Assembly: GCA_023898585.1 (NCBI GenBank)
Contig: CP060229.1
Span: 594,149-658,148, forward strand
Reading direction: 5' to 3'
DNA: 64,000 nt
From: Candidatus Nomurabacteria bacterium
Lineage (GTDB): Bacteria > Patescibacteriota > Minisyncoccia > Phycocordibacterales > UBA918
Shown: positions 1 to 64,000 of the stretch, piece after piece
Layout of the letters: each line of letters begins with the position of its first letter
How positions within the stretch are numbered: the first letter of the stretch is position 1
Position numbers and translations under genes: made by a program
The notes under the pieces: generated by a model
What the model was told of the DNA's origin: nothing
Seen by the model: the letters and a program-made list of their open reading frames with translations, nothing else
The model's database searches: none

Positions 1-930
1 GGCAGTCTCGAGAACCTAGCGTACTTGCTGAAATTCGATTCGGTTTACGGCCGGAGTCCTTTCTCGGTTGAAACCGAAGAAGGAAAGCTAAAGGTAGACG
101 GCAGAGAAATTGCGTTTGTTCAAGAATCAGACCCGGAAAGATTACCTTGGAAGGATTTGAATATTGATGTAGTAGTCGAATCCACCGGATTCTTTACTTC
201 GTATGAGGGCTCAAAAAAACATCTTACGGCTGGTGCGAAAAAGGTGGTCATTTCCGCACCGGTAAAAGATGATCCGTCAGCGCTTGGTATCAATGGAGCA
301 ACAGTACTGATGGGTGTCAATGACGATCAACTTGAAACTTGCGACATTTCCTCAAACGCCTCCTGTACCACCAACGCGACTAGTCCTTTGATTGCGATTC
401 TCAAAGAAGCGATTGGTATTGAAAAAGCGATTCTTAATACTGTTCATGCCTTCACTGCAACACAATCTCTCGTTGACGGTCCGGTCAAGGGTGATTTTCG
501 AAAGGGAAGAGCTGGTACTTTGAATATTATACCGTCAACAACTGGTGCAGCGGAAGCGACCACCAAGGCTCATATTGAGCTTGAAGGTAAATTTGACGGT
601 ATGGCCATGAGAGTTCCGGTCCCGGTTGGTTCTATCGTGGACGTGACGTTCATTTCCTCCAGGGATACAACTGTCGAGGAAGTAAACAACGCTCTCAAAA
701 AAGCATCGGAAGAAGACCGTTGGGCGAACATCTTTGCAGCTACCGATGAGCCGATCGTTTCTTCCGATATTATCGGTTCCAGGGTGGGATCGATTGCCGA
801 CCTTTCGTTTACGAGGGTGGTAGGGGGTAATTTAGTAAAAGTATTGGCTTGGTACGACAACGAGACCAGCTACACACAGACGTTGATCGAGCATGTAGCG
901 AAAGTGGCAAGAAACTTAGCGAAACAATAA
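1..930 (+). CDS. gap: Glyceraldehyde-3-phosphate dehydrogenase, 5' partial (runs off window start)
   Basis: Frame is open from nt 1. Translation matches the GAPDH catalytic domain (SNASCTTN active-site Cys motif, C-terminal WYDNE). The NAD-binding N-terminus is missing, so the gene is truncated by the window edge. Confidence 0.9.
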   Translation, partial: GSLENLAYLLKFDSVYGRSPFSVETEEGKLKVDGREIAFVQESDPERLPWKDLNIDVVVESTGFFTSYEGSKKHLTAGAKKVVISAPVKDDPSALGINGATVLMGVNDDQLETCDISSNASCTTNATSPLIAILKEAIGIEKAILNTVHAFTATQSLVDGPVKGDFRKGRAGTLNIIPSTTGAAEATTKAHIELEGKFDGMAMRVPVPVGSIVDVTFISSRDTTVEEVNNALKKASEEDRWANIFAATDEPIVSSDIIGSRVGSIADLSFTRVVGGNLVKVLAWYDNETSYTQTLIEHVAKVARNLAKQ

Positions 931-947
931 AACACTAATATTTATTC

Positions 948-1412
948 ATGATCGTACACTTGGCATCAGATCACGCAGGCTTTTATCACAAAGAGGCCGT
1001 TCAGGTGTGGTTGATGGACGAAGGTTATAAAATTGTCGATCATGGTGCAGTATCTTTGGATAATGAAGATGATTTTCCGGATTTTATTTCCAAAGCAGCG
1101 CTCGCTGTAAGTCGAAAACCGGAAAAGGACAAAGCGATAATTTTTGGCGGTTCCGGTCAGGGCGAGGCGATTATGGCCAACCGTTTCCCTCAAGTCAGGG
1201 CGGCCGTTTTTTACGGAGGCGATAATTCCATCCCTGCTCTTTCGCGTCAGCATAACAACTCTAATGTGCTTTCGATCGGGGCACGTTTCATCAGTGTTGA
1301 TCTCACTAAGCAAGTAATATGGGAATGGTTGCACACAGAGCCATTACCACTGATTAAATATAAAAGACGCAATCAAAAGATCGAAGAAATAACTAAAAAA
1401 ATACAGCCATGA
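948..1412 (+). CDS. rpiB: Ribose-5-phosphate isomerase B (RpiB/LacAB family)
   Basis: 154 aa. MIVHLASDHAGF...FGGSGQGEAIMANR matches the RpiB fold. Its TGA stop overlaps the next start as ATGA. Confidence 0.85.
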   Translation: MIVHLASDHAGFYHKEAVQVWLMDEGYKIVDHGAVSLDNEDDFPDFISKAALAVSRKPEKDKAIIFGGSGQGEAIMANRFPQVRAAVFYGGDNSIPALSRQHNNSNVLSIGARFISVDLTKQVIWEWLHTEPLPLIKYKRRNQKIEEITKKIQP

Positions 1413-2065
1413 CTTACGTACCTATTGTTCCGGCAGTTATTCCTTCCAGTTTAGATGAAATAATCAAATATGCGGAAAACTTGTCTTTTTCACCGGAGTT
1501 CCATCTGGACTTGGTTGATGGTAAATTTGTTCCAACCATATCTTGGCCTTACGAGCCTATAGACGACATTCTTTCTGTAAAACCATATTTGGATTTCTTT
1601 ACTCTCGAGGTTGATTTGATGGTAGCTGAACCAATTTCTGTAGCGGAAGAATGGGTAAGGGCGGGGGCGGATATGTTGGTCTTTCATGTCGAGACACTTT
1701 CCCTCGATGATTTTAAGCTGATTGTCGAAGAGACAAAAATTTCGGTGGGGGTAAGTGCTCACGGCGACACCCCGCTTAATAAACTGATTGAATATGCCCG
1801 TTACGCAGATTATATTCAACTGATGGGTATCCATGAAATTGGTTCCCAAGGTCAGCCTTTTGACGAGGATGTGTTGAGAAAAATTGCAGAACTTAAGAAA
1901 GTATTTCCGGAAAAATCCATAACGGTAGACGGCAGTGTTAACAAAAATACGATCAGGCGTATTTATGATGCCGGAGCAGATCGTTTTATTTGTGGTTCAG
2001 CCATTGTCTTACAGCCTGATCCGGCCAAAGCACACAGCGAATTATTAAGTCTTATTAACGAGTAA
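1409..2065 (+). CDS. rpe: Ribulose-phosphate 3-epimerase-like (TIM barrel)
   Basis: 218 aa with HLDLVDGKFVP, similar to the HxDxMDGxFVPN motif of Rpe. Sits in the pentose-phosphate context between rpiB and tkt. Confidence 0.65.
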   Translation: MTYVPIVPAVIPSSLDEIIKYAENLSFSPEFHLDLVDGKFVPTISWPYEPIDDILSVKPYLDFFTLEVDLMVAEPISVAEEWVRAGADMLVFHVETLSLDDFKLIVEETKISVGVSAHGDTPLNKLIEYARYADYIQLMGIHEIGSQGQPFDEDVLRKIAELKKVFPEKSITVDGSVNKNTIRRIYDAGADRFICGSAIVLQPDPAKAHSELLSLINE

Positions 2066-2108
2066 AATTTCACCCTCGCGATAAAGGTTGTTATACTACT
2101 AGAACATT

Positions 2109-3005
2109 ATGCGGTATCTTACTTCTGAAGAAATAAAGGCGCTTGAGCAGAAAGCGAATACACTTCGACAGAGTGTGATCGAAATGTTAACCGAAGCTGG
2201 CAGTGGACACACCGCCGGTCCGCTTGGTATGGCTGATGTTTTCACCCTGCTTTATTTTGGGGTACTAAAACACGATCCGAAAAACCCGGATTGGGAAGAA
2301 AGGGACAGAGTAGTCTTGTCTAATGGTCATATCTGTCCGATTTTGTATGCCACTTTAGCTCATGCCGGCTACTTTCCGGTTGAAGAACTCATGACTTTGC
2401 GCAAGCTTGGTTCACGTCTCCAGGGTCATCCTCACAGGGGAACGTTACCCGGAGTAGAAACCAGCTCAGGACCGCTAGGGTCGGGTTTGTCGCAGGCGGT
2501 TGGCATGGCTCTGGCGGAGAGGATAGACAATCCCTATTCTTCCAAATTCATTTATTGTTTAACCGGCGATGGGGAATTGGATGAGGGTCAGATTTGGGAA
2601 GCTTTGATGTTAGCCGGAAAAGAAAAACTAAACAATCTGATCATGATTATTGACCGTAACGGTATTCAGATTGATGGTTACACCAAAGACATCATGCCAC
2701 TAGAGCCTTTGGCGGAAAAGCTTGAATCATTTAATTTTGATGTGCAAGAGGTTGATGGGCACAACATAAGAGCCTTGAATGACGCTATCGGTAAAGCACA
2801 GTCGGTATACAGTCAACCATCAGTCATTATTGCTCATACTGTCGCCTCGAAAGGAGTTGATGTGTTTGAGAGAGACTTCAGGTGGCATGGCAATCCTCCC
2901 GGGAAAGGACCGGAGGACAGGGTGAGTAAAGGCGAGCAAGAAGCAGTGGCACTGAGAAAACTCAGAACATTAGCCGGAACTATTGAACCTCAAGATATTT
3001 CATAA
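2109..3005 (+). CDS. tkt: Transketolase, N-terminal (TPP-binding) subunit of a split enzyme
   Basis: GSGHTAGPLGMADV...NGHICPILYATLAHAGYF...GDGELDEGQIWEA are typical of the transketolase N-terminal section. Confidence 0.9.
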   Translation: MRYLTSEEIKALEQKANTLRQSVIEMLTEAGSGHTAGPLGMADVFTLLYFGVLKHDPKNPDWEERDRVVLSNGHICPILYATLAHAGYFPVEELMTLRKLGSRLQGHPHRGTLPGVETSSGPLGSGLSQAVGMALAERIDNPYSSKFIYCLTGDGELDEGQIWEALMLAGKEKLNNLIMIIDRNGIQIDGYTKDIMPLEPLAEKLESFNFDVQEVDGHNIRALNDAIGKAQSVYSQPSVIIAHTVASKGVDVFERDFRWHGNPPGKGPEDRVSKGEQEAVALRKLRTLAGTIEPQDIS

Positions 3006-3008
3006 ATT

Positions 3009-3992
3009 ATGTTTGCTAACCATCTACAACAAAATCTATCAGAAGAAACGGTAGAAAAAATACCAAACAGAAACGGTTACGGAGACGGGCTGTTGGAAGC
3101 GGGGAAGCGCGACGAGAGGGTCGTTGCCTTATGTTGCGATCTGACAGAGTCCACTCGCACCAATTTGTTTGCGGAGGAGTTTCCGAACCGCTTTATCCAG
3201 GTAGGTATTGCTGAACAAAACATGGCTTCTGTCGGCTCGGGAATGGCCTCTATGGGCAAGATTCCTTTTATCGCTTCTTACGCTATGTTTTCACCGGGCA
3301 GAAATTGGGAACAAGTCCGCACCACCATTGCTTACAACAATAGTAATGTAAAAATAGTCGGGGCTCACGCCGGTATCTCAGTCGGACCCGACGGTGCTAC
3401 TCATCAAGCGATTGAGGACATTGCCATTATGAGAGTAATTCCTAACATGGTTGTGATTGCTCCTTCTGATATCCACGAAGCGCGCAAGGTTACTTTAGCG
3501 GCTTCCAAGTACGATGGCCCGGTATATTTTCGTGTGGGGCGAAGTGCGGTGCCGGTTGTTACTACTCCTGAATCACCGTTTGAAATCGGGAAAGCTTACC
3601 GGATGTACTCAAGAAACGAATCACACGAACGTAAAGTGGGTATAGTGGTGACCGGTTCATTGCTCTTTAACGCGCTGATGGTAGCTGATAAATTAAACAA
3701 GGAAAATGTAGGCGTTTCGGTTCTGCATATGCCGACTATTAAGCCGTTAGACACCGAAGCTCTGGAGTCTTTTGCGGTCGAACATGGAGTCTTGGTAACA
3801 ATGGAAGAGCATAGTATCATCGGTGGTCTTGGTGGTGCGGTCGCTGAACATCTGTCAGAAACAGTCCCAACAAAAATTGTCAGAATGGGAATAAAGGATG
3901 TGTTTGGTGAGTCCGGAGAACCGGACGAGTTGATTTCTCACTTTGGTCTTGATGTGAAAAGTCTTATAAGTGCGATAAAGATGTTGGTCTAA
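3009..3992 (+). CDS. tkt: Transketolase, C-terminal (pyrimidine-binding) subunit
   Basis: GIAEQNMASVGSGMA...FSPGRNWEQVR present. Starts 4 nt after the N-terminal subunit's stop. Confidence 0.9.
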   Translation: MFANHLQQNLSEETVEKIPNRNGYGDGLLEAGKRDERVVALCCDLTESTRTNLFAEEFPNRFIQVGIAEQNMASVGSGMASMGKIPFIASYAMFSPGRNWEQVRTTIAYNNSNVKIVGAHAGISVGPDGATHQAIEDIAIMRVIPNMVVIAPSDIHEARKVTLAASKYDGPVYFRVGRSAVPVVTTPESPFEIGKAYRMYSRNESHERKVGIVVTGSLLFNALMVADKLNKENVGVSVLHMPTIKPLDTEALESFAVEHGVLVTMEEHSIIGGLGGAVAEHLSETVPTKIVRMGIKDVFGESGEPDELISHFGLDVKSLISAIKMLV

Positions 3993-4066
3993 GAAACTAC
4001 ATTAACTCTTTTCATTGTCCATACCTATCTAATATCTTGGGTAAGTTAAGCGAAAATCTTAACCTC

Positions 4067-5077
4067 TCAATTAACCTTACTAGCTACGTACTCATCAGGG
4101 CGATTGGCCAAAAGTTCTTCCAATTCCTCGCGCGTTAAAAGCCCTGTTTGGGCGCCGATATGTTGCACTACATTCATGGAATTGATTGGTCCCCAAGACA
4201 ATGCTTCAGCCGGATCTTTGCCTAGTATGATGGCTGAGGTGAAGGTGGATGAGAAAGAGTCTCCAGCTCCAGTACGGTCAACCGGCGGGGCGGGGTCCGG
4301 ATACATCGGCATGTACCAAGCTTGGTCATCAGTGTCTACAGTGTAGGCGCCATTTGGACCGTCGGTAATAACAGGAATCGTAGGACCGAGTTCTCTGATG
4401 GCGCGAATAAGAGTAGGAATATGCTGTTCGTCGGTTTTTAATATTTCTTGCGCTTCTTCTTTGTTACAGAAGAATATTTCCGTGTTTTTGTAAACGTCGG
4501 AAATCTCCTCAATTCCGACTTTAATCTGAAAAGTTCCCGGCTGGAACGCCAATTTGGTCTCATTGTTTTTTACGTATTCGGCGATTTCGTGGTGATAGGG
4601 TATGCCGTGTTCGCCAACCGAGGAAAAGTAAAAGAATTTCGGTGCGACTGGGAAGTCGGGTAAGGAATAAGGATAATGTTCGTGGTTGATGAGAATGGTT
4701 CTTTCCGGTCCGTAGCGAAGGACGTAATGGTAATTGGTCACTTTGCCTTCATGAATTTTTACAAAATCAGTGTACACGCCCTCTTTCCGTAAAGCTTCCA
4801 AACATTCTTTGCCAAACTTGTCATGACCCAAGTTTGTGACCAATCCTGTCTCGAGACCCAATCTATGAGCGGAAACAGAGGCGTTTGGCGAATTGCCGAC
4901 TGCCGGTATTACCACTACGTTATCGTAGGGTAACTTACTTCCAAAAGGCATGTGGAGGGTTTTTCTGCCTGTGTCTAAATCGACCGAAACATCCGCCTGA
5001 TCTATATTTAACTGTATAAACGCATCAATGAGAATATCTCCGATCGCGACAAAATCATATTGTTGTGACATATACAA
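4067..5077 (-). CDS. PfkB-family carbohydrate kinase (ribokinase-like)
   Basis: 336 aa. N-terminal DFVAIGDILID and C-terminal TGAGDSFSSTF (PfkB signature 2). Confidence 0.75.
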   Translation of the reverse strand: MYMSQQYDFVAIGDILIDAFIQLNIDQADVSVDLDTGRKTLHMPFGSKLPYDNVVVIPAVGNSPNASVSAHRLGLETGLVTNLGHDKFGKECLEALRKEGVYTDFVKIHEGKVTNYHYVLRYGPERTILINHEHYPYSLPDFPVAPKFFYFSSVGEHGIPYHHEIAEYVKNNETKLAFQPGTFQIKVGIEEISDVYKNTEIFFCNKEEAQEILKTDEQHIPTLIRAIRELGPTIPVITDGPNGAYTVDTDDQAWYMPMYPDPAPPVDRTGAGDSFSSTFTSAIILGKDPAEALSWGPINSMNVVQHIGAQTGLLTREELEELLANRPDEYVASKVN

Positions 5078-5154
5078 TTGAGTATACCATCCGCGTCCGA
5101 CGTCAAGGCTTCAAATTACTTCACATTTCGGGGGATTATGCTAGGCTATTTCGC

Positions 5155-5802
5155 ATGACTATAACATTATCTGTCACTAAACGTGACGAAGCGACAACAA
5201 CGGATAAATTAAGAGCTAACGGCATTGTACCGGCGGTGGTTTATGGGCCTAAGCAAGAGCCTGTTCATATCGCGATTGACGGTAGAGAATTTGATAAAGT
5301 GAGAAAAGAAGCGGGGGAATCGACCATTGTTGAACTGACAGGTTTGGAAAAACCCATCGAAGTGTTGATAAAAGAAGTGGATTTTAATCCGCTAAAACAG
5401 CAGATCATGCACGCTGATTTTTATGCTATTGAAAGAGGTAAAGAAATGACGGTTCATGTCGGGCTTGAGTTTATTGGTGAGGCACCAGTCGAGAGTTCTC
5501 GCGCCGGTTCTGTTACCAAAGTTCTTCATGAAATTGAAGTAACTTGTCTACCAAGAAATCTCCCGTCTCATATAGACGTAGACATCAGTTCGCTAGTTGA
5601 GGTGACAGACAAGATTCATGTCAGCGATCTTAACATACCGGAAGGAGTGACTGTCGAAGGTGATTTGGATGATATCGTCGCGGTTGTTAGTGTAACTAAG
5701 GAAACATCCGAAGAGGAAGACACAGACTCGTCAGTTGACATGGACTCAATCGAGGTTGAATCAAAAGGAAAAATCGCCGAAGGTGAGGAGGATAAGTCAT
5801 AA
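5155..5802 (+). CDS. rplY: Ribosomal protein bL25 / general stress protein Ctc, with an acidic C-terminal tail
   Basis: MTITLSVTKRDE...ANGIVPAVVYGPKQEPVHIAIDGREF is L25-like. The ORF-track start at 5065 overlaps pfkB, so the internal ATG at 5155 was chosen. Confidence 0.8.
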   Translation: MTITLSVTKRDEATTTDKLRANGIVPAVVYGPKQEPVHIAIDGREFDKVRKEAGESTIVELTGLEKPIEVLIKEVDFNPLKQQIMHADFYAIERGKEMTVHVGLEFIGEAPVESSRAGSVTKVLHEIEVTCLPRNLPSHIDVDISSLVEVTDKIHVSDLNIPEGVTVEGDLDDIVAVVSVTKETSEEEDTDSSVDMDSIEVESKGKIAEGEEDKS

Positions 5803-5851
5803 TAACTTTCTCATCCAGACACACTGAATAAAATTCTGATATAATACCGGT

Positions 5852-7213
5852 ATGGCACGAACGTTTCTGTCCGGTATTTTGGTTTTGACTTTTATAATTT
5901 CACCGTTTGTTGTGTTGGGTGAAACCGAGAAAGAACGTCGAACCAGGTTGGAGACCGAACTACAGAATGTAGAAAGACAAATACTGACACAGCAAAGATT
6001 GGTTGAAGACAAGCAACAAGAAAGACAATCTCTCGAAAGGGATATATCAATCATCGAAGGTGAGATAAAAAAGACCCAGCTTGGTATTCAAGCGAGAGCG
6101 GTTGCGATTGAACAGTTATCCGACCAGATTGGTGAGAAAGAAGTTGTCTTGGATATACTATCCGACAAGTTGAAACGACAAAAAGTGTCTCTCGCCGATT
6201 TGGTGCGTAAGTCAGCTTTGCTTGAAGACTACTCATTGGTGGAGGTTATGTTGAGCAAACAAAGCTTCTCGGAATTTTTTACTGATGTGGCAACTTACCA
6301 AGCCATTAAAGAATCACTCAATGAATCACTGGCAGTTCTCCACGGTATCAGGCGTGACACGGTTGAACAAAAGAATGAACTGGAAAACAAGCAAGAGACG
6401 GAGGCTGAGATGAAAAGAATTCAGGAATTGCAGAAAAAAGAAATCGAAACAAAAGAAAGAGAGAAGACTCGGATTTTGACGGTTACAAAGGGTCAAGAAG
6501 AAGCTTATCAGACGTTGTTGGAATCACAACAGAGAACAGCCTCTCAGTTAAGAAGTGCTCTTTTTGAACTCTTGGGTGGGGGAGGCGGTATTCCGTTTCC
6601 GGAGGCTGTTAGTCTTGCTCAGTATGCGTCGCGCGTGACCGGGGTTGAAGCCACTTTGATTTTGGCGATTTTGGAACAAGAAACCAACATCGGCTCTAAT
6701 CTTGGTAGCTGTCTCTTTACCGATAGTCACAGCTCGCGACCGGTTATGCATCCGACTCGTGACGAACCAGTCTTTTTGGCCATTGCCGGAATACTTGGTT
6801 TTGATCCTTATTCGAGAACGGTGTCTTGTCCGATTATGCAAAATGGTTCGCGAGTCGGTTGGGGTGGCGCAATGGGACCGTCACAATTTATTCCTTCGAC
6901 CTGGGCAATTTATGGCGGTATCATAAATATTGGTGGTAATTGGGTGTACGACAAAGGCGCAGATGCGATTCGAAAAATTAACGGAAACAATACCCCAGCC
7001 AATCCTTTCAATAACAAAGACGCTTTTATCGCCACAGCACTTTTGCTACGCGACAATGGCGCCAACGGTAGCTACGGTGGAGATCGTCTCGCGGCGCTTC
7101 GTTATTACGCCGGTTGGGGCGGAGCATCTAATCCGGCTAACGCCTTCTACGGTGATCAGGTGATGAATCGTAAAGCCAGGCTCGCGAATGAGATTAAGAT
7201 TTTGGGGTCTTAA
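5852..7213 (+). CDS. Membrane-anchored lytic murein transglycosylase (MltB/SLT_2-like) with N-terminal coiled coil
   Basis: N-terminal TM segment, then about 200 aa of heptad-rich E/K/Q sequence. The C-terminal domain carries AMGPSQFIPSTW (MltB GPMQFMPSTW motif). Confidence 0.7.
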   Translation: MARTFLSGILVLTFIISPFVVLGETEKERRTRLETELQNVERQILTQQRLVEDKQQERQSLERDISIIEGEIKKTQLGIQARAVAIEQLSDQIGEKEVVLDILSDKLKRQKVSLADLVRKSALLEDYSLVEVMLSKQSFSEFFTDVATYQAIKESLNESLAVLHGIRRDTVEQKNELENKQETEAEMKRIQELQKKEIETKEREKTRILTVTKGQEEAYQTLLESQQRTASQLRSALFELLGGGGGIPFPEAVSLAQYASRVTGVEATLILAILEQETNIGSNLGSCLFTDSHSSRPVMHPTRDEPVFLAIAGILGFDPYSRTVSCPIMQNGSRVGWGGAMGPSQFIPSTWAIYGGIINIGGNWVYDKGADAIRKINGNNTPANPFNNKDAFIATALLLRDNGANGSYGGDRLAALRYYAGWGGASNPANAFYGDQVMNRKARLANEIKILGS

Positions 7214-7280
7214 AACTTTACTTCGGAGTTAAGAGTCGTTACTGTTAAGAGTAGTATAAGTTGGGCAAGGAGAAAATATT

Positions 7281-7550
7281 GTGTACGTTAAAGTAAGAGA
7301 TGTGTTAAAGATGTTCTTGGATACTTTGGATCCAGAATCAGATCAGGATCAAAGAAATTTCATAAATATAGTCCGCACTGCAATTAATGAGGAGTCTCAT
7401 TTGTATTACGAAAAGAGTAATTTGTTGGAAGCCATCCTTTCAAATATTGTAAGTACTAATGAAGGAGGTCGTATATCAGATCCATTGAATTCGATGTTAC
7501 TCGCTATGCAGATAGCTACTTGGGTGAATAGTGCAAGTCATGTCAAATAA
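7281..7550 (+). CDS. Hypothetical protein (89 aa)
   Basis: GTG start 7 nt after an AGGAG RBS. No family recognised. Confidence 0.4.
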   Translation: MYVKVRDVLKMFLDTLDPESDQDQRNFINIVRTAINEESHLYYEKSNLLEAILSNIVSTNEGGRISDPLNSMLLAMQIATWVNSASHVK

Positions 7551-7658
7551 TACTTTAGACAAGGCCACCACGGAAGGTGGCTATTGCTTGTTGTCAAAAT
7601 CGAAACATTTGCTATAGTGTCGCCACAAAAAGTAGGTGTGTTTAATTATTATATTCCG

Positions 7659-7699
7659 GTAGCTGGCGGGAAAAATCAAAGATTTTTCCCGCCAGCTAC
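7659..7699 (+). promoter_or_regulatory. Perfect 19-bp-stem hairpin (GTAGCTGGCGGGAAAAATC-aaa-GATTTTTCCCGCCAGCTAC) 27 nt upstream of rpmE, with no U-run
   Basis: The two arms are perfectly complementary by direct reading. No T-run follows, so it is not an intrinsic terminator. Could be a leader structure or a dimeric-regulator site. Confidence 0.5.
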
Positions 7700-7725
7700 A
7701 CCGAATACGCCGAAGTATTTGTAAT

Positions 7726-7995
7726 ATGAAAAAAGACATTCATCCCAAAAATTATCGCAAAGTAATCTTTCATGATAATTCCAGTGGCGAGCGCTTTCTG
7801 ATCGGTTCTACCGTGGAAACCAGCGCCACCGACAAATGGACCGATGGTAAAGAGTATTCACTAAAACAAGTTGATGTAACAAGTGCATCACATCCGTTTT
7901 ACACCGGACAAGAAAAAGTTATGGATACCGCCGGTCGCGTTGATCGTTTCAAGCAACGTGCATCAAAGGTCAGAGACAGAAAGAGTAAATCTTAA
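7726..7995 (+). CDS. rpmE: Ribosomal protein bL31, type B (no Cys zinc ribbon)
   Basis: [13 protein letters not shown]...HPFYTG...GRVDRFKQR. No CxxC pairs. Confidence 0.9.
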
Positions 7996-8007
7996 ATACA
8001 AGTTAAG

Positions 8008-8041
8008 ATGTGTCACAGGTGCAAATCTGTGACACATTTTC
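8008..8041 (+). terminator. Intrinsic terminator after rpmE
   Basis: ATGTGTCACAG-gtgcaaat-CTGTGACACAT followed by TTTT. Confidence 0.75.
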
Positions 8042-8113
8042 AATTAGGTTCTATAGAAAAAATCGAAGTTGGTATTACTGTCTTGCTTGATATTGTAACA
8101 AGATTAAGTACTA

Positions 8114-9094
8114 TTGATTCACGATATGGAATTCGATACCGAAAAGCTGAAAGAATTTAAGAACAATCAAAAAACGCAGTTCTTGGCGTCGCAGTTTGAG
8201 AGTGAGCTGGAGAAATTGAGGGAAGCGGAAGAATTGGCTTGTAGCGACCCGGAAATGGCCGAGCTGGCTAGGGAAGAAATTGCAACTCTCACTAAACAAC
8301 TGGAAGGACAGTTTTCTGACATGGATAAAATTATCGAGTCCGACAAAGAGGAAGAGACAAAACCATACGGAGTGATGCTCGAAGTAAGAGCCGGGGCCGG
8401 AGGAGACGAAGCGTCACTTTTTGCTACTGAATTGGCAAACATGTATTTAAAGTATGCCGAGCTTAACAATTGGCCGACTTTTCGCTCTCACGTATCGGCA
8501 ACCGAGGCCGGGGGATATAAAGAGGCTTCTTTTGAAATAATGGGTAAAGACGTCTATGATCACTTGAGATATGAAACCGGTGTCCATCGAGTACAGAGGA
8601 TACCGGCGACTGAAAAACAGGGAAGAATTCACACTTCAACCGCTTCGGTTGCTATACTGCCAATGCGTAAAAAATCCACCATCGAGATTAATCCCGGAGA
8701 CATCGATATGGAGTTTTCGAGATCAGGTGGGGCCGGCGGACAAAACGTTAATAAGGTGGAGTCCGCGGTACGATTAATCCACCGTCCGACGGGAATTGAT
8801 GTTCGATGTGAAAGTGACAGAACACAACTTAAGAACAGAATCAAAGCTATGGAAATGCTAACCGCTAAGCTTGAAGCGCTTCATGAGGAAGAGGAAGCGA
8901 AGAAACACGCTGAAACTCGCAAGAATCAAATCGGCACCGGAGATCGTTCAGAAAAAATCCGTACCTATAATTTCCCGCAAAACCGTATTACCGATCATAG
9001 AATCAAACAGTCATGGCACACTATAGAATCAACTTTAGCGGGAAACATAGCACCTATTGTTGAAGCTTTGCGTATGGTGGCTACGGAGGAATAG
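8114..9094 (+). CDS. prfA: Peptide chain release factor 1
   Basis: PAT tripeptide (RIPATE) rather than SPF, and the GGQ motif ([14 protein letters not shown]). Global similarity to RF1. Confidence 0.9.
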
Positions 9095-9207
9095 GCAAAC
9101 TAATCTCACGAACAGCAGTCAATCAGACTGACTATTGCTTTTTATGGTATTTGTTGTATAGTATCTGGGGAGAAGAAATAACTTTTCAATTATTGAGGAG
9201 AGCTAAG

Positions 9208-9594
9208 ATGGACACATACGATGAGATTGAAAGTTTGCTGGACGAATTCGAGCAATGCTTGCTGGATGGATATGGAGAGGATCCTATCGATCCGGGCAGA
9301 GTCTCTATACTGTTTTTTTTCTTAAAACCTGTTGGTGAACTCGTGGGTATCGGTGCAGAGGTTGTTCCACACCTCCAACAGCGCTTGGAGAAGTTAGTCG
9401 GCCATGATAAGGATCATATTCTAAATCAAAGTAATAGCAGACAAACCTCGTATATAGGTTACTTGATTTTAGCTGATGTGTTGAGTTTATTGCCTGACGT
9501 CGAGATATCTCAACCTTTAAGTCAGTTAATCGAGGGTGCCGGTGCAACTTACTTTAGAGACAGAATCCATCTCTTTAGACAGCGACGAGTTTAG
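9208..9594 (+). CDS. Hypothetical protein (129 aa)
   Basis: ATG 8 nt after GAGGAG. No recognised domain. Confidence 0.4.
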   Translation: MDTYDEIESLLDEFEQCLLDGYGEDPIDPGRVSILFFFLKPVGELVGIGAEVVPHLQQRLEKLVGHDKDHILNQSNSRQTSYIGYLILADVLSLLPDVEISQPLSQLIEGAGATYFRDRIHLFRQRRV

Positions 9595-9685
9595 TTCGTT
9601 TCGTCTGAATGAATGGGCCGGAATTGTCTTAGACAGTCCGGCCTTTTTCTTTCCTGAAAACGGTTTGTAATTCAAAATTTTTAAT

Positions 9686-9714
9686 TTGCGTTCAAGAATT
9701 GGCTGTGGTACTAT
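9686..9714 (+). promoter_or_regulatory. Sigma70-like promoter (TTGCGT-17-TACTAT) feeding a roughly 160-nt rpsB leader
   Basis: -35 and -10 hexamers with 17-nt spacing, read directly. It follows a terminator hairpin (GGCCGGA...TCCGGCC plus T-run) at about 9620-9655. Confidence 0.5.
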
Positions 9715-9876
9715 CTCGCGACTAGCGTGTTACCTGGGTTTTTGTATTACAAACCCACGTAGCGCTTTTAAGACCCAGACCGCCATTCTTGTAATGATCG
9801 GTTGTCTAGACCAGGAGTGTTTTATTATTAACTTTCATTCCGGATCAGAATCTCACATGGGTCGCTATAAATTATT

Positions 9877-10641
9877 ATGTCAATTACAACAGAAAAAACA
9901 CCACTGATAGATCGGCTTTTCAAAGCCGGGTCACATTTTGGTTTCAAAAAAGCCAGACGCCATCCGACAGTCGCTCCGTTTCTTTTTACCACAAAGGACG
10001 GTAACGATATTTTTGATCTTGAAAAGACCGCTTTATCAATAGAAAAAACTAAAGAAATGCTCAAAGAGGCCGGTCTTCAGGGCAAAACGGTACTTTTAGT
10101 TGGAACAAAAGATGAAGTCTCCAGAATTGTAAAGGCGGTTGCCGAAAAAGTGGCCACTCCCTACGTGACCAACCGTTGGATAGGAGGTATGTTAACTAAT
10201 TTTGCTGAGATGAAGAGACGTATCAATCGCCTGGAAGAATTGAATGCGGAAAAAGAATCAGGTGAGCTCGAAAGAAAATACACTAAGAAGGAACGAGTAC
10301 TTATCGGTCGTGAGGTGGCCAAATTAGATTTTAATTTCAGTGGCATTTCTTCACTTAAAAAAATGCCAGACTACATATTGGTGGTTGATCCTCGACACGA
10401 TTCCATAGCGGTAACCGAAGCTAGGGATAAAAAAATTCCTGTCATAGCGATAATGAGTTCTGATTGTGACGTCGCTAAAGTCAAGTTCCCTATCGTAGCC
10501 AATGATTCGCTACAGACTAGCGTGTCTCTTATTTTGAATGAGCTCACTGCTTCCTATGCGGAAGGTAAGTCTTCCTATACACCTACACCTAAATCCGCTG
10601 ACTCTCAATCGAGAGTTTCGGTTAGACGCAAGGTTGCATAG
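9877..10641 (+). CDS. rpsB: Ribosomal protein uS2
   Basis: N-terminal KAGSHFGFKKARRHP and VVDPRHDSIAVTEA are conserved S2 blocks. Confidence 0.9.
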   Translation: MSITTEKTPLIDRLFKAGSHFGFKKARRHPTVAPFLFTTKDGNDIFDLEKTALSIEKTKEMLKEAGLQGKTVLLVGTKDEVSRIVKAVAEKVATPYVTNRWIGGMLTNFAEMKRRINRLEELNAEKESGELERKYTKKERVLIGREVAKLDFNFSGISSLKKMPDYILVVDPRHDSIAVTEARDKKIPVIAIMSSDCDVAKVKFPIVANDSLQTSVSLILNELTASYAEGKSSYTPTPKSADSQSRVSVRRKVA

Positions 10642-10689
10642 CGGTTTTGGTTGTAGCAAGGTCTAATTTATTTAGTTCATTTATATTTT

Positions 10690-11274
10690 ATGGAAATAAC
10701 ATCGGCACAATTAAAAGAATTACGAGAAAAGACTGGAATTTCAGTGATGCAATGTAAGACTGCGTTGGAAGAGGCTGGAGGGGATATGGACAAAGCGGTT
10801 ATTATTTTGAAGAAAAAGAGAAGTGAGGCCGCGGATAAAAAATCCGATCGAGTGCTGGGAGCGGGAGCGGTTGGAGTCTACGTTCATAATACAAACGAAG
10901 TCGCAGCTATGGTGTTGCTGGCTTGCGAAACCGATTTTGTGTCCAAGAATGAGGAATTTGTTGCTCTTGCGAAAGATATCGCAATGCATGTTGCTGCCAC
11001 GAACCCAGGTTATATAAACAGGGATGAATTACCTGAAGAAGTAGTAAAGAAAGCCAAGGAAGTATTTGCGACTGAAATAGAAGGTAAACCGGCTGAAATG
11101 CAAGAAAAAATAATGGAAGGGAAATTGGCTTCCTATTTCAAAGATCAAATTTTGCTCGAACAAGATTTCATTAAAAATCCCGAGACGACTATCGGTGAAA
11201 TGGTCAAGGGTGCTGTGCATAAATTCGGAGAAAATGTGTCGGTTGCAAAAATAGCCCAAGTGTCTGTAAAATAG
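10690..11274 (+). CDS. tsf: Elongation factor Ts (short form)
   Basis: MEITSAQLKELREKTGISVMQCKTALEEAGGDMDKA is the UBA-like N-terminal domain of EF-Ts. Canonical rpsB-tsf order. Confidence 0.9.
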   Translation: MEITSAQLKELREKTGISVMQCKTALEEAGGDMDKAVIILKKKRSEAADKKSDRVLGAGAVGVYVHNTNEVAAMVLLACETDFVSKNEEFVALAKDIAMHVAATNPGYINRDELPEEVVKKAKEVFATEIEGKPAEMQEKIMEGKLASYFKDQILLEQDFIKNPETTIGEMVKGAVHKFGENVSVAKIAQVSVK

Positions 11275-11278
11275 TCGA

Positions 11279-11722
11279 ATGATATTTCCCGCCACTATTT
11301 CATTTGTTGGAAGTATTTTGGTTTTCATCATTCTCTGCGCGGGGATACAAAAAGAACGTCGGCGCGGTCGACGTTTTTTTGCGACCAGTCTCAGAAACTG
11401 GTTGGATGAAAAGATCGATAAACTCGGTCGATGGGTAATTATGAGCTGGGATCATTTCGTTAAGTATATTGTACAGCTAAATTGGTACTACAGTATCCAT
11501 TCTGTTTTGAAAGGAATCTTAAGAGTGATTGTTAAGTTCTACACTTATTTCGAAAACGTCTTTGAAGTAAACAGAAGTCGGACAAAACAACTCCGGGCGG
11601 AAAAAAGACAGTTGAGCAAAATGAATCATCTGCGACAAATGGCTGAGCACAAAGAAGACGTGGCTCTATCGCCAGCCCAAAAACAAAAATTGCGGAAAAA
11701 GAAGTTGGAAGAAAAACATTGA
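11279..11722 (+). CDS. Hypothetical membrane protein with K/R-rich C-terminus
   Basis: One N-terminal TM helix. No known domain. Confidence 0.4.
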   Translation: MIFPATISFVGSILVFIILCAGIQKERRRGRRFFATSLRNWLDEKIDKLGRWVIMSWDHFVKYIVQLNWYYSIHSVLKGILRVIVKFYTYFENVFEVNRSRTKQLRAEKRQLSKMNHLRQMAEHKEDVALSPAQKQKLRKKKLEEKH

Positions 11723-11814
11723 TGTTTTCTGAACAGCAGAAAAGATGGAAAATATATTTTTTTTCTGATAGGATACAGACCGCAATCAGGTTAGTTCCGA
11801 TAGTTTTTAGATAA

Positions 11815-11889
11815 GCCACCTTAGCTCAGTGGTAGAGCATCGGTTTTGTAAACCGCAGGTCGTCAGTTCAAATCTGACAGGTGGCTCCA
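11815..11889 (+). tRNA. tRNA-Thr (anticodon UGU), CCA encoded
   Basis: Manual cloverleaf: acceptor GCCACCT/AGGTGGC, D stem GCTC/GAGC, anticodon loop TTTGTAA (U33, UGU, A37), T stem GTCAG/CTGAC with loop TTCAAAT, discriminator U, 3' CCA. Confidence 0.85.
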
Positions 11890-12084
11890 AAAAGAAGGAA
11901 GTGGTGAGAGACTCTAGACTCCGGGTTTGCTATTTCTGTTTCCGAATAAGTTCACGACGTATTTTACTGGCAATGATTTATAACAAAGATATTTTTAATT
12001 ACGCCCAATACTTTCTCGACTAAGTTTTTGTAAACCTATTGATTATGTGTCCAACTGCGTAAAATAGCTTTATTTTAGGCTGAA

Positions 12085-13671
12085 ATGGGTATATACTCGC
12101 CAAGTAAATCTATGTCCCAAAAAGACTTGTCGCATTTACTACCGTATGCCAGGAGGAGTGATTTCAAGGTAGCGAGAGCATCGGAGTTGGTTGGTAGAGA
12201 CCGATATTTTTTTCGCTTTCTGGAGGTTGTGCCCGGTGTGGCCTCCTGGGGGGCACTGATTGGGATCGTGTTGGCCTCGATGTACGCTCCTTTTTTCGCT
12301 GCCTATTTCATCATTGCTTTTTCAGTATATTGGGTTTTGAAAACAGTCTTTCTTTCTGTTCACGTGAGACATAATTGGAAGCGACTCAAGCACCATATGG
12401 AGCTTGATTGGCAACAAATGGTTGGCCGTTTTGAATATGATAAATTTTACCACTTAGTAATTTTCCCCTTCTACAAAGAACCCAGGGAGGTCCTGGAAGA
12501 AACATTACTTGGCCTCACCAAAGCCAAGTACGACGCTAAAAAGTTGATTGTGGTTCTGGCGTCGGAAGAGAGGGCAGGGAAGGACGCGACCGCACTAGCT
12601 TATGAAATGGAAAAAAAGTTTTCCTCGCAATTTGGTCACTTTCTCGTCACGGTTCACCCTGCTGACACCATGGGAGAGATTGCCGGCAAAGGTTCTAATA
12701 CTCACTTTGCCCTGCACGAAGTAAAAGAAAAAATCATTGATCAGAATCACATTCCCTATAAAAATATAATAACTTCGATTTTTGATGTTGATACGGTTAT
12801 CTACCCAGACTATTTCAACTGCCTGATTTGGCACTTCATGACGGTCGAAAATCCTTACAAAAGCGCTTTCCAGCCGGTACCTCTTTTCACAAATAATTTA
12901 TGGGAAGCAACGGCTCTCGCTAGAGTAATGGCCATGTCAAGCACTTTCTGGCAAATGATCATGCAAGAACGTCCAGAGAAAGCAGCAACATTTTCTTCCC
13001 ACTCCGTCAGTTTTCAGGCCCTTTACGAAATCGGTTATGGTCAGGCCAATGTGGTAAGTGAAGACTCCAGGATATTCTGGAATTTATTGATTGCGAATAA
13101 CGGTAATTTTGAAGTTGTTTCGCTGTCCTACCCGATTGCCATGGATGCTACGACTGCTCCGACTTTACGAGGTACGATTGCCAATATCTATCGCCAACAC
13201 CGACGTTGGACATATGGGGTGGAAAATTGGTGTTATATCATTTATCATTTTTCCAAGAACAAAGCCATTCCTTTTAAAAAACGACTGACGATAGCTGTTT
13301 TGCAGGGGGAGGGGTATTGGTCTTTGGTTACCAACCCAATAATGCTTTTTATTCTCGGTTGGGCACCGATCTTTTTGGGCACCAGAGAATTTCATGAAAC
13401 GGTACTTTCTTACGAATTGCCGATTATGGTCAGAAATCTACTCATCGTCGCCATGTTTGGCTTAGTTGTGTCGTCGGTTATTTCGTTATCGCTGACTCCG
13501 CCTCGCCCCGATGGACACAGCCGTTTTCGTTACATTGTCATGACCTTGCAGTGGATAATGGTGCCGATGACGATGATTGTGTTTAGCGCTATACCCGGCC
13601 TTGATGCGCAGACAAGGTTAATGTTGGGGCGATACATGGGATTTTGGGTGACACCCAAGAGAGAAAAATAA
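12085..13671 (+). CDS. Processive family-2 glycosyltransferase, integral membrane (cellulose/chitin/hyaluronan-synthase-like)
   Basis: Multiple TM helices. DVDTVIYPD (DxD) and YRQHRRW (QxxRW processivity motif). Confidence 0.7.
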   Translation: MGIYSPSKSMSQKDLSHLLPYARRSDFKVARASELVGRDRYFFRFLEVVPGVASWGALIGIVLASMYAPFFAAYFIIAFSVYWVLKTVFLSVHVRHNWKRLKHHMELDWQQMVGRFEYDKFYHLVIFPFYKEPREVLEETLLGLTKAKYDAKKLIVVLASEERAGKDATALAYEMEKKFSSQFGHFLVTVHPADTMGEIAGKGSNTHFALHEVKEKIIDQNHIPYKNIITSIFDVDTVIYPDYFNCLIWHFMTVENPYKSAFQPVPLFTNNLWEATALARVMAMSSTFWQMIMQERPEKAATFSSHSVSFQALYEIGYGQANVVSEDSRIFWNLLIANNGNFEVVSLSYPIAMDATTAPTLRGTIANIYRQHRRWTYGVENWCYIIYHFSKNKAIPFKKRLTIAVLQGEGYWSLVTNPIMLFILGWAPIFLGTREFHETVLSYELPIMVRNLLIVAMFGLVVSSVISLSLTPPRPDGHSRFRYIVMTLQWIMVPMTMIVFSAIPGLDAQTRLMLGRYMGFWVTPKREK

Positions 13672-13673
13672 TT

Positions 13674-14825
13674 ATGACGATAGAACCGCAAATTGGTGAA
13701 TTATCACATAAACGCCGACAACGATTCTTTTTCGTGTTGGTATTTATTTTTATACTGGCGTTGCCGGCGCTTATATTCTATACGACCGGATACCGACTGA
13801 GTTTCGAAAACGAAGAGACCAGTATTGTTTCGACCGGGGGAATTTATGTTACGACCGACAATCTTGAAGTCAGTGTATACATAGATGATAAAAAAGAAGA
13901 AAAACCCCGCCTCTTTCGCTCGGCCTATTACATTCAAAACATCGCGTCGGGACAACATAGAATCGTGGTTCAACGTCCGGATTTGTACACCTGGGTCAAG
14001 GTACTGCCGGTTGATCCTCATATCGTTATAGAGGCATCGTCTTTCAATATGCCTCTTCTGCCACATTTGCGACCAATAACCAGATACACAACAAAGACAA
14101 ACATGCCGGTATTTTTTGTGTCCTCGACTTCAATAGATGTTTTACCGGGGGCTACCTCCACCATCCCATATTTGCTCGCCACTTCGACAGCCACCTCGAC
14201 TTTTAATCTGAACGAAGAATATATCTTCGTCGAAAGTCTTTTCAGCACGACTTCGACATCCAGCAAATCGGTTTTTGATATATTTTTGAATAATTTTGAA
14301 CGCTTTGGTTTTGCCACCTCCAGTTCCGGTGTTGATGATTATGCACCAGAAGAGGAATTTATTCGAAACGGTAACTCAGTATTGATTGAAAGAGATAATG
14401 AGTTGTATGTCGTATGGCAAGGTGGCCTGAATAACATCCCGCACTATTTTTGTGTATCCGGTATCAGACCAAGCTCTACAGCCAAACGCTATGGACAACA
14501 TGTCGCTGACGAGATAAAAAGAATGTCAATCTCCACCTCGAGCCCTTTGCTGATTGATGGTAACAGAGTTTGTCGCTCGGAAATAAAACTTGATCGCCTG
14601 AGACAAGATGTTTATTTTTATGACTTCTTTCCTGATAATTCAGACCTGGTATTGTTACAGTTGGAAGACGGACTCTATGTAACGGAGATCGATGATCGTT
14701 CCTGGCAGAATTCACAAATGATCTATCCCGGAAAAGATTTTCGAGTGGTGGTGGAAAACAACGCGATTTTTATTGAAAAAAATGAGATGTATTTCGAGAT
14801 TATTACGGAAATTGAACCGAAGTAA
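13674..14825 (+). CDS. Membrane-anchored PEGA-domain protein, likely partner of the GT2 synthase
   Basis: Starts 3 nt after the GT2 stop. N-terminal TM helix. GGIYVTTDNLEVSVYIDD...GQHRIVVQRPDLYTWVKVLPV fits the PEGA beta-sandwich pattern. Confidence 0.55.
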   Translation: MTIEPQIGELSHKRRQRFFFVLVFIFILALPALIFYTTGYRLSFENEETSIVSTGGIYVTTDNLEVSVYIDDKKEEKPRLFRSAYYIQNIASGQHRIVVQRPDLYTWVKVLPVDPHIVIEASSFNMPLLPHLRPITRYTTKTNMPVFFVSSTSIDVLPGATSTIPYLLATSTATSTFNLNEEYIFVESLFSTTSTSSKSVFDIFLNNFERFGFATSSSGVDDYAPEEEFIRNGNSVLIERDNELYVVWQGGLNNIPHYFCVSGIRPSSTAKRYGQHVADEIKRMSISTSSPLLIDGNRVCRSEIKLDRLRQDVYFYDFFPDNSDLVLLQLEDGLYVTEIDDRSWQNSQMIYPGKDFRVVVENNAIFIEKNEMYFEIITEIEPK

Positions 14826-14856
14826 TCACATGCTAGAATAAGAACTGTAAAATTTT

Positions 14857-15576
14857 ATGAAAATACCAACTGGACATCAGCATCCAATCACCAGAATGAT
14901 CTCAGAGATCAATAGTATTTTTTCCGAAATCGGTTTCGTCTTTGCTGAAGGACCAGAGGCAGAAACGACACATTACAACTTTGATCAACTCAATGTACCG
15001 AAAGATCACCCGGCTCGTGATATGCAAGACACATTCTTTTTTAAAGAGAAAGACGTGAGTGAACCAACGGTATTGCGCACGCATACGAGTCCTGTGCAGG
15101 CGCGATATATGGAAAGTCACAAACCACCAATTCGTATCATTGTGCCAGGGAAAGTATTTCGCAACGAAGCGACTGATGCTACGCACGAAGCACAGTTTTA
15201 TCAGCTAGAGGGTCTGTATGTTGACAAAGGGGTGCATCTCGGTCACCTGAAAGGAACTCTTGAGTACTTTTTCTCCAAACTGTTTAGTGGTGAGACAGAA
15301 GTTCGTTTCCGACCGAGCTTCTTCCCATTTACTGAGCCGAGCGTGGAAGTCGATATGAAAATCGAGGGAGAAGGAAAGTTGTGTGGCAAATGGATCGAGG
15401 TTATGGGTGCGGGTATGGTGAATCCAAGAGTGCTTAGTAACTGTGGTATTGATCCTGACGTGTACTCTGGTTTTGCATTTGGTATGGGTATCGATCGTCT
15501 GGGGGTGATGAAGTATGGCATTGAGGATGTGCGCGACTATTATTCGGGTGACTTACGATTCGTTAATCAGTTTTAA
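14857..15576 (+). CDS. pheS: Phenylalanine--tRNA ligase alpha subunit (short, catalytic core only)
   Basis: Class II motifs: PKDHPARDMQDTFF (motif 2 region), FRPSFFPFTEPS, GMGIDRL (motif 3). Only 239 aa. Confidence 0.9.
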   Translation: MKIPTGHQHPITRMISEINSIFSEIGFVFAEGPEAETTHYNFDQLNVPKDHPARDMQDTFFFKEKDVSEPTVLRTHTSPVQARYMESHKPPIRIIVPGKVFRNEATDATHEAQFYQLEGLYVDKGVHLGHLKGTLEYFFSKLFSGETEVRFRPSFFPFTEPSVEVDMKIEGEGKLCGKWIEVMGAGMVNPRVLSNCGIDPDVYSGFAFGMGIDRLGVMKYGIEDVRDYYSGDLRFVNQF

Positions 15577-15579
15577 AGT

Positions 15580-17502
15580 ATGGAAGTAATACATAGCTGG
15601 CTCAAAGAATATCTTGGTAAAGCACTACCTGAAGCAAAGCAAATAGAAGATTTGTTGACGTTCCATGCATTTGAAATTGAGGGAGTTGAGGAACGGGTAG
15701 GCGAGACAATTATTGACGTGGATGTGTTGCCAAACCGTTCCAGTGACAGTCTCTCACACCGTGGCGTAGCGCGAGAGGTAGCCACCTTACTTGATGTGCA
15801 GTTAGAGACAGATCCATTAACTCAAGATATCACCATTGGGACTGGTTCTAAGGTTACTCTACATATTGAAGACAAAGAGTTGTGTCCTCGGTTCACCGCG
15901 GCTGTGATTACTGGTGTGAAAGTAAAAGAGTCTCCCACTTGGCTTAAGCAAAAGCTGGAGGCACTTGGCCAGCGTTCTATTAACAATGTGGTGGACGCGA
16001 CTAACTATGTCATGTATGGGATCGGACAACCAACCCATGCTTTTGATTTCGATAAAATGGGGAAAGATACTGAAGGTCGAGTGAATATCACCGTTCGTCT
16101 TGGGAAAGCAGGTGAAGAACTAACGCTGCTGACTGGCGAGCACATTACATCCGATCCTAACATGTTGCACCTCGTTGATGGTAATACTGACACTTTGCTT
16201 GACTTGGCGGGTATCAAAGGTGGCGCTGCAGCGGAGTTAACTAAAGATACAATGAACATTGTTGTGACTAGTGGTAACTTCAACTTCAAGTCAGTGCGCC
16301 AGACTGCGCGTAAAGTACGAATTACCACCGACGCTTCTAACCGATTCCAAAATCAGCCATCCCCAGAGTTAGCAGGATATGGTCTCCAGGAAACTGTACG
16401 ACTTATCTTGGAGCTGGCTGGTGGTGAAAATGACGGTATGGTAGATGCGTATCCATTGCGTCCAGAAACCGTTGTAACCAAAGTGCGAGTTGAGAAAGTC
16501 AATGACCTGCTCGGTCTCTCACTATCTGTTGAGGAAGTAAAACACATCATCGAGCGCATAGGTGCGACGGTGGAAGAAAAAGGCGGGGGTGTGCTTGTGG
16601 CAACAGCACCATGGGAACGAACCGACCTTGTGATCGAAGCGGACTACATTGAAGAAGTGGGGCGCATTCATGGTTTGTCTAACATAGAGCCAGTTGTCCC
16701 AGAAGCAGCACCACTCATTGAGGTCAATAAACGGCAGTACTATAGCGAGAAGGTGCGGCACACACTCATGGCAGTTGGCTTTTCTGAGGTCATTACTTCA
16801 TCATTCCTTAAAAAAGCGGAGATACAGCTGCAAAACGCACTGGCTGGTGATAAGAGCTACATCCGCAATACGTTGTTAAGAAATATTACTGCCGTACTTG
16901 ATGCTAATATTGTGCACTGCGATCTGCTCGGTATTCCAGATGTGCGCGTGTTCGAGATTGGTGCGGTTTTTGATAAGACTGAAAGCGGAGTGGGGGAGCA
17001 TTTGGCGCTGACTCTTGGTGCGCGTACTAAAGGTAATGGCTACAACCCGAAAGATGACCAGGTGTTGGAAGTGGGGCAGAAAGCGGTCGAGAGTGTGTTG
17101 GGTGAAAAATTAGATTGGAAGATAGAAAAAGGGGTAGCAGAACTTGATCTTGGTGCTGTGCTGGAAACGCTTCTTGTGCCAACAGGGTACGAACCATATG
17201 AGAAACCAGCAGTCGTTTCATTTCGGCCAATTGTGCCATATCCAGCTATTGCTCGTGACATAGCGCTGTGGGTGGCCGGCGACGATGAGGCTTCCGAGGT
17301 GGCAGACATCCTCACTGCCGCCGCCGGCCCACTGCTTGTCCGACATGACCTTTTCGACACCTTCGAAAAAGATGATCGTACGAGCTACGCCTTTCGTCTC
17401 GTTTTTCAGTCCCCAGAAAAAACCCTCACTGATGAAGAGGTGAACAAAATTATGGACGAGGTGTACGCGGTGGCAAAGAAAGAGGGTTGGGAGGTGAGAT
17501 AG
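15580..17502 (+). CDS. pheT: Phenylalanine--tRNA ligase beta subunit (short, 640 aa)
   Basis: N-terminal MEVIHSWLKEYL and B3/4 and B5-like regions. Immediately downstream of pheS. Confidence 0.85.
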   Translation: MEVIHSWLKEYLGKALPEAKQIEDLLTFHAFEIEGVEERVGETIIDVDVLPNRSSDSLSHRGVAREVATLLDVQLETDPLTQDITIGTGSKVTLHIEDKELCPRFTAAVITGVKVKESPTWLKQKLEALGQRSINNVVDATNYVMYGIGQPTHAFDFDKMGKDTEGRVNITVRLGKAGEELTLLTGEHITSDPNMLHLVDGNTDTLLDLAGIKGGAAAELTKDTMNIVVTSGNFNFKSVRQTARKVRITTDASNRFQNQPSPELAGYGLQETVRLILELAGGENDGMVDAYPLRPETVVTKVRVEKVNDLLGLSLSVEEVKHIIERIGATVEEKGGGVLVATAPWERTDLVIEADYIEEVGRIHGLSNIEPVVPEAAPLIEVNKRQYYSEKVRHTLMAVGFSEVITSSFLKKAEIQLQNALAGDKSYIRNTLLRNITAVLDANIVHCDLLGIPDVRVFEIGAVFDKTESGVGEHLALTLGARTKGNGYNPKDDQVLEVGQKAVESVLGEKLDWKIEKGVAELDLGAVLETLLVPTGYEPYEKPAVVSFRPIVPYPAIARDIALWVAGDDEASEVADILTAAAGPLLVRHDLFDTFEKDDRTSYAFRLVFQSPEKTLTDEEVNKIMDEVYAVAKKEGWEVR

Positions 17503-17519
17503 TTTTATATGTAATCAAA

Positions 17520-17829
17520 AACAAAAAAGCCGGTCTACATCTTATTTCTCACCAGCGCTACGCGCACCTCAATTAGGGTGGTGGTTCGAAATAAGACGTG
17601 AGCCGGTTTTCTCTTGTGTGCGTAGCCACCCAAGCCACTTCCGCTAAGTAGACTCACCGTCCTTGCGGACAGCGGTTTGGGGATGGTAGCGGAAGCGGCT
17701 TTTGCGAAAACTGACCAGCCTGAACCTATGAGAGGTCAAACCCCTCATAAAAACGGAATGGTGAAAATGGCAGGACGGGAAGTATGATAAAAAAGTCCCG
17801 CATCGTGTTAATGATGCGGGGCGGTTTTT
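17520..17829 (+). ncRNA. Candidate structured non-coding RNA (class unassigned) ending in a bidirectional intrinsic terminator
   Basis: About 310 nt with no credible ORF in a compact genome. Nested imperfect inverted repeats: AGCCGGTCTACATCTTATTTC / GAAATAAGACGTGAGCCGG, and CCACTTCCGCTA / TAGCGGAAGCGG enclosing CCGTCC..GGACAG. Terminates at CCCGCATC-gtgttaat-GATGCGGG plus TTTTT (17797-17829). Confidence 0.4.
17797..17829. terminator. Bidirectional intrinsic terminator (U-runs on both strands)
   Basis: 8-bp GC-rich stem flanked by AAAAAA on the plus 5' side and TTTTT on the 3' side. Serves the candidate ncRNA on plus and the 17847..18368 gene on minus. Confidence 0.7.
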
Positions 17830-17846
17830 CAGGGCGAAGCCTCTAC

Positions 17847-18368
17847 TCACAAATCTTGAGTTTTACCCAACAGTTCAGCGTATCGAGGATTATCCCTTCG
17901 AAACTGTGTTTCCAGGGCCATTCGCTCCCGGTCGCTTTTTCGGGTGTATTTCAGATAGAGAAGTGACACCAATAATGCACCAACTATGGCGGTTAGCAAT
18001 GCGATAGAAAAAGTGTAACTAAATCCTGTAGCAAGCAAAGATTCAATGTTGTTGACTGTTAACCAAATGACGACTGAAAAATATGTGAATATGAGTGCCA
18101 CTATAAACGTACCATCATGACCCCAAATCCCTAATCGTTCATTCGTGAATTCCTGGAGTCGTTTTCTCCAGGTGTTCCACTCTTCGGTACATACATTTGC
18201 CTGAACATATTGAGTCTCGTGCATATGAGGTTCGTCATCAGTGCTGCAGATCAAACACTTAGCCATCCTCTCATTGATAGGGTGGTCTAGTCCAGTGGCT
18301 TCGTCGTGGAAGAAGCGAACTTTCTGCTTCGTTGTCATGGTAAGAACTCCTTGCAGGGTTTCCTGCAT
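17847..18368 (-). CDS. Hypothetical membrane protein with N-terminal Cys/His cluster (possible zinc-ribbon; anti-sigma-like architecture)
   Basis: N-terminal HDEATGLDHPINERMAKCLIC...H.H...C, then two or three TM helices. Confidence 0.4.
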   Translation of the reverse strand: MQETLQGVLTMTTKQKVRFFHDEATGLDHPINERMAKCLICSTDDEPHMHETQYVQANVCTEEWNTWRKRLQEFTNERLGIWGHDGTFIVALIFTYFSVVIWLTVNNIESLLATGFSYTFSIALLTAIVGALLVSLLYLKYTRKSDRERMALETQFRRDNPRYAELLGKTQDL

Positions 18369-18468
18369 TGTAAATTCGCTGTTATTTATATAACGAAGTA
18401 TGTATTATGTCAAAAAACCCCGCACACGTGTAGTGGCGGGGTCGTCGATTTGAGATTGTTTGGTCAGG

Positions 18469-18729
18469 TCAGTTTTCGGCCGCCGCCTTGACTATGCGCC
18501 TGAGCAGTTCCGGACCCAAAGCTACAGTCAAGAATCCGATACAAATGAGCACGGATCCAAGCAGAGCGTTAAGCCACGCATTGGGCAGGAAGGGTCCTGT
18601 CACGTCAGATAAGATCCTGACTCCAAACATAAGGGTGATTCCGCCTGCGGCGATGAGTAAGAAAAAGAGCTTAAGCTGCAGTGTTTTGAGTTTGTCGCTC
18701 TTCTTCAAAAGACTGAGTGTGTTTTCCAC
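18469..18729 (-). CDS. Small two-TM membrane protein (86 aa)
   Basis: Hydrophobic helices. Followed on the minus strand by a hairpin plus T-run at about 18415-18445. Confidence 0.4.
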   Translation of the reverse strand: MENTLSLLKKSDKLKTLQLKLFFLLIAAGGITLMFGVRILSDVTGPFLPNAWLNALLGSVLICIGFLTVALGPELLRRIVKAAAEN

Positions 18730-18889
18730 GGTTTCCTCCTTAAGGTTCAGTGGTGGAACCGAATTATTTAATCATAAATTAAGCATTAAGTCAATAAATA
18801 ATTACTCAACAAACCAGTCTAAAAGGAAGAGATTTTTGGGTAAAAAAATGCTATAATGGGCGCTAATTTATTGATTATTTTTATTCTGT

Positions 18890-20986
18890 ATGCCAGCGAA
18901 AAAACCAGCCAAAAAAGCCGTAAAAAAGAACGGACATCATTACGACGCTTCTTCCATTTCGGTCCTTGAAGGATTGGAACCGGTTCGGAAACGCCCCGGA
19001 ATGTACATCGGCACAACCGGTCCGGACGGACTCCATCACTTAATATGGGAAGTGTTTGACAACTCGCGCGATGAAGCGATGGGTGGTTTTGCCGACAGAG
19101 TGGAAGTGGCTTTGTTGCCTGATAATTACATACGGGTGGTCGACAACGGTCGCGGTATTCCGGTTGATATACACAAACAAACCAAAGTTTCCGCCCTTGA
19201 AACCATCCTCACCACCCTTCACGCCGGCGGTAAATTTGGAGGAGAAGATTCCGGCTACAAATCATCCGGAGGCTTGCACGGAGTCGGTGTGTCGGTGGTA
19301 AATGCTCTCTCGACTCACATGATCGCTGAGGTTCATCGTGACGGTGCTTACTGTATTCAGGAATACAACATCGGTAAAGCCAAAGCTAAGGTTAAAAAAG
19401 TCGGCGCTTCCAAACTAAACGGCACCATCATTACTTTCAAAGCCGATCCCGATATTTTTAGTGTCATAGAGTATGACTATAAGCGAATTGTCAGTCGTCT
19501 TCGTCAGCAAGCGTATTTGGTCAAAGCCATGCATGTTACCGTTATCGATGCTCGTGAACTGGACGAAAAATCACAAGCAAAACTCGATCTAAAAGGTAAG
19601 CAATATTTGGCCGATGAACACCTGGAAGTGCCGTCGCAGAGTTTTTATTTTGAAGGAGGTCTCCGTTCGCTAGTTTCTTTCAGTAACAAGTACCAGAAAC
19701 CGATTCATAAAAATATTTTTTATGTTGAGAAAAATGACGCCACTCCCGAGGTGATGGCGGTCGAGGTTGCTTTACAATACGTTGATGATATTGCTCCTCG
19801 TATCACAGCTTTTGCTAACAACATCTACAATCCCGAGCAAGGTACTCACGTAACCGGTTTTAAAACGGCTCTGACTCGAACTCTTAACAATTACGCTAAG
19901 AAAAATAATTTTTTCTCAGTCAAAGATAAAGACACCGGCTTTACCGGAGATGATGTGCTTGAAGGGATTACCGCGGTGATATCGATCAAGATGGGGTCTG
20001 ACATTCAGTTTGAAGGTCAAACCAAAGCTAAGCTAGGATCGGTGGAGGCGCGTGGCGCGACAGAATCAGTCTTCAGCGAAGCTTTTAACGCTTTTCTGGA
20101 AGAGAATCCCGACGACGCCAAGGCTATTGTTAACAAGGTGATCATTGCGGTAAAAGCTCGGAAGGCAGCTAAGGCGGCTAAGGACAGCGTGCTTCGAAAG
20201 GGAGCTCTGGAAGGCATGTCTTTGCCGGGCAAGTTGGCCGACTGTCAGAGTAAGAAGGCGGAGAACTCAGAAATTTTCATAGTGGAGGGAGACTCGGCTG
20301 GTGGTTCGGCTAAAATGGGTCGTGATCGAAAGACTCAAGCAGTGTTGCCTCTTCGAGGTAAGATTCTTAATGTCGAACGGGCTCGTATCGATAAAATGCT
20401 GGCTTCGGAGCAAATCAAGAATTTGGTGATAGCACTAGGTACGGCCATTGGTGACGTTTTTGATGTTTCCAAGTTACGCTATCATAAAATAATCATTGCG
20501 ACTGATGCTGATGTTGACGGAGCACACATAAGGACTCTGTTGCTGACACTTTTCTTCCGTTACTTCAGGCCTCTTATCGATGAGGGGTATGTCTATATTG
20601 CTCAACCACCTCTCTATAAAATTCAAAAAGGCCGTGATTCGCGTTACGCATTCACCGACGAAGAAAAGTTCGCTATTCTTAAAGATATGGGCGAAGACGT
20701 CAACGAAGATGTTCCCGACGAAGAAGAAAGTGAAGAGGAAGAATCGGAAACAGTCGGTAAAAAAGGAGGCAAGGTTCGTATTCAAAGGTATAAGGGTCTC
20801 GGTGAAATGAACGCTGAAGAATTGGCTGAAACAACTATGAAAATCGAGAATCGAATTTTGAAACAAGTGTCAGTAGATGATGCGCAGGAAGCAGACAAAG
20901 TATTCGACATCCTGATGGGAACTGATGTGTCAAGCAGAAAATCATTTATTCAGAGTAACGCGAAGATGGCGACTTTGGACATTTAG
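18890..20986 (+). CDS. gyrB: Type IIA topoisomerase ATPase subunit (DNA gyrase B-like) with Lys-rich N-terminal extension
   Basis: GHKL ATPase motifs (HHLIWEVFDNSRDEA, GLHGVGVSVVNALS), TOPRIM (EGDSAGGS) and a C-terminal tail. No gyrA adjacent. Confidence 0.85.
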   Translation: MPAKKPAKKAVKKNGHHYDASSISVLEGLEPVRKRPGMYIGTTGPDGLHHLIWEVFDNSRDEAMGGFADRVEVALLPDNYIRVVDNGRGIPVDIHKQTKVSALETILTTLHAGGKFGGEDSGYKSSGGLHGVGVSVVNALSTHMIAEVHRDGAYCIQEYNIGKAKAKVKKVGASKLNGTIITFKADPDIFSVIEYDYKRIVSRLRQQAYLVKAMHVTVIDARELDEKSQAKLDLKGKQYLADEHLEVPSQSFYFEGGLRSLVSFSNKYQKPIHKNIFYVEKNDATPEVMAVEVALQYVDDIAPRITAFANNIYNPEQGTHVTGFKTALTRTLNNYAKKNNFFSVKDKDTGFTGDDVLEGITAVISIKMGSDIQFEGQTKAKLGSVEARGATESVFSEAFNAFLEENPDDAKAIVNKVIIAVKARKAAKAAKDSVLRKGALEGMSLPGKLADCQSKKAENSEIFIVEGDSAGGSAKMGRDRKTQAVLPLRGKILNVERARIDKMLASEQIKNLVIALGTAIGDVFDVSKLRYHKIIIATDADVDGAHIRTLLLTLFFRYFRPLIDEGYVYIAQPPLYKIQKGRDSRYAFTDEEKFAILKDMGEDVNEDVPDEEESEEEESETVGKKGGKVRIQRYKGLGEMNAEELAETTMKIENRILKQVSVDDAQEADKVFDILMGTDVSSRKSFIQSNAKMATLDI

Positions 20987-20991
20987 AACCT

Positions 20992-21228
20992 ATGGTGAAA
21001 ATAATTTCCGTAGCTCTTATTGTGTTGATTTTTGTGTTGGGAGCGTATTATTTTTTGATGCAAAATCGACAACCAACCAAGCAAGAAATATGTGCGAGTT
21101 ACGATGGGGGACTCCGTGGAGGATCGTGCCTTGAAGGTGCGCCTGATTACTGTCGAGTGGTAATTTATCGGGCTGGTTCGGATTCGGGAATGCAGGATGG
21201 AGGAAGTTGCGGATATGCTGAACAGTAA
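20992..21228 (+). CDS. Small membrane/secreted protein (78 aa), Gly/Cys-containing
   Basis: N-terminal TM helix. Followed by a bidirectional terminator (AACTGCCT...AGGCAGTT). Confidence 0.35.
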   Translation: MVKIISVALIVLIFVLGAYYFLMQNRQPTKQEICASYDGGLRGGSCLEGAPDYCRVVIYRAGSDSGMQDGGSCGYAEQ

Positions 21229-21283
21229 AGAAAACTGCCTAGCAACGAAGTGCCAGGCAGTTTTACTGAGTTTAAGTCAATGG

Positions 21284-22348
21284 TTACTTAATGAACGATG
21301 CTGTTTTTACGAATCTGTCATTCAGTGAGTTTCTGTCAGTTGCTTCATCTATCGTCACTACGAATTCATGGATCGGATCTTTGTTGGTAGAGAAACCAAC
21401 AGCCAGCACTGCCCGCTCATTTGGTTTTAGTGGTTTTTGTTTTTCCGAGGAATAGGTACTACCATCAGGCAAGGTCACTTTAAAGTCCCACTCCTTTGAA
21501 GTTTTCGAACCGAGATTTATGACTTCAAACTGAATGGCACCGTTACTGTTTTGCTTTATTGGTCCAGTGTAAAAAGCACCACTTTTAATTGTTCCCAAAT
21601 TTAAGAATTTTGTCGATAAGTCGGTACGACCATTGGGGTCCGAGACAGGGATAGTATAGATGAATTTTTGCTCATAAGTCGGTTTGGACGGCTTTGTAGC
21701 GACAGTAGCAACTGTGTCAGTTGTGGTTTCTGTATCGGTCTCTTCCTCGGTTTCGAATTCCGTCTTTGTCGATGCGTCACCGTTGTCATCGGTTGCGAAA
21801 ACACTTTTCCTCTCGCTGTTAACAACGGTGATTGAGGCAGAGCCACTGTTTCGTGGCGTGGTGTCGTTGGTAGCCAGAAATGACACAGTATATTCGACGT
21901 CGGAATAACGGTCCTTCTCTGAGTCTATTGTCAGAGTAAGAGAATTCACATCACCAACATTGTAGTTTGTGTCGCAGGCAATGTTACGGATGCCTTCGAT
22001 ATTGGTTATATCGACAGCGACTCCCTCGCGACACTTATAAGAGAAGGTGAAACTGCCTTGTGTCTCTGTTTTGCCCCATGAAATATTTACGCTATCACCA
22101 GCGCTAATCAGGGTGTTGTCGCTACTTACCAACAATGGATTCTCGGTAGCGTCGCTAGTGTCATTCGTATTCAACCTTTGACCTTGATTTATTCCCTCGG
22201 CTAAGGAAGCAAGGGACGAAAAAGCGCCGGGCAAGACGTTTACCAACTGTATTGAAAGCCAAGCTATTAAAACGATAATACCGATAAAACCGGCGACTGC
22301 CAGAGATTTGAGAACCGAATCTTTTTTGTTTTGTGTAGCATCATTCAT
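21284..22348 (-). CDS. Membrane-anchored extracellular protein with T/E-rich linker (354 aa)
   Basis: N-terminal TM anchor, Thr/Glu/Asp low-complexity linker and beta-rich segments. No catalytic motif. Confidence 0.5.
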   Translation of the reverse strand: MNDATQNKKDSVLKSLAVAGFIGIIVLIAWLSIQLVNVLPGAFSSLASLAEGINQGQRLNTNDTSDATENPLLVSSDNTLISAGDSVNISWGKTETQGSFTFSYKCREGVAVDITNIEGIRNIACDTNYNVGDVNSLTLTIDSEKDRYSDVEYTVSFLATNDTTPRNSGSASITVVNSERKSVFATDDNGDASTKTEFETEEETDTETTTDTVATVATKPSKPTYEQKFIYTIPVSDPNGRTDLSTKFLNLGTIKSGAFYTGPIKQNSNGAIQFEVINLGSKTSKEWDFKVTLPDGSTYSSEKQKPLKPNERAVLAVGFSTNKDPIHEFVVTIDEATDRNSLNDRFVKTASFIK

Positions 22349-22488
22349 AATGCGCGAAAACTACCACTGTCATGGCGAATTGTCAATGTACAAAAGCTGA
22401 TTATTTACGTACTCTGAATATTGGTTATTTGATTGCAGGGGGCAGGGTCACCGATCCGACATATGTGCTTAGACATTACCTTGCTTCA

Positions 22489-22516
22489 TTGACTTTTGGT
22501 GAAGTAATGCTATAAT
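22489..22516 (+). promoter_or_regulatory. Strong sigma70-like promoter (TTGACT-16-TATAAT) upstream of sortase
   Basis: Consensus hexamers read directly. Confidence 0.55.
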
Positions 22517-22543
22517 TTTAACATTGATTTTAATGATTGAGTC

Positions 22544-23272
22544 ATGAACACCATTTTCGAAAAGATATGGGAGAAAAAGTTTGTGTTTTTGGGCACGTTT
22601 TTTCTGGTGTTCACTTTGTCATACATTGTCCTTCTGGCCGTTGATTTCTTACCCGAGCCGGTAACTAAAACAGAAGAATCAAAATCAGGGACCGACCAAG
22701 AGTCCTCCAAAGAATCTGCATCCGAATTGGATACTGAAGATGTTGAAGCGGTTGATGTATCGGGTGATGACATCTCCGCTCTTGAGATTGAATCAACGTC
22801 AACAGAGGATTTAGCAGTCAACGATAGTGAAGCGGTGAAACCAATCAGGATCGCGATCGCTAAAATTGACAAGGACATAGCTGTTCTTAATCCCACTTCT
22901 CGCACCATAGCCGACTTGGACGAGGCGCTACTTGGTGGTGTCGTAAGACATCCCGACTCAGCCACTTTGGCCCAAGAAGGTAACGTTTTTATTCTCGGCC
23001 ACTCCAGTTATCTGCCTAAAGTCTTCAATAAAAATTTTCAAGCATTTAATGGTATTCAAAATCTTGAATGGGGAGATGTGATTGAGGTTTATTCTGAGGA
23101 TTCTGTATACAAATACCAAGTGGTAAAAGTTTACCGAGCCAAGGCCAATGATGTGACAGTTCCTATCGCCGGGACAGGTAAAATGCTTACCTTGGCAACC
23201 TGCAACAGCTTTGGTAGTACCGACGATCGGTATATAGTGGAAGCAAAACAGATAGAGGTGGAAACCATCTAG
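22544..23272 (+). CDS. Sortase-family cysteine transpeptidase
   Basis: N-terminal TM anchor, acidic linker, His motif (FILGHSS) and catalytic TLATC (TLxTC) followed by Arg. Confidence 0.8.
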   Translation: MNTIFEKIWEKKFVFLGTFFLVFTLSYIVLLAVDFLPEPVTKTEESKSGTDQESSKESASELDTEDVEAVDVSGDDISALEIESTSTEDLAVNDSEAVKPIRIAIAKIDKDIAVLNPTSRTIADLDEALLGGVVRHPDSATLAQEGNVFILGHSSYLPKVFNKNFQAFNGIQNLEWGDVIEVYSEDSVYKYQVVKVYRAKANDVTVPIAGTGKMLTLATCNSFGSTDDRYIVEAKQIEVETI

Positions 23273-23435
23273 CAACTTGACAAAAGGTGAATTTACGGTA
23301 CATTATTAAATAATAGTGTTCTCCCGGTTGTACGGTTTATTTATTTAGTTCGTTTTCCTTGACGCATGTTTCTTTGTTGTTTCGTAAGCTTTGTTACTCT
23401 TGTGTATATATGGTGTAGGCAGGAGTATTAATTTT

Positions 23436-26400
23436 ATGAATAACCAAGATACTCGCATTATGAAAAAATATTCAAAGACCATTGCCAGTGTGATGGTGGT
23501 TTTTGCTATGACACTGTCAGCTGTGGCAAACCCATTTCTAACTGTGGCGGCATTCGATCAGTTTGATTCCCAATTTGGTTTTGACAATTCCTTTAATTTT
23601 GACAAGGACTTCGAATTTTCAAATTCTCAAGGATCGTCGAATGGAAACACTTTCGAATCCACCACTCCCGGTCAGGTGATAACCTCATCATCAGAGACAT
23701 TCACCGAATGTGTTCTCGAAGCTAGTCACGATGTTGTGACGGTGGGAGACAATATTACTCTCAACTGGCGAACCAGTGGTTTTGACAGTATCACTATCAA
23801 CGGCCAGTCTGTTTCTGGTAACAGTGGTTCTAAAGTCATTACCAATTTGCGTGAAAACTCCACTTTTACACTGCAGGCCTTGAGCAACAGTGGTTCAAGT
23901 TGTTTTCAGCAAGTACAAGTTACTTGTCTTCCTCCGGAAGAGCCGAAGGAATGTAAGCTTGAGATTGAGAAGACGGTAAACACGACTACCGCCGTACCGG
24001 GCGATAATCTTACCTATACAATCACGGTAAAAAATACCGGTGACGCCGACTGTACCGGAGGAGGGGTAAAGATCGAAGATGTAGTTGATAATAACCTGAG
24101 TTATTTGAGCCACCAATTAAGCGGTAATTTCAGTGCCGGTTACGGAGGTGATCCTGTCTACACCACCAACAATCGCACTCTGCATTTTAATGGCAATGTT
24201 CTAAATCCCGGTGAATCAGGAACTATTACTTGGATCGGTAAAGTAAACGCCCCCACTCAATGTGGAGACTTCCAGGTGAAGAATCAAGCCAAGGCTTCTG
24301 CCAAGGAACTAAATAATTTTCAGAGTTGGGTATACAGTCAAACTGTAAAAACTGACATTGATAATGATTGTCCGGAACCGGACGGGTGTGTGCTTGATGT
24401 CGATAAGACGGTAAACAAAACCACCGCTGTACCAGGTGATAACCTCACTTACACCATCACGGTAAAAAATACCGGTGACACCGATTGTACCGGGAGTGGT
24501 GTTTTGATTGAGGATGTGGTTGATCCGAACATCAGTTACCTGAGTCATAGTTTGAGCAATGATTTCCTCGCCGGATATCTTAATATTCCTGTCTACACCA
24601 CCAACAATCGCACTCTGCATTTTAATGGCAACATCTTGACTCCCGGTGAATCAGGAACCATTTCTTGGGTCGGTAAAGTCAGCGCTCCTAATCAGTGTGG
24701 TGATTTTGAAGTTACAAACCAAGCCAAAGCAACGGCTGTTGAGTTGGATAATTTTCAGACTTGGGCATATAGCCAGGTTGTAAAAACTGTTGTCGATAAT
24801 GACTGTGTGGTTGAGGATGAATTCGCCACAGTGGTTGCTCATAAAATTGTTTGTTCAAACGAGGCTGAATTGCCGAATTACGGTAACGATGGTCCGAACA
24901 TTACATCCAACACCGCTACCGATTGGGTTGCTACTCACAACAGTTGTTCACTGGTTTCCGGATGGGAATTCGAATGGACCGACAACCAAATCAACGACCC
25001 CGGCGACACACTGATCGGCCGGGCCGGTTCACCTTGGAACACTTTTGGTCCAACTGATGGAAACGGAAAAACTTCAACCGTGATCAATCTAACCAATTTG
25101 ACAAACGACCAAGTTTGGTTCAGGGAAGTGTTGCAAAATGGATATATTCCATTTACTCATGGAGCAAACGCCGGAACGAATATTGATAATGTTTCAGCTG
25201 AATTCTATTGTGGCAGTGACGTTATTAACTATGACAATCGAGATTATATACAAGGAATGCAAGATGATGGTGTCTATTATTGTGTAGCTTGGAATTCTCC
25301 GATACCAGAGGTACCCGCTCCAACCTGTGATTTGTTCACAGCCAATCCAACGGCCATAACCGCAGGCGACAGTTCGACTCTAACTTGGGAGACATCGCAT
25401 GCTAGTCAAGTCTTCTTGAATAATGGCATCGGAGAGGTGGCACACGACGGCTCTATAGCTGTTTCTCCTCTAGCCGATATTGTCTACAAACTTACTGTTA
25501 TTGGAGAGGAAGACAAGCGAGTTGAATGTGAAGTTCCTATTAATGTCTCTCTCGATTCGGTACCGGTTTGTGAATTGTTCACCGCGACTCCCAATTCACT
25601 TCCGTACGGAGGAGGAAGTGTGGCCTTGAATTGGAAAGTTTCTAATGCTTCCCAAGTGTCCATCTCTCCTTTGGTCGGTTCTGTTGAATTGATCGGCACA
25701 CGAAATGTAAATGTAGCGGAAGGTACCACTTTCATTTTAACTGCGACTGATGACAATGGAGACAAGGTGACTTGCCCGGCTCCGGTTGCTGTGGCTGATC
25801 CGGAACCAGATCCTATCACATGTCAAAACAACGTCTCTTTCTCTGCTTCTGACACGTCCATCAGACGAGGTGGTTCATCCACTCTTACTTGGAGCACGAC
25901 CGATATCGACTCAGTGTCTATAAGTGGTATAAACGAAACTTCGTTGTCAGGAAGTAAAAAAGTTTCACCCTCAAATGATATCACTTACACTTTAACCGCA
26001 ACAAAAGGGAATAATTCAATAAACTGTCCGGTTTCGATTGATGTTTCGAGTGGTGGTGGCGGTGGAGGAAGTGTGTCACCAAGTTGTGAGTTGGATATTT
26101 CTGATACCAAAATTAAAGCTGGTGAGAAAATCACTTTGGAGTGGGACACATCAAGAGCGACCGAAGTAACACTGACAGACGACAAAGGTAAGGTTCTGTT
26201 TACAACGGATGATTACCTAGCTAAGGATAAAGTTGATTATTACGATGGCTCGATCACCCTGAAGCCAACCCGAGACACCGAATATACACTGTTGGCGGAA
26301 CGAGGTTCAAGAGACGAAGAGTGTAAAGTAAAAGTTAAAGTCGAGGATGACGTGGTTGTTTTACAAACTAGAGACCAGCAACCATTGGTAGCCGGCATCT

Positions 26401-27341
26401 CTCTAAGTCAAGTGCCATACACCGGATTTGAAGCAGGTCCGATCATGACCGCTATGTTCTACATTCTTTTGATTGCTTGGGCAGTGTACGTCAGTTACCT
26501 GTTGGTGATACGAAGACAGGTGTCTTCAGTTGGTGGGGGAGGAGGTGAAGTGTTTTCCGTTAAAGAAGAAAAAAAAGCATCAATGCGACAGAAGGAGGAG
26601 TCAGTACGACCCGACGTATTTGTAGCTTCTGTTACGACAAGTCCCGCTCCGTCTGATGTCACCCCGGCTAATTTACCAACCGGTATGCCTGTTATCGGCT
26701 ATGAAAATCACATTGAAGATGAGGGTGATGGTGAGACTGACGAGACAAACCCGCATCAAGTTGATGACGCTTTTGTCACCGCTTTGGAGAATCGCGCTCA
26801 CAGTCAAAAAGCACTTTTGTCCAGCGATGCTGTACGGTACTTTATTGGAACAACTACAAATGAGGCGGAACGTAATGAAATACTTGATGTTGTTATCAAA
26901 GAAGCAAAAAACAATTATCCGCTTGAGGACGGTTGGATTGTGATAAATGAATCAAGAATGCGAAACCTTTGTGAAGTTTGTAAAAACAATAAGCAATCAT
27001 CGGAATTCTCATCGTTTATCCCTGCTGTTGTGCCGGAAGGCACTGGCTCTCTTGCGGAAGCAATTGTAACCGGTAACGTGGTCGCCGCTTACCAAATGAT
27101 CGGCAATCGACCAATGTTTGCTTTGGCTGATGCTTCGGCCGATCTTGACGCTCTGTATCGACAGAGGAAAGGAGGCAAAGAGCAAGTCTCAAATCTCTTG
27201 AAAAAGGAGTCAGAGAAATTGTCTGATGAAAAAATAAAAAATATGATTTCAGCTTTGACCGGGGCGTTAGATGGTGTATATACCGATGAAGCGTCTGCGG
27301 TAAAGATGGCGATCATGAAAGCAGTTAAGGAAGTATCGTAA
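23436..27341 (+). CDS. Giant (about 1300 aa) secreted surface protein with two DUF11-type repeat domains, Ig-like repeats, a VPYTG sorting-like signal, TM helix and an unusually long (about 280 aa) C-terminal domain
   Basis: ATG 13 nt after AGGAG. Signal peptide KKYSKTIASVMVVFAMTLSAVA. Two copies of KTVNxTTAVPGDNLTYTITVKNTGD[AT]DCTG..EDVVD..SYLSH (DUF11-like). QVPYTG followed by the hydrophobic segment IMTAMFYILLIAWAVYVSYLLV and RRQ. The ORF then continues to 27341. Confidence 0.7.
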   Translation: MNNQDTRIMKKYSKTIASVMVVFAMTLSAVANPFLTVAAFDQFDSQFGFDNSFNFDKDFEFSNSQGSSNGNTFESTTPGQVITSSSETFTECVLEASHDVVTVGDNITLNWRTSGFDSITINGQSVSGNSGSKVITNLRENSTFTLQALSNSGSSCFQQVQVTCLPPEEPKECKLEIEKTVNTTTAVPGDNLTYTITVKNTGDADCTGGGVKIEDVVDNNLSYLSHQLSGNFSAGYGGDPVYTTNNRTLHFNGNVLNPGESGTITWIGKVNAPTQCGDFQVKNQAKASAKELNNFQSWVYSQTVKTDIDNDCPEPDGCVLDVDKTVNKTTAVPGDNLTYTITVKNTGDTDCTGSGVLIEDVVDPNISYLSHSLSNDFLAGYLNIPVYTTNNRTLHFNGNILTPGESGTISWVGKVSAPNQCGDFEVTNQAKATAVELDNFQTWAYSQVVKTVVDNDCVVEDEFATVVAHKIVCSNEAELPNYGNDGPNITSNTATDWVATHNSCSLVSGWEFEWTDNQINDPGDTLIGRAGSPWNTFGPTDGNGKTSTVINLTNLTNDQVWFREVLQNGYIPFTHGANAGTNIDNVSAEFYCGSDVINYDNRDYIQGMQDDGVYYCVAWNSPIPEVPAPTCDLFTANPTAITAGDSSTLTWETSHASQVFLNNGIGEVAHDGSIAVSPLADIVYKLTVIGEEDKRVECEVPINVSLDSVPVCELFTATPNSLPYGGGSVALNWKVSNASQVSISPLVGSVELIGTRNVNVAEGTTFILTATDDNGDKVTCPAPVAVADPEPDPITCQNNVSFSASDTSIRRGGSSTLTWSTTDIDSVSISGINETSLSGSKKVSPSNDITYTLTATKGNNSINCPVSIDVSSGGGGGGSVSPSCELDISDTKIKAGEKITLEWDTSRATEVTLTDDKGKVLFTTDDYLAKDKVDYYDGSITLKPTRDTEYTLLAERGSRDEECKVKVKVEDDVVVLQTRDQQPLVAGISLSQVPYTGFEAGPIMTAMFYILLIAWAVYVSYLLVIRRQVSSVGGGGGEVFSVKEEKKASMRQKEESVRPDVFVASVTTSPAPSDVTPANLPTGMPVIGYENHIEDEGDGETDETNPHQVDDAFVTALENRAHSQKALLSSDAVRYFIGTTTNEAERNEILDVVIKEAKNNYPLEDGWIVINESRMRNLCEVCKNNKQSSEFSSFIPAVVPEGTGSLAEAIVTGNVVAAYQMIGNRPMFALADASADLDALYRQRKGGKEQVSNLLKKESEKLSDEKIKNMISALTGALDGVYTDEASAVKMAIMKAVKEVS

Positions 27342-27375
27342 TCAAACTAAGGGTTACCCTTCGTAGCCAAAAAAC

Positions 27376-27415
27376 AAAAGAGGCGCGCCCTTGGGTGCGC
27401 CTCTTTTGTTTTTTG
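27376..27415. terminator. Bidirectional terminator between the surface-protein gene and thrS
   Basis: AAGAGGCGC-gcccttgggt-GCGCCTCTT with A-run and T-run flanks. Confidence 0.7.
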
Positions 27416-27455
27416 CGTATTTTGTAGCATCGTAACACCCGAAAAACGACACAAA

Positions 27456-29207
27456 TTACACGTCCGCTTCCGGGTTCAGTTTTTCGATAAGTTCTTCCAC
27501 TTTGTAACTTTTCGACTCCATCGTATCTCGTGACTCAAGTGTAACAGTTTTGTCCTCCTTCTCCTTATCTCCCACCACTATGAAATAAGGCAGTCTCATC
27601 TTTTTGGCATTGCGTATTTTTTTACCCATACTTTCGTTAGAGGTGTCTATTTCCGTCCTGAAACCGGCTTCAAGTAGCTGTTGGTAAATTTCCATGGCGT
27701 ACTCGTTATGTGTATCAGCAACCGGAATAACGGCAATTTGTGTCGGACAGAGCCAGAGTGGAAAATTGCCCGCGAAGTGTTCAATAATGATTGACATAAA
27801 TCGTTCCAGAGAACCGGCAATGGCGCGGTGTATCATAACCGGACGTTCCTTCTTTCCCGTATTGTCTGTGTACTCGAGCCCAAAGCGCTCTGGCATAACA
27901 AAGTCAAGCTGAGCTGTTGCTAATTGCCACTCGCGACCGATGGCGTCCTTAAACATAAAATCCAGTTTGGGTCCGTAAAAGGCAGCCTCTCCCTCAACTC
28001 GTTTGTAGGGCAGGTTTAGTCTTGTGGCTACATTTTCCAGCATACTTTCAGCTTTAACCCAGTTTTCCGGATCGCCAAGATACTTTTCCGGTTCGGCTGG
28101 ATTGCTGACTGAGAGCGATACCCAGAATTTATTTTTCTCATACATGCCGAGTGCGGTGTAGAATTTCTCAATCACTTTTACGATGTTTTCAACCTCTTGG
28201 TCTATTTGTTCGACAGTGCAAAAGACGTGCCCATCGTCTTGAGTGATACTGCGCACTCGGCCGAGTCCAAGCAGTTCACCTGCTTGTTCATCGCGATAGA
28301 CCATCGTCGATTCGGCATAACGAATCGGCAGTTCTTTATAAGAACGAAGTTTGCTGTCAAAGATTTGCGTATGATGCGGGCAGTTCATCGGCTTCATAAC
28401 AAACTCTGCGTCAGTCTTGCCTTTGACATGAAATAGCTCATCTTTAAATTTTTCCCAGTGACCGGATGTCTTGTATAAGTCACTTTTAGTGATGTGTGGG
28501 ATAACAACTTTCGTGTAGCCAAACTTTAATTGTATAGACATTATTTTGTCTACTATCAAATCACGCATTAAAGTTCCGTTGGGAGTAAAAAGCGGAAGGC
28601 CGGGACCAACCAGTTCCGAGAAAGTGAACAGATCCAATTCTTTTCCTAGCTTTCGATGATCGCGTGCCTTAGCTTCTTCAATTTGTGTTTCGTACTCGCC
28701 CAACTCTTCTTTGGTGTTAAAAGCGATTCCGTAGATACGGGTAAGCATTTTATTTTTTTCATCACCACGCCAGTAGGCACCGGCGATTTTGTCGAGCTTG
28801 AAGGCATCAGGATTGATTTCTGCTTTAGGGTTCTCCGAGTGGCCACCTCGGCAAAGATCGGTAAAACCGCCACAGGTGTACAAGGTAATTTTCTCTCCCT
28901 TATCTTCAATTTCGTCGATCAGTTCGAGTTTGAATTGGTTGCAGGCGAACATTTCGCGCGCTTTGTCTACCGAAACTTCCTCGTGGGTAAATCCATCCCA
29001 TTTATTCAAAAGTTTTTTCATCAACTTCTGTATTTGTTTCAAGTCCGCATCTCCTGGCGCTTCTCCATCGCCAAAGTCGATATCGTAGTAGAAGCCAGTG
29101 TCGATAGCAGGGCCGAGAGTTAGTTTGGCGTGAGGGTATTTTTCTAACACTGCTGCTGCCAATAGGTGGGCGAGAGTGTGTCGTTTAAATTCTAGTTGTC
29201 GATTCAT
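27456..29207 (-). CDS. thrS: Threonine--tRNA ligase (583 aa, N-terminally reduced)
   Basis: Class II core motifs (FRDE.., GLGRVRS, HRAIAGSLERF) and C-terminal anticodon-binding domain. Confidence 0.9.
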   Translation of the reverse strand: MNRQLEFKRHTLAHLLAAAVLEKYPHAKLTLGPAIDTGFYYDIDFGDGEAPGDADLKQIQKLMKKLLNKWDGFTHEEVSVDKAREMFACNQFKLELIDEIEDKGEKITLYTCGGFTDLCRGGHSENPKAEINPDAFKLDKIAGAYWRGDEKNKMLTRIYGIAFNTKEELGEYETQIEEAKARDHRKLGKELDLFTFSELVGPGLPLFTPNGTLMRDLIVDKIMSIQLKFGYTKVVIPHITKSDLYKTSGHWEKFKDELFHVKGKTDAEFVMKPMNCPHHTQIFDSKLRSYKELPIRYAESTMVYRDEQAGELLGLGRVRSITQDDGHVFCTVEQIDQEVENIVKVIEKFYTALGMYEKNKFWVSLSVSNPAEPEKYLGDPENWVKAESMLENVATRLNLPYKRVEGEAAFYGPKLDFMFKDAIGREWQLATAQLDFVMPERFGLEYTDNTGKKERPVMIHRAIAGSLERFMSIIIEHFAGNFPLWLCPTQIAVIPVADTHNEYAMEIYQQLLEAGFRTEIDTSNESMGKKIRNAKKMRLPYFIVVGDKEKEDKTVTLESRDTMESKSYKVEELIEKLNPEADV

Positions 29208-29400
29208 GTATTTATAAAATTAAATAGCCCGCGCAAATACAAGAGTCTTCTTGTATTTGCGCGGGCGATCTACGCCGCGGTTCCACCGCGCTTCCAGGCG
29301 AGCCTGGCACTTATTAACATTACAGATTAGAGAAATAAGTTCTGGACAAACATAGTCCCGGTGGTTGGTAGCCATCGCAATCTCTGTAAATACAATCCTA
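29208..29400 (-). promoter_or_regulatory. T-box riboswitch leader (Thr-specific by context) with terminator/antiterminator, upstream of thrS
   Basis: Minus strand reads GCGCGGTGGAACCGCGG, matching the T-box consensus GGGUGGNACCGCG with bulge UGGA. It is followed by a perfect 18-bp terminator GCCCGCGCAAATACAAGA-agac-TCTTGTATTTGCGCGGGC and TATTTAATTTT (plus coords 29227-29266). A Stem-I-like AGAGAUUGCGAUGG...ACCAACCACC lies upstream. Confidence 0.7.
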
Positions 29401-29467
29401 ACGCGACTGAGGATATTGTCAATAAAAAAACCGCGCTCGTGGCGCGGTTCTGAGATAAAAGAGCACT

Positions 29468-29920
29468 TTATTCTATCGTTTGATACCCATGTGCGGATAA
29501 AGCATTATTGAGAGCCACTATGCACTTTGGTCCAAAGTTAGGAATTTTTTTAATGAGGTCAAGAGTAGCTACTTCAAGAAACTCAGTAACTGTGCACGAA
29601 TGAAAATCTAACTTTTCTAGCGGCGTAGGTCTCTCTCCTTCTTTTAAATACCTACCTTCGTTAAGTGTTGCAATAAAATTGTGTATGATTAACGTACAGA
29701 CGTTTTTTGAAGCTCCTACTTCGGCAAGGTTCTTTTTCGAAAGCAACTCTACGAGCATCAACGGCTCGGCCTCCTCTATCTCTACCACCTTTGCCTCAGG
29801 TTGGATGATTAATTTCTTTTTGTCAGTGAACGTCAATGAAATTTCAATTTGTGAAATATTTTCGGGTTGCTTGGCTGTCCAATCTTGGACAAGTTTTTGA
29901 AGACCAGTTATATCCATCAA
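29468..29920 (-). CDS. Small protein with C-terminal helix-hairpin-helix resembling the RNA polymerase alpha C-terminal domain
   Basis: C-terminal LDFHSCTVTEFLEVATLDLIKKIPNFGPKCIVALNNALSAHG parallels the alphaCTD pattern (L.LSVRS.N.L......I.DL.....L..I.N.GKKSL.EI...L). Its terminator is at about 29423-29450. Confidence 0.45.
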   Translation of the reverse strand: MMDITGLQKLVQDWTAKQPENISQIEISLTFTDKKKLIIQPEAKVVEIEEAEPLMLVELLSKKNLAEVGASKNVCTLIIHNFIATLNEGRYLKEGERPTPLEKLDFHSCTVTEFLEVATLDLIKKIPNFGPKCIVALNNALSAHGYQTIE

Positions 29921-29973
29921 GAATCCTCCGGTTAAACAAACTGGTACAGTTAAATACTATTATAAGTAATGTG

Positions 29974-32900
29974 TCAAGAATCTATTGAAACCGGCTCACC
30001 AACCAACCTATCATCTCCCAATCTTTTCACCTTATCGATCAGGATACTCGGTTCATCATTGCGAAGGTTGAATTTACCTTTTACTGCAACGCAATTGCCG
30101 GGTACAAGCAGTTCGTGATTTTCTCTGTAAGTTTCGGGAAAAGCGACTGTTTCAATACTGTCTTTTTGATCTGCCAATTTTATAAAGGCCATCTTGTCGC
30201 CCTTCTTGGTGAGAAGTTCTTTCACCGACTCAATCAAACCGGTTGTGACCACTGTCGTTCCTTGATAACTGTTTTTGATTTTTTCGATGCTAGGACGCTT
30301 GGCGACCTCATCGGCAACCGCATTGAGCGGGTGACCGGAAACATAAACACCCAGCAATTCTTTTTCCCAAAGCAATTTCTGAGCCAGGGGAATATCTTTA
30401 GTCGGTTTCAGAGTGAGGTCATTGACGGCGTGATCTAGTCCACCAAAGAGAGAATCTTGATTGGCTTCCTTACCAACCACTTGTTCCCGATTGTAACTGA
30501 GTAGATTTTCAATATTGGTAAAAAATGTTCCTCGTTCGCCGAAGCTATCGAAGGCTCCCGTGGTGATCAGCGCTTCCATTGATTTTTTGTTCAGATTACG
30601 GTCGTGGATACGAGTGAGAAAATCTTGCATCGAAGTAAAAGCCCCATTGGTTTTTCTTTCTTCTATAATTACTTCCGCAATACCCGCCCCGAAGTTTTTT
30701 ATGGTAGTGAGACCGAAGCGGATGGTGTTTTTGTTTGGTACGACCGAAAAATCCGCGAATGATTCATTGATGTCCGGCGGAAGCACGGTGATTCCCATCC
30801 TTTCACACTCGTGGATGGAATCGGAGACTTTTTCGGTATCACCCGAATCGGCTGTGAGTACGGCAGACATGTATTCGACGGGGAAATTTGCCTTCATATA
30901 TGCTGTCTGGTAAGCGACACGTCCGTAGCTTGCAGCGTGGGCCTTATTGAAGCCGTAAGCGGCGAAAGGTTCAATCAATTTCCAAAGTTGCTCGGCTTTG
31001 GTCTCGGTGAGTCCGTGTTCAACAAAACCCTTAAACAACTTGTCTTTCTCGGCTGCCATCACTTCGGGAATCTTTTTTCCCATAGCCTTGCGCAGTTTGT
31101 CTGCTTCAAGCCATGAGTAGCCGGCCAGCTTTATGGAAATCATCATCACGTCATCCTGATAGGTGATAACCCCGTACGAACGTTCAATTACTTCTTCCAG
31201 TCTCGGATCAAGATAGGTAACCAATGAAGGATTGTGTTTGCGTTCGATATACTGAGGAATCATTTCCATCGGGCCTGGGCGATACAGCGCCACCATCGCA
31301 TTAATATCGTGGATGGTGGTCGGTTTTAGTTGCTTTAAGAAAGCTGTCATCCCGGTGCCGTTGAGCTGGAAAAGACCCATGGTTTCTCCTTTGGAGAGCA
31401 TTTCAAAGGTCTTAGGATCGTCAAGCGGTACATCTTCTATATCGATGGTTATTTTGTGTATCTTTTTTACACGCCTGACGGCGTCGGCCAAAATGGCCAA
31501 GTTTTTAATACCGAGAAAATCAAATTTCAGAAGACCGACTCCGTCTTCGCCCACACTGTGCATTTCGTACTGCGTAATCGACTTGCCAGTTTTGGAATCG
31601 ATTTGAATCGGTACATATTGATTGAGTGGTTTTGGGGCTATAACGACTCCGGCCGCATGTACACCAAGGTGTCTGACACGCCCCTCGATTTTTTTGGCCA
31701 AGTCGATGACCTCGCGCGACTCAGCGTCTTTTTGGTAGAGTTCTGCCAGGTCGGGCTCTATCTCCATCGCTCGGTCTATCGTCATAGGAAATCCCTGCGC
31801 TCCGAGAGGGATCATTTTAGCAATCCTGTCGCCGGTTGAATACGAATGTCCAAGAGCACGAGCGACATCCCGGACGGCAGCCTTAGCCATCATTGTTCCA
31901 AAGGTTCCAATCTGGGCTACTTTGTCAGAACCGTATTTTTCTTTGGCGTATTCTATGATTTCATCACGGCGATTATCGGCAAAGTCCATGTCTATATCGG
32001 GAGCCGATGGTCTTTCCGGATTAAGAAATCGCTCAAAAGGGAGGCGATATTCAAGCGGGTCGACGTTAGTAATCCCGAGCACATAAGTCGCGTAACTTCC
32101 GGCTACCGAACCCCTGATAGTGGTGTAGATTCCACGCTCGCGAGCCTCGCGCAATAAATCTCCAACAGCGAGGAAGTATGTGGAATAGCCCTTATTCTTG
32201 ATGACTTCTAGTTCATAATCAAGTCTTTTCTTGATGGTCGGATTATTTATATCGTGTTTTCTCCAAGCGACACCCTTGTAGGCCATGTCTTTAAGCTCAT
32301 CATCCGGAGTTTTACCGCTCTCAATTATGTAGTTCGGGAACTGCCAGGCTTCTTGTCCGAGCGTGATTTCGACATTGCACTCATTGGCTATTTTGACAGT
32401 GTTTTCAATCGCTTCCGGAACATCAACAAACCATTCCTTCATTTCGGCTTGGGTTTTGAAAGAAAAGTCTTCCGATATGTCGTGGTCGGCGGTGGTGTCT
32501 ACGACACCACCGTTTTGAATCTTAATCATCGTTTCTCTAGTCAGCCTGTCTTCCGGTTTCATGTAATAAACGTCATGGACAGCAACCAGGGGAGTCTTGG
32601 TCTTTTGGGCGAGTTTTTTTATTTTGGCTTGGTTTTCTTGGTGGCTGAATATTTCCGGGTGGTTGGATATTTCGAGATAGCAATCGTCGCCGAAAAGACT
32701 CTTATACCAATCCAATCGCTCGGACGCTTTTTCCGGATTGTTGTCTTTTAGAGCTTGTGCCACTTCGCCGGCAAAGGAGGGAATGATACAGACGAGATCT
32801 TGTTTCAGGTTTTCAATAAGTTGATCATCGATGCGTGGGCGGTAGTAAAAACCGTCGACATTGGAGCGAGTTACCATCTCGATGAGGTTTTGGTAACCCT

Positions 32901-33222
32901 TAAAAGTTTTGGCCAAGAGGACGAGTCGTGAATGTGGCCGATCAACCATTTCTTTATCGAAGCGGGTTCGGGGGGCGAGGAAAGCATCCAGTCCAATAAT
33001 GGGCTTAATACTTTCTTGCTGGCAAGCGTTGTAGAAATCGATGGCGCCATAGAGAGCACCGGCATCGGTGAGAGCTAGAGCGTCTTGTCCGTCGGCCTTA
33101 GCGCCGGCAACCAGTTCCTTCGGAGTAGGTACGGCGTTTAACAGAGAATACATTGAATGGACATGCAGGTGGATGAAATCGGCAGTCAGTTTCGAGTGAG
33201 GCATGATGTCAGTAGTATACAT
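29974..33222 (-). CDS. dnaE: DNA polymerase III alpha subunit (1082 aa)
   Basis: PHP domain start IHLHVHSMYSLLN, the polymerase core and a C-terminal OB region. Confidence 0.9.
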   Translation of the reverse strand: MYTTDIMPHSKLTADFIHLHVHSMYSLLNAVPTPKELVAGAKADGQDALALTDAGALYGAIDFYNACQQESIKPIIGLDAFLAPRTRFDKEMVDRPHSRLVLLAKTFKGYQNLIEMVTRSNVDGFYYRPRIDDQLIENLKQDLVCIIPSFAGEVAQALKDNNPEKASERLDWYKSLFGDDCYLEISNHPEIFSHQENQAKIKKLAQKTKTPLVAVHDVYYMKPEDRLTRETMIKIQNGGVVDTTADHDISEDFSFKTQAEMKEWFVDVPEAIENTVKIANECNVEITLGQEAWQFPNYIIESGKTPDDELKDMAYKGVAWRKHDINNPTIKKRLDYELEVIKNKGYSTYFLAVGDLLREARERGIYTTIRGSVAGSYATYVLGITNVDPLEYRLPFERFLNPERPSAPDIDMDFADNRRDEIIEYAKEKYGSDKVAQIGTFGTMMAKAAVRDVARALGHSYSTGDRIAKMIPLGAQGFPMTIDRAMEIEPDLAELYQKDAESREVIDLAKKIEGRVRHLGVHAAGVVIAPKPLNQYVPIQIDSKTGKSITQYEMHSVGEDGVGLLKFDFLGIKNLAILADAVRRVKKIHKITIDIEDVPLDDPKTFEMLSKGETMGLFQLNGTGMTAFLKQLKPTTIHDINAMVALYRPGPMEMIPQYIERKHNPSLVTYLDPRLEEVIERSYGVITYQDDVMMISIKLAGYSWLEADKLRKAMGKKIPEVMAAEKDKLFKGFVEHGLTETKAEQLWKLIEPFAAYGFNKAHAASYGRVAYQTAYMKANFPVEYMSAVLTADSGDTEKVSDSIHECERMGITVLPPDINESFADFSVVPNKNTIRFGLTTIKNFGAGIAEVIIEERKTNGAFTSMQDFLTRIHDRNLNKKSMEALITTGAFDSFGERGTFFTNIENLLSYNREQVVGKEANQDSLFGGLDHAVNDLTLKPTKDIPLAQKLLWEKELLGVYVSGHPLNAVADEVAKRPSIEKIKNSYQGTTVVTTGLIESVKELLTKKGDKMAFIKLADQKDSIETVAFPETYRENHELLVPGNCVAVKGKFNLRNDEPSILIDKVKRLGDDRLVGEPVSIDS

Positions 33223-33326
33223 CGCTTGGCGGGGGACAGGAAATCGTAAAAATGGGCTTATTATGGTTCTCGTTTATAAAAAAACGCACCGAATTGCTAC
33301 TCGGTGCGCTTCTAGGACACTGGTCC

Positions 33327-33791
33327 CTACTGAGTTACGTTAAGTGGAGCAGATGCGGAAAAACATTCTTTGGCAAACCTTCCCCACCTTACTTTGGTTG
33401 GTTTCGGATTGAAACCTGCGATTGAGTCGTCGATCGCAAAGGTGAAATTTACGGTGATATTCCACAGGTGACTTTTATCAGAGAGTCCGGTGTAACCCAC
33501 CAATATGTCTATTTCTTGATCGTTCACCGAGAATGTGCTGATTGTCGGTTTTTCTTTTCGACTGACTTTCTTAGCATTCCTTTCTGGAACAAAACTCTTT
33601 TTAATTGTATCAACGGCGTATAATCGAATTTTTTCAGCGATTTCTAATGACGGAACCTCTTTTTGGTTGATTGCAACGGCGTCTTTGTATTTGTCATACG
33701 TGATTTGGTGTGTGATTAGTGCCGTAAGTGGTATTGCCACGAACAGAGTTAATAATACCGTTTTCAAGTGACTCACAGGCTTGTCTCCCAA
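33327..33791 (-). CDS. Hypothetical membrane-anchored protein (154 aa)
   Basis: N-terminal TM helix. No recognisable domain. Confidence 0.4.
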   Translation of the reverse strand: MGDKPVSHLKTVLLTLFVAIPLTALITHQITYDKYKDAVAINQKEVPSLEIAEKIRLYAVDTIKKSFVPERNAKKVSRKEKPTISTFSVNDQEIDILVGYTGLSDKSHLWNITVNFTFAIDDSIAGFNPKPTKVRWGRFAKECFSASAPLNVTQ

Positions 33792-33863
33792 CTTGAATTA
33801 AGAATACAAAATTTTGACCTGCGACATTATGTATAAAAAATAAAATAAGTCAAATTTGTTATA

Positions 33864-34457
33864 ATGTGCGGAATGGAAACGAAATGGTTGATTGGTATTG
33901 ATGAGGCCGGACGAGGACCGCTTGCCGGCCCGGTCTCGGTTGGAGTAGTGGCTGTGCCTTTGAATTTTGATTGGAGTTTAATTGAAGGAGTGGGGGATAG
34001 TAAGGCGATTGTGCCGGAAAAGCGCGAAGCGCTTTTCCGGCGAGCGCAAGACCTCCGGCACCATCGGCAATTAAACTTTGCATCATCAATGGTCGGACCG
34101 TCAGTAATTGATGAAAAGGGAATAGTTTACGCCATCAACTTAGCTATGGGGCGCTGTCTAAAAAGATTAAATTTAAACGAGGACGGTTGTTTTATTAAGT
34201 TGGACGGCGCGCTTCGCGCGCCGTCCCAATTCCCCCAAGAAACCATCATCAAAGGCGACAGTAAGGAGAAAGTCATCGGCCTGGCTTCAATTGTAGCTAA
34301 GGTTACGAGAGACCGATACATGGAGCGGATCGCGAGACGCTACTTTCAATATGGTTTTGAGAAGCATAAAGGGTACGGCACACGGTCCCACCGATTGGCT
34401 ATTTTGAAATATGGTAAATGCCCAATTCACCGCGTTAGCTATTGTAAAAATATATAA
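33864..34457 (+). CDS. rnhB: Ribonuclease HII
   Basis: LIGIDEAGRGPLAGPV (DEAGRG catalytic motif) and downstream conserved blocks. Confidence 0.9.
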   Translation: MCGMETKWLIGIDEAGRGPLAGPVSVGVVAVPLNFDWSLIEGVGDSKAIVPEKREALFRRAQDLRHHRQLNFASSMVGPSVIDEKGIVYAINLAMGRCLKRLNLNEDGCFIKLDGALRAPSQFPQETIIKGDSKEKVIGLASIVAKVTRDRYMERIARRYFQYGFEKHKGYGTRSHRLAILKYGKCPIHRVSYCKNI

Positions 34458-34521
34458 ATGTTGTACAGTTTTGAATGGATTTGGGTATTAATTTACTTGG
34501 TTGTGTACTTTGGGGAAACAA

Positions 34522-34758
34522 ATGAATAGAAATGATCGCAGAGAAAGTGACAAAAGGAAGTCAGATTTATCTACTCCTGAACACATTGGTGCGTGTTCGG
34601 ATTGTGGTTGGCACAATGCTCAGGGTTCGTGGATAGTTGAAAACGGACGAGTTGTCGCAATCAGCTGTTTTAATGAAAAAGGTGTGGTGCCACCGCGGCT
34701 CGACATATCAGATCCAAAACAATGTGAGTGGTACAGATCGGGAATTTCGGTTGACTGA
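34522..34758 (+). CDS. Small Cys-containing hypothetical protein (78 aa)
   Basis: ATG 6 nt after GGGGA. CSDCGW...SCF...QCEW. Confidence 0.35.
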   Translation: MNRNDRRESDKRKSDLSTPEHIGACSDCGWHNAQGSWIVENGRVVAISCFNEKGVVPPRLDISDPKQCEWYRSGISVD

Positions 34759-34833
34759 AAACCCTGTTTGTTGTATCAATATAAGGTGCAATTGGGCACA
34801 AACAATTTTGACGAAACAAAAAATGGGGAAATA

Positions 34834-35061
34834 ATTGTGGAGACAACACAAATAGTAACAGAAAGCATCTGTTCTAGTTGCAATTCTAACTATCCTTCTC
34901 GGCTTTGTCAGGGTTCGCCTTCTTGTAACTGGGAACCTATACCTGGAGTAAACAATCCCAGAGATTGCGAGCGAACCCATGCGAACGATTGGACAGCTCG
35001 CGTGAGGAACAATGGGTATAGTAGCAAGAAAAACCCGAGCACTGTTCCTGGGCTGGGATAA
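34834..35061 (+). CDS. Small Cys-rich hypothetical protein (about 75 aa, GTG start)
   Basis: GTG 7 nt after GGGGA. CSSCNS...CQGSPSCNW...DCE. Followed by a terminator (AACCGG..CCGGTT plus T-run, about 35095-35135). Confidence 0.3.
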   Translation: MVETTQIVTESICSSCNSNYPSRLCQGSPSCNWEPIPGVNNPRDCERTHANDWTARVRNNGYSSKKNPSTVPGLG

Positions 35062-35203
35062 TATAACATTCGACCCTGCCTTCGGCAGTAGGATCAAAAC
35101 CGGTAAGCGTAAGCGAGCCGGTTCTTTTATACTTTTTTTCAAATAGAAACAATCCACGCAAAACCATTGCATTTGTTGATTTTTTTGCTATAGTTTCGCC
35201 ACT

Positions 35204-35533
35204 ATGGTAATTCGAATGCGTCACACGCGGGCACATACCGCGAACCGCCGTTCCCATCATGCGCTTAAAACGCCCACTTTAGCTATTTGTAGTAATTGTG
35301 GAGCAAAGCATCGTCCGCACCACATGTGTTTAGAATGTGGCTTTTACAATGGACGAATGGTGGTTGATATGGAGGCCAAGAAGAAAGCACGGGAGGAGCG
35401 TTTGCAGGCCAAGCGCGAAGCAATAAGAGGAGAAGAGCCTGAGTCTGCAGAGTCAGGAGAACCGGCTACTGCCGAAGTCAAGGAACTGAAAGGGGGAAAG
35501 AAAGAAGAAGCAAGAGACGAGAAGAAAAAATAA
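35204..35533 (+). CDS. rpmF: Ribosomal protein bL32 with K/E-rich C-terminal extension
   Basis: [17 protein letters not shown] and a C-x2-C...C-x2-C zinc ribbon ([20 protein letters not shown]). Confidence 0.8.
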
Positions 35534-35618
35534 ATTTAAATCCCCACCTGGGGATTTAAGTTTGTTTGGTTATTTTTCAGTGCTACACTTATGTTAGTAA
35601 AAGTTTAGTACATTTAAT

Positions 35619-36521
35619 ATGGCAAACCGACATTTATCGCGCAGTATTGTTCTTCAGTCACTCTTTGAGTGGGATTTAAACGCGTTAGAAAAAAAGGCGG
35701 TACTGGAAGTTTTAAATAGAAACGTCACGGAGTTCGCTCCCAACAAGACCGACATGCCATTTATGGAAAAACTACTCGATGGAGTGATGGCCAAACAACC
35801 CGAGCTCGATCTGGTGATAGAAAAAGCGGCCCCGGAGTGGCCCATCGACCGCATTTCTCCTGTCGATCGAAATATTCTTCGTCTCGGTCTATATGAGTTG
35901 CTTTTTGCAGACCGAGCGGAGGTCCCGGCCAAAGTCGCTATCAATGAAGCGATCGAACTTGCCAAGCAATTCGGCGGTGACAATAGCAGTCGTTTTGTTA
36001 ACGGCGTCCTCGGCGCTGTCTACAAAGAAATCGGCGAGCCTGGAAAGAACGAACAAAGCAAAAACCGCAAAAAAGACGTTCCCTTTGAAGAAATGCCGAT
36101 TGAGCGCCTGTCTGGAGCGGTTGTCTACGCGGTGCATGAAGGGCAAATTTACCTCGCCTTAGTACATGACATTTTCGGCCATTGGACTCTCTCTAAGAGC
36201 AAAGTGAAAGAAGAAGAATCATTTGAGGATGGCGCGACAAGAGCTTTATTGGAAGAAATCGGCTTGCCGGTCAAGATTGAAGATAGTCTCGGAAACAACG
36301 AATATGTAGCCTCTCAGCCGGAAAAAGGCAAGGTTCGGAAACAAGTTCAGTATTTCCTTGCGCAAGCACCATACCAAGATGTCGAATTGCTCAAGAAAGG
36401 CGGTCTCGACGACGCCAAGTGGTTTAAAGTGGCTGAAATTCTCGACCTTAATTTTTACGAAGATATCTTACCGATCGTGACTAAGGCCGTTACCGTGCTG
36501 GTTGGCAGGGGCTCAAAATAG
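35619..36521 (+). CDS. nusB: NusB-like antitermination domain fused to a C-terminal Nudix-hydrolase-like domain
   Basis: N-terminal 140 aa: RHLSRSIVLQSLFEWDL...RNILRLGLYELLF (NusB fold). C-terminal 150 aa: AVVYAVHEGQIYLALV...EEESFEDGATRALLEEIGL (Nudix box variant E-x7-RALLEEIGL) and DDAKWFKVAEIL. Confidence 0.7.
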   Translation: MANRHLSRSIVLQSLFEWDLNALEKKAVLEVLNRNVTEFAPNKTDMPFMEKLLDGVMAKQPELDLVIEKAAPEWPIDRISPVDRNILRLGLYELLFADRAEVPAKVAINEAIELAKQFGGDNSSRFVNGVLGAVYKEIGEPGKNEQSKNRKKDVPFEEMPIERLSGAVVYAVHEGQIYLALVHDIFGHWTLSKSKVKEEESFEDGATRALLEEIGLPVKIEDSLGNNEYVASQPEKGKVRKQVQYFLAQAPYQDVELLKKGGLDDAKWFKVAEILDLNFYEDILPIVTKAVTVLVGRGSK

Positions 36522-36569
36522 TGCTACTCTCTCATAATTAAATAAGCCAGTTAAATAACCAAGGAACCG

Positions 36570-37289
36570 TTGTCTATGGAAGAACGAAATATTCAAACAG
36601 ATTTACTAAAACTGCAAAATTTACTCAATGTACAGTTTAAAGACACTACTGTCCTGCTTTCGGCTATTACGCACCGTTCGTATTTAAACGAACACCGGGA
36701 AGCAACCTGGGACCATAATGAACGCCTGGAGTTTTTGGGAGACGCGGTTTTGGAGTTGGTGGTGACCGATTATCTCTTTGCCAAGTACCCCGAAAAACCG
36801 GAGGGTGAACTGACTGCTGTAAGGGCGGCGCTGGTTAATACTGTGTCGCTGTCTGCCACCTCCGAGCAGATGGGAATCAATGAATACTTGCTCATGTCAA
36901 AGGGTGAAGCGAGAGATGTCGGGCGCGCGCGTCAGTATATTTTAGCCAATGCCTTTGAGGCTTGTATCGGGGCCATCTACAAAGATCAGGGTTATAGGGA
37001 AGCTAAGGAATTCATCGCCGGTCGTCTGTTTGAAAAAACCGATGAGATTGTCCGCAAGCGCTTATGGCAAGACGCCAAGAGCCGTTTTCAAGAACTGGCC
37101 CAAGAGCATGTCTCAGTTACTCCGACTTACGAGACCATTTCCCAAGACGGTCCCGATCATGACCGAGTATTTACCGTCGGTGTTTATTTAAAGAAAGTTT
37201 TAGTAGCCGAAGGAACAGGCTGTTCCAAGCAAGAGGCCGAACAAAAGGCCGCCGAGCAGGCCATTGTGGCGAAGGGTTGGGATGTTTAG
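36570..37289 (+). CDS. rnc: Ribonuclease III
   Basis: RNase III signature ERLEFLGDAVLELVV and C-terminal dsRBD. Confidence 0.9.
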   Translation: MSMEERNIQTDLLKLQNLLNVQFKDTTVLLSAITHRSYLNEHREATWDHNERLEFLGDAVLELVVTDYLFAKYPEKPEGELTAVRAALVNTVSLSATSEQMGINEYLLMSKGEARDVGRARQYILANAFEACIGAIYKDQGYREAKEFIAGRLFEKTDEIVRKRLWQDAKSRFQELAQEHVSVTPTYETISQDGPDHDRVFTVGVYLKKVLVAEGTGCSKQEAEQKAAEQAIVAKGWDV

Positions 37290-37346
37290 AAACAGTTCGT
37301 ATATTCTACGAAGCATGTTTAAATCTACTCTGGTCTGAAAAACCAA

Positions 37347-37374
37347 ATTGCGGGCTTAAAGGGCGTGGTATAAT
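37347..37374 (+). promoter_or_regulatory. Promoter with extended -10 (TGGTATAAT) upstream of the pilin array
   Basis: ATTGCG/TTGCGG -35 candidates 15-16 nt upstream of TATAAT, preceded by TGg. Confidence 0.45.
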
Positions 37375-37380
37375 TTTGAC

Positions 37381-38073
37381 ATGAGAAAAATGTCTGTCGG
37401 AATGAGTCTGGTTGAGTTGTTGGTGGTCATGACCATAATCGCCATTTTGACCGCCGCCTTTGCCACCAGCTTTACCAAGGAATCTCAACAAAAGAGGGAT
37501 ATTCAAAGACAGTCTGATCTGCGGAATCTTCAAGTGGCGATTGAGCTTTATAAAAATAAGAATGGTCGGTATCCGGAGGGGTGTAACACGCCTGGTAATT
37601 GGTCTGGAGAGTTAGGGTCGAGTTATAAATGTGGTAATAATACCTCACAATACATAAAAAATTTAGCTCCTGAGTTTATTCCGGTTCTACCCACTGATCC
37701 TAAGCTAAACTGCCCATCGAGCGGATCTTGTAACAAGGGGTATGTTTATACGGTAAACGCCGACGGCAGTGTGTATAAATTAATGGCCAAGAATACAGTT
37801 GAGGCTGAGCCTGACAGTGATAATTTGAACGGCAAAGGTGTCGACTGGGACCATCCTTTCAAAAGTTGTGAAATTAGTGATGATAGCCAGTCATATTGTA
37901 CAGGCTCTCTGTCTGGAAACACGCCTCCTCATTGTCAAGAGAGTAACGATCAATTTAAAACCAGTTACGGTGTATGGGGAGGTTACGCTATACCAGATGT
38001 AGTTCCTGGTCATCCTCAATATGAAAACAAAATTAAAACAGGAACCAGGGCTATTATTTGCAACATCCCATAA
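37381..38073 (+). CDS. Type IV pilin / pseudopilin-like protein (class A of this array)
   Basis: Prepilin signal VGMSLVELLVVMTIIAIL (G at -1, E at +5), then LRNLQVAIELYKNKNGRYPEG. Confidence 0.75.
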   Translation: MRKMSVGMSLVELLVVMTIIAILTAAFATSFTKESQQKRDIQRQSDLRNLQVAIELYKNKNGRYPEGCNTPGNWSGELGSSYKCGNNTSQYIKNLAPEFIPVLPTDPKLNCPSSGSCNKGYVYTVNADGSVYKLMAKNTVEAEPDSDNLNGKGVDWDHPFKSCEISDDSQSYCTGSLSGNTPPHCQESNDQFKTSYGVWGGYAIPDVVPGHPQYENKIKTGTRAIICNIP

Positions 38074-38119
38074 ATATAACCCCTCAATCAAACCTTACAA
38101 CCACTGCATTTACCACAAC

Positions 38120-38704
38120 ATGAATTTTTACAAAAACAAAACAAACACCACCGGCTTCTCACTGATTGAAGTTATGATCGTGACCTCGATCATCGGTATT
38201 TTGGCGACATACGGGACATTCTCCTATAACGAAACCAAGAAGCAGGCACGCGATGTTAGGCGTATGGAAGACCTGACCACCATCGCCAAGGCATTTGTGT
38301 TGGCAGAAGAGGACAGGGGTCGGGCGTTTGATTGTGATTCGGGGGTGAGGATTGAGCCGGGTTTTATGTCTGCGGACAACAACACCGTAGTTGATTGTAG
38401 TGATAAAGACGAGATACAATCCGCTTTGGCAAAGTATTTGGGCAAAATACCGAGTGACCCTAAAGGCCCGGGCGATGCGAGGTATTTTTATTACTACAGC
38501 AATCATGATTGTCTCGCTCCGCAAAGCAAAGGATATCTAGTCCATGGCGCTATGGAAAATGACAGCAATTCCAACCGCGACCAGGTGTGTGGCAAAAAAG
38601 TCAATGGAACTGATGCGGGGTTGAATAATGAAGGTTACTACAATTACAACACTGGTCTAGGAGTCGCTAACCATCCCTTCGTCGTTCGGGTCGGAGATCT
38701 GTAG
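38120..38704 (+). CDS. Type IV pilin-like protein (class B)
   Basis: TGFSLIEVMIV prepilin motif. KQARDVRRMEDL...NHPFVVRVGDL. In-frame ATG chosen at the signal peptide. Confidence 0.75.
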   Translation: MNFYKNKTNTTGFSLIEVMIVTSIIGILATYGTFSYNETKKQARDVRRMEDLTTIAKAFVLAEEDRGRAFDCDSGVRIEPGFMSADNNTVVDCSDKDEIQSALAKYLGKIPSDPKGPGDARYFYYYSNHDCLAPQSKGYLVHGAMENDSNSNRDQVCGKKVNGTDAGLNNEGYYNYNTGLGVANHPFVVRVGDL

Positions 38705-38729
38705 TATTCCTCTTTAAATAAAAGTCAGT

Positions 38730-39365
38730 ATGTTCAAAGATATTTTACAAACAAAAAAATCCGGCTTCACCTTGGTGGAGCTCTTGGTGGTGATTGGGAT
38801 TATCGGGGTTTTGGTCGGAGCGGTTTCTTTGAATTTCAACGCTTCCAAAGTAAAGGCCAGAAACGAAGCTTTTCAAAATTCTCTGGAAGAATTACGTCTG
38901 GCCATGAATCTCTACAAGGCTAAGTACGGGAGATATCCGGAGGCTAATAGCAATTGTTCCACTTATTCTTATTCTGGTAATATTACAAAAATACACAAAA
39001 CAGACGCTAGTGGATGCGCCGGTTTCGAAATAATTTCCGGAATGGTACCGGATTTTGTTGATGGCTTACCTTCGGCCAAGAGTTCGGCCAATGAGAATTG
39101 TGTAATTACCTATCAAGTTCATGGTGATAACATTGGTACCTGGGGTGATAATATCATTGATGGTGATTGGTATAAACTGACGGCCGAAAATTGTCACGGC
39201 GGAGCTTCTTCACCGGCCGAAGGTATTCAGCCGGGAGACAGATTTGCTCGCTGTCCGGATAGTTGTTCTGACTGTAATGGTGTCACCTACGCGACGATCA
39301 AAGTAGACAAGTCTTTTTATGAGTCTTACAGTATCTACAGTAGCAGTACAGGCATGTGTCGCTAG
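38730..39365 (+). CDS. Type IV pilin-like protein (class A paralog)
   Basis: SGFTLVELLVVIGIIG, and LRLAMNLYKAKYGRYPE shared with the first pilin. Confidence 0.75.
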   Translation: MFKDILQTKKSGFTLVELLVVIGIIGVLVGAVSLNFNASKVKARNEAFQNSLEELRLAMNLYKAKYGRYPEANSNCSTYSYSGNITKIHKTDASGCAGFEIISGMVPDFVDGLPSAKSSANENCVITYQVHGDNIGTWGDNIIDGDWYKLTAENCHGGASSPAEGIQPGDRFARCPDSCSDCNGVTYATIKVDKSFYESYSIYSSSTGMCR

Positions 39366-39448
39366 ATTTCAAATAAAATATTTAAACTATAAGAAACCCC
39401 TGTGCACACGTAAAACAATCCATCTCCCCTCGGTGGTACAATATCACC

Positions 39449-40030
39449 ATGATTAAACTTAATTCGCGGGCTGGCTATTCTTTGCTTGAGATTATGGTGG
39501 TGGTGTCTATTATCACTATACTGGCTTCCATCGGCGCCTATTCTTTAAACGAAAGTTCAAAACAAGCTCGTGATGTTAAGCGAATTGAAGAATTAAAGCA
39601 AATAGCAAAAGTGTTAAGTTTGGCTGAATTTGAGTTGGGGAGGGAGATAAAGTGTGGTGGCGGAACACGTATAGAATCCGGTTTTAAGGAAGAGGATGGT
39701 GTAACACCGCTTACAGAAACTAGCTGTGCAGACATAGAAATAATAAAGAGATACATAACCGAGTATTTTCCTGAAGTGCCACACGATCCCAAAGGCCCAG
39801 ATGATAAAAGATACTTTTATTATTATGATCGACATGATTGTCCACTTCCACAAAAAAATGGCTTCTTGGTTTATGCCGCCATGGAAAATGAAAGCAATTC
39901 CAACCGTGATGAAGTGTGTGGGAAAAAGGATAATTCAAACGAGGGAGGTAATAATCATGGCTACTACAATTACCATCCAGTTTTAAAAGTTCACAATCAT
40001 CCCTACGTTGTACGGGTCGGAGATCTATAG
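39449..40030 (+). CDS. Type IV pilin-like protein (class B paralog)
   Basis: AGYSLLEIMVV. KQARDVKRIEEL...NHPYVVRVGDL is nearly identical in its blocks to the second pilin. Confidence 0.75.
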   Translation: MIKLNSRAGYSLLEIMVVVSIITILASIGAYSLNESSKQARDVKRIEELKQIAKVLSLAEFELGREIKCGGGTRIESGFKEEDGVTPLTETSCADIEIIKRYITEYFPEVPHDPKGPDDKRYFYYYDRHDCPLPQKNGFLVYAAMENESNSNRDEVCGKKDNSNEGGNNHGYYNYHPVLKVHNHPYVVRVGDL

Positions 40031-40043
40031 TTATTATAAAAAT

Positions 40044-40607
40044 ATGTTTAAAAAAAATTCCCAACCCAACCAACTCGGCTTCACTCTCATTGAGGTTTTG
40101 GTGGTGATTGCTATTATCAGTGTGTTGATTTCAATTGTCAGTATCAGCTTTACTGAAGCCAGAAAGGGGACTAGAGACGGCGTTAGAATGACCGCGCTCT
40201 CCGAGCTTCAGTTGGCGATAGAAAAGTATAAAGCGCAAAAAGGGCAGTACCCGGATCAAGGTTGCGGGGTGGCGGGAACTAATTGGGCCGGGCCGGGTAG
40301 CCATTCGTCAGATGGTGGGGTGACTTGCAATGAATACATAACAGGTTTAGCCCCTGAATATATCGCCAAATTACCAACTGATCCGAATAGCGAAGCGGTT
40401 GCCGATATGGGCTTTCTTTATCAAGTATCGACGAACAGAGACGCCTACAAAATAATGGTTTACGGCAGTGTGGAGAAAAAGACCATCACTTCCTACGGTG
40501 ATAAATTTGCTCGGTGCCCAGCGAAAGATACTAGCGGTGAGTGTGGCGGAGATTTACCTCCGGAAAAAGTATACGCTGTCTATTCACCGGGGGCGGAAAA
40601 TTGGTAA
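40044..40607 (+). CDS. Type IV pilin-like protein (class A paralog)
   Basis: LGFTLIEVLVVIAIIS. LQLAIEKYKAQKGQYPD. Confidence 0.75.
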   Translation: MFKKNSQPNQLGFTLIEVLVVIAIISVLISIVSISFTEARKGTRDGVRMTALSELQLAIEKYKAQKGQYPDQGCGVAGTNWAGPGSHSSDGGVTCNEYITGLAPEYIAKLPTDPNSEAVADMGFLYQVSTNRDAYKIMVYGSVEKKTITSYGDKFARCPAKDTSGECGGDLPPEKVYAVYSPGAENW

Positions 40608-40616
40608 TCATTAACA

Positions 40617-42869
40617 ATGTACTTAAAAGAACTTTCCATCAACGGTTTTAAATCTTTCGCTAAAAAAAGCGAGTTGGAATTTTCCGCACCCATCACCGCG
40701 ATAGTCGGGCCAAACGGCTCCGGCAAAAGTAACATTGCCGAATCTTTTCGTTTTGTCTTGGGTGAACAGTCGGTGAAGTCGATGCGGGGCAAAAGAGGCG
40801 AGGATCTCATTTGGGGTGGTTCGGAGAAAGTGTCGCGTGGTAATCGAGCCGGTGTTGTGGTGGTTTTTGATAATAAAAGTCGGACGTTCGCGCTCGATTT
40901 TGACGAAGTCAAAATCGAGCGCGTCGTCCATCGCGATGGTCAAAATGAGTACAAGCTCAATGATTCTTCAGTTCGCTTGAAGGATATTCATGAACTGCTG
41001 GCGAACGCCAACATCGGTTCGACCGGTCATCATATTATTTCCCAAGGTGAGGCTGACCGTATCTTAGCTTCCGGCCCGAAAGAGCGACGTGAAATGATTG
41101 AAGACGCGCTTGGTCTCAAGGTTTACCAGCTCAAAAAACAAGAAACCGAGCGAAAGTTGGAAAAAACCAGAGAAAACATTGCCCAAGTGGAGTCGTTACG
41201 AAGAGAAGCTTCCCCGCATTTAAAGTATTTAAAGAAGCAAATGGAGAAAGCCGAACGCTCGCTGGAAGTGCAAAAAGAATTGCGCTCCAGATACGCCGAA
41301 TATTTAAAGAGGGAAGATGTTTACGTTGCTTTTCATACCGACAGACTGACAACGAGCCGTCGCGAGCCGTCTGAAGGGCTGGAGGTGGTGCAGAAAAAAT
41401 TATCCAAAATCAAAGAAGTACTCAGAGAAACCGAGTCAGAACCAGCCACCCCGCCCGATTTGGTGTCGGCCGAAGAGGCCTATCGCTTAGCTACAAAAGA
41501 GCGTCAGTCTCTTGAGCGCGAGTTGAGTAAGGTGGAAGGACAAGTTTCGTTTATTGAGCGACGCCTAGCGAACCCGGCTCGAACGGAGGTCAAGGCCGAT
41601 ATGTTTGTCTCACGCGCGGAGCTCGAAGAGGTGGTGCTTGATATCGAATCCGATGTCGACAAAGCGCTTGGTAAAGGCGGAGAGTCCGTTCTGGAGCGAG
41701 CGTTGAATGATTTGCTTCATAAGCTGAAAACTTTTTTACGACGCGAACAAGGAGAGGTGGTCGACACCGCCTCGGCCGACAAGGAGGAGTTGGAGATATT
41801 GTGGAAAAGTTTGGAAAAAGCGGACAAGGCGGTTAAAGAAGCGTTGGCAACGGAAGGAAAAAAAAGAGAAAGTCTTGAAGCTCTAAGACTGGCCCGAGTG
41901 GCGGATTCCGAGAAGAATCGCGATGCCGAAAGAGAAATGTTTTCGCTTCTGAACAGAGAGCGGGAATTGGAAGCGAGTATAGAGAATATTGACAGAGAAT
42001 TGCGAGTCTTGGAGCGTGACCGAACTGATTTTAAAATTCAACTTCAGGAAGCGGTTGCTCTGCTCGGGAGAGGAGCTTCCGATTATTTCACACTGGAAGT
42101 TATAAATGAAGAGGGTGAGAAAATAGCTGACGAAGCAATTGTCAGTGAAGATCGTGACGCGCAAAGAAAGCGCCAGCATGAGCTCGAGAAACTGAAAATC
42201 AGACTGGAAGAATTGGGGGTTGGTGCCACGGAAGATCTGCTCAAAGAATACAACGACGCGAAAGAACGTGACGAATTCTTGGCGCGCGAACTCGGAGACT
42301 TGGAAGCCTCTGTCTCCAATCTGAAAGAATTAATTGTCGACATGCAATCCAAGCTACAAGAGCAATTTGCCGGCGGGGTGGAAAAAATTAACAAGGAATT
42401 TCATACCTTTTTCACGCTCATGTTTGGTGGCGGTTCGGCCGGTCTCGAAAAAGTGCAATTAAAACAACGTGGTGAAGGGGAAGAATCATTGAGTGATGAT
42501 GAAGTGGAAGGGGAAGAAGGGGTGGAGTTGCGGGTTGCGCTACCCAACAAAAGAGTGAAGGGCCTCGAAATGCTGTCCGGGGGAGAAAGAGCGCTTACCT
42601 CGATCGCGCTTATTTTTGCCATGAGTCAGGTGAATCCACCGCCGTTTATCATTCTCGACGAGACGGACGCCGCGCTTGATGAGGCCAACAGTCGGCGTTA
42701 TGGTGACATGATTGAGGCGTTGGCCAAGAAATCACAGTTGGTCTTAATCACTCACAACCGCGAAACCATGAGCCGGGCGGGCATTCTGTACGGTATTACC
42801 ATGGGCTCGGATGGGGTGTCGAAAATGTTGTCGGTGAAGTTTGAAGAAGCGGCTGAAGTTGCGAAGTAG
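40617..42869 (+). CDS. SMC-family ABC ATPase, short (750 aa), no obvious hinge domain
   Basis: N-terminal MYLKELSINGFKSF..GPNGSGKSN (Walker A), a long heptad-rich E/K/R/L middle, and C-terminal LSGGERALTSIALIFAM (signature) plus FIILDETDAALD (Walker B). Confidence 0.65.
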   Translation: MYLKELSINGFKSFAKKSELEFSAPITAIVGPNGSGKSNIAESFRFVLGEQSVKSMRGKRGEDLIWGGSEKVSRGNRAGVVVVFDNKSRTFALDFDEVKIERVVHRDGQNEYKLNDSSVRLKDIHELLANANIGSTGHHIISQGEADRILASGPKERREMIEDALGLKVYQLKKQETERKLEKTRENIAQVESLRREASPHLKYLKKQMEKAERSLEVQKELRSRYAEYLKREDVYVAFHTDRLTTSRREPSEGLEVVQKKLSKIKEVLRETESEPATPPDLVSAEEAYRLATKERQSLERELSKVEGQVSFIERRLANPARTEVKADMFVSRAELEEVVLDIESDVDKALGKGGESVLERALNDLLHKLKTFLRREQGEVVDTASADKEELEILWKSLEKADKAVKEALATEGKKRESLEALRLARVADSEKNRDAEREMFSLLNRERELEASIENIDRELRVLERDRTDFKIQLQEAVALLGRGASDYFTLEVINEEGEKIADEAIVSEDRDAQRKRQHELEKLKIRLEELGVGATEDLLKEYNDAKERDEFLARELGDLEASVSNLKELIVDMQSKLQEQFAGGVEKINKEFHTFFTLMFGGGSAGLEKVQLKQRGEGEESLSDDEVEGEEGVELRVALPNKRVKGLEMLSGGERALTSIALIFAMSQVNPPPFIILDETDAALDEANSRRYGDMIEALAKKSQLVLITHNRETMSRAGILYGITMGSDGVSKMLSVKFEEAAEVAK

Positions 42870-42994
42870 GGGTTGTGGATAACCAAGGCCGGCGAGATTG
42901 CTTTTCTTGGTAAATGTGGTATTATCCTGGTAGCGCTCCGGTCCTTTTCGGAGTTTCTTTTTTGCTCCGCACGGGGCTTTTGGAGGATAGTACG

Positions 42995-43543
42995 TTGAAA
43001 TATAAAATCATTCTTCTGGTTTTGGGTCTTTTTGTCTCCGGAATAAACTTTGCCTATTCGGCCACATATGTGGCACACAACGAGTTTTACAAGATTCACG
43101 TTCCTGGGGATGCTTATATCCCTTCGGGAACGATAAGCGAATCTCAATATTACACCTTCGGGCTAGGTATGACTCAGTCTTGGTATGTGCTCGAAGTTAC
43201 AATTACCGCGCCGGATAGTCTCGAGGGCGGATTGGAGTTCGTTACCAGTAGTAAACCCTACGGATCCGGATGGTTATTTTATGATGGCACCTTATTTGGT
43301 GGAGAATCGTCAAGTTTTACTATGTCTGGTTCCTTACTCTCGACGCCCGAGGTGCCAACTAACGTGTACTTGTCTATGGCACTATACGGAACCGATCAGG
43401 TGATCACCTTCGGTGAAGGTGGAAGCTTTATCACTGCGGGTGTAGACACCTCGGTGATACCGATCCCGGCCGCGTTTTGGCTCTTCGGCTCAGCCCTACT
43501 CAGCTTTGTCGGATTCTCAAGAAGGAGAACTGTCTTTGTATGA
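42995..43543 (+). CDS. Secreted protein with PEP-CTERM-like C-terminal sorting signal (TTG start proposed)
   Basis: GGAGG 9 nt upstream of TTG. Signal peptide KYKIILLVLGLFVSGINFAYSA. C-terminus VIPIPAAFWLFGSALLSFVGFSRRRTVFV (P-x-P motif, TM helix, RRR). Confidence 0.55.
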   Translation: MKYKIILLVLGLFVSGINFAYSATYVAHNEFYKIHVPGDAYIPSGTISESQYYTFGLGMTQSWYVLEVTITAPDSLEGGLEFVTSSKPYGSGWLFYDGTLFGGESSSFTMSGSLLSTPEVPTNVYLSMALYGTDQVITFGEGGSFITAGVDTSVIPIPAAFWLFGSALLSFVGFSRRRTVFV

Positions 43544-43549
43544 CAATGG

Positions 43550-43613
43550 CCCTAGGTCTTGCCTAGGGAAAAAGACGAAAATAAACCCAGGTAACCCTAG
43601 GTCTTGCCTAGGG
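43550..43613. repeat. Two tandem copies of the 19-bp palindromic hairpin CCCTAGGTCTTGCCTAGGG (43550-43568, 43595-43613)
   Basis: Exact duplicate read directly. Each is followed by an A-run on the plus strand. Confidence 0.7.
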
Positions 43614-43627
43614 AGAAAAAATGGAAC

Positions 43628-43666
43628 GAGCGTGTCGGAAATCACTTTTCCGACACGCTCTTTTTT
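43628..43666. terminator. Bidirectional intrinsic terminator (GAGCGTGTCGGAAA...TTTCCGACACGCTC plus TTTTTT)
   Basis: 14-bp stem with T-runs on both strands. Sits between the PEP-CTERM-like gene and rnr. Confidence 0.75.
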
Positions 43667-43676
43667 ATTCCTTTTT

Positions 43677-43711
43677 CCGAAGGGTTACCCTTCGCGAAGG
43701 GTAACCCTTCG
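43677..43711. repeat. Two adjacent copies of the dispersed palindrome CGAAGGGTWACCCTTCG (also at 27350-27364 and 63266-63284)
   Basis: Four intergenic occurrences in 64 kb, read directly. Core GGTWACC flanked by CGAAG/CTTCG. Confidence 0.7.
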
Positions 43712-43753
43712 TTTGGTTCCCTCGGTATGCGGTATGTTTTTGTTCGTTATTTT

Positions 43754-45694
43754 TTAGGTTTTTTCCACTAGTTCAAAATCCAACTGCCTTTCGTCTTTGT
43801 CGGCACGAACCAGCTTCACACGAACAGCGTCTCCCAGACGATATATCTTTCCGGTACGTTGACCTCTTATTCGGTACTTTTGTGCTTCGTGCTCAAAGAA
43901 ATCACTTTTAATACTCGATAGTCTGACCATGCCGTCAGCCAAAGTGTCTTGTTCTTGTACGTAGATACCCCAGTCGGCTACACCATTTATCACCCCTTCA
44001 AATTCTTCACCGACTCTATTTATCATATACTCGACCTGCTTGAATTTGATGGAATCACGTTCGGCGGACACCGCTTCCATTTCACGTTCTGATGATTGAA
44101 TTGATATTTGTTCGTATTTGGCGGTTTCTTTCGGTCCGATATTTGAGCCGTCAAGATGTCGTCGTAACAGGCGATGAGCCATCAAGTCGGGATAGCGACG
44201 AATGGGGGAAGTGAAGTGAGTGTAATACTTGAAAGCCAATCCAAAGTGGCCAATGTTTTTAGTGGAGTAAATCGCTTTGGCCATGGAGCGGATACTGGCG
44301 GTCTTTATTAAATTTTCCTCCGGCTTACCTTCGACCTCTTTCATTAGTTGGTTGATGGACTTGGCGTGAACGATACCTTTTTTCGCTTCAAAATCGTAAC
44401 CCAATGCGTGAACAAAAGTAGCCAGTTCTTCAATTTTGTCGGGATTGGGAACATCGTGAATACGATAGACAAACGCCAGATCGCGACTTTGGCTTTTGGC
44501 TTTTTTGTTTATGTAGGTTGCTACCTCACGATTAGCAAGAAGCATAAAGTCTTCGATCATGAGCATGGTTTCTGTGCGGTGCTTCACGTAGGCCTTAATA
44601 GGCGCTCCTCTCTCGTCAAGTTCGAACTTTACTTCCGGTTGCTCGAAAGCGATTGCTCCGTCGGCGTAGCGTCTTTTACGGAGAGTTCTTGACAGGCTCA
44701 TTAGAGTCTTTAGTTCCGGCAGATAATCACCTTCATTTTTATCGAGAGTAGTTTGAGCTTCTTCATAACTGTAGCGTTTGTTGGAGTGGATTATTGTTTG
44801 ACCGTACCAGGCATTTTCAATACCGGCTTTGGGCGTGAGTTCAAAGACGGCCGAGAACGCCAACCGGTCTTCATTGGGTCTCAGGGAACAAAGATCATTG
44901 GAAAGCACCTCAGGTAACATCGGAATCACTCTATCCACCAAATAGACAGAAGTTCCGCGTTCTACTGCCTCGTTGTCTAACGGCTCACCTTCGATAACGT
45001 AATGTGAAACATCGGCAATATGAACCCCGACCTCAACATTGCCGTTTTTAAGAATTCTACAAGACAGCGCGTCGTCAAAATCCTTGGCGTCTTTTGGGTC
45101 TATGGTCATGGTGACGACGTCTCGCATGTCGCGACGTTTCGGGTCGGCTATCGCTTCTGCAAAAATCTGCTCTCTTTTTTCATAGATATCGTGGGCGGAT
45201 TTTTGGACGGATTCGGGAAAATCTTTGGAAAAACCGCCGGAGCGAATAATGGCCTGCATTTCGGTTTCGTGGTCCCCGGTCCTGCCCAGTGTCTCGCTGA
45301 TTTTGGCGATGGGTTCTATGTTGGGGCTAGGCCAACTGGAAATCTCAACCGCTACTTTCGTATCGAGATCATTGGTTGTTGCTCCGGGCAAAAGAGGTCG
45401 GATATGGATTCTGTGATTATCCGGTTGGAGATAAAAAACCGTCTTGCTCCCTTCTTGTTTTTCTTTCACCGAACCGATAAGTTCGCGGTGGGCTGACTTT
45501 ATAACTTGCTCAACGGTGCCTTCTTGGCGACGTCCTGATACCTTCTTTTTAAGTTTAATTTTGACAATGTCGCCGTCGAGCGCGAAGCCAAGGGCTTCGC
45601 GCTCGATGACAATATCTTCCGTAAAATCCGGGTGGGAAACAAAACCTGTTCCTTTGCCACGGATCATAATTGCGCCTTCGTAGGTTGTTAACAT
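43754..45694 (-). CDS. rnr: Ribonuclease R / exoribonuclease II family (RNB domain)
   Basis: N-terminal cold-shock-like OB, RNB catalytic region (DPKDAKDFDDALS) and C-terminal S1. Confidence 0.85.
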   Translation of the reverse strand: MLTTYEGAIMIRGKGTGFVSHPDFTEDIVIEREALGFALDGDIVKIKLKKKVSGRRQEGTVEQVIKSAHRELIGSVKEKQEGSKTVFYLQPDNHRIHIRPLLPGATTNDLDTKVAVEISSWPSPNIEPIAKISETLGRTGDHETEMQAIIRSGGFSKDFPESVQKSAHDIYEKREQIFAEAIADPKRRDMRDVVTMTIDPKDAKDFDDALSCRILKNGNVEVGVHIADVSHYVIEGEPLDNEAVERGTSVYLVDRVIPMLPEVLSNDLCSLRPNEDRLAFSAVFELTPKAGIENAWYGQTIIHSNKRYSYEEAQTTLDKNEGDYLPELKTLMSLSRTLRKRRYADGAIAFEQPEVKFELDERGAPIKAYVKHRTETMLMIEDFMLLANREVATYINKKAKSQSRDLAFVYRIHDVPNPDKIEELATFVHALGYDFEAKKGIVHAKSINQLMKEVEGKPEENLIKTASIRSMAKAIYSTKNIGHFGLAFKYYTHFTSPIRRYPDLMAHRLLRRHLDGSNIGPKETAKYEQISIQSSEREMEAVSAERDSIKFKQVEYMINRVGEEFEGVINGVADWGIYVQEQDTLADGMVRLSSIKSDFFEHEAQKYRIRGQRTGKIYRLGDAVRVKLVRADKDERQLDFELVEKT

Positions 45695-45746
45695 GTCGGC
45701 CAGTATAACACTTGTAAAAAAACATGATAGGGTTTAAAATGCTCAG

Positions 45747-45885
45747 CACCACAAAGTCATGAAAGGGCGTAGTGGTAGGCAACAGTTCCGGGTACCCTCT
45801 GGAACAAACTCTCCCTACAAGGAGATAGCAGTACAAGTCCCGCGTGTTCACCGTCTACAATTTGGTGAACTGCGCGGGGCTTTTT
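45747..45885 (+). ncRNA. Candidate small RNA: sigma70-like promoter (TTGTAA-17-TAAAAT at 45712-45740), about 140-nt hairpin-rich transcript, strong terminator (45839-45885)
   Basis: Promoter hexamers, internal hairpins (GUUCC..GGAAC, UCUCC..GGAGA) and a long terminator CCCGCG..GUUCACC..GGUGAAC..CGCGGG plus TTTTT. Could instead be insulation between the divergent rnr and rpsP promoters. Confidence 0.3.
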
Positions 45886-46018
45886 ATTTTTGCTATTGAC
45901 GTATAGTTCCAATCTGGTATGCTAGCGTCCACTACAAGTGAAGAGAGCGAGCAACGCAGGTAAAAAAGTCTTTGCTTTTGTCGAGCGAGCGAAGCTTGTA
46001 TAAATTTCTCAAATTTCT

Positions 46019-46492
46019 ATGTTAATGATGCGTTTACAACGAGTCGGTCGCAAGAATGATCCATCATTCCGAATTGTGGTGACTGACAAAAGAACCAGTG
46101 TAAAAAGCGACAGGCATGTTGATCGTCTCGGTTCATATAATCCCAAGTCAAATCATATTCAGATTGATGTTGATAGGGCGAAAGAATGGCTGGAAAAAGG
46201 CGTTCAGCCGTCTGACACTATGCACAACATACTGGTTAGCCAAAAGGTGATTGAAGGCAAGAAAATCAATGTTCTTCCGAAGAAATCACCGATTATAGAT
46301 GAGGTAGCAATTAAAAAGGCGGAGGAAGAAGCTAAAGCAAAGGCTGAAGCAGAAGCGAAACTAAAAGCGGAAGCGGAGGAAAAAGTTAAGGAAGAAACCG
46401 AAGCAGAAACTCCCGTAGAACCAGTGGCAGAAGAAAGTTCGGAAGCAGGGGAAGAAAAAGCAGGTAAGGAAGAAGAAAAAATCGAGAAATAG
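46019..46492 (+). CDS. rpsP: Ribosomal protein bS16 with K/E/A-rich C-terminal extension
   Basis: MRLQRVGRKNDPSFRIVVTDKR...RLGSYNP. The start may be 46022 or 46028. Terminator at about 46503-46535. Confidence 0.85.
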   Translation: MLMMRLQRVGRKNDPSFRIVVTDKRTSVKSDRHVDRLGSYNPKSNHIQIDVDRAKEWLEKGVQPSDTMHNILVSQKVIEGKKINVLPKKSPIIDEVAIKKAEEEAKAKAEAEAKLKAEAEEKVKEETEAETPVEPVAEESSEAGEEKAGKEEEKIEK

Positions 46493-46683
46493 TTTGTGAA
46501 GAAAAACGGCCGGGCTAAAGCCCGGCCGTTTTCAATAGACAATAATTAAGTGTGCTCACTGAAAGACATAAAGATTTTTTGCACCTAAGGCTATTGACTC
46601 TCTGAGGCCACTCTCGTATGATTTTGATAGCACGTTGCAAATACTGTAACGGAAGCTTAACAGCTATAGACATAAATCGATGT

Positions 46684-47037
46684 ATGGATACGCACGAAGA
46701 TAAGCAATTTCTTGAGAATTTGGTTAAATCACTGGTTGATCACCCGGATTCGGTCAAAATTAACAGAACAGTCGACGAGATGGGAGTTCTCCTTACTCTC
46801 GATGTGCACGCAGAAGACATGGGAAAGATTATCGGCCGTTCCGGCAACACTGCCAAAGCAATCAGAACTTTGCTTCGAGTGGTGGGAATGAAGAACGACG
46901 CTCGAGTTAATCTCAAGATCAACGAGCCGGAAGGTGGACAACGAATGAATCCAGAAGTAGCTGAGGCTATGAAGGAAGATAATCCTTCCAGCGAACCTAA
47001 AAGCTTGGATCAAGCTATAGACGATTTAAAGATTTAA
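46684..47037 (+). CDS. KH-domain RNA-binding protein (YlqC/UPF0109-like), canonical rpsP neighbour
   Basis: LVKSLVDHPDSVKINRTVDEMGVLLTLDVHAEDMGKIIGRSGNTAKAIRTLL is a type-II KH domain with GxxG. The ORF track starts at 46618; the internal ATG 46684 was chosen. Confidence 0.7.
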   Translation: MDTHEDKQFLENLVKSLVDHPDSVKINRTVDEMGVLLTLDVHAEDMGKIIGRSGNTAKAIRTLLRVVGMKNDARVNLKINEPEGGQRMNPEVAEAMKEDNPSSEPKSLDQAIDDLKI

Positions 47038-47060
47038 ATCCAGGAGAACAAAAGAATACG

Positions 47061-47126
47061 AACAAAAAAGCAATTTACCTATCATTAATGATAGGTAAAT
47101 TGCTTTTTTGTCTATCATTAATGATA
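47061..47126. promoter_or_regulatory. Two operator-like perfect palindromes TATCATTAATGATA (47070-47083, extended to the 32-bp palindrome 47061-47092; and 47113-47126) overlapping the presumed promoter of the HTH gene
   Basis: Exact 14-bp self-complementary sequence read directly. Centres are about 43 bp apart. The second site abuts the start codon at 47137. Confidence 0.6.
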
Positions 47127-47136
47127 TGATTTTGAT

Positions 47137-47586
47137 ATGAGTAAAAATCTTAAACATGTTAAACCAAGTGAGCGAAAACGCGTTATCAATGCGCTCTATA
47201 AAACAGCACGCAGTATGCCCCAGAAAGATCCTGTCGTTACTTTCATTTCCAGTGTTCTCACAGAGAGTGAGCAAGTACTGATCGGGCGCAGACTACTTAT
47301 TGCGCAAATGATACTGGCGGGGAAGAAGCAAACCGAGATTGCTTATGAGTTGGACGTAAGTCCGAACACATTTAGTAGAACCAAGAAATGGCTAAGTGGC
47401 CAGATTCCTGAATATGACAAAGCTCTTAAAGAGTACCGGGCTGAGCAAAATCGATTGAAAGGTGATTCTAAACTTATTCACAGTAACTTCGCAACCCCTT
47501 TTTCGTTCACTGCTCTCAGGAAAAAGTATCCAGCTCACTTTCTTTTGTTTGCATTGATATACCAAGTGAATAAAAAGACTGACTAA
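47137..47586 (+). CDS. TrpR-like / YerC-YecD family helix-turn-helix regulator
   Basis: LTESEQVLIGRRLLIAQMILAGKKQTEIAYELDVSPNTFSRTKKWL matches the Trp-repressor-like YerC pattern (..RL.VA..L..G....EI....G.S..T.SR.K..L). Confidence 0.6.
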   Translation: MSKNLKHVKPSERKRVINALYKTARSMPQKDPVVTFISSVLTESEQVLIGRRLLIAQMILAGKKQTEIAYELDVSPNTFSRTKKWLSGQIPEYDKALKEYRAEQNRLKGDSKLIHSNFATPFSFTALRKKYPAHFLLFALIYQVNKKTD

Positions 47587-47590
47587 TGAC

Positions 47591-47667
47591 TATCATTAAT
47601 GATAGAAAAACTCATCTAATCACCACCTAGTGGCAACTTTAAAAACGTCTATCTATCATTAATGATA
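47591..47667. promoter_or_regulatory. Two further copies of TATCATTAATGATA (47591-47604, 47654-47667) downstream of the HTH gene, before its terminator
   Basis: Exact copies. Centres are about 63 bp apart. Confidence 0.6.
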
Positions 47668-47694
47668 GGTAGTTTGTTTCTAGATTGTGTGAGA

Positions 47695-47724
47695 AGAGCG
47701 CGACCCTTCGGGTCGCGCTTTTTT
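47695..47724 (+). terminator. Intrinsic terminator (AGCGCGACCC-ttcg-GGGTCGCGCT plus TTTTTT) 18 nt before the NADAR gene
   Basis: Perfect 10-bp GC stem, tetraloop and U6. Confidence 0.8.
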
Positions 47725-47742
47725 GTGCTAAGATTTGGAAAT

Positions 47743-48210
47743 ATGTCAGACATTTTTTTAGGCTTGGATTTTGATAAAAATTCAAGCGCACCAATAAACT
47801 TTCTTGAGAATCGATTTCACGATCTGTCACCGTTTTCCGCACTCGAAGTTGAGATTGATGGAGTAAGGTACAAAACAGCTGAACATGCTTATCATGCTTT
47901 ACGTGTGGTCCCTGAAGCACGAACAGAAATCATGAATGCTTCAAGTCCTTTGGAAGCGTGGCGTTTAGCTCAGGTGTGTAAAGAGAAAGACCAGCTAATA
48001 GAACATGATAAAGATGAATTAATGGAGAGAATCTTCCGAGCAAAATTGGCACAGCACGAAAGTGTGAAAGAAGTGTTGTTGCTTACTGGCGAAAGAGAGT
48101 TACTTAAAGTGTTTGATAAAGATTACTATTGGGGAACTGGCTCAGATGGAACTGGTCAAAACAAAATGGGAAAGCTTTGGATGAAACTGCGCGAAGAGAT
48201 ACGAAATTGA
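47743..48210 (+). CDS. NADAR / YbiA-family (DUF1768) protein
   Basis: FLENRFHDLSPFSALEVEIDGVRYKTAEHAYHALRV...AKL fits the YbiA/NADAR pattern (F.......LSNF.....E....Y.S.EH.Y...K). Confidence 0.6.
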   Translation: MSDIFLGLDFDKNSSAPINFLENRFHDLSPFSALEVEIDGVRYKTAEHAYHALRVVPEARTEIMNASSPLEAWRLAQVCKEKDQLIEHDKDELMERIFRAKLAQHESVKEVLLLTGERELLKVFDKDYYWGTGSDGTGQNKMGKLWMKLREEIRN

Positions 48211-48220
48211 CCAACTCTAT

Positions 48221-48757
48221 ATGAATAATTCAGTGAGGTTTATACCATTTTCCAGTAACATAATTTTTTACGACACGGAGTTTTCGTCGCTTGATCCATA
48301 TGTGGGTGAAATCCTGTCCATCGGAGCAGTTAAAATGGATGGTCGGGAGTTTTACTGTGAGCTGGAATACCGTGGTGAATATAGTGAATGGGTCAGAGAA
48401 AACTTATTAGTAACGCTCACCCAACCAAAACTTTCAAGAGAATTAGCCAGACAGAAGCTCTCTGAGTTCGTCGGTAATTCAAAACCTTACGCTCTAGCTT
48501 ACATAAACCAGTTTGATACCATCTATACCAAGAAGCTATTTGTTGGAGAAGGTGAAGAACCCTTCTACTGGTTGCCTTTAGACTTTGCTTCGATTTTGTT
48601 TGGTTTAGGTTATGATCCCGAGGTGTACAAATACGATAACTACACCAAGCTGGCTAAGGATTTGGGAGTTCTTGTGAAAGAGGGGCATACACACAATGCT
48701 TTAGACGACGCCCGTTTTTTAAAGGATGTCTATATGGCATTAATTAACAGAGGTTAA
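48221..48757 (+). CDS. DEDDh 3'-5' exonuclease, oligoribonuclease (Orn)-like
   Basis: Exo I IIFYDTEFSSLD, Exo II YINQFDTIY, Exo III HTHNALDDARFL. Size (178 aa) and block spacing parallel Orn. Confidence 0.65.
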   Translation: MNNSVRFIPFSSNIIFYDTEFSSLDPYVGEILSIGAVKMDGREFYCELEYRGEYSEWVRENLLVTLTQPKLSRELARQKLSEFVGNSKPYALAYINQFDTIYTKKLFVGEGEEPFYWLPLDFASILFGLGYDPEVYKYDNYTKLAKDLGVLVKEGHTHNALDDARFLKDVYMALINRG

Positions 48758-48759
48758 AT

Positions 48760-49434
48760 ATGAATTTTCACATAATCACTATCTTTCCTGAAGTTTGCGA
48801 AGCGTACACGAACGCCAGCGTGCTGGGGCGGGCGCAGAAAACAGAGAAGGGAAAAGGAGCCAAAGTGCGTGGTAAGAAAATTTCGGTCAGTTACTACAAT
48901 CCTCGTGATTATACCGACGACAAGCACAAGAAGGTCGACGACAAACCTTACGGAGGCGGGCCGGGAATGGTGATGAAAGCGGAACCTATTCTTAAGGCGT
49001 GGCAAAAAGCAGTTGGAAGAAAAAAAGATCAGAAAAAAGTGAAAACCCTCATAATGTCCCCTCGCGGTAAACAATTTACCAACGAACTGGCCAAACAATA
49101 TGTCAAAAATTACGACCATCTCGTTCTTATAAGCGGTCGTTATGAAGGTATTGATGCGCGAGTGAAGGAGATTCTCAAAGCCGAGGAGGTGAGTGTCGGT
49201 GACTACATATTAACTGGGGGAGAATTACCCGCCCTTTCTATCGTTGACTCTACCGCGCGTCAAGTAAAAGGGGTGTTAGGCGCCTTTGATTCCCTGGAAG
49301 ACGATCGTGCTACGACCGGAGAAACGTACACCCGTCCTGAGGTGATTGAATACAAAAAGAATAAATTAAAAGTCCCTGATGTTTTTCTCGGGGGCAATCA
49401 CGCAGAGATTGAAAAACGACGAGGTAAAAAGTAA
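48760..49434 (+). CDS. trmD: tRNA (guanine37-N1)-methyltransferase
   Basis: MNFHIITIFPEV...YDHLVLISGRYEGIDARV...ILTGGELPALSIVDS. Contains an inserted K-rich loop. Confidence 0.85.
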   Translation: MNFHIITIFPEVCEAYTNASVLGRAQKTEKGKGAKVRGKKISVSYYNPRDYTDDKHKKVDDKPYGGGPGMVMKAEPILKAWQKAVGRKKDQKKVKTLIMSPRGKQFTNELAKQYVKNYDHLVLISGRYEGIDARVKEILKAEEVSVGDYILTGGELPALSIVDSTARQVKGVLGAFDSLEDDRATTGETYTRPEVIEYKKNKLKVPDVFLGGNHAEIEKRRGKK

Positions 49435-49517
49435 CATGAAATATTACTTCAATAACAACGTAAAAGAGATAATGGCTAAAGGCCGAATGGAGTTTTTGTT
49501 TAGTTAAAATTTAAAAT

Positions 49518-50240
49518 ATGAAAATAATCCTTGGATTCGTAGCAGTGGTTATGGTGGTAGGTTTGTTCGTCTTTATAAATATGGATGCAGACTCTGACTT
49601 GGAAATCGAATCTATAGTCACCACTGAAACGGGAGTAGAAACAGAAGTGGCGTCTTCTATAGAGGGAGATACGCCATCAGTCATGTCGGTAGATGCTAAC
49701 TACGTAGTGGTGGCAGAAAAAAGTGAAATCAATTGGTCCGGCAAAAAGCCTTTAATTGAAGGCTATATAAATTCCGGTTCTCTAGCGGTGAATAAAGGAG
49801 ATGTTTTAGTTTCCGCTGGTACAGCGACAGGGGAATTCGAAATAGACATGAATTCCTTAACTGTGAGCGAAACTAAAGCCAAGCCAGGGAAGGAATCTTT
49901 GTTGGAAAGTCATTTGAAAGGAGAAGGTTGGTTTAGTGTGGCAGAATTTCCTGTCGCCACATTCGAAATCATTGAAGCAACGGCAGATGTGAACGGCGAG
50001 AGCAATACTTACAACGTCCGAGGAGCTTTGACCATGAAGGGACAGACACACGAACTCACATTCCCGGCAGAGATCTATTTGAACAGCGACGGTCAACTGC
50101 AAGCCGATGCTACTTTTGAGTTTGACCGCACCCAGTGGGGAATTACCGCTGGCTCTGGGTCTTTCTTTGATAATCTGGCTGATAACGTTGTTGACGATAT
50201 GGTCTCTCTCACTTTTTCCTTGGTGGCTGAGAAAAAATAG
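49518..50240 (+). CDS. YceI-like periplasmic/lipid-binding domain protein with N-terminal TM anchor
   Basis: INWSGKK...GEFEIDMNSLTV...GEGWFSVAEFPVATF...VRGALTMKGQTHELTF fits the YceI fold pattern. Confidence 0.6.
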   Translation: MKIILGFVAVVMVVGLFVFINMDADSDLEIESIVTTETGVETEVASSIEGDTPSVMSVDANYVVVAEKSEINWSGKKPLIEGYINSGSLAVNKGDVLVSAGTATGEFEIDMNSLTVSETKAKPGKESLLESHLKGEGWFSVAEFPVATFEIIEATADVNGESNTYNVRGALTMKGQTHELTFPAEIYLNSDGQLQADATFEFDRTQWGITAGSGSFFDNLADNVVDDMVSLTFSLVAEKK

Positions 50241-50546
50241 AATTTACGTTTGCTGTCAACAGTCGTTGCTATTGCAAAAACTATAAACTCCTGTATACTT
50301 TCGCCCACAAACGCAAGTCAATGCGATCTCGAATGAGTTCTGGGAGTGAGATACTTTGCCGCGGGGTAAATGAACTTTCCAGCGCAATAATATTTTTTTA
50401 AATGTTATTTTTTGTTGTCAGTTCAAATAAATCACTGTCGTGATGCATTTATTCATCGGGTAAAAATTAAAAGTAAAAAAATGCGCGTCCGCGCGATTTT
50501 TGGGTTGTAGTCAATTCGTTTTATCCAAATTAATTATTTGTTTTTT

Positions 50547-53500
50547 ATGAGCAAAAAAGAACTGTCGGTTGGGCAATTGCCACAAAAGATCTTTGCGAAA
50601 GCTTCGGCGCCTCGTATCCCATTACCTGACCTTATCGAACCGCAACGCGAATCATACAAATGGTTTGTAGAGACTGCACTGAAAGAAATTTTCACTGAGT
50701 TTTCACCTATATCTGATTATTCAGAGAAGAAGTTTGAAATGCAGTTTAAAAAATATGAGCTCGGTGCACCAAAATATTCACCCGAATTCGCTCGTGAAAA
50801 CAAACGCACCTACGAAGCACCCCTGCGTGCAACGGTTGTTTTGAAAAACAAAACTTTCAATAGTGCCAAAGACCAGGAAATCTTCATGTCCGACATCCCG
50901 GTCATGACCGACAATGGAACTTTCATCATAAACGGAGTGGAAAGAGTCATTGTGCCTCAGTTGGCGAGAAGCTACGGTATTTTCTTTACCACCAATGAGT
51001 CTAAAGGAAAAACTTACTTTGGAGCTAAAATCATCCCGGCTCGCGGAGCTTGGGTTGAAATCGAATCCGAAGCCGATGGAATAATTTATGTAAAAATCGA
51101 CCGTAAAAAGAAGTTTCCTATTACTTCACTTCTTAGAGTTTTGGGAGTTGATGAAGACAAAGAAATGGTCAAGCTCATGAAGGGTGTTGAGCGTGGTCCT
51201 GAGTATATCAAGGCTACCTTGGAAAAAGACCCTGCTAAAACCAAAGACGAGGCTTACGTCGAAATCTACAAACGTCTTCGAGATGGTGATTTGGCGACTG
51301 TCGATAATGCCCGAGAATTTGTTGATTCAATATTTTCACCAGAACGTTATGACTTGTCTGAAATCGGTCGTCATCACTTCAATGGACGATTCGGTCTTCC
51401 GACCGACGCGAAAGCAACCGCCGAAAGAACTGTTTCGATTGAGGACTTGCGATTGATAATCACCCAGATCATCAACTCAAATCATGATAATCAGGCTCTG
51501 CCCGACGATATCGACCATCTCGGTTTTCGCCGAGTCAGGTATTTTGGTGAAATGCTTCAACAGCGAGTTCGAGTGGGAATGACTCGCATGAAGCGAAACA
51601 TTCAAGACAGAATGTCTACTATCGAAGCGGAAACGTCACTCCCTATGCAAATAATCAACCCTCGCCCGCTCCAAGCTGCTATCAAAGAATTTTTCACCAC
51701 CAACCAGCTTTCACAGTTTTCTCAGCAACAAAACATCTTGGCTGAAGTTGAGCACCTACGCACACTATCGGCCCTCGGCCCGGGCGGACTCACAAGAGAA
51801 AGAGCCGGTTTTGAAGTGCGTGACGTTCACCCTTCCCACTACGGAAGACTTTGTCCAATCCATACTCCGGAAGGACCGAACATCGGTTTGATCCTTCGGC
51901 TTTCCATGTATTCCCGAGTTAATCGTTTCGGTATTATCGAGACCCCGTACATGAAAGTGGTCAAAGGTAAGTTGACTGATGAAATCGTTTACATGAATGC
52001 TCACGAGGAAGAAGGTCACACTATCGCTCATGCTGCTATCGAGGTTGATGATAAAGGTAAAATCAAAAAGGAATTTGTCGAAGCTAGAATGAAAGGTGAA
52101 CCGAGAGTGGTACCAAGGGAAAATGTTGATTATATCGACGTGGCAACCAACCAGCCGTTTTCTGTCGCGACATCAATGATCCCGTTCTTGAACCACGATG
52201 ACGCCAACCGTACTCTCATGGGTTCAAACATGCAGAAGCAGTCTACACCTTGTGTTATCCAAGAAGCACCGATCGTAGCAACCGGAGTGGAGGGAATGTC
52301 TGCGCGTGATGTCGGTAGAGTGCTCTACGCGGAAGAGGCGGGTGAGGTAACTGTCGCAGACGCTCGAATGATCGTGGTGAAGGGTAAGAGTGGTAAAGGT
52401 AAAGAGTACCCGCTTACGCAATTGCAAAGGACAAATGATTTTTCCGCTTTCCAACATCGACCGGCAGTTTCTGTCGGACAGAAAGTAAAGAGAGGAGACT
52501 TACTTGCCGACACGACTTCGACCGATAACGGTCAGATCGCGGTTGGGCAAAATGCCATGGTGGCGTTTCTGAGCTGGAACGGAGCAAACTACGAAGACGC
52601 GATTATCATTTCCGAAAGATTGGTCAAGAAGAGTAAGTTCTCCAGCATTCACCTTGATGAACTTGAGGTAGCAGTACGAGACACCAAGCTTGGACCGGAA
52701 GTGACCACTCCCGATATTCCCAACGTTTCGGAATTGAAACTGAGAAATTTGGATGAAAGTGGAATAATCAGAATCGGAGCAGAGGTCAGGCCGGGCGATA
52801 TTCTCGTCGGTAAAGTGACTCCGAAAGGCGAAACTCAACTTACCCCCGAGGAGCGATTGTTAAGATCAATCTTTGGAGAAAAGGCTAAAGATGTAAAAGA
52901 TACCTCGCTTCGCTTGGAAGCCGGAAAGAGAGGGCGTGTCATAGGAGTAAAAATCTTTTCCCGAGAAAACGGTGATCAACTGGAAAGCGGTGTTATTAAG
53001 AAAATACATATCACAGTCGCACAAGTTAGAAATGTTTCGGTCGGAGATAAATTAGCTGGTCGTCACGGAAACAAGGGTGTTATCTCTCGAATTCTTCCGG
53101 AGGAAGACATGCCATACACGGAAGATGGTACACCGGTTGATATTCTTTTGACTCCGCTTGGTGTGCCGTCACGTATGAACCTGGGTCAGATTCTTGAGTT
53201 GCATTTAGGAATGGCCGCCAACACCCTTGGCTACCAAGCAATAGTGCCTCCATTTGCCGGAGCTTCGGAAGATGATGTTAAGAAAGAACTGGAAGAAGCC
53301 GGTTTTTCAACCGACGGAAAAATTCAACTGCGAGACGGTCTTACCGGTGAAAAATTTGCACAGAAGACGGCAGTTGGATACATGTATATTCTCAAGCTTC
53401 ATCACATGGTAGAAGACAAAATTCACATGCGATCCATTGGTCCGTACTCACTTATTACCCAACAGCCACTTGGCGGAAAGGCCCAAATCGGCGGACAACG

Positions 53501-53750
53501 TTTTGGAGAAATGGAAGTTTGGGCTCTTCTTGGATACGGAGCCGCTTACACGCTACGAGAAATGCTTACTATCAAGTCTGACGATATCGTGGGCCGAAGC
53601 GCAGCTTTTGACGCGATTGTGCGAGGCGAGAAGATCTCCCATCCGCACACTCCCGCAGCATTCAATGTATTGTTGAATCAGCTTCGTGGTTTGGTACTTG
53701 ATGTGAAACTGGATAAAGAAGAAGTCCGACGTAATTATGAATCATCTTAA
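50547..53750 (+). CDS. rpoB: DNA-directed RNA polymerase beta subunit
   Basis: Full-length collinear match to conserved RpoB blocks (GRHGNKGV, NMQRQ-like regions). Confidence 0.95.
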   Translation: MSKKELSVGQLPQKIFAKASAPRIPLPDLIEPQRESYKWFVETALKEIFTEFSPISDYSEKKFEMQFKKYELGAPKYSPEFARENKRTYEAPLRATVVLKNKTFNSAKDQEIFMSDIPVMTDNGTFIINGVERVIVPQLARSYGIFFTTNESKGKTYFGAKIIPARGAWVEIESEADGIIYVKIDRKKKFPITSLLRVLGVDEDKEMVKLMKGVERGPEYIKATLEKDPAKTKDEAYVEIYKRLRDGDLATVDNAREFVDSIFSPERYDLSEIGRHHFNGRFGLPTDAKATAERTVSIEDLRLIITQIINSNHDNQALPDDIDHLGFRRVRYFGEMLQQRVRVGMTRMKRNIQDRMSTIEAETSLPMQIINPRPLQAAIKEFFTTNQLSQFSQQQNILAEVEHLRTLSALGPGGLTRERAGFEVRDVHPSHYGRLCPIHTPEGPNIGLILRLSMYSRVNRFGIIETPYMKVVKGKLTDEIVYMNAHEEEGHTIAHAAIEVDDKGKIKKEFVEARMKGEPRVVPRENVDYIDVATNQPFSVATSMIPFLNHDDANRTLMGSNMQKQSTPCVIQEAPIVATGVEGMSARDVGRVLYAEEAGEVTVADARMIVVKGKSGKGKEYPLTQLQRTNDFSAFQHRPAVSVGQKVKRGDLLADTTSTDNGQIAVGQNAMVAFLSWNGANYEDAIIISERLVKKSKFSSIHLDELEVAVRDTKLGPEVTTPDIPNVSELKLRNLDESGIIRIGAEVRPGDILVGKVTPKGETQLTPEERLLRSIFGEKAKDVKDTSLRLEAGKRGRVIGVKIFSRENGDQLESGVIKKIHITVAQVRNVSVGDKLAGRHGNKGVISRILPEEDMPYTEDGTPVDILLTPLGVPSRMNLGQILELHLGMAANTLGYQAIVPPFAGASEDDVKKELEEAGFSTDGKIQLRDGLTGEKFAQKTAVGYMYILKLHHMVEDKIHMRSIGPYSLITQQPLGGKAQIGGQRFGEMEVWALLGYGAAYTLREMLTIKSDDIVGRSAAFDAIVRGEKISHPHTPAAFNVLLNQLRGLVLDVKLDKEEVRRNYESS

Positions 53751-53755
53751 TTTCT

Positions 53756-56700
53756 GTGCTTATGTCTAATGAATCAACATTCAAAAAAACAGATTTCAAA
53801 AAACCACCGGTAATTCCAACAAATTACACAGGAGTGAGTTTGAAACTGGCTAATCCAGAAACCATTCTCGATTGGTCTTGGGGAGAAGTAACAAAGCCGG
53901 AGACGATCAACTATCGTACACAACGTCCGGAAAAGCACGGTCTTTTCGATGAGCGAATTTTCGGACCGGTTGAAGATTATGAGTGTTCTTGCAAGAAATA
54001 TCGCGGTATCAGATATAAGGGGATTGTCTGTGAAAAGTGTGGAGTGGAGATTACGCGTTCGATTGTGAGAAGGGAACGTATGGGTCATATCGACCTTTGT
54101 GTACCCGTGTCACACATTTGGTTTTTGCGGGGTGTGCCGAGCCGAATCGCCATGATCCTCGGTATCACCGCGTCGGCAGTGGAAAAAGTCATCTACTTTG
54201 CAGGATACATTGTGACGAGTGTCAGTGAACAAGACCGAGTTAGAATTCTAGGAGAACTGGAAACCGAGTTCAAAGCCAAGCTCAAAACTTTGCAAAATGA
54301 GGAAGCGAGGGACGCTCTAAAAGCACGAGCCGACGAAACTAAAAAAGAGATCGAAAGCATTACCCAAGGAGTGGTGCTTGATGAAGCGACTTTCCATAAG
54401 TTTTCAATCAAGTATAGTACTTTGTTCGAAGCAAAAATCGGGGCTGAAGCAATCTATGAAGTGTTTAAGCAAATCGACCTCGCCAAATTGTGTGAAGAAT
54501 TGGAAGACAGGTACACCAAAGCTGGCGCGATGGAGAGAGCGAAATTGGATAAGCGACTGGCCCTTATTCGTGGAATGTTGAATGCCGGCGTGAGACCCGA
54601 ATGGCTCTTTTTGGTTCGTATTCCGGTCGTTCCTCCAGCTATCCGACCAATGGTTGCTCTCGAAGGTGGACGACACGCTTCTTCAGACCTAAACGATCTC
54701 TACAGACGCGTGATCAACCGAAACAACCGACTAAAGAAATTGATAGATATCCAAGCTCCGGACGTGATTCTTCGCAACGAAAAAAGAATCATGCAGGAGG
54801 CGGTCGACGCTTTGATTGATAACTCGATTCGTCATGGTGGCGGTGCTTATTCTGTCATGAGTCAGGCGCAACGACGTCCCCTGAAGTCACTTTCCGATTA
54901 TCTAAAAAGTAAACAAGGTTACTTCCGACAGAACTTGCTCGGTAAGCGAGTCGACTACTCTGGACGTTCGGTGATTGTTATTGGTCCTGAATTGGCGCTC
55001 GATCAGTGTGGTCTACCAAAACACATGGCACTTGAATTATTCAGACCGTTTGTTATTGCCGAACTCTTAAAACAAGAACTGGCCTATAACATACGCGGTG
55101 CCGGGCGATTGATCGAAGATGGAGTGCCGGAAGTGTGGGCTATTTTGGAAGATATTATCAAGAAGAAATATGTGATGCTAAACCGTGCGCCGACTCTTCA
55201 CCGACAAGGTATCCAGGCGTTCCGACCGGTTCTTATTGAAGGAAATGCTATCCAGGTTCACCCATTGGTTTGTCGTGCCTTTAATGCCGACTTCGACGGT
55301 GACCAGATGGCGGTACATGTACCTCTTTCCGACGAGGCGCAAATGGAAGCCAAAGAGATAATTTCAGCAAACAAGAATATTTTGAAACCCGGATCTTCCG
55401 AGCCGGTTGTTTCTGAAAAACTTCTCGATATGGCTCTTGGTGCGTACTGGATGACCAAAATCGTCAAAGGTGCAAAAGGGGAAGGAAAATACTTTTCTTC
55501 ACCAAATGATGCGATCAATGCTTACGATTACGGTGTGATTGATTTCCGCGCTAAAGTGCAAGTGCTTGCCACGAATACTCCAAAGTACGCCCAGTACGAA
55601 GAAAAACTGTTTGAAACATCAGTCGGTAGGTTGCTTTTCAACTCAGTTTTACCGAGTGACCATCCTTTTATCAATGAAGTGATTGTACAAAAGACACTCT
55701 TCCAAATAATCATTGACATTATTGACGACCGCGGGGCTGAAGCCGTGCCGGCAATCGTAGATAAGCTTAAAAAGTTTGGTTTTCGATACGCCACAAAATC
55801 GGGTGTTACTTGGGGAATCGATGATGTGATTGTGCCGGAACAAAAGCAAGCGATTATAGAAGAAGCGCGTGTTGAAGAGAGGGAAATCATCAGTCATTAC
55901 GAAGAAGGTCTTATTTCCCGAGATGAGAGACGACGCATGATTGTAGAAATCTGGCATCGCGCCAAGACAGAGATTGAAAGTGTTCTTCCTGATACACTTA
56001 GTGAAGATGGTTCTGCTTACGAAATGTGGAAGTCAGGCGCGAGAGGTTCGCTCGGACAAATTGCGCAGATGGCGGGTATGAAAGGACTGATCGTTAACAC
56101 CCGAGGTGAAACTTTGGAGTTCCCAGTACTTTCTTCCATGAAGGAGGGTATGACACCGATTGAGTACTTCAACACGACTCACGGTTCTAGAAAAGGTCTT
56201 GCCGACACCGCACTACAGACCGCTAAAGCCGGTTACTTGACCAGACGTCTCTTCGTTGTTGCTCAAGATGCTATTGTCACTGAAGCGGATTGTAAGACTA
56301 AAGCGGGAATCAACATCAATCGCATTTCAGCTTCAGGAATAGAGATTGCTTTTTCAAAGGCGATTAAAGGACGCATCTTGGCTGAAGACGTGCTCGATAA
56401 AAAGGGCAACGTCATATTCAAGAAAGGCCATCTGCTTTCTCGTCGTGACGCAATTGCGGTTGAGGATTCTACTTGTGAATCTTTAGTGGTTAGATCTCCG
56501 ATGACTTGTAAGACAATGCGTGGTGTTTGTCAGAAATGTTACGGAATTGATTTGACAACCAATGACATTGTAGATATCGGAGAGGCGGTCGGAACCGTGG
56601 CTGCGCAGGCGATCGGAGAGCCTGGTACTCAGCTTACTATGAACACTAAACACGCCGGAGGTGCAGCTACGGTTGGTGGAGACGTAACTCAAGGTCTTCC

Positions 56701-57445
56701 GCGTGTTGAGGAAGTGTTTGAAAAAAGGCAACCAAAAATACCGTGTGTTATTTGTAAATACACTGGTGTTGTGACCGACATAAGAACCGAAGGTCGTGAC
56801 AAAGTGATTGTGGTTGCCCCCGACATGACTGCTGAAGGCGCTCCCAAAAAGAAGGATAATACCGAATACGAGGTCAACCATCGACGCGTCGCCATGGTGT
56901 CGAAAGGCGATTCAGTGGTGGCTGGTCAAATGTTGACCGATGGTTCCGCTCTTCTTCCGGAGCTCTTCAAGTACGGAGGACAGGAAGTTACCCAGGATTA
57001 TATTATTTCCGAAGTTAACAAGATTTACGAACTGCAGGGTGTAACGATTTCACGAAAGCATATTGAGTTGATTGTCAAACAAATGATGTCGAGAGTTAAG
57101 ATCACTCACCGAGGAGACAGTCCGTTTACGGTCGGTGAAATTGTAGAAGAATGGATTATGGTGGATACCAACAAGAAGCTTAAAGAGGAAGGAAAAGATG
57201 TTGCTAAGGGTGAGCGACTCATCATGGGTATTACTGAAACTTCACTTTCCAGAAAGAGTTTTCTTTCAGCTGCCTCGTTCCAGAACACCACTCGCGTTTT
57301 GATCAACGCTGCGGTCAGAGGAAGTAACGATAACCTAGCCGGGTTAATGGAAAACGTAATTATTGGAAAATTGATACCGGCCGGATCAGGTTTTGAAGGA
57401 AGCAATAAACACAAGATGATTGAGGAGTTGCAAGCTCGTCAGTAA
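53756..57445 (+). CDS. rpoC: DNA-directed RNA polymerase beta' subunit
   Basis: Zn-finger CxxC...CEKC and [12 protein letters not shown] (catalytic DFDGD). Confidence 0.95.
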
Positions 57446-57462
57446 TCAATAAGCGCTGTAGA

Positions 57463-57499
57463 AAATCGGCCGGATGTAAAACATCCGGCCGATTTTCAT
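57463..57499 (+). terminator. Strong intrinsic terminator after rpoC
   Basis: AAAATCGGCCGGATG-taaaa-CATCCGGCCGATTTT. Confidence 0.8.
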
Positions 57500-57529
57500 A
57501 ATAATCAACACCCGAGTACAAGTTGGTTT

Positions 57530-58213
57530 TTGAGTCATGCTAAAATCTTTTTTATGGAAGAAGTGGAAGTTTTACTTGAACTTTGGGAGTATTTTTTACC
57601 TGTCCTCGTAGCGGCTCTGGCCGGTGGTCTTATTGGTATAGAGCGTGAGTATCGAGACAAAAGTGCCGGTTTTCGGACGATGATTTTGATTGCTGTCGGT
57701 TCCGCTTTGTTTACTATTTTATCAACGACGATCGCCGGACCAAAAGGAGAAATGACCAGAATAGCGGCCGGTGTGGTAAGCGGTGTCGGGTTCTTGGGAG
57801 CCGGGGCGATATTAAAAGATGGCATAACGATAAAAGGGCTAACTACCGCCGCTTCTATTTGGCTCGTTGCTTCGCTTGGTATGGGGGCTGGTGCGGGAGA
57901 ATTTGCTTTAGTCGGCGCCGTTACTCTACTGATTCTTATTGTCCTCTGGGCATTACCGCCTTTCGAAAGATGGCTGGATCGATTGCATGAGTTTATTGAG
58001 ATTCATATAACCATTAAGAATTCGGATGAAGATGAAGACGAAATCTTGGATATTTTTGATGAGTGCAAGATAAAGGTTGTTCAGATTACCCGTTCAAGAG
58101 TGGTCAAAGGGGAGAGGATAGTCCATATCAAAGCGAAAATGACCCCTCAAAAAAGAACGACTCTCAGTGAAATATTGGTCAATGAAAAAGTCGTCCTAGC
58201 ATTTGAGTCTTAG
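57530..58213 (+). CDS. MgtC/SapB-family membrane protein
   Basis: GGLIGIEREYRDKSAGFRTMILIAVGSALFT is the MgtC signature region. Has a C-terminal ACT-like tail. Confidence 0.7.
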   Translation: MSHAKIFFMEEVEVLLELWEYFLPVLVAALAGGLIGIEREYRDKSAGFRTMILIAVGSALFTILSTTIAGPKGEMTRIAAGVVSGVGFLGAGAILKDGITIKGLTTAASIWLVASLGMGAGAGEFALVGAVTLLILIVLWALPPFERWLDRLHEFIEIHITIKNSDEDEDEILDIFDECKIKVVQITRSRVVKGERIVHIKAKMTPQKRTTLSEILVNEKVVLAFES

Positions 58214-58318
58214 TTTATTCCGCAAAAATACCCCGTCCTGTCAGGGCACGGTAGTTCATTTTTAAAAGCCCCGTTGGTGACGAGGCTTTCTTTTTTTTGT
58301 CGTAGATAGAGACAGGAT

Positions 58319-58768
58319 CTAAATCTTCCCTGCAATTTTTGTCACTATTTTTTCAAACTTTTCCCTATCCTCCCGATTGGGGGTCTTACCTACACACTTG
58401 AACTCTTTGAAACAGACTTTTTTCAAAACCCCGTTTCCTGCCTCTGCGTAGTAGGTTGCCAGTAATTCGCTCAGCCTTATTCCTTCGCCTTCAGGTGTCA
58501 TTCTGTGCATCACCCACAGCTCGTTTTTCGAAACGAGAGTGAAAAATTTTTCATTACCATCTCTGACAATCAATGGTTTTGGAACACCATTGTATTCGTG
58601 ACTTATTGCCACCGCCTGTATTGTCTTTAAGCTAGCGAGTATTTTTTCGTCACTTTGAACACTGCTGGCACCAAAGATGACAATGACTGACAAAAAAAGA
58701 ACTGTTACTTTACATCTGCATCTGCAATTAAACACAACACTCTCCCCGAAACTGACATGTTGAACCAA
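58319..58768 (-). CDS. Small secreted hypothetical protein
   Basis: Hydrophobic N-terminus. No known domain. Start codon uncertain. Confidence 0.35.
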   Translation of the reverse strand: MVQHVSFGESVVFNCRCRCKVTVLFLSVIVIFGASSVQSDEKILASLKTIQAVAISHEYNGVPKPLIVRDGNEKFFTLVSKNELWVMHRMTPEGEGIRLSELLATYYAEAGNGVLKKVCFKEFKCVGKTPNREDREKFEKIVTKIAGKI

Positions 58769-58924
58769 AAAGCCCAGCCGGTATATTACATCTTTATTGT
58801 TAACAAAGTCAAATTTTTATCTAAGAAACTGCAATATTTTTTCTTCCCTAAGGCTGGTTAGAGAGACTGGAAAGGTAAACCAAGTCCTCGCTTTCGTTGC
58901 TCATTTTGCTTATACTACACAATC

Positions 58925-60679
58925 ATGAGTGATACTGTGAGACAAATTAAGGACAGATTAAATATCATAGATATTGTTGCTCCTTACGTTGAACTACATA
59001 AAGCCGGTAAGAACTTTAAAGGCAAGTCGCCTTTTTCGGCCGAGAAGACCCCTTCTTTTTATGTGTCGCCGGACAGGGGAATGTATTACTGCTTTTCAAC
59101 TTCACAGGGAGGAGATATTTTCAACTTCATAGAAGCGATGGAAGGAGTTGATTTTAAGGGCGCGCTAAAAATATTGGCCGAAAAAGCCGGAGTCGAACTG
59201 GTAGCGGAAGATCCAAAGAAAAGAAGCGAGCGGGATAAAATGTATTCTTTACTTGAGGCGACGACTATTTTTTACTCTGAGTATTTGGAAAAGGACAGAG
59301 AGGCCGTTTCTTACCTGGAACAACGCGGGGTTAACAAGGAGACAATTTTAAAATGGAGAATCGGTTATGCACCCGGTCCACCAAATCACGGTTGGAGAGA
59401 GACAAAAGAACACCTGAATAAACTTGGGTATGTTAACGATGAAATCTTAAAAGCCGGTTTAATTAAAACAACCGATGTCGGTAAAGACCCTTTTGATGTC
59501 TTTCGCGATCGGATAGTTTTTCCGATGGCTGAACCTAGTGGTCAAACTGTTGCTTTTTCGGGAAGGATACTGCATCCGGACGATAAATCTCCCAAGTATG
59601 TCAATTCACCTGAGACTTTGTTGTACAAGAAATCCGAGTTGCTCTATGGCTACGATAAGGCTAAGACAGGAATCAGGAACTTGGACTTTTCTCTGATTGT
59701 TGAAGGACAGTTCGATGTTGTCATGTGCCATCAAGCCGGTTACCACAATACCGTGGCTGTCTCCGGCACGGCTCTGACTCTTCACCACGTGCAGTTGCTT
59801 GAGCGTTTATCTGATAAAGTAGTACTTGCTCTTGATGCCGATCGAGCCGGGATCAACGCCATGAAGAAAGGAGCGACTTTGTTACTTGGTCGTGGACTGG
59901 ATGTAAAAATAGCGGAATTGCCGATTGGAATGGACCCGGCTGATTTGATCAAGATAAATAAATCCGACTTCAGACGCGTAGTTGGGAAATCGGTGCATGT
60001 GATAGAATTCTTACTCCATGTAATAAGAAGAGAAATTGATGACGATCGTTCTTTTAAGTTAAAGGTTAGGGAAGAAGTGTTGCCATTTGTCTTGTTGTTA
60101 CCAAGTCGAATTGATCAAGAGCATTTTGTGTCTAGGGTTGCAAAATTCATTAATTCAACCACTGAAGCGGTGCGTTATGAACTCGATCATTTGCGGGAAA
60201 AAAGTGCCATCGAGAAGTCGCAAGGGCACGCTGAACAAGAGTCAACAATTCATGCTAACAAAACAACAAAAGAAGTTAATGGAGAAGATATAGTTTCTCG
60301 ACTTTTGTTGTTTTTGTCAGCCTCCGCCTTGGTGGTGGAAGATGAATTATGTAAAAAAATAAACGGTGAGCTAAAAAATGTTAGTGAAATCTCGGAACTG
60401 AAAAAACCTTCTGATTCAGAACTGGCGGGGACTGTCTTTACTTTGGAACAACAGTTTGCCGAACTACCCAAACAAGCGATCTTAAGTGAAATAACAGCAA
60501 AACTCAATCAATTAAAAACAAATTTGATAAGAACACGTTTGGCAGAATATCGTGGCATATTGGCGGACCCGGAAAATAGCCAAGACGAAAAAAGATTTAC
60601 CGAGGCGCTTAAATCCATCAGTAATTACGAAGAAATGCTTCGTGAACCGGCTTACTCCCCGGAAACGTTCCTCGACTGA
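58925..60679 (+). CDS. dnaG: DNA primase
   Basis: Zinc-binding domain (CFSTSQGGDIFNF) and TOPRIM (EGQFDVV...LALDADRAG). Confidence 0.9.
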   Translation: MSDTVRQIKDRLNIIDIVAPYVELHKAGKNFKGKSPFSAEKTPSFYVSPDRGMYYCFSTSQGGDIFNFIEAMEGVDFKGALKILAEKAGVELVAEDPKKRSERDKMYSLLEATTIFYSEYLEKDREAVSYLEQRGVNKETILKWRIGYAPGPPNHGWRETKEHLNKLGYVNDEILKAGLIKTTDVGKDPFDVFRDRIVFPMAEPSGQTVAFSGRILHPDDKSPKYVNSPETLLYKKSELLYGYDKAKTGIRNLDFSLIVEGQFDVVMCHQAGYHNTVAVSGTALTLHHVQLLERLSDKVVLALDADRAGINAMKKGATLLLGRGLDVKIAELPIGMDPADLIKINKSDFRRVVGKSVHVIEFLLHVIRREIDDDRSFKLKVREEVLPFVLLLPSRIDQEHFVSRVAKFINSTTEAVRYELDHLREKSAIEKSQGHAEQESTIHANKTTKEVNGEDIVSRLLLFLSASALVVEDELCKKINGELKNVSEISELKKPSDSELAGTVFTLEQQFAELPKQAILSEITAKLNQLKTNLIRTRLAEYRGILADPENSQDEKRFTEALKSISNYEEMLREPAYSPETFLD

Positions 60680-60745
60680 CCCTGCCGTATTTGCAAAAGT
60701 GTGGCACTAGACATTTTGGGTTTTTTCTGTATAGTGGTGGACGTT

Positions 60746-62131
60746 ATGCCTATAAAAAAGGCCACAAAGAAAGTTGTAAAAAAAGCGGTTAAAAAACCCG
60801 TGAAAAAAATTAAAAAGACGACCCTCAAAAAAGCTTCCACCAAAGCATCGGTCGCTAAAAAAAAGACAGTGAAGAAAAAGATTGTAGCGAAGAAAGCGGT
60901 AAAGAAGAAAGTCAAGAAATCAGTTAAAAAGACCGCCACCAAGGTGGTTGCTTCGTCTGCCAGAAAAGCTAAAAAAGTGACGGCCAAGAAAGTTACTCCA
61001 AAGAAAACCGTTTCAAAAAAGGACTCTGGTAAAGATACTCCACGCAAACTAACTAAAAGTGAAAAAGTCTTGGAGGCAAAATCGGCCGAGTTAATGAAGC
61101 TCGGAAAGGAGCGTGGTTACGTAACTTATGATGAACTCTTGAGATCTTTTCCTGAAATCGAGAGAGATGTGGATTTTCTAGATTTGATGTACGAACGTTT
61201 TTCTGTTGCTGGTATTGACGTGCTTCAAAGTGGTGGAATGTTGGGTGATGATCCCAGTGTTGAAATCATTGCCCAGAAAAATGCTTTTAAACGCAGTGAT
61301 AGCGGGTATGACTCAATCCAAATGTATTTGCGGGAAATCGGACAGTACCCGTTGTTGAACGCGCACGAAGAACGAGTGCTCGCAAAGCGAATCGTTGAAG
61401 GTGATGACGAAGCTCGTAATTTGTTAGCGAGAGCCAACCTTCGTCTTGTTGTCTCTATTGCCAAGAAGTATGTTGGAAGATCTCCGGATCTCACTTTACT
61501 TGACTTGATTCAGGAGGGAAACCTCGGTCTTTTTAAAGCCGTAGACAAATTTGATTTTACCAAAGGTTTTAAATTTTCAACCTATGCCACTTGGTGGATA
61601 AGACAGGCCATCACGCGAGCATTGGCAGATCAATCACGCACCATTCGTATTCCCGTTCACATGGTGGAGACGATGGCAAAGTATAAACAAGTCTCACGAC
61701 GTTTATCTCAAGACTTGGGAAGAGACCCGATGCCTGAAGAAATCGCCACTGAGATGAATGTTGAAGTCGAGAAAATTTACCAAATCGAAAAGATCAGTCA
61801 GGACACCATCTCTTTGGAGCTTCCGGTTGGAGACGATGATGATCGTTCTCGTTTATCCGATTTCATTTCGGATGACAAAATTACGTCGCCGGACCAAGAA
61901 GTATCTCACAGTATCCTGACCGACCAAATCACTGAAATACTCGATACACTTTCCGAGAAAGAAAGAAAAATTTTGGAAATGCGCCATGGCTTGATCGACG
62001 GTACGTACCACACTCTTGAAGAGGTAGGTAAGGAATTCGGGGTAACTCGTGAGCGTATCCGTCAGATTGAAGCTAAGGCGCTCGAAAAGATAAGACAACA
62101 CGAAAAAGCACGTAGATTGAAATCGTATTAA
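60746..62131 (+). CDS. rpoD: RNA polymerase sigma-70 family primary-like sigma factor with Lys-rich N-terminus
   Basis: Regions 1.2 through 4: [42 protein letters not shown], and C-terminal [23 protein letters not shown]. Confidence 0.9.
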
Positions 62132-62132
62132 A

Positions 62133-62633
62133 CTAATTAAAAAAGTACGAAAACAAATTTTCTCCCTGAATAATAATAAACAACCAGAACAGGATCCAAC
62201 AAAGAGCAATTATTGATTCGTACAAAATGAACCGTCTAAAACTTATTGCCAGACTGCCGAGCAATAATGCATATAAAGGACGAAAGAAGGTAATAAAACG
62301 GCTGACCGCCATAAATATAAATAATCCTTTTTTATTTAAATACCCTCGCGCTTTTTCGACTTTGGGGTGTCTGAGTCTTTGCGATACGACGGGTGTCTTT
62401 CCAAACAGTCTTCCGGCCCAGTAGTTTGTAACATTGCCTAAAATGGTTCCGGAGTATGAGGAGACAATTATCATCTCAATACTAATCATGCCTGTCGCGT
62501 GCATTAGTGCCACCGAACTCATCATGGCTACTCCATAGAAAATAAAACCGGTAACAAAAAACACGTCGAGAGCTGAGGCTATAAATACAACCACTGGTGC
62601 AAAAGGGGATAGGCTATAGATTGTTTCTAACAC
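62133..62633 (-). CDS. DedA/SNARE-associated-like membrane protein
   Basis: Multi-TM protein. G..LFGK.P and RFITFFRPLYALLLG are reminiscent of the DedA family. Confidence 0.5.
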   Translation of the reverse strand: MLETIYSLSPFAPVVVFIASALDVFFVTGFIFYGVAMMSSVALMHATGMISIEMIIVSSYSGTILGNVTNYWAGRLFGKTPVVSQRLRHPKVEKARGYLNKKGLFIFMAVSRFITFFRPLYALLLGSLAISFRRFILYESIIALCWILFWLFIIIQGENLFSYFFN

Positions 62634-62645
62634 AAGCGATCAAGG

Positions 62646-63093
62646 TCAACTCGCTTCCATGAATTTGGCCAGAATCTGTTTTAGTCCTTGTCTAGAAATT
62701 ATTCCTATCGGCCTGTTATCAGTATCGACAACTGGAATTCTAGCTCTTTCGTAAGTAATGGCCGTTGCGATGATCGTTATTAAATTGTCATTCAAAGTGA
62801 GCGCAGAATAATCTCTCGACATGATTTCAGATACCGGCAATTCTTTCGCTACTTCTATGGACGCGATAAAAGAATCGTCATTATTGAAGTGACCTATAAC
62901 TTCACTACCGTCAAGCGTGTCTGGCACTACCGCATTGAGCAAATCCGCAACTGTTACTTCTCCGACCAACTCACCATTATCGTTGGTTACTAAGAGTGTG
63001 TTTGTGTGCTCGGTCATTAAAGACTTAAGAGCCGAAGCAAAAGTTTTCGTCTCTGGTATAATCACCGCCGGTTTTACAATGTCTTTGACTTTC
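62646..63093 (-). CDS. CBS-domain pair protein
   Basis: Two CBS motifs (VLVTNDNGELVGEVTVADL; IPVVDTDNRPIGIISRQGL). Confidence 0.75.
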
Positions 63094-63556
63094 ATATAAA
63101 ACAATCATACACCTAACTGTAGAAGGTGTACATCTGAAAGTTTCTCCAAATTCCATCTTTACCCCGCATGCTTGCATCGGGGAAGACTCCCTATACACTA
63201 GGCAGTAATGTCTGGTACGCTATCCCATCTCAAAAAACCACACAATAAGTCGTTATTTATCTTTTCCGAAGGGTAACCCTTCGGAACTTCGTAAATTCCT
63301 AAAGCTATCTTTGCTGAACATAAAGAGGTGAGAGGTGAAGACAAAGTTATGGGGCGGTAATTTCTGAACACAAGGTTATTATACCAATATCGTCGGCAAC
63401 GCTAACATGTCCATTTTTACCAACTACGTTAAAAACCAAGGGCTACCTCAGTATCAGTAGCTACGTACCGCACTACAACAAACGTCACTTTTTACCACCT
63501 AACCCAACGCCGATATCCCGTATGCTCTGCATCGGGATAGTACATTTGGAATACCC

Positions 63557-63994
63557 TTAGTTTTTTGAAGTCTCCTCTTTTAAAGTGATGTAAAGTTTTT
63601 GGGTTATGAGTTCTTTGTGGAAAATGTTATTCAAGACTTTTTCTTCAATAGTATGAACACCATGGCCGGCCAAAGACTCAGCCAATACCTTTGCAACCTC
63701 GGGGTTTTGTGATTTTAGATTTTCAAATTTCAAGGAAGAATTCTCTTTAAAGGAGGTATAAAGATTGTTAACGTGATCAACCGCTTCCCTTGTGAAAATC
63801 GTTGATGAGGCCTGGTTCAATATGCTGAGTTCTTTTAAGACCTTGCGAGAAATAATCGCTTGCGCGCGGTAATACATGTATCGTTCCGCGAAAGATTGTT
63901 TGTCACCACATCGTCCCACCAATTTTTTTATCGTACGGAAGAAAATCTCGAACACATCTCTCCCGTCGTCATGAATAGTAACATCGGGTTTCAA
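63557..63994 (-). CDS. Hypothetical protein (145 aa)
   Basis: ORF with start inside the window. No domain recognised. Confidence 0.35.
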   Translation of the reverse strand: MKPDVTIHDDGRDVFEIFFRTIKKLVGRCGDKQSFAERYMYYRAQAIISRKVLKELSILNQASSTIFTREAVDHVNNLYTSFKENSSLKFENLKSQNPEVAKVLAESLAGHGVHTIEEKVLNNIFHKELITQKLYITLKEETSKN

Positions 63995-64000
63995 GTCACC

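What the first reader, a model, noticed from the sequence alone, without database searches (positions are those of the whole stretch)
47061..47667. Four exact copies of the 14-bp perfect palindrome TATCATTAATGATA bracketing the HTH regulator gene (two upstream over the promoter, two downstream before a strong terminator)
Identical self-complementary 14-mers sit at 47070, 47113, 47591 and 47654. The first is embedded in a 32-bp perfect palindrome. This is the expected operator geometry for a dimeric YerC/TrpR-like repressor autoregulating its own gene. The downstream pair could loop DNA or gate read-through into the NADAR gene, which starts only 18 nt past the terminator at 47695-47724. A 14-mer occurring four times within 600 bp is far beyond chance.
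Basis: seen in the sequence. Interest (0 to 1): 0.55.

Follow-up and report, generated by a model that had tools for sequence, protein, structure and literature searches.

The report
Repressor gene bracketed by own operators
Four identical 14-bp palindromes flank a small Trp-repressor-like gene in a Kaiserbacteria (CPR) genome, and about 90 related loci indicate that they are the protein's own binding sites, placed at both the start and the end of its gene, a layout shared by the whole protein family.

Summary
No other match with two or fewer mismatches exists in the 64 kb window.

The flanked gene (47137-47586) encodes a 149-aa TrpR-family protein with an extra C-terminal motif. It is neither the TrpR nor the YerC/HisR equivalog.

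In 65 of 79 usable homologous loci (33-70% identity), one near-palindromic 14-mer lies both upstream and downstream of the gene. Only 4 of 447 control ORFs show this. The half-site changes between lineages together with residue 77 at the start of the recognition helix: Asn with TATCAT, Asp with TATGAT/TTGAT. This is strong computational evidence that the protein binds these sites.

The promoter-proximal copy overlaps an extended -10 (TGATATGAT), which ends 7 nt before the ATG. That implies a leaderless mRNA and autorepression.

The downstream copy is anchored to the stop codon (median gap 12 nt), whatever the next gene or its orientation. It therefore does not gate NADAR, which has its own promoter beyond a terminator. 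I infer a LacI-O3-like roadblock and/or a loop anchor.

A second, unrelated family of small regulators in these genomes shows the same bracket. This is a new variant of a known kind. Nothing has been tested experimentally.

The parts
47062..47111 (.). 50-bp perfect palindrome containing copy 1 (O1 core 47080-47093). Its A6/T6 ends give it the form of a bidirectional intrinsic terminator, closing the rpsP-KH(KhpA) unit 25 nt after the KH stop. It is also the distal upstream operator.
   Evidence: I2: two 25-nt arms, 100% complementary. One search lists it as terminator-like.: -30.7 kcal/mol, z -12.2; exact core.
47113..47126 (.). Copy 2 (O2), the promoter-proximal operator. It ends 10 nt before the ATG and has no stable hairpin of its own.
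   Evidence: z -0.12; in the family the proximal copy starts at a median of -27 from the ATG and the most common gap is 10 nt.
47122..47130 (+). Inferred extended -10 promoter element TGATATGAT (TGn + TATGAT). It overlaps the right half of O2. The hexamer ends 7 nt before the A of the ATG, so the mRNA is inferred to be leaderless.
   Evidence: Sequence; only 5 of 56 window ORFs have an SD-like sequence, and many have TAnnnT or TGnTAnnnT at -12 to -15. TAnnnT straddles the right edge of the proximal copy in 34/68 loci against 65/274 for all other copies and orientations (p = 4e-5); the hexamer-to-ATG distance is 7 nt in 13 loci and 7-10 nt in 23 of 34.
47137..47586 (+). Gene for the 149-aa TrpR-family DNA-binding protein (GenBank USN91894.1 / MCA9354926.1, Candidatus Kaiserbacteria). 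The recognition helix starts S75-P76-N77-T78. The C-terminal motif KYPxHFLLF is absent from TrpR and HisR.
47591..47604 (.). Copy 3 (O3), the 3' operator. It begins 4 nt after the TAA stop (47584-47586).
   Evidence: in the family the gap from stop to site is 20 nt or less in 53/67 loci, with a median of 12.
47649..47672 (.). Copy 4 (O4 core 47654-47667) within a 24-nt near-palindrome CTATC...GGTAG, followed by a T-rich tail. It is the second 3' operator, 63 bp centre-to-centre from O3.
   Evidence: -13.2 kcal/mol, z -4.4.
47694..47724 (+). GC-rich intrinsic terminator that closes the regulator's transcription unit.
   Evidence: I11.: -25.3 kcal/mol, z -5.9.
47726..47734 (+). Inferred extended -10 (TGcTAAGAT) of the NADAR gene (ATG at 47743). 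It lies downstream of the terminator and carries no operator. It marks the boundary of the element and shows that NADAR has its own promoter.
   Evidence: Sequence. NADAR Pfam match; general promoter pattern in this genome.

Best explanation
The four palindromes are operators for the dimeric TrpR-family protein encoded between them. Each half-site, TATCAT, is read by the N-terminus of the recognition helix (S75-P76-N77-T78...R81).

O2 overlaps the extended -10 (TGATATGAT) of a promoter whose transcript starts at or next to the ATG, giving a leaderless mRNA. A bound repressor would exclude RNA polymerase, which is classical negative autoregulation. O1 lies 33 bp upstream inside the terminator hairpin of the preceding operon, and is an auxiliary operator.

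O3 and O4, placed directly after the stop codon, are further binding sites for the same protein. They belong to the regulator gene itself, not to the neighbouring gene. Most likely a repressor bound there blocks elongating polymerase at the end of the gene, as LacI does at O3. Because the site abuts the stop codon, the stalled transcript would end before or within the stop codon. The site may also serve as the second anchor of a roughly 480-bp loop that raises occupancy at the promoter.

What the computations show: the sites exist; the bracket is a family-wide trait; site and protein co-vary; and the positions relative to the ATG, the -10 and the stop codon are constrained.

What is inferred: binding itself, the leaderless transcription start, repression, and the roadblock or loop. 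My estimates are: binding by its own product 0.9; promoter autorepression 0.8; 3' roadblock as the main role of the downstream copies 0.35-0.4; looping as the main role 0.3.
For: (1) Family and fold. Pfam Trp_repressor scores 39.1 bits against a cut-off of 27. The AF2 model (pLDDT 79.8) matches HisR-type and E. coli TrpR structures with probability 1.0 and TM 0.55-0.70. A profile search of the PDB aligns S75-P76-N77-T78-F79-S80-R81 with TrpR I79-A80-T81-I82-T83-R84. These are the DNA-contact residues listed in PMC9413887.

(2) Conservation of the bracket. Every one of the first nine homologous loci has the motif only next to the gene, on both sides. Overall, 65 of 79 eligible loci have a matched near-palindromic 14-mer upstream and downstream, against 4 of 447 control ORFs. 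Counting copies gives 97 upstream, 89 downstream, none inside the gene and 3 distant in 596 kb.

(3) Co-variation. Residue 77 is Asn with ATCAT half-sites (29 proteins), Asp with [AT]TGAT (23 of 23), Ala/Gly/Thr/Arg with [AT]CCAT, and Ser with TTCAT. On an NJ tree built with the helix masked, N and D types are interleaved, with about 15 changes of each character.

(4) Promoter geometry.

(5) The downstream copy is anchored to the stop codon. The gap is 20 nt or less in 53/67 loci, the median relative position in the intergenic region is 0.07, and 37/39 lie in the proximal half (p = 3e-9). This holds whatever the orientation of the neighbouring gene. The downstream copies show no enrichment of promoter hexamers on either strand.

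(6) Precedent. LacI bound at O3, at the 3' end of lacI, roadblocks lacI transcription. The truncated mRNA leads to SsrA tagging (PMC3711431).
Against: There are no binding, transcription-start or 3'-end data; everything is comparative.

14 of 79 loci lack a detectable matched pair.

The upstream-to-downstream distance (445-649 bp) shows no helical phasing (Rayleigh p > 0.2), so looping gains no support.

tmRNA and SmpB were not found in the window or in 944 kb of related loci. About one copy would be expected in that much sequence, so this says little, but the roadblock-tagging step is untested.

The palindromes run well beyond any plausible protein contact. Self-complementarity stays above background out to 18 nt from the centre, with different base pairs in different copies. 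This is not explained by operator function. It is also not tied to neighbouring 3' ends, T-runs or G-U wobble.

A few consensus sites lie elsewhere in related genomes. The protein probably has other targets that I could not enumerate for this genome.
Confidence: 0.75

Rival explanations
1. The downstream pair is a regulatory gate for the next gene (NADAR). A repressor bound at O3/O4 would control read-through or the neighbour's promoter.
For: O3 and O4 lie between the regulator and NADAR. A weak promoter-like match uses the TATCAT of O4 as its -10. 33 of 59 downstream neighbours in the family are co-directional.
Against: The downstream copy is present with NUDIX, trmD, ksgA or a hypothetical gene downstream, and with a convergent rpoC. 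26 of 59 neighbours are convergent. The copy hugs the regulator's stop codon, not the neighbour's start. TAnnnT is not enriched at downstream copies on either strand (23-24%). In the window a -25 kcal/mol terminator separates O4 from NADAR, which has its own TGcTAAGAT 9 nt before its ATG. In a genome with almost no SD sequences, an internal AUG on a read-through transcript would be poorly translated (inference).
Confidence: 0.07
2. The palindromes work as RNA or DNA hairpins, as terminators, mRNA-end stabilisers or processing sites. Their association with the HTH gene would be incidental or secondary.
For: Copy 1 is a textbook bidirectional terminator, and copy 4 is a moderate hairpin with a U-rich tail. 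In the family the palindromes reach 46-54 bp. Their outer arms differ between copies yet stay complementary. The same 18-mer forms the stem of ordinary terminators in Flavobacteriia and Lactococcus.
Against: The core sequence, not just the ability to pair, is identical upstream and downstream, and it changes together with one residue of the recognition helix. O2 has no stable structure. T-runs follow only 9 of 74 first downstream copies. Arm length is unrelated to whether a gene's 3' end is adjacent. Mismatches in the arms show no G-U bias (8 G/T, 5 A/C, 24 other). No Rfam family matches.
Confidence: 0.05
3. The unit palindrome-gene-palindrome is a small mobile or recombination cassette, analogous to dif modules, REP/RAYT or IS200/IS605 ends. 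The palindromes would be recombination sites.
For: The module is compact, with sites abutting the start and stop codons. It sits in different contexts: KH|trmD in Kaiserbacteria, dnaG|rpoC in others, and next to uvrD/ksgA and T4SS-like genes in L008. A related bracketed gene in L223 is flanked by a 45-nt direct repeat.
Against: The protein is only an HTH with no catalytic domain. There is one copy per locus and no relatives in 2.9 million viral contigs. Synteny rnr/rpsP/KH/regulator/trmD is kept across proteins of 51-70% identity, which indicates vertical descent. The outer arms of the upstream and downstream copies differ, unlike target duplications. Protein-site co-variation is what an operator predicts.
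Confidence: 0.04
4. The protein is an ordinary regulator of a dispersed regulon. The sites around its own gene would merely be the best-conserved members, so the bracket has no special function.
For: Extra full-consensus intergenic sites occur in two MAGs: serS/dprA-topA and DUF3467|hypothetical in JTS-AC154, and upstream of rplJ, after a pfkB kinase, and recG|malic-enzyme-like in ERR599159_bin.42. Three distant copies were found in 596 kb. TrpR and HisR have small regulons plus autoregulation (PMC9413887).
Against: A regulon does not explain why a copy sits within 20 nt of the stop codon in 53/67 loci. The distant targets share no function or position. This is more a complement to the main explanation than a rival.
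Confidence: 0.09

Closest known systems
E. coli TrpR (trp repressor) and its autoregulated trpR operator
   Same: Same Pfam family and fold. It acts as a dimeric HTH protein on a palindromic operator of roughly 18-20 bp with an A/T-rich centre. The contact residues Thr81 and Arg84 are conserved as T78 and R81, and the pocket residues T44 and R54 as T42 and R52 (TrpR numbering from my own knowledge). The operator overlaps the promoter of its own gene.
   Different: It scores below the TrpR equivalog cut-off (22.9 against 67.25). It carries about 45 extra C-terminal residues with an invariant KYPxHFLLF motif. The half-site is TATCAT rather than GTACT. No trp genes are nearby. TrpR has no operator at the 3' end of its gene. 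The ligand is unknown.
HisR (YerC/YecD), the histidine repressor of Firmicutes (PMC9413887)
   Same: These are the closest solved structures (3kor, 3frw, 3g1c). It also has lineage-specific 20-bp palindromic motifs, and about half of hisR genes carry an upstream autoregulatory site.
   Different: It scores below the YerC/YecD cut-off (21.2 against 42.2). The HisR motif is cacTTTAn6TAAAgtg. HisR is under 100 aa and controls his and transport genes. Here the conserved targets are the two ends of the regulator's own gene.
LacI autoregulation through O3 at the 3' end of lacI (roadblock, truncated mRNA, SsrA tagging; PMC3711431, citing Abo et al. 2000)
   Same: An operator for the gene's own product lies at the 3' end of the gene. 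This would give a post-initiation layer of negative autoregulation.
   Different: O3 is a weak site that depends on looping to O1, and lacI has no operator on its own promoter. Here the 3' sites are full-consensus copies, occur family-wide, and are combined with a promoter operator. Truncation and tagging are untested.
Phage lambda CI with OR and OL
   Same: The repressor gene is transcribed as a leaderless mRNA (PMC10491246) and is bracketed by operator clusters on both sides. Those clusters cooperate by looping to tune autoregulation (established knowledge).
   Different: OL and OR are 2.4 kb apart and each controls a lytic promoter. CI has a dedicated oligomerisation domain. Here the sites are about 480 bp apart, the 3' site controls no obvious promoter, and no phasing is seen.
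Intrinsic terminators and REP-type extragenic palindromes
   Same: Copy 1 and some family copies are long perfect hairpins, a few with A/T runs.
   Different: The core sequence is conserved and co-varies with the protein. There are few copies per genome. T-runs are rare, and there is no RAYT/HUH gene.

Membership tests
TrpR family (Pfam PF01371, TrpR-like fold) | Sequence match above the curated family threshold | tested here: met
   39.1 bits against a cut-off of 27, residues 18-99. All 38 homologues carry PF01371.
TrpR family (Pfam PF01371, TrpR-like fold) | All-helical TrpR fold with the HTH as helices D/E | tested here: met
   AF2 model with pLDDT 79.8. Foldseek probability 1.0 to 3frw, 3kor, 3g1c, 1trr and 1tro, with TM (target) 0.55-0.70.
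TrpR family (Pfam PF01371, TrpR-like fold) | Palindromic operator of about 18-20 bp, recognised by the N-terminus of the recognition helix | tested here: met
   Computational only. Self-complementarity is 0.85 or more out to 9 nt from the centre. Residue 77, which aligns with TrpR A80, co-varies with the half-site.
TrpR family (Pfam PF01371, TrpR-like fold) | Amino-acid corepressor needed for binding; intertwined dimer | not testable with these tools
   T42, R52 and R81 align with the pocket residues T44, R54 and R84. The invariant W85 replaces S88. The ligand is unknown.
TrpR proper (NCBIfam TIGR01321 equivalog) | Score above the equivalog cut-off; control of trp/aro genes | tested here: not met
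   22.9 bits against 67.25. No trp genes lie near the gene in any locus.
YerC/YecD = HisR (NCBIfam TIGR02531) | Score above the cut-off; motif cacTTTAn6TAAAgtg; his/transport targets | tested here: not met
   21.2 bits against 42.2. The motif here is TATCATnnATGATA. The HisR features are taken from PMC9413887.
Promoter-operator negative autoregulation | The site of the gene's own product overlaps the core promoter of its gene | tested here: inconclusive
   O2 overlaps the TGATATGAT that ends 7 nt before the ATG. The enrichment is family-wide, 34/68 against 65/274. The promoter and transcription start are predicted, not mapped.
3'-operator roadblock autoregulation (LacI-O3 type) | Operator at the 3' end of its own gene, close enough that a stalled polymerase has not transcribed the stop codon | tested here: met
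   The window gap is 4 nt. In the family the gap is 20 nt or less in 53/67 loci, median 12. That polymerase stalls roughly 14 nt ahead of a roadblock is from my own knowledge.
3'-operator roadblock autoregulation (LacI-O3 type) | Repressor-dependent truncated transcripts; tmRNA tagging of the product | not testable with these tools
   No tmRNA or SmpB was found in the window or in 944 kb of loci. This is uninformative because whole genomes could not be read.
Repression loop between flanking operators (lambda CI / LacI / GalR type) | Helical phasing of the two operators; higher-order oligomerisation | tested here: inconclusive
   No periodicity at 10-11.3 bp in 67 upstream-to-downstream distances (Rayleigh p 0.22-0.48). 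Phasing matters little at about 480 bp. Whether the C-terminal motif mediates oligomerisation is untested.
Intrinsic terminator | Stable GC-containing hairpin followed by a U-tract | tested here: not met
   Met by copy 1 only. O2 and O3 have no stable hairpin or no U-tract. In the family, T-rich 3' edges occur in 9 of 74 first downstream copies.
REP/RAYT or IS200/IS605-type hairpin-ended elements | HUH/Y1 transposase; many dispersed copies | tested here: not met
   The protein is HTH only. There are 3 distant copies in 596 kb and no viral relatives.

The most novel reading that the evidence does not exclude
Bracketing may be a general design in Patescibacteria. Small repressors would place a full-strength copy of their own operator on the leaderless promoter and a second copy immediately after the stop codon. 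One protein would then control both initiation and completion of its own transcript, by a roadblock that yields stop-less mRNA and/or by a loop closed through the family-specific C-terminal motif. This could suit cells so small that a regulator is present in only a few copies.

The unrelated PaaX_M/Cas2-like small regulators show the same layout in 5 of 5 loci examined. The sequence-independent extension of the palindromes to 30-54 bp would then be either a by-product (template-switch 'perfection' of quasi-palindromes) or a sign that cruciform or hairpin DNA is part of the mechanism.
Probability: 0.3. Interest if true: 0.8.

Novelty: new variant of a known kind. Interest (0 to 1): 0.6.

Why it matters
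Almost nothing is known about transcriptional regulation in the Candidate Phyla Radiation, and none of these organisms is genetically tractable. This analysis yields a predicted protein-operator pair for a family of at least 377 clusters at 50% identity. It includes a one-residue specificity code (Asn77 with C, Asp77 with G at half-site position 4) that can be tested directly in vitro or in E. coli.

The conserved operator abutting the stop codon suggests that 3'-end autoregulation is used systematically here. Until now it was known essentially from lacI O3. If confirmed, the compact module of about 520 bp (operator, leaderless gene, operator) would also be a ready-made, orthogonal, self-limiting expression unit.

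Tried and rejected
(1) Genome-wide count of the 14-mer. Collection scans stop at 120 stretches. The viral test scan was filled with single chance hits. I therefore used the 18-mer CCTATCATTAATGATAGG on the genome collection. The source genome is not in that collection, so its regulon could not be counted.

(2) A second TrpR-like gene in the window at 58319-58768(-), the position where relatives carry the gene. It is not a homologue.

(3) Terminator hypothesis for the downstream copies. T-runs are rare, and arm length is unrelated to neighbour orientation.

(4) RNA-level selection. There is no G-U bias and no Rfam family matches.

(5) Loop phasing. No signal.

(6) Antisense or downstream promoter in the 3' copies. 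TAnnnT is at background level.

(7) Phage or mobile origin. There are no relatives in viral contigs, and no PADLOC hit for the regulator or NADAR.

(8) tmRNA/SmpB search in the held sequence. Nothing found, which is uninformative.

(9) Literature. No paper was found on a TrpR-like family or bracketing palindromes in CPR. One search call failed on term length.
Full report
OBSERVATION. An exact search finds TATCATTAATGATA at 47080, 47113, 47591 and 47654, and none in 100 shuffles. The finding's '47070' is a slip for 47080. Allowing up to 3 mismatches adds only five 3-mismatch matches, against 3.45 expected by chance. Copy 1 is the centre of a 50-bp perfect palindrome, 47062-47111, with A6/T6 ends. 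As RNA it folds at -30.7 kcal/mol (z -12.2) and looks like the bidirectional terminator of the rpsP-KH unit. Copy 2 has no structure of its own (z -0.1). Copy 3 is weak. Copy 4 is a moderate hairpin of -13.2 kcal/mol. A separate GC-rich terminator follows at 47694-47724.

THE GENE AND ITS SETTING. ORF 47137-47586 encodes 149 aa that match Pfam Trp_repressor above threshold. The protein scores below the NCBIfam cut-offs for both TrpR and YerC/YecD. An AF2 model built on 22 homologues (pLDDT 79.8) matches HisR-type structures and E. coli TrpR with probability 1.0 over the first 100 or so residues. Residues 124-148 form two extra helices carrying an invariant KYPxHFLLF motif. The identical protein is annotated 'helix-turn-helix domain-containing protein' in Candidatus Kaiserbacteria, on a 994,774-bp contig. 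The local gene order is rnr(-), rpsP, KH/KhpA, regulator, NADAR, DEDDh exonuclease, trmD, then rpoB and rpoC. The family comprises 377 clusters at 50% identity at E <= 1e-10. It has no relatives in viral contigs.

THE BRACKET IS A FAMILY TRAIT. Contigs encoding homologues of 44-70% identity all carry the motif, or a near variant, immediately upstream and immediately downstream of the gene, and nowhere else in up to 20 kb. This holds although the context differs. In Kaiserbacteria the gene lies between KH and NUDIX, or KH and trmD. In L006, L007 and L009 it lies between dnaG-rpoD and a convergent rpoC. In L008 it lies between a uvrD-like gene and ksgA.

A scan of metagenome contigs gave at least 357 relatives, of which 80 loci were kept. 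A matched near-palindromic 14-mer on both sides is found in 65 of 79 loci with enough flanking DNA, against 4 of 447 control ORFs in the same loci. Counting copies with at most 1 mismatch to each locus's own core gives 97 upstream, 89 downstream, none within the gene, and 3 more than 450 bp away in 596 kb.

PROTEIN-SITE CO-VARIATION. The core differs between lineages. Examples are TATCAT-TA/AT/CG-ATGATA, TATGATATATCATA, CTTGATATATCAAG, TACCATATATGGTA, TTCCATATATGGAA, TTTCATATATGAAA and TATCTTATAAGATA. The central 2 bp are the least constrained and may be asymmetric (AC/GT). This is the pattern of two half-sites read by a dimer.

Residue 77, at the start of the recognition helix, follows the half-site. 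It is Asn with ATCAT (29 non-identical proteins), Asp with [AT]TGAT (23 of 23), Ala/Gly/Thr/Arg with [AT]CCAT, and Ser with TTCAT. The profile alignment to solved HisR structures places N77 at the position of TrpR Ala80, T78 at Thr81 and R81 at Arg84. These are DNA-contact residues according to PMC9413887. On an NJ tree built with this segment masked, N- and D-type proteins are interleaved, with about 15 parsimony changes in each character. The association is therefore not one inherited event, although a tree of such short proteins is noisy. The downstream copies follow the same code as the upstream ones, so they too are under selection for binding and not merely for pairing.

PROMOTER COPY. 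The proximal upstream 14-mer starts at a median of -27 from the ATG (IQR -35 to -24). The commonest gap to the ATG is 10 nt, and it holds no Shine-Dalgarno sequence. In the window only 5 of 56 ORFs have an SD-like sequence. Many have TAnnnT, often TGnTAnnnT, ending about 7 nt before the ATG. Leaderless mRNAs therefore seem to be the rule in this genome.

The last two bases of O2 plus the next four give TATGAT, preceded by TG. This extended -10, TGATATGAT (47122-47130), ends 7 nt before A47137. Across the family, TAnnnT straddles the right edge of the proximal copy in 34/68 loci, against 65/274 for all other copies and orientations (p = 4e-5). The hexamer-to-ATG distance is 7 nt in 13 loci and 7-10 nt in 23 of 34. 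A bound dimer would therefore occlude the -10, giving autorepression. This step is inferred.

DOWNSTREAM COPY. The gap from the stop codon to the 14-mer is 20 nt or less in 53 of 67 non-redundant loci (median 12). The site sometimes overlaps the stop codon. In the window the gap is 4 nt. Within downstream intergenic regions of at least 80 nt, the site's median relative position is 0.07, and 37 of 39 sites lie in the proximal half (p = 3e-9). Downstream neighbours are co-directional in 33 loci and convergent in 26. Upstream neighbours are co-directional in 35 and divergent in 26. Downstream copies are not enriched for -10-like hexamers on either strand, and few have T-runs. They are therefore not promoters of the next gene, not antisense promoters, and mostly not intrinsic terminators.

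In the window, NADAR is separated from O4 by a strong terminator and has its own TGcTAAGAT 9 nt before its ATG.

The known case that fits best is lacI. LacI bound at O3, at the 3' end of lacI, stalls polymerase. The truncated mRNA lacks a stop codon, and the product is SsrA-tagged and degraded (PMC3711431). A roadblocked polymerase has its active site roughly 14 nt behind the obstacle (my own knowledge). A site beginning within about 20 nt of the stop codon would therefore leave the stop codon untranscribed. This explains the tight anchoring. It remains an inference, and I could not verify tmRNA or SmpB in these genomes.

Looping between the two ends is the other candidate. The lambda OR/OL arrangement is the precedent, and lambda cI is also leaderless (PMC10491246). 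The extra C-terminal motif could mediate dimer-dimer contacts. However, the upstream-to-downstream distances show no helical periodicity.

UNEXPLAINED: THE LONG ARMS. Self-complementarity is about 0.97 at positions 1-7 from the centre, 0.86 at 8-9, about 0.6 at 11-13 and 0.40-0.46 at 15-18. It reaches the 0.29 background only at position 19. Out to position 13, the copies within one locus mostly share the same bases, which suggests an extended operator of about 26 bp. At positions 14-18, pairs with different bases in different copies outnumber identical ones, so complementarity itself is being maintained.

This is not linked to adjacent gene ends, U-tracts or G-U wobble. An RNA role therefore has no support. 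The remaining options are cruciform or hairpin DNA, or neutral 'perfection' of quasi-palindromes by template switching (a mechanism I know from the literature, not tested here).

OTHER TARGETS. The 18-mer scan of species-representative genomes gave 18 stretches. About ten are unrelated taxa in which the sequence is simply the stem of a GCC...GGC terminator. Three Patescibacteria MAGs carry the gene with flanking sites (L136, L140, L145). Two of them have extra consensus sites in other intergenic regions. In JTS-AC154 these lie in the divergent serS/dprA-topA region and between DUF3467 and a hypothetical gene. In ERR599159_bin.42 they lie upstream of rplJ-rplL, after a pfkB kinase facing a pilin-like gene, and between recG and a malic-enzyme-like gene. 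No common theme emerges. A small regulon is likely but undefined.

A SECOND BRACKETED FAMILY. One of the four control 'hits' is a PaaX_M/Cas2-like-domain protein of 172 aa in L214. A 40-bp perfect palindrome ends 7 nt before its ATG. A 42-bp palindrome with the same 22-bp core starts 6 nt after its stop. Four further homologues (40-58% identity) each carry their own lineage-specific sequence on both sides. A sixth homologue, in L223, is flanked by a 45-nt direct repeat. The layout is therefore not peculiar to the TrpR-like family.

COMPARISON AND VERDICT. The element works like a TrpR/HisR-type autoregulated operator and belongs to the TrpR Pfam family, but it is neither TrpR nor HisR. Its distinctive feature is a full-consensus operator anchored to the stop codon and conserved across the family. 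This has a single-gene precedent in lacI O3 and a looser one in lambda OR/OL. I found no description of it for this family or for CPR bacteria in the searchable literature. I class it as a new variant of a known kind, of moderate-to-good interest. The binding and promoter model carries high confidence. The function of the 3' copies remains an open mechanistic question.

Noticed in passing
L214:5258-5870; L228:1380-2080; L229:640-1320; L230:1438-2130; L231:1446-2085: A second, unrelated family of small DNA-binding proteins shows the same bracket in 5 of 5 loci examined. The proteins carry a PaaX_M/Cas2-like domain, are about 175 aa, and are often annotated 'Cas2' in Yanofskybacteria/Paceibacterota MAGs. 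Each locus has a lineage-specific palindrome just upstream of the ATG and just after the stop. In L214 the shared core is AATCTTTGCGTACGCAAAGATT.
   Followed up: partly
L223:8225-8957: A homologue of that PaaX_M-like gene (8863-8279, minus strand) is flanked by a direct repeat of about 45 nt rather than a palindrome. The repeat is AAATTACGACAAAATTnTACGGCCGTTGGGTTTGTGGTAnCATTT.
   Followed up: no
L161:17841-18700; L162:9685-9730: trmD is bracketed by palindromes with the core AACCTTTCATTCGAATGAAAGGTT and differing outer arms. The same core follows trmD in L162. In L202, L204 and L210 a repeated CCCTGCCTGCCGGCAGGCAGGG brackets a GDP-mannose dehydratase gene. Conserved-core palindromes with variable arms seem common in these genomes.
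   Followed up: no
window, whole (e.g. 5836-5851, 37367-37380, 39435-39448, 47726-47742): Only 5 of 56 long ORFs have an SD-like sequence. Many have TAnnnT or TGnTAnnnT ending about 7 nt before the ATG. This suggests that leaderless mRNAs with extended -10 promoters predominate in this Kaiserbacteria genome.
   Followed up: partly
window 47743-48757; L001:837-1268; L005:4457-4544; L009:18826-19260: The slot between the regulator and trmD holds variable cargo. The window has NADAR plus a DEDDh/RNase T-like exonuclease. L001 has a NUDIX hydrolase. L005 has nothing. In L009, NADAR sits next to trmD without the regulator. PADLOC gives no defence-system hit for NADAR, and only a generic DEDDh hit for the exonuclease.
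   Followed up: partly
L130:2329; L137:3250; L138:169; L141:6644; L144:3328: Full-consensus CTACC-TATCATTAATGATA-GGTAG sites lie away from the regulator gene in two MAGs. Their contexts are: divergent serS/dprA-topA; DUF3467|hypothetical; upstream of rplJ-rplL; after a pfkB kinase facing a pilin-like gene; and recG|malic-enzyme-like. They may form a small regulon with a DNA-uptake or recombination flavour, but no clear theme emerges.
   Followed up: partly
L131, L139, L142, L143, L146: The same 18-mer CCTATCATTAATGATAGG forms the stem of ordinary GCC...GGC + T-run terminators in Polaribacter, Olleya, Algibacter and Lactococcus. These are chance reuses of a palindrome, unrelated to the CPR system.
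   Followed up: yes
window 47137-47586 (residues 42, 52, 81, 85): T42, R52 and R81 align with the TrpR corepressor-pocket residues T44, R54 and R84. An invariant Trp (W85) replaces TrpR S88, which lines that pocket. A built-in indole might make binding ligand-independent. This is speculation.
   Followed up: no
window 58921-58934: A 3-mismatch match (AATCATGAGTGATA) overlaps the dnaG start codon. In more distant relatives (L006, L007, L009) the regulator gene sits directly next to dnaG. This could be chance, since 3.45 such matches are expected in the window.
   Followed up: no
window 47662-48210: An ATG inside copy 4 opens an ORF in frame with NADAR, giving 182 aa against 155 aa. The extension would be translated through the terminator hairpin, and the Pfam match starts after the 47743 ATG, so 47743 is the likelier start.
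   Followed up: partly
L007 and L145, downstream of the regulator gene: A further palindrome, GTCACTAGTGAC, occurs downstream of the regulator gene in both loci.
   Followed up: no
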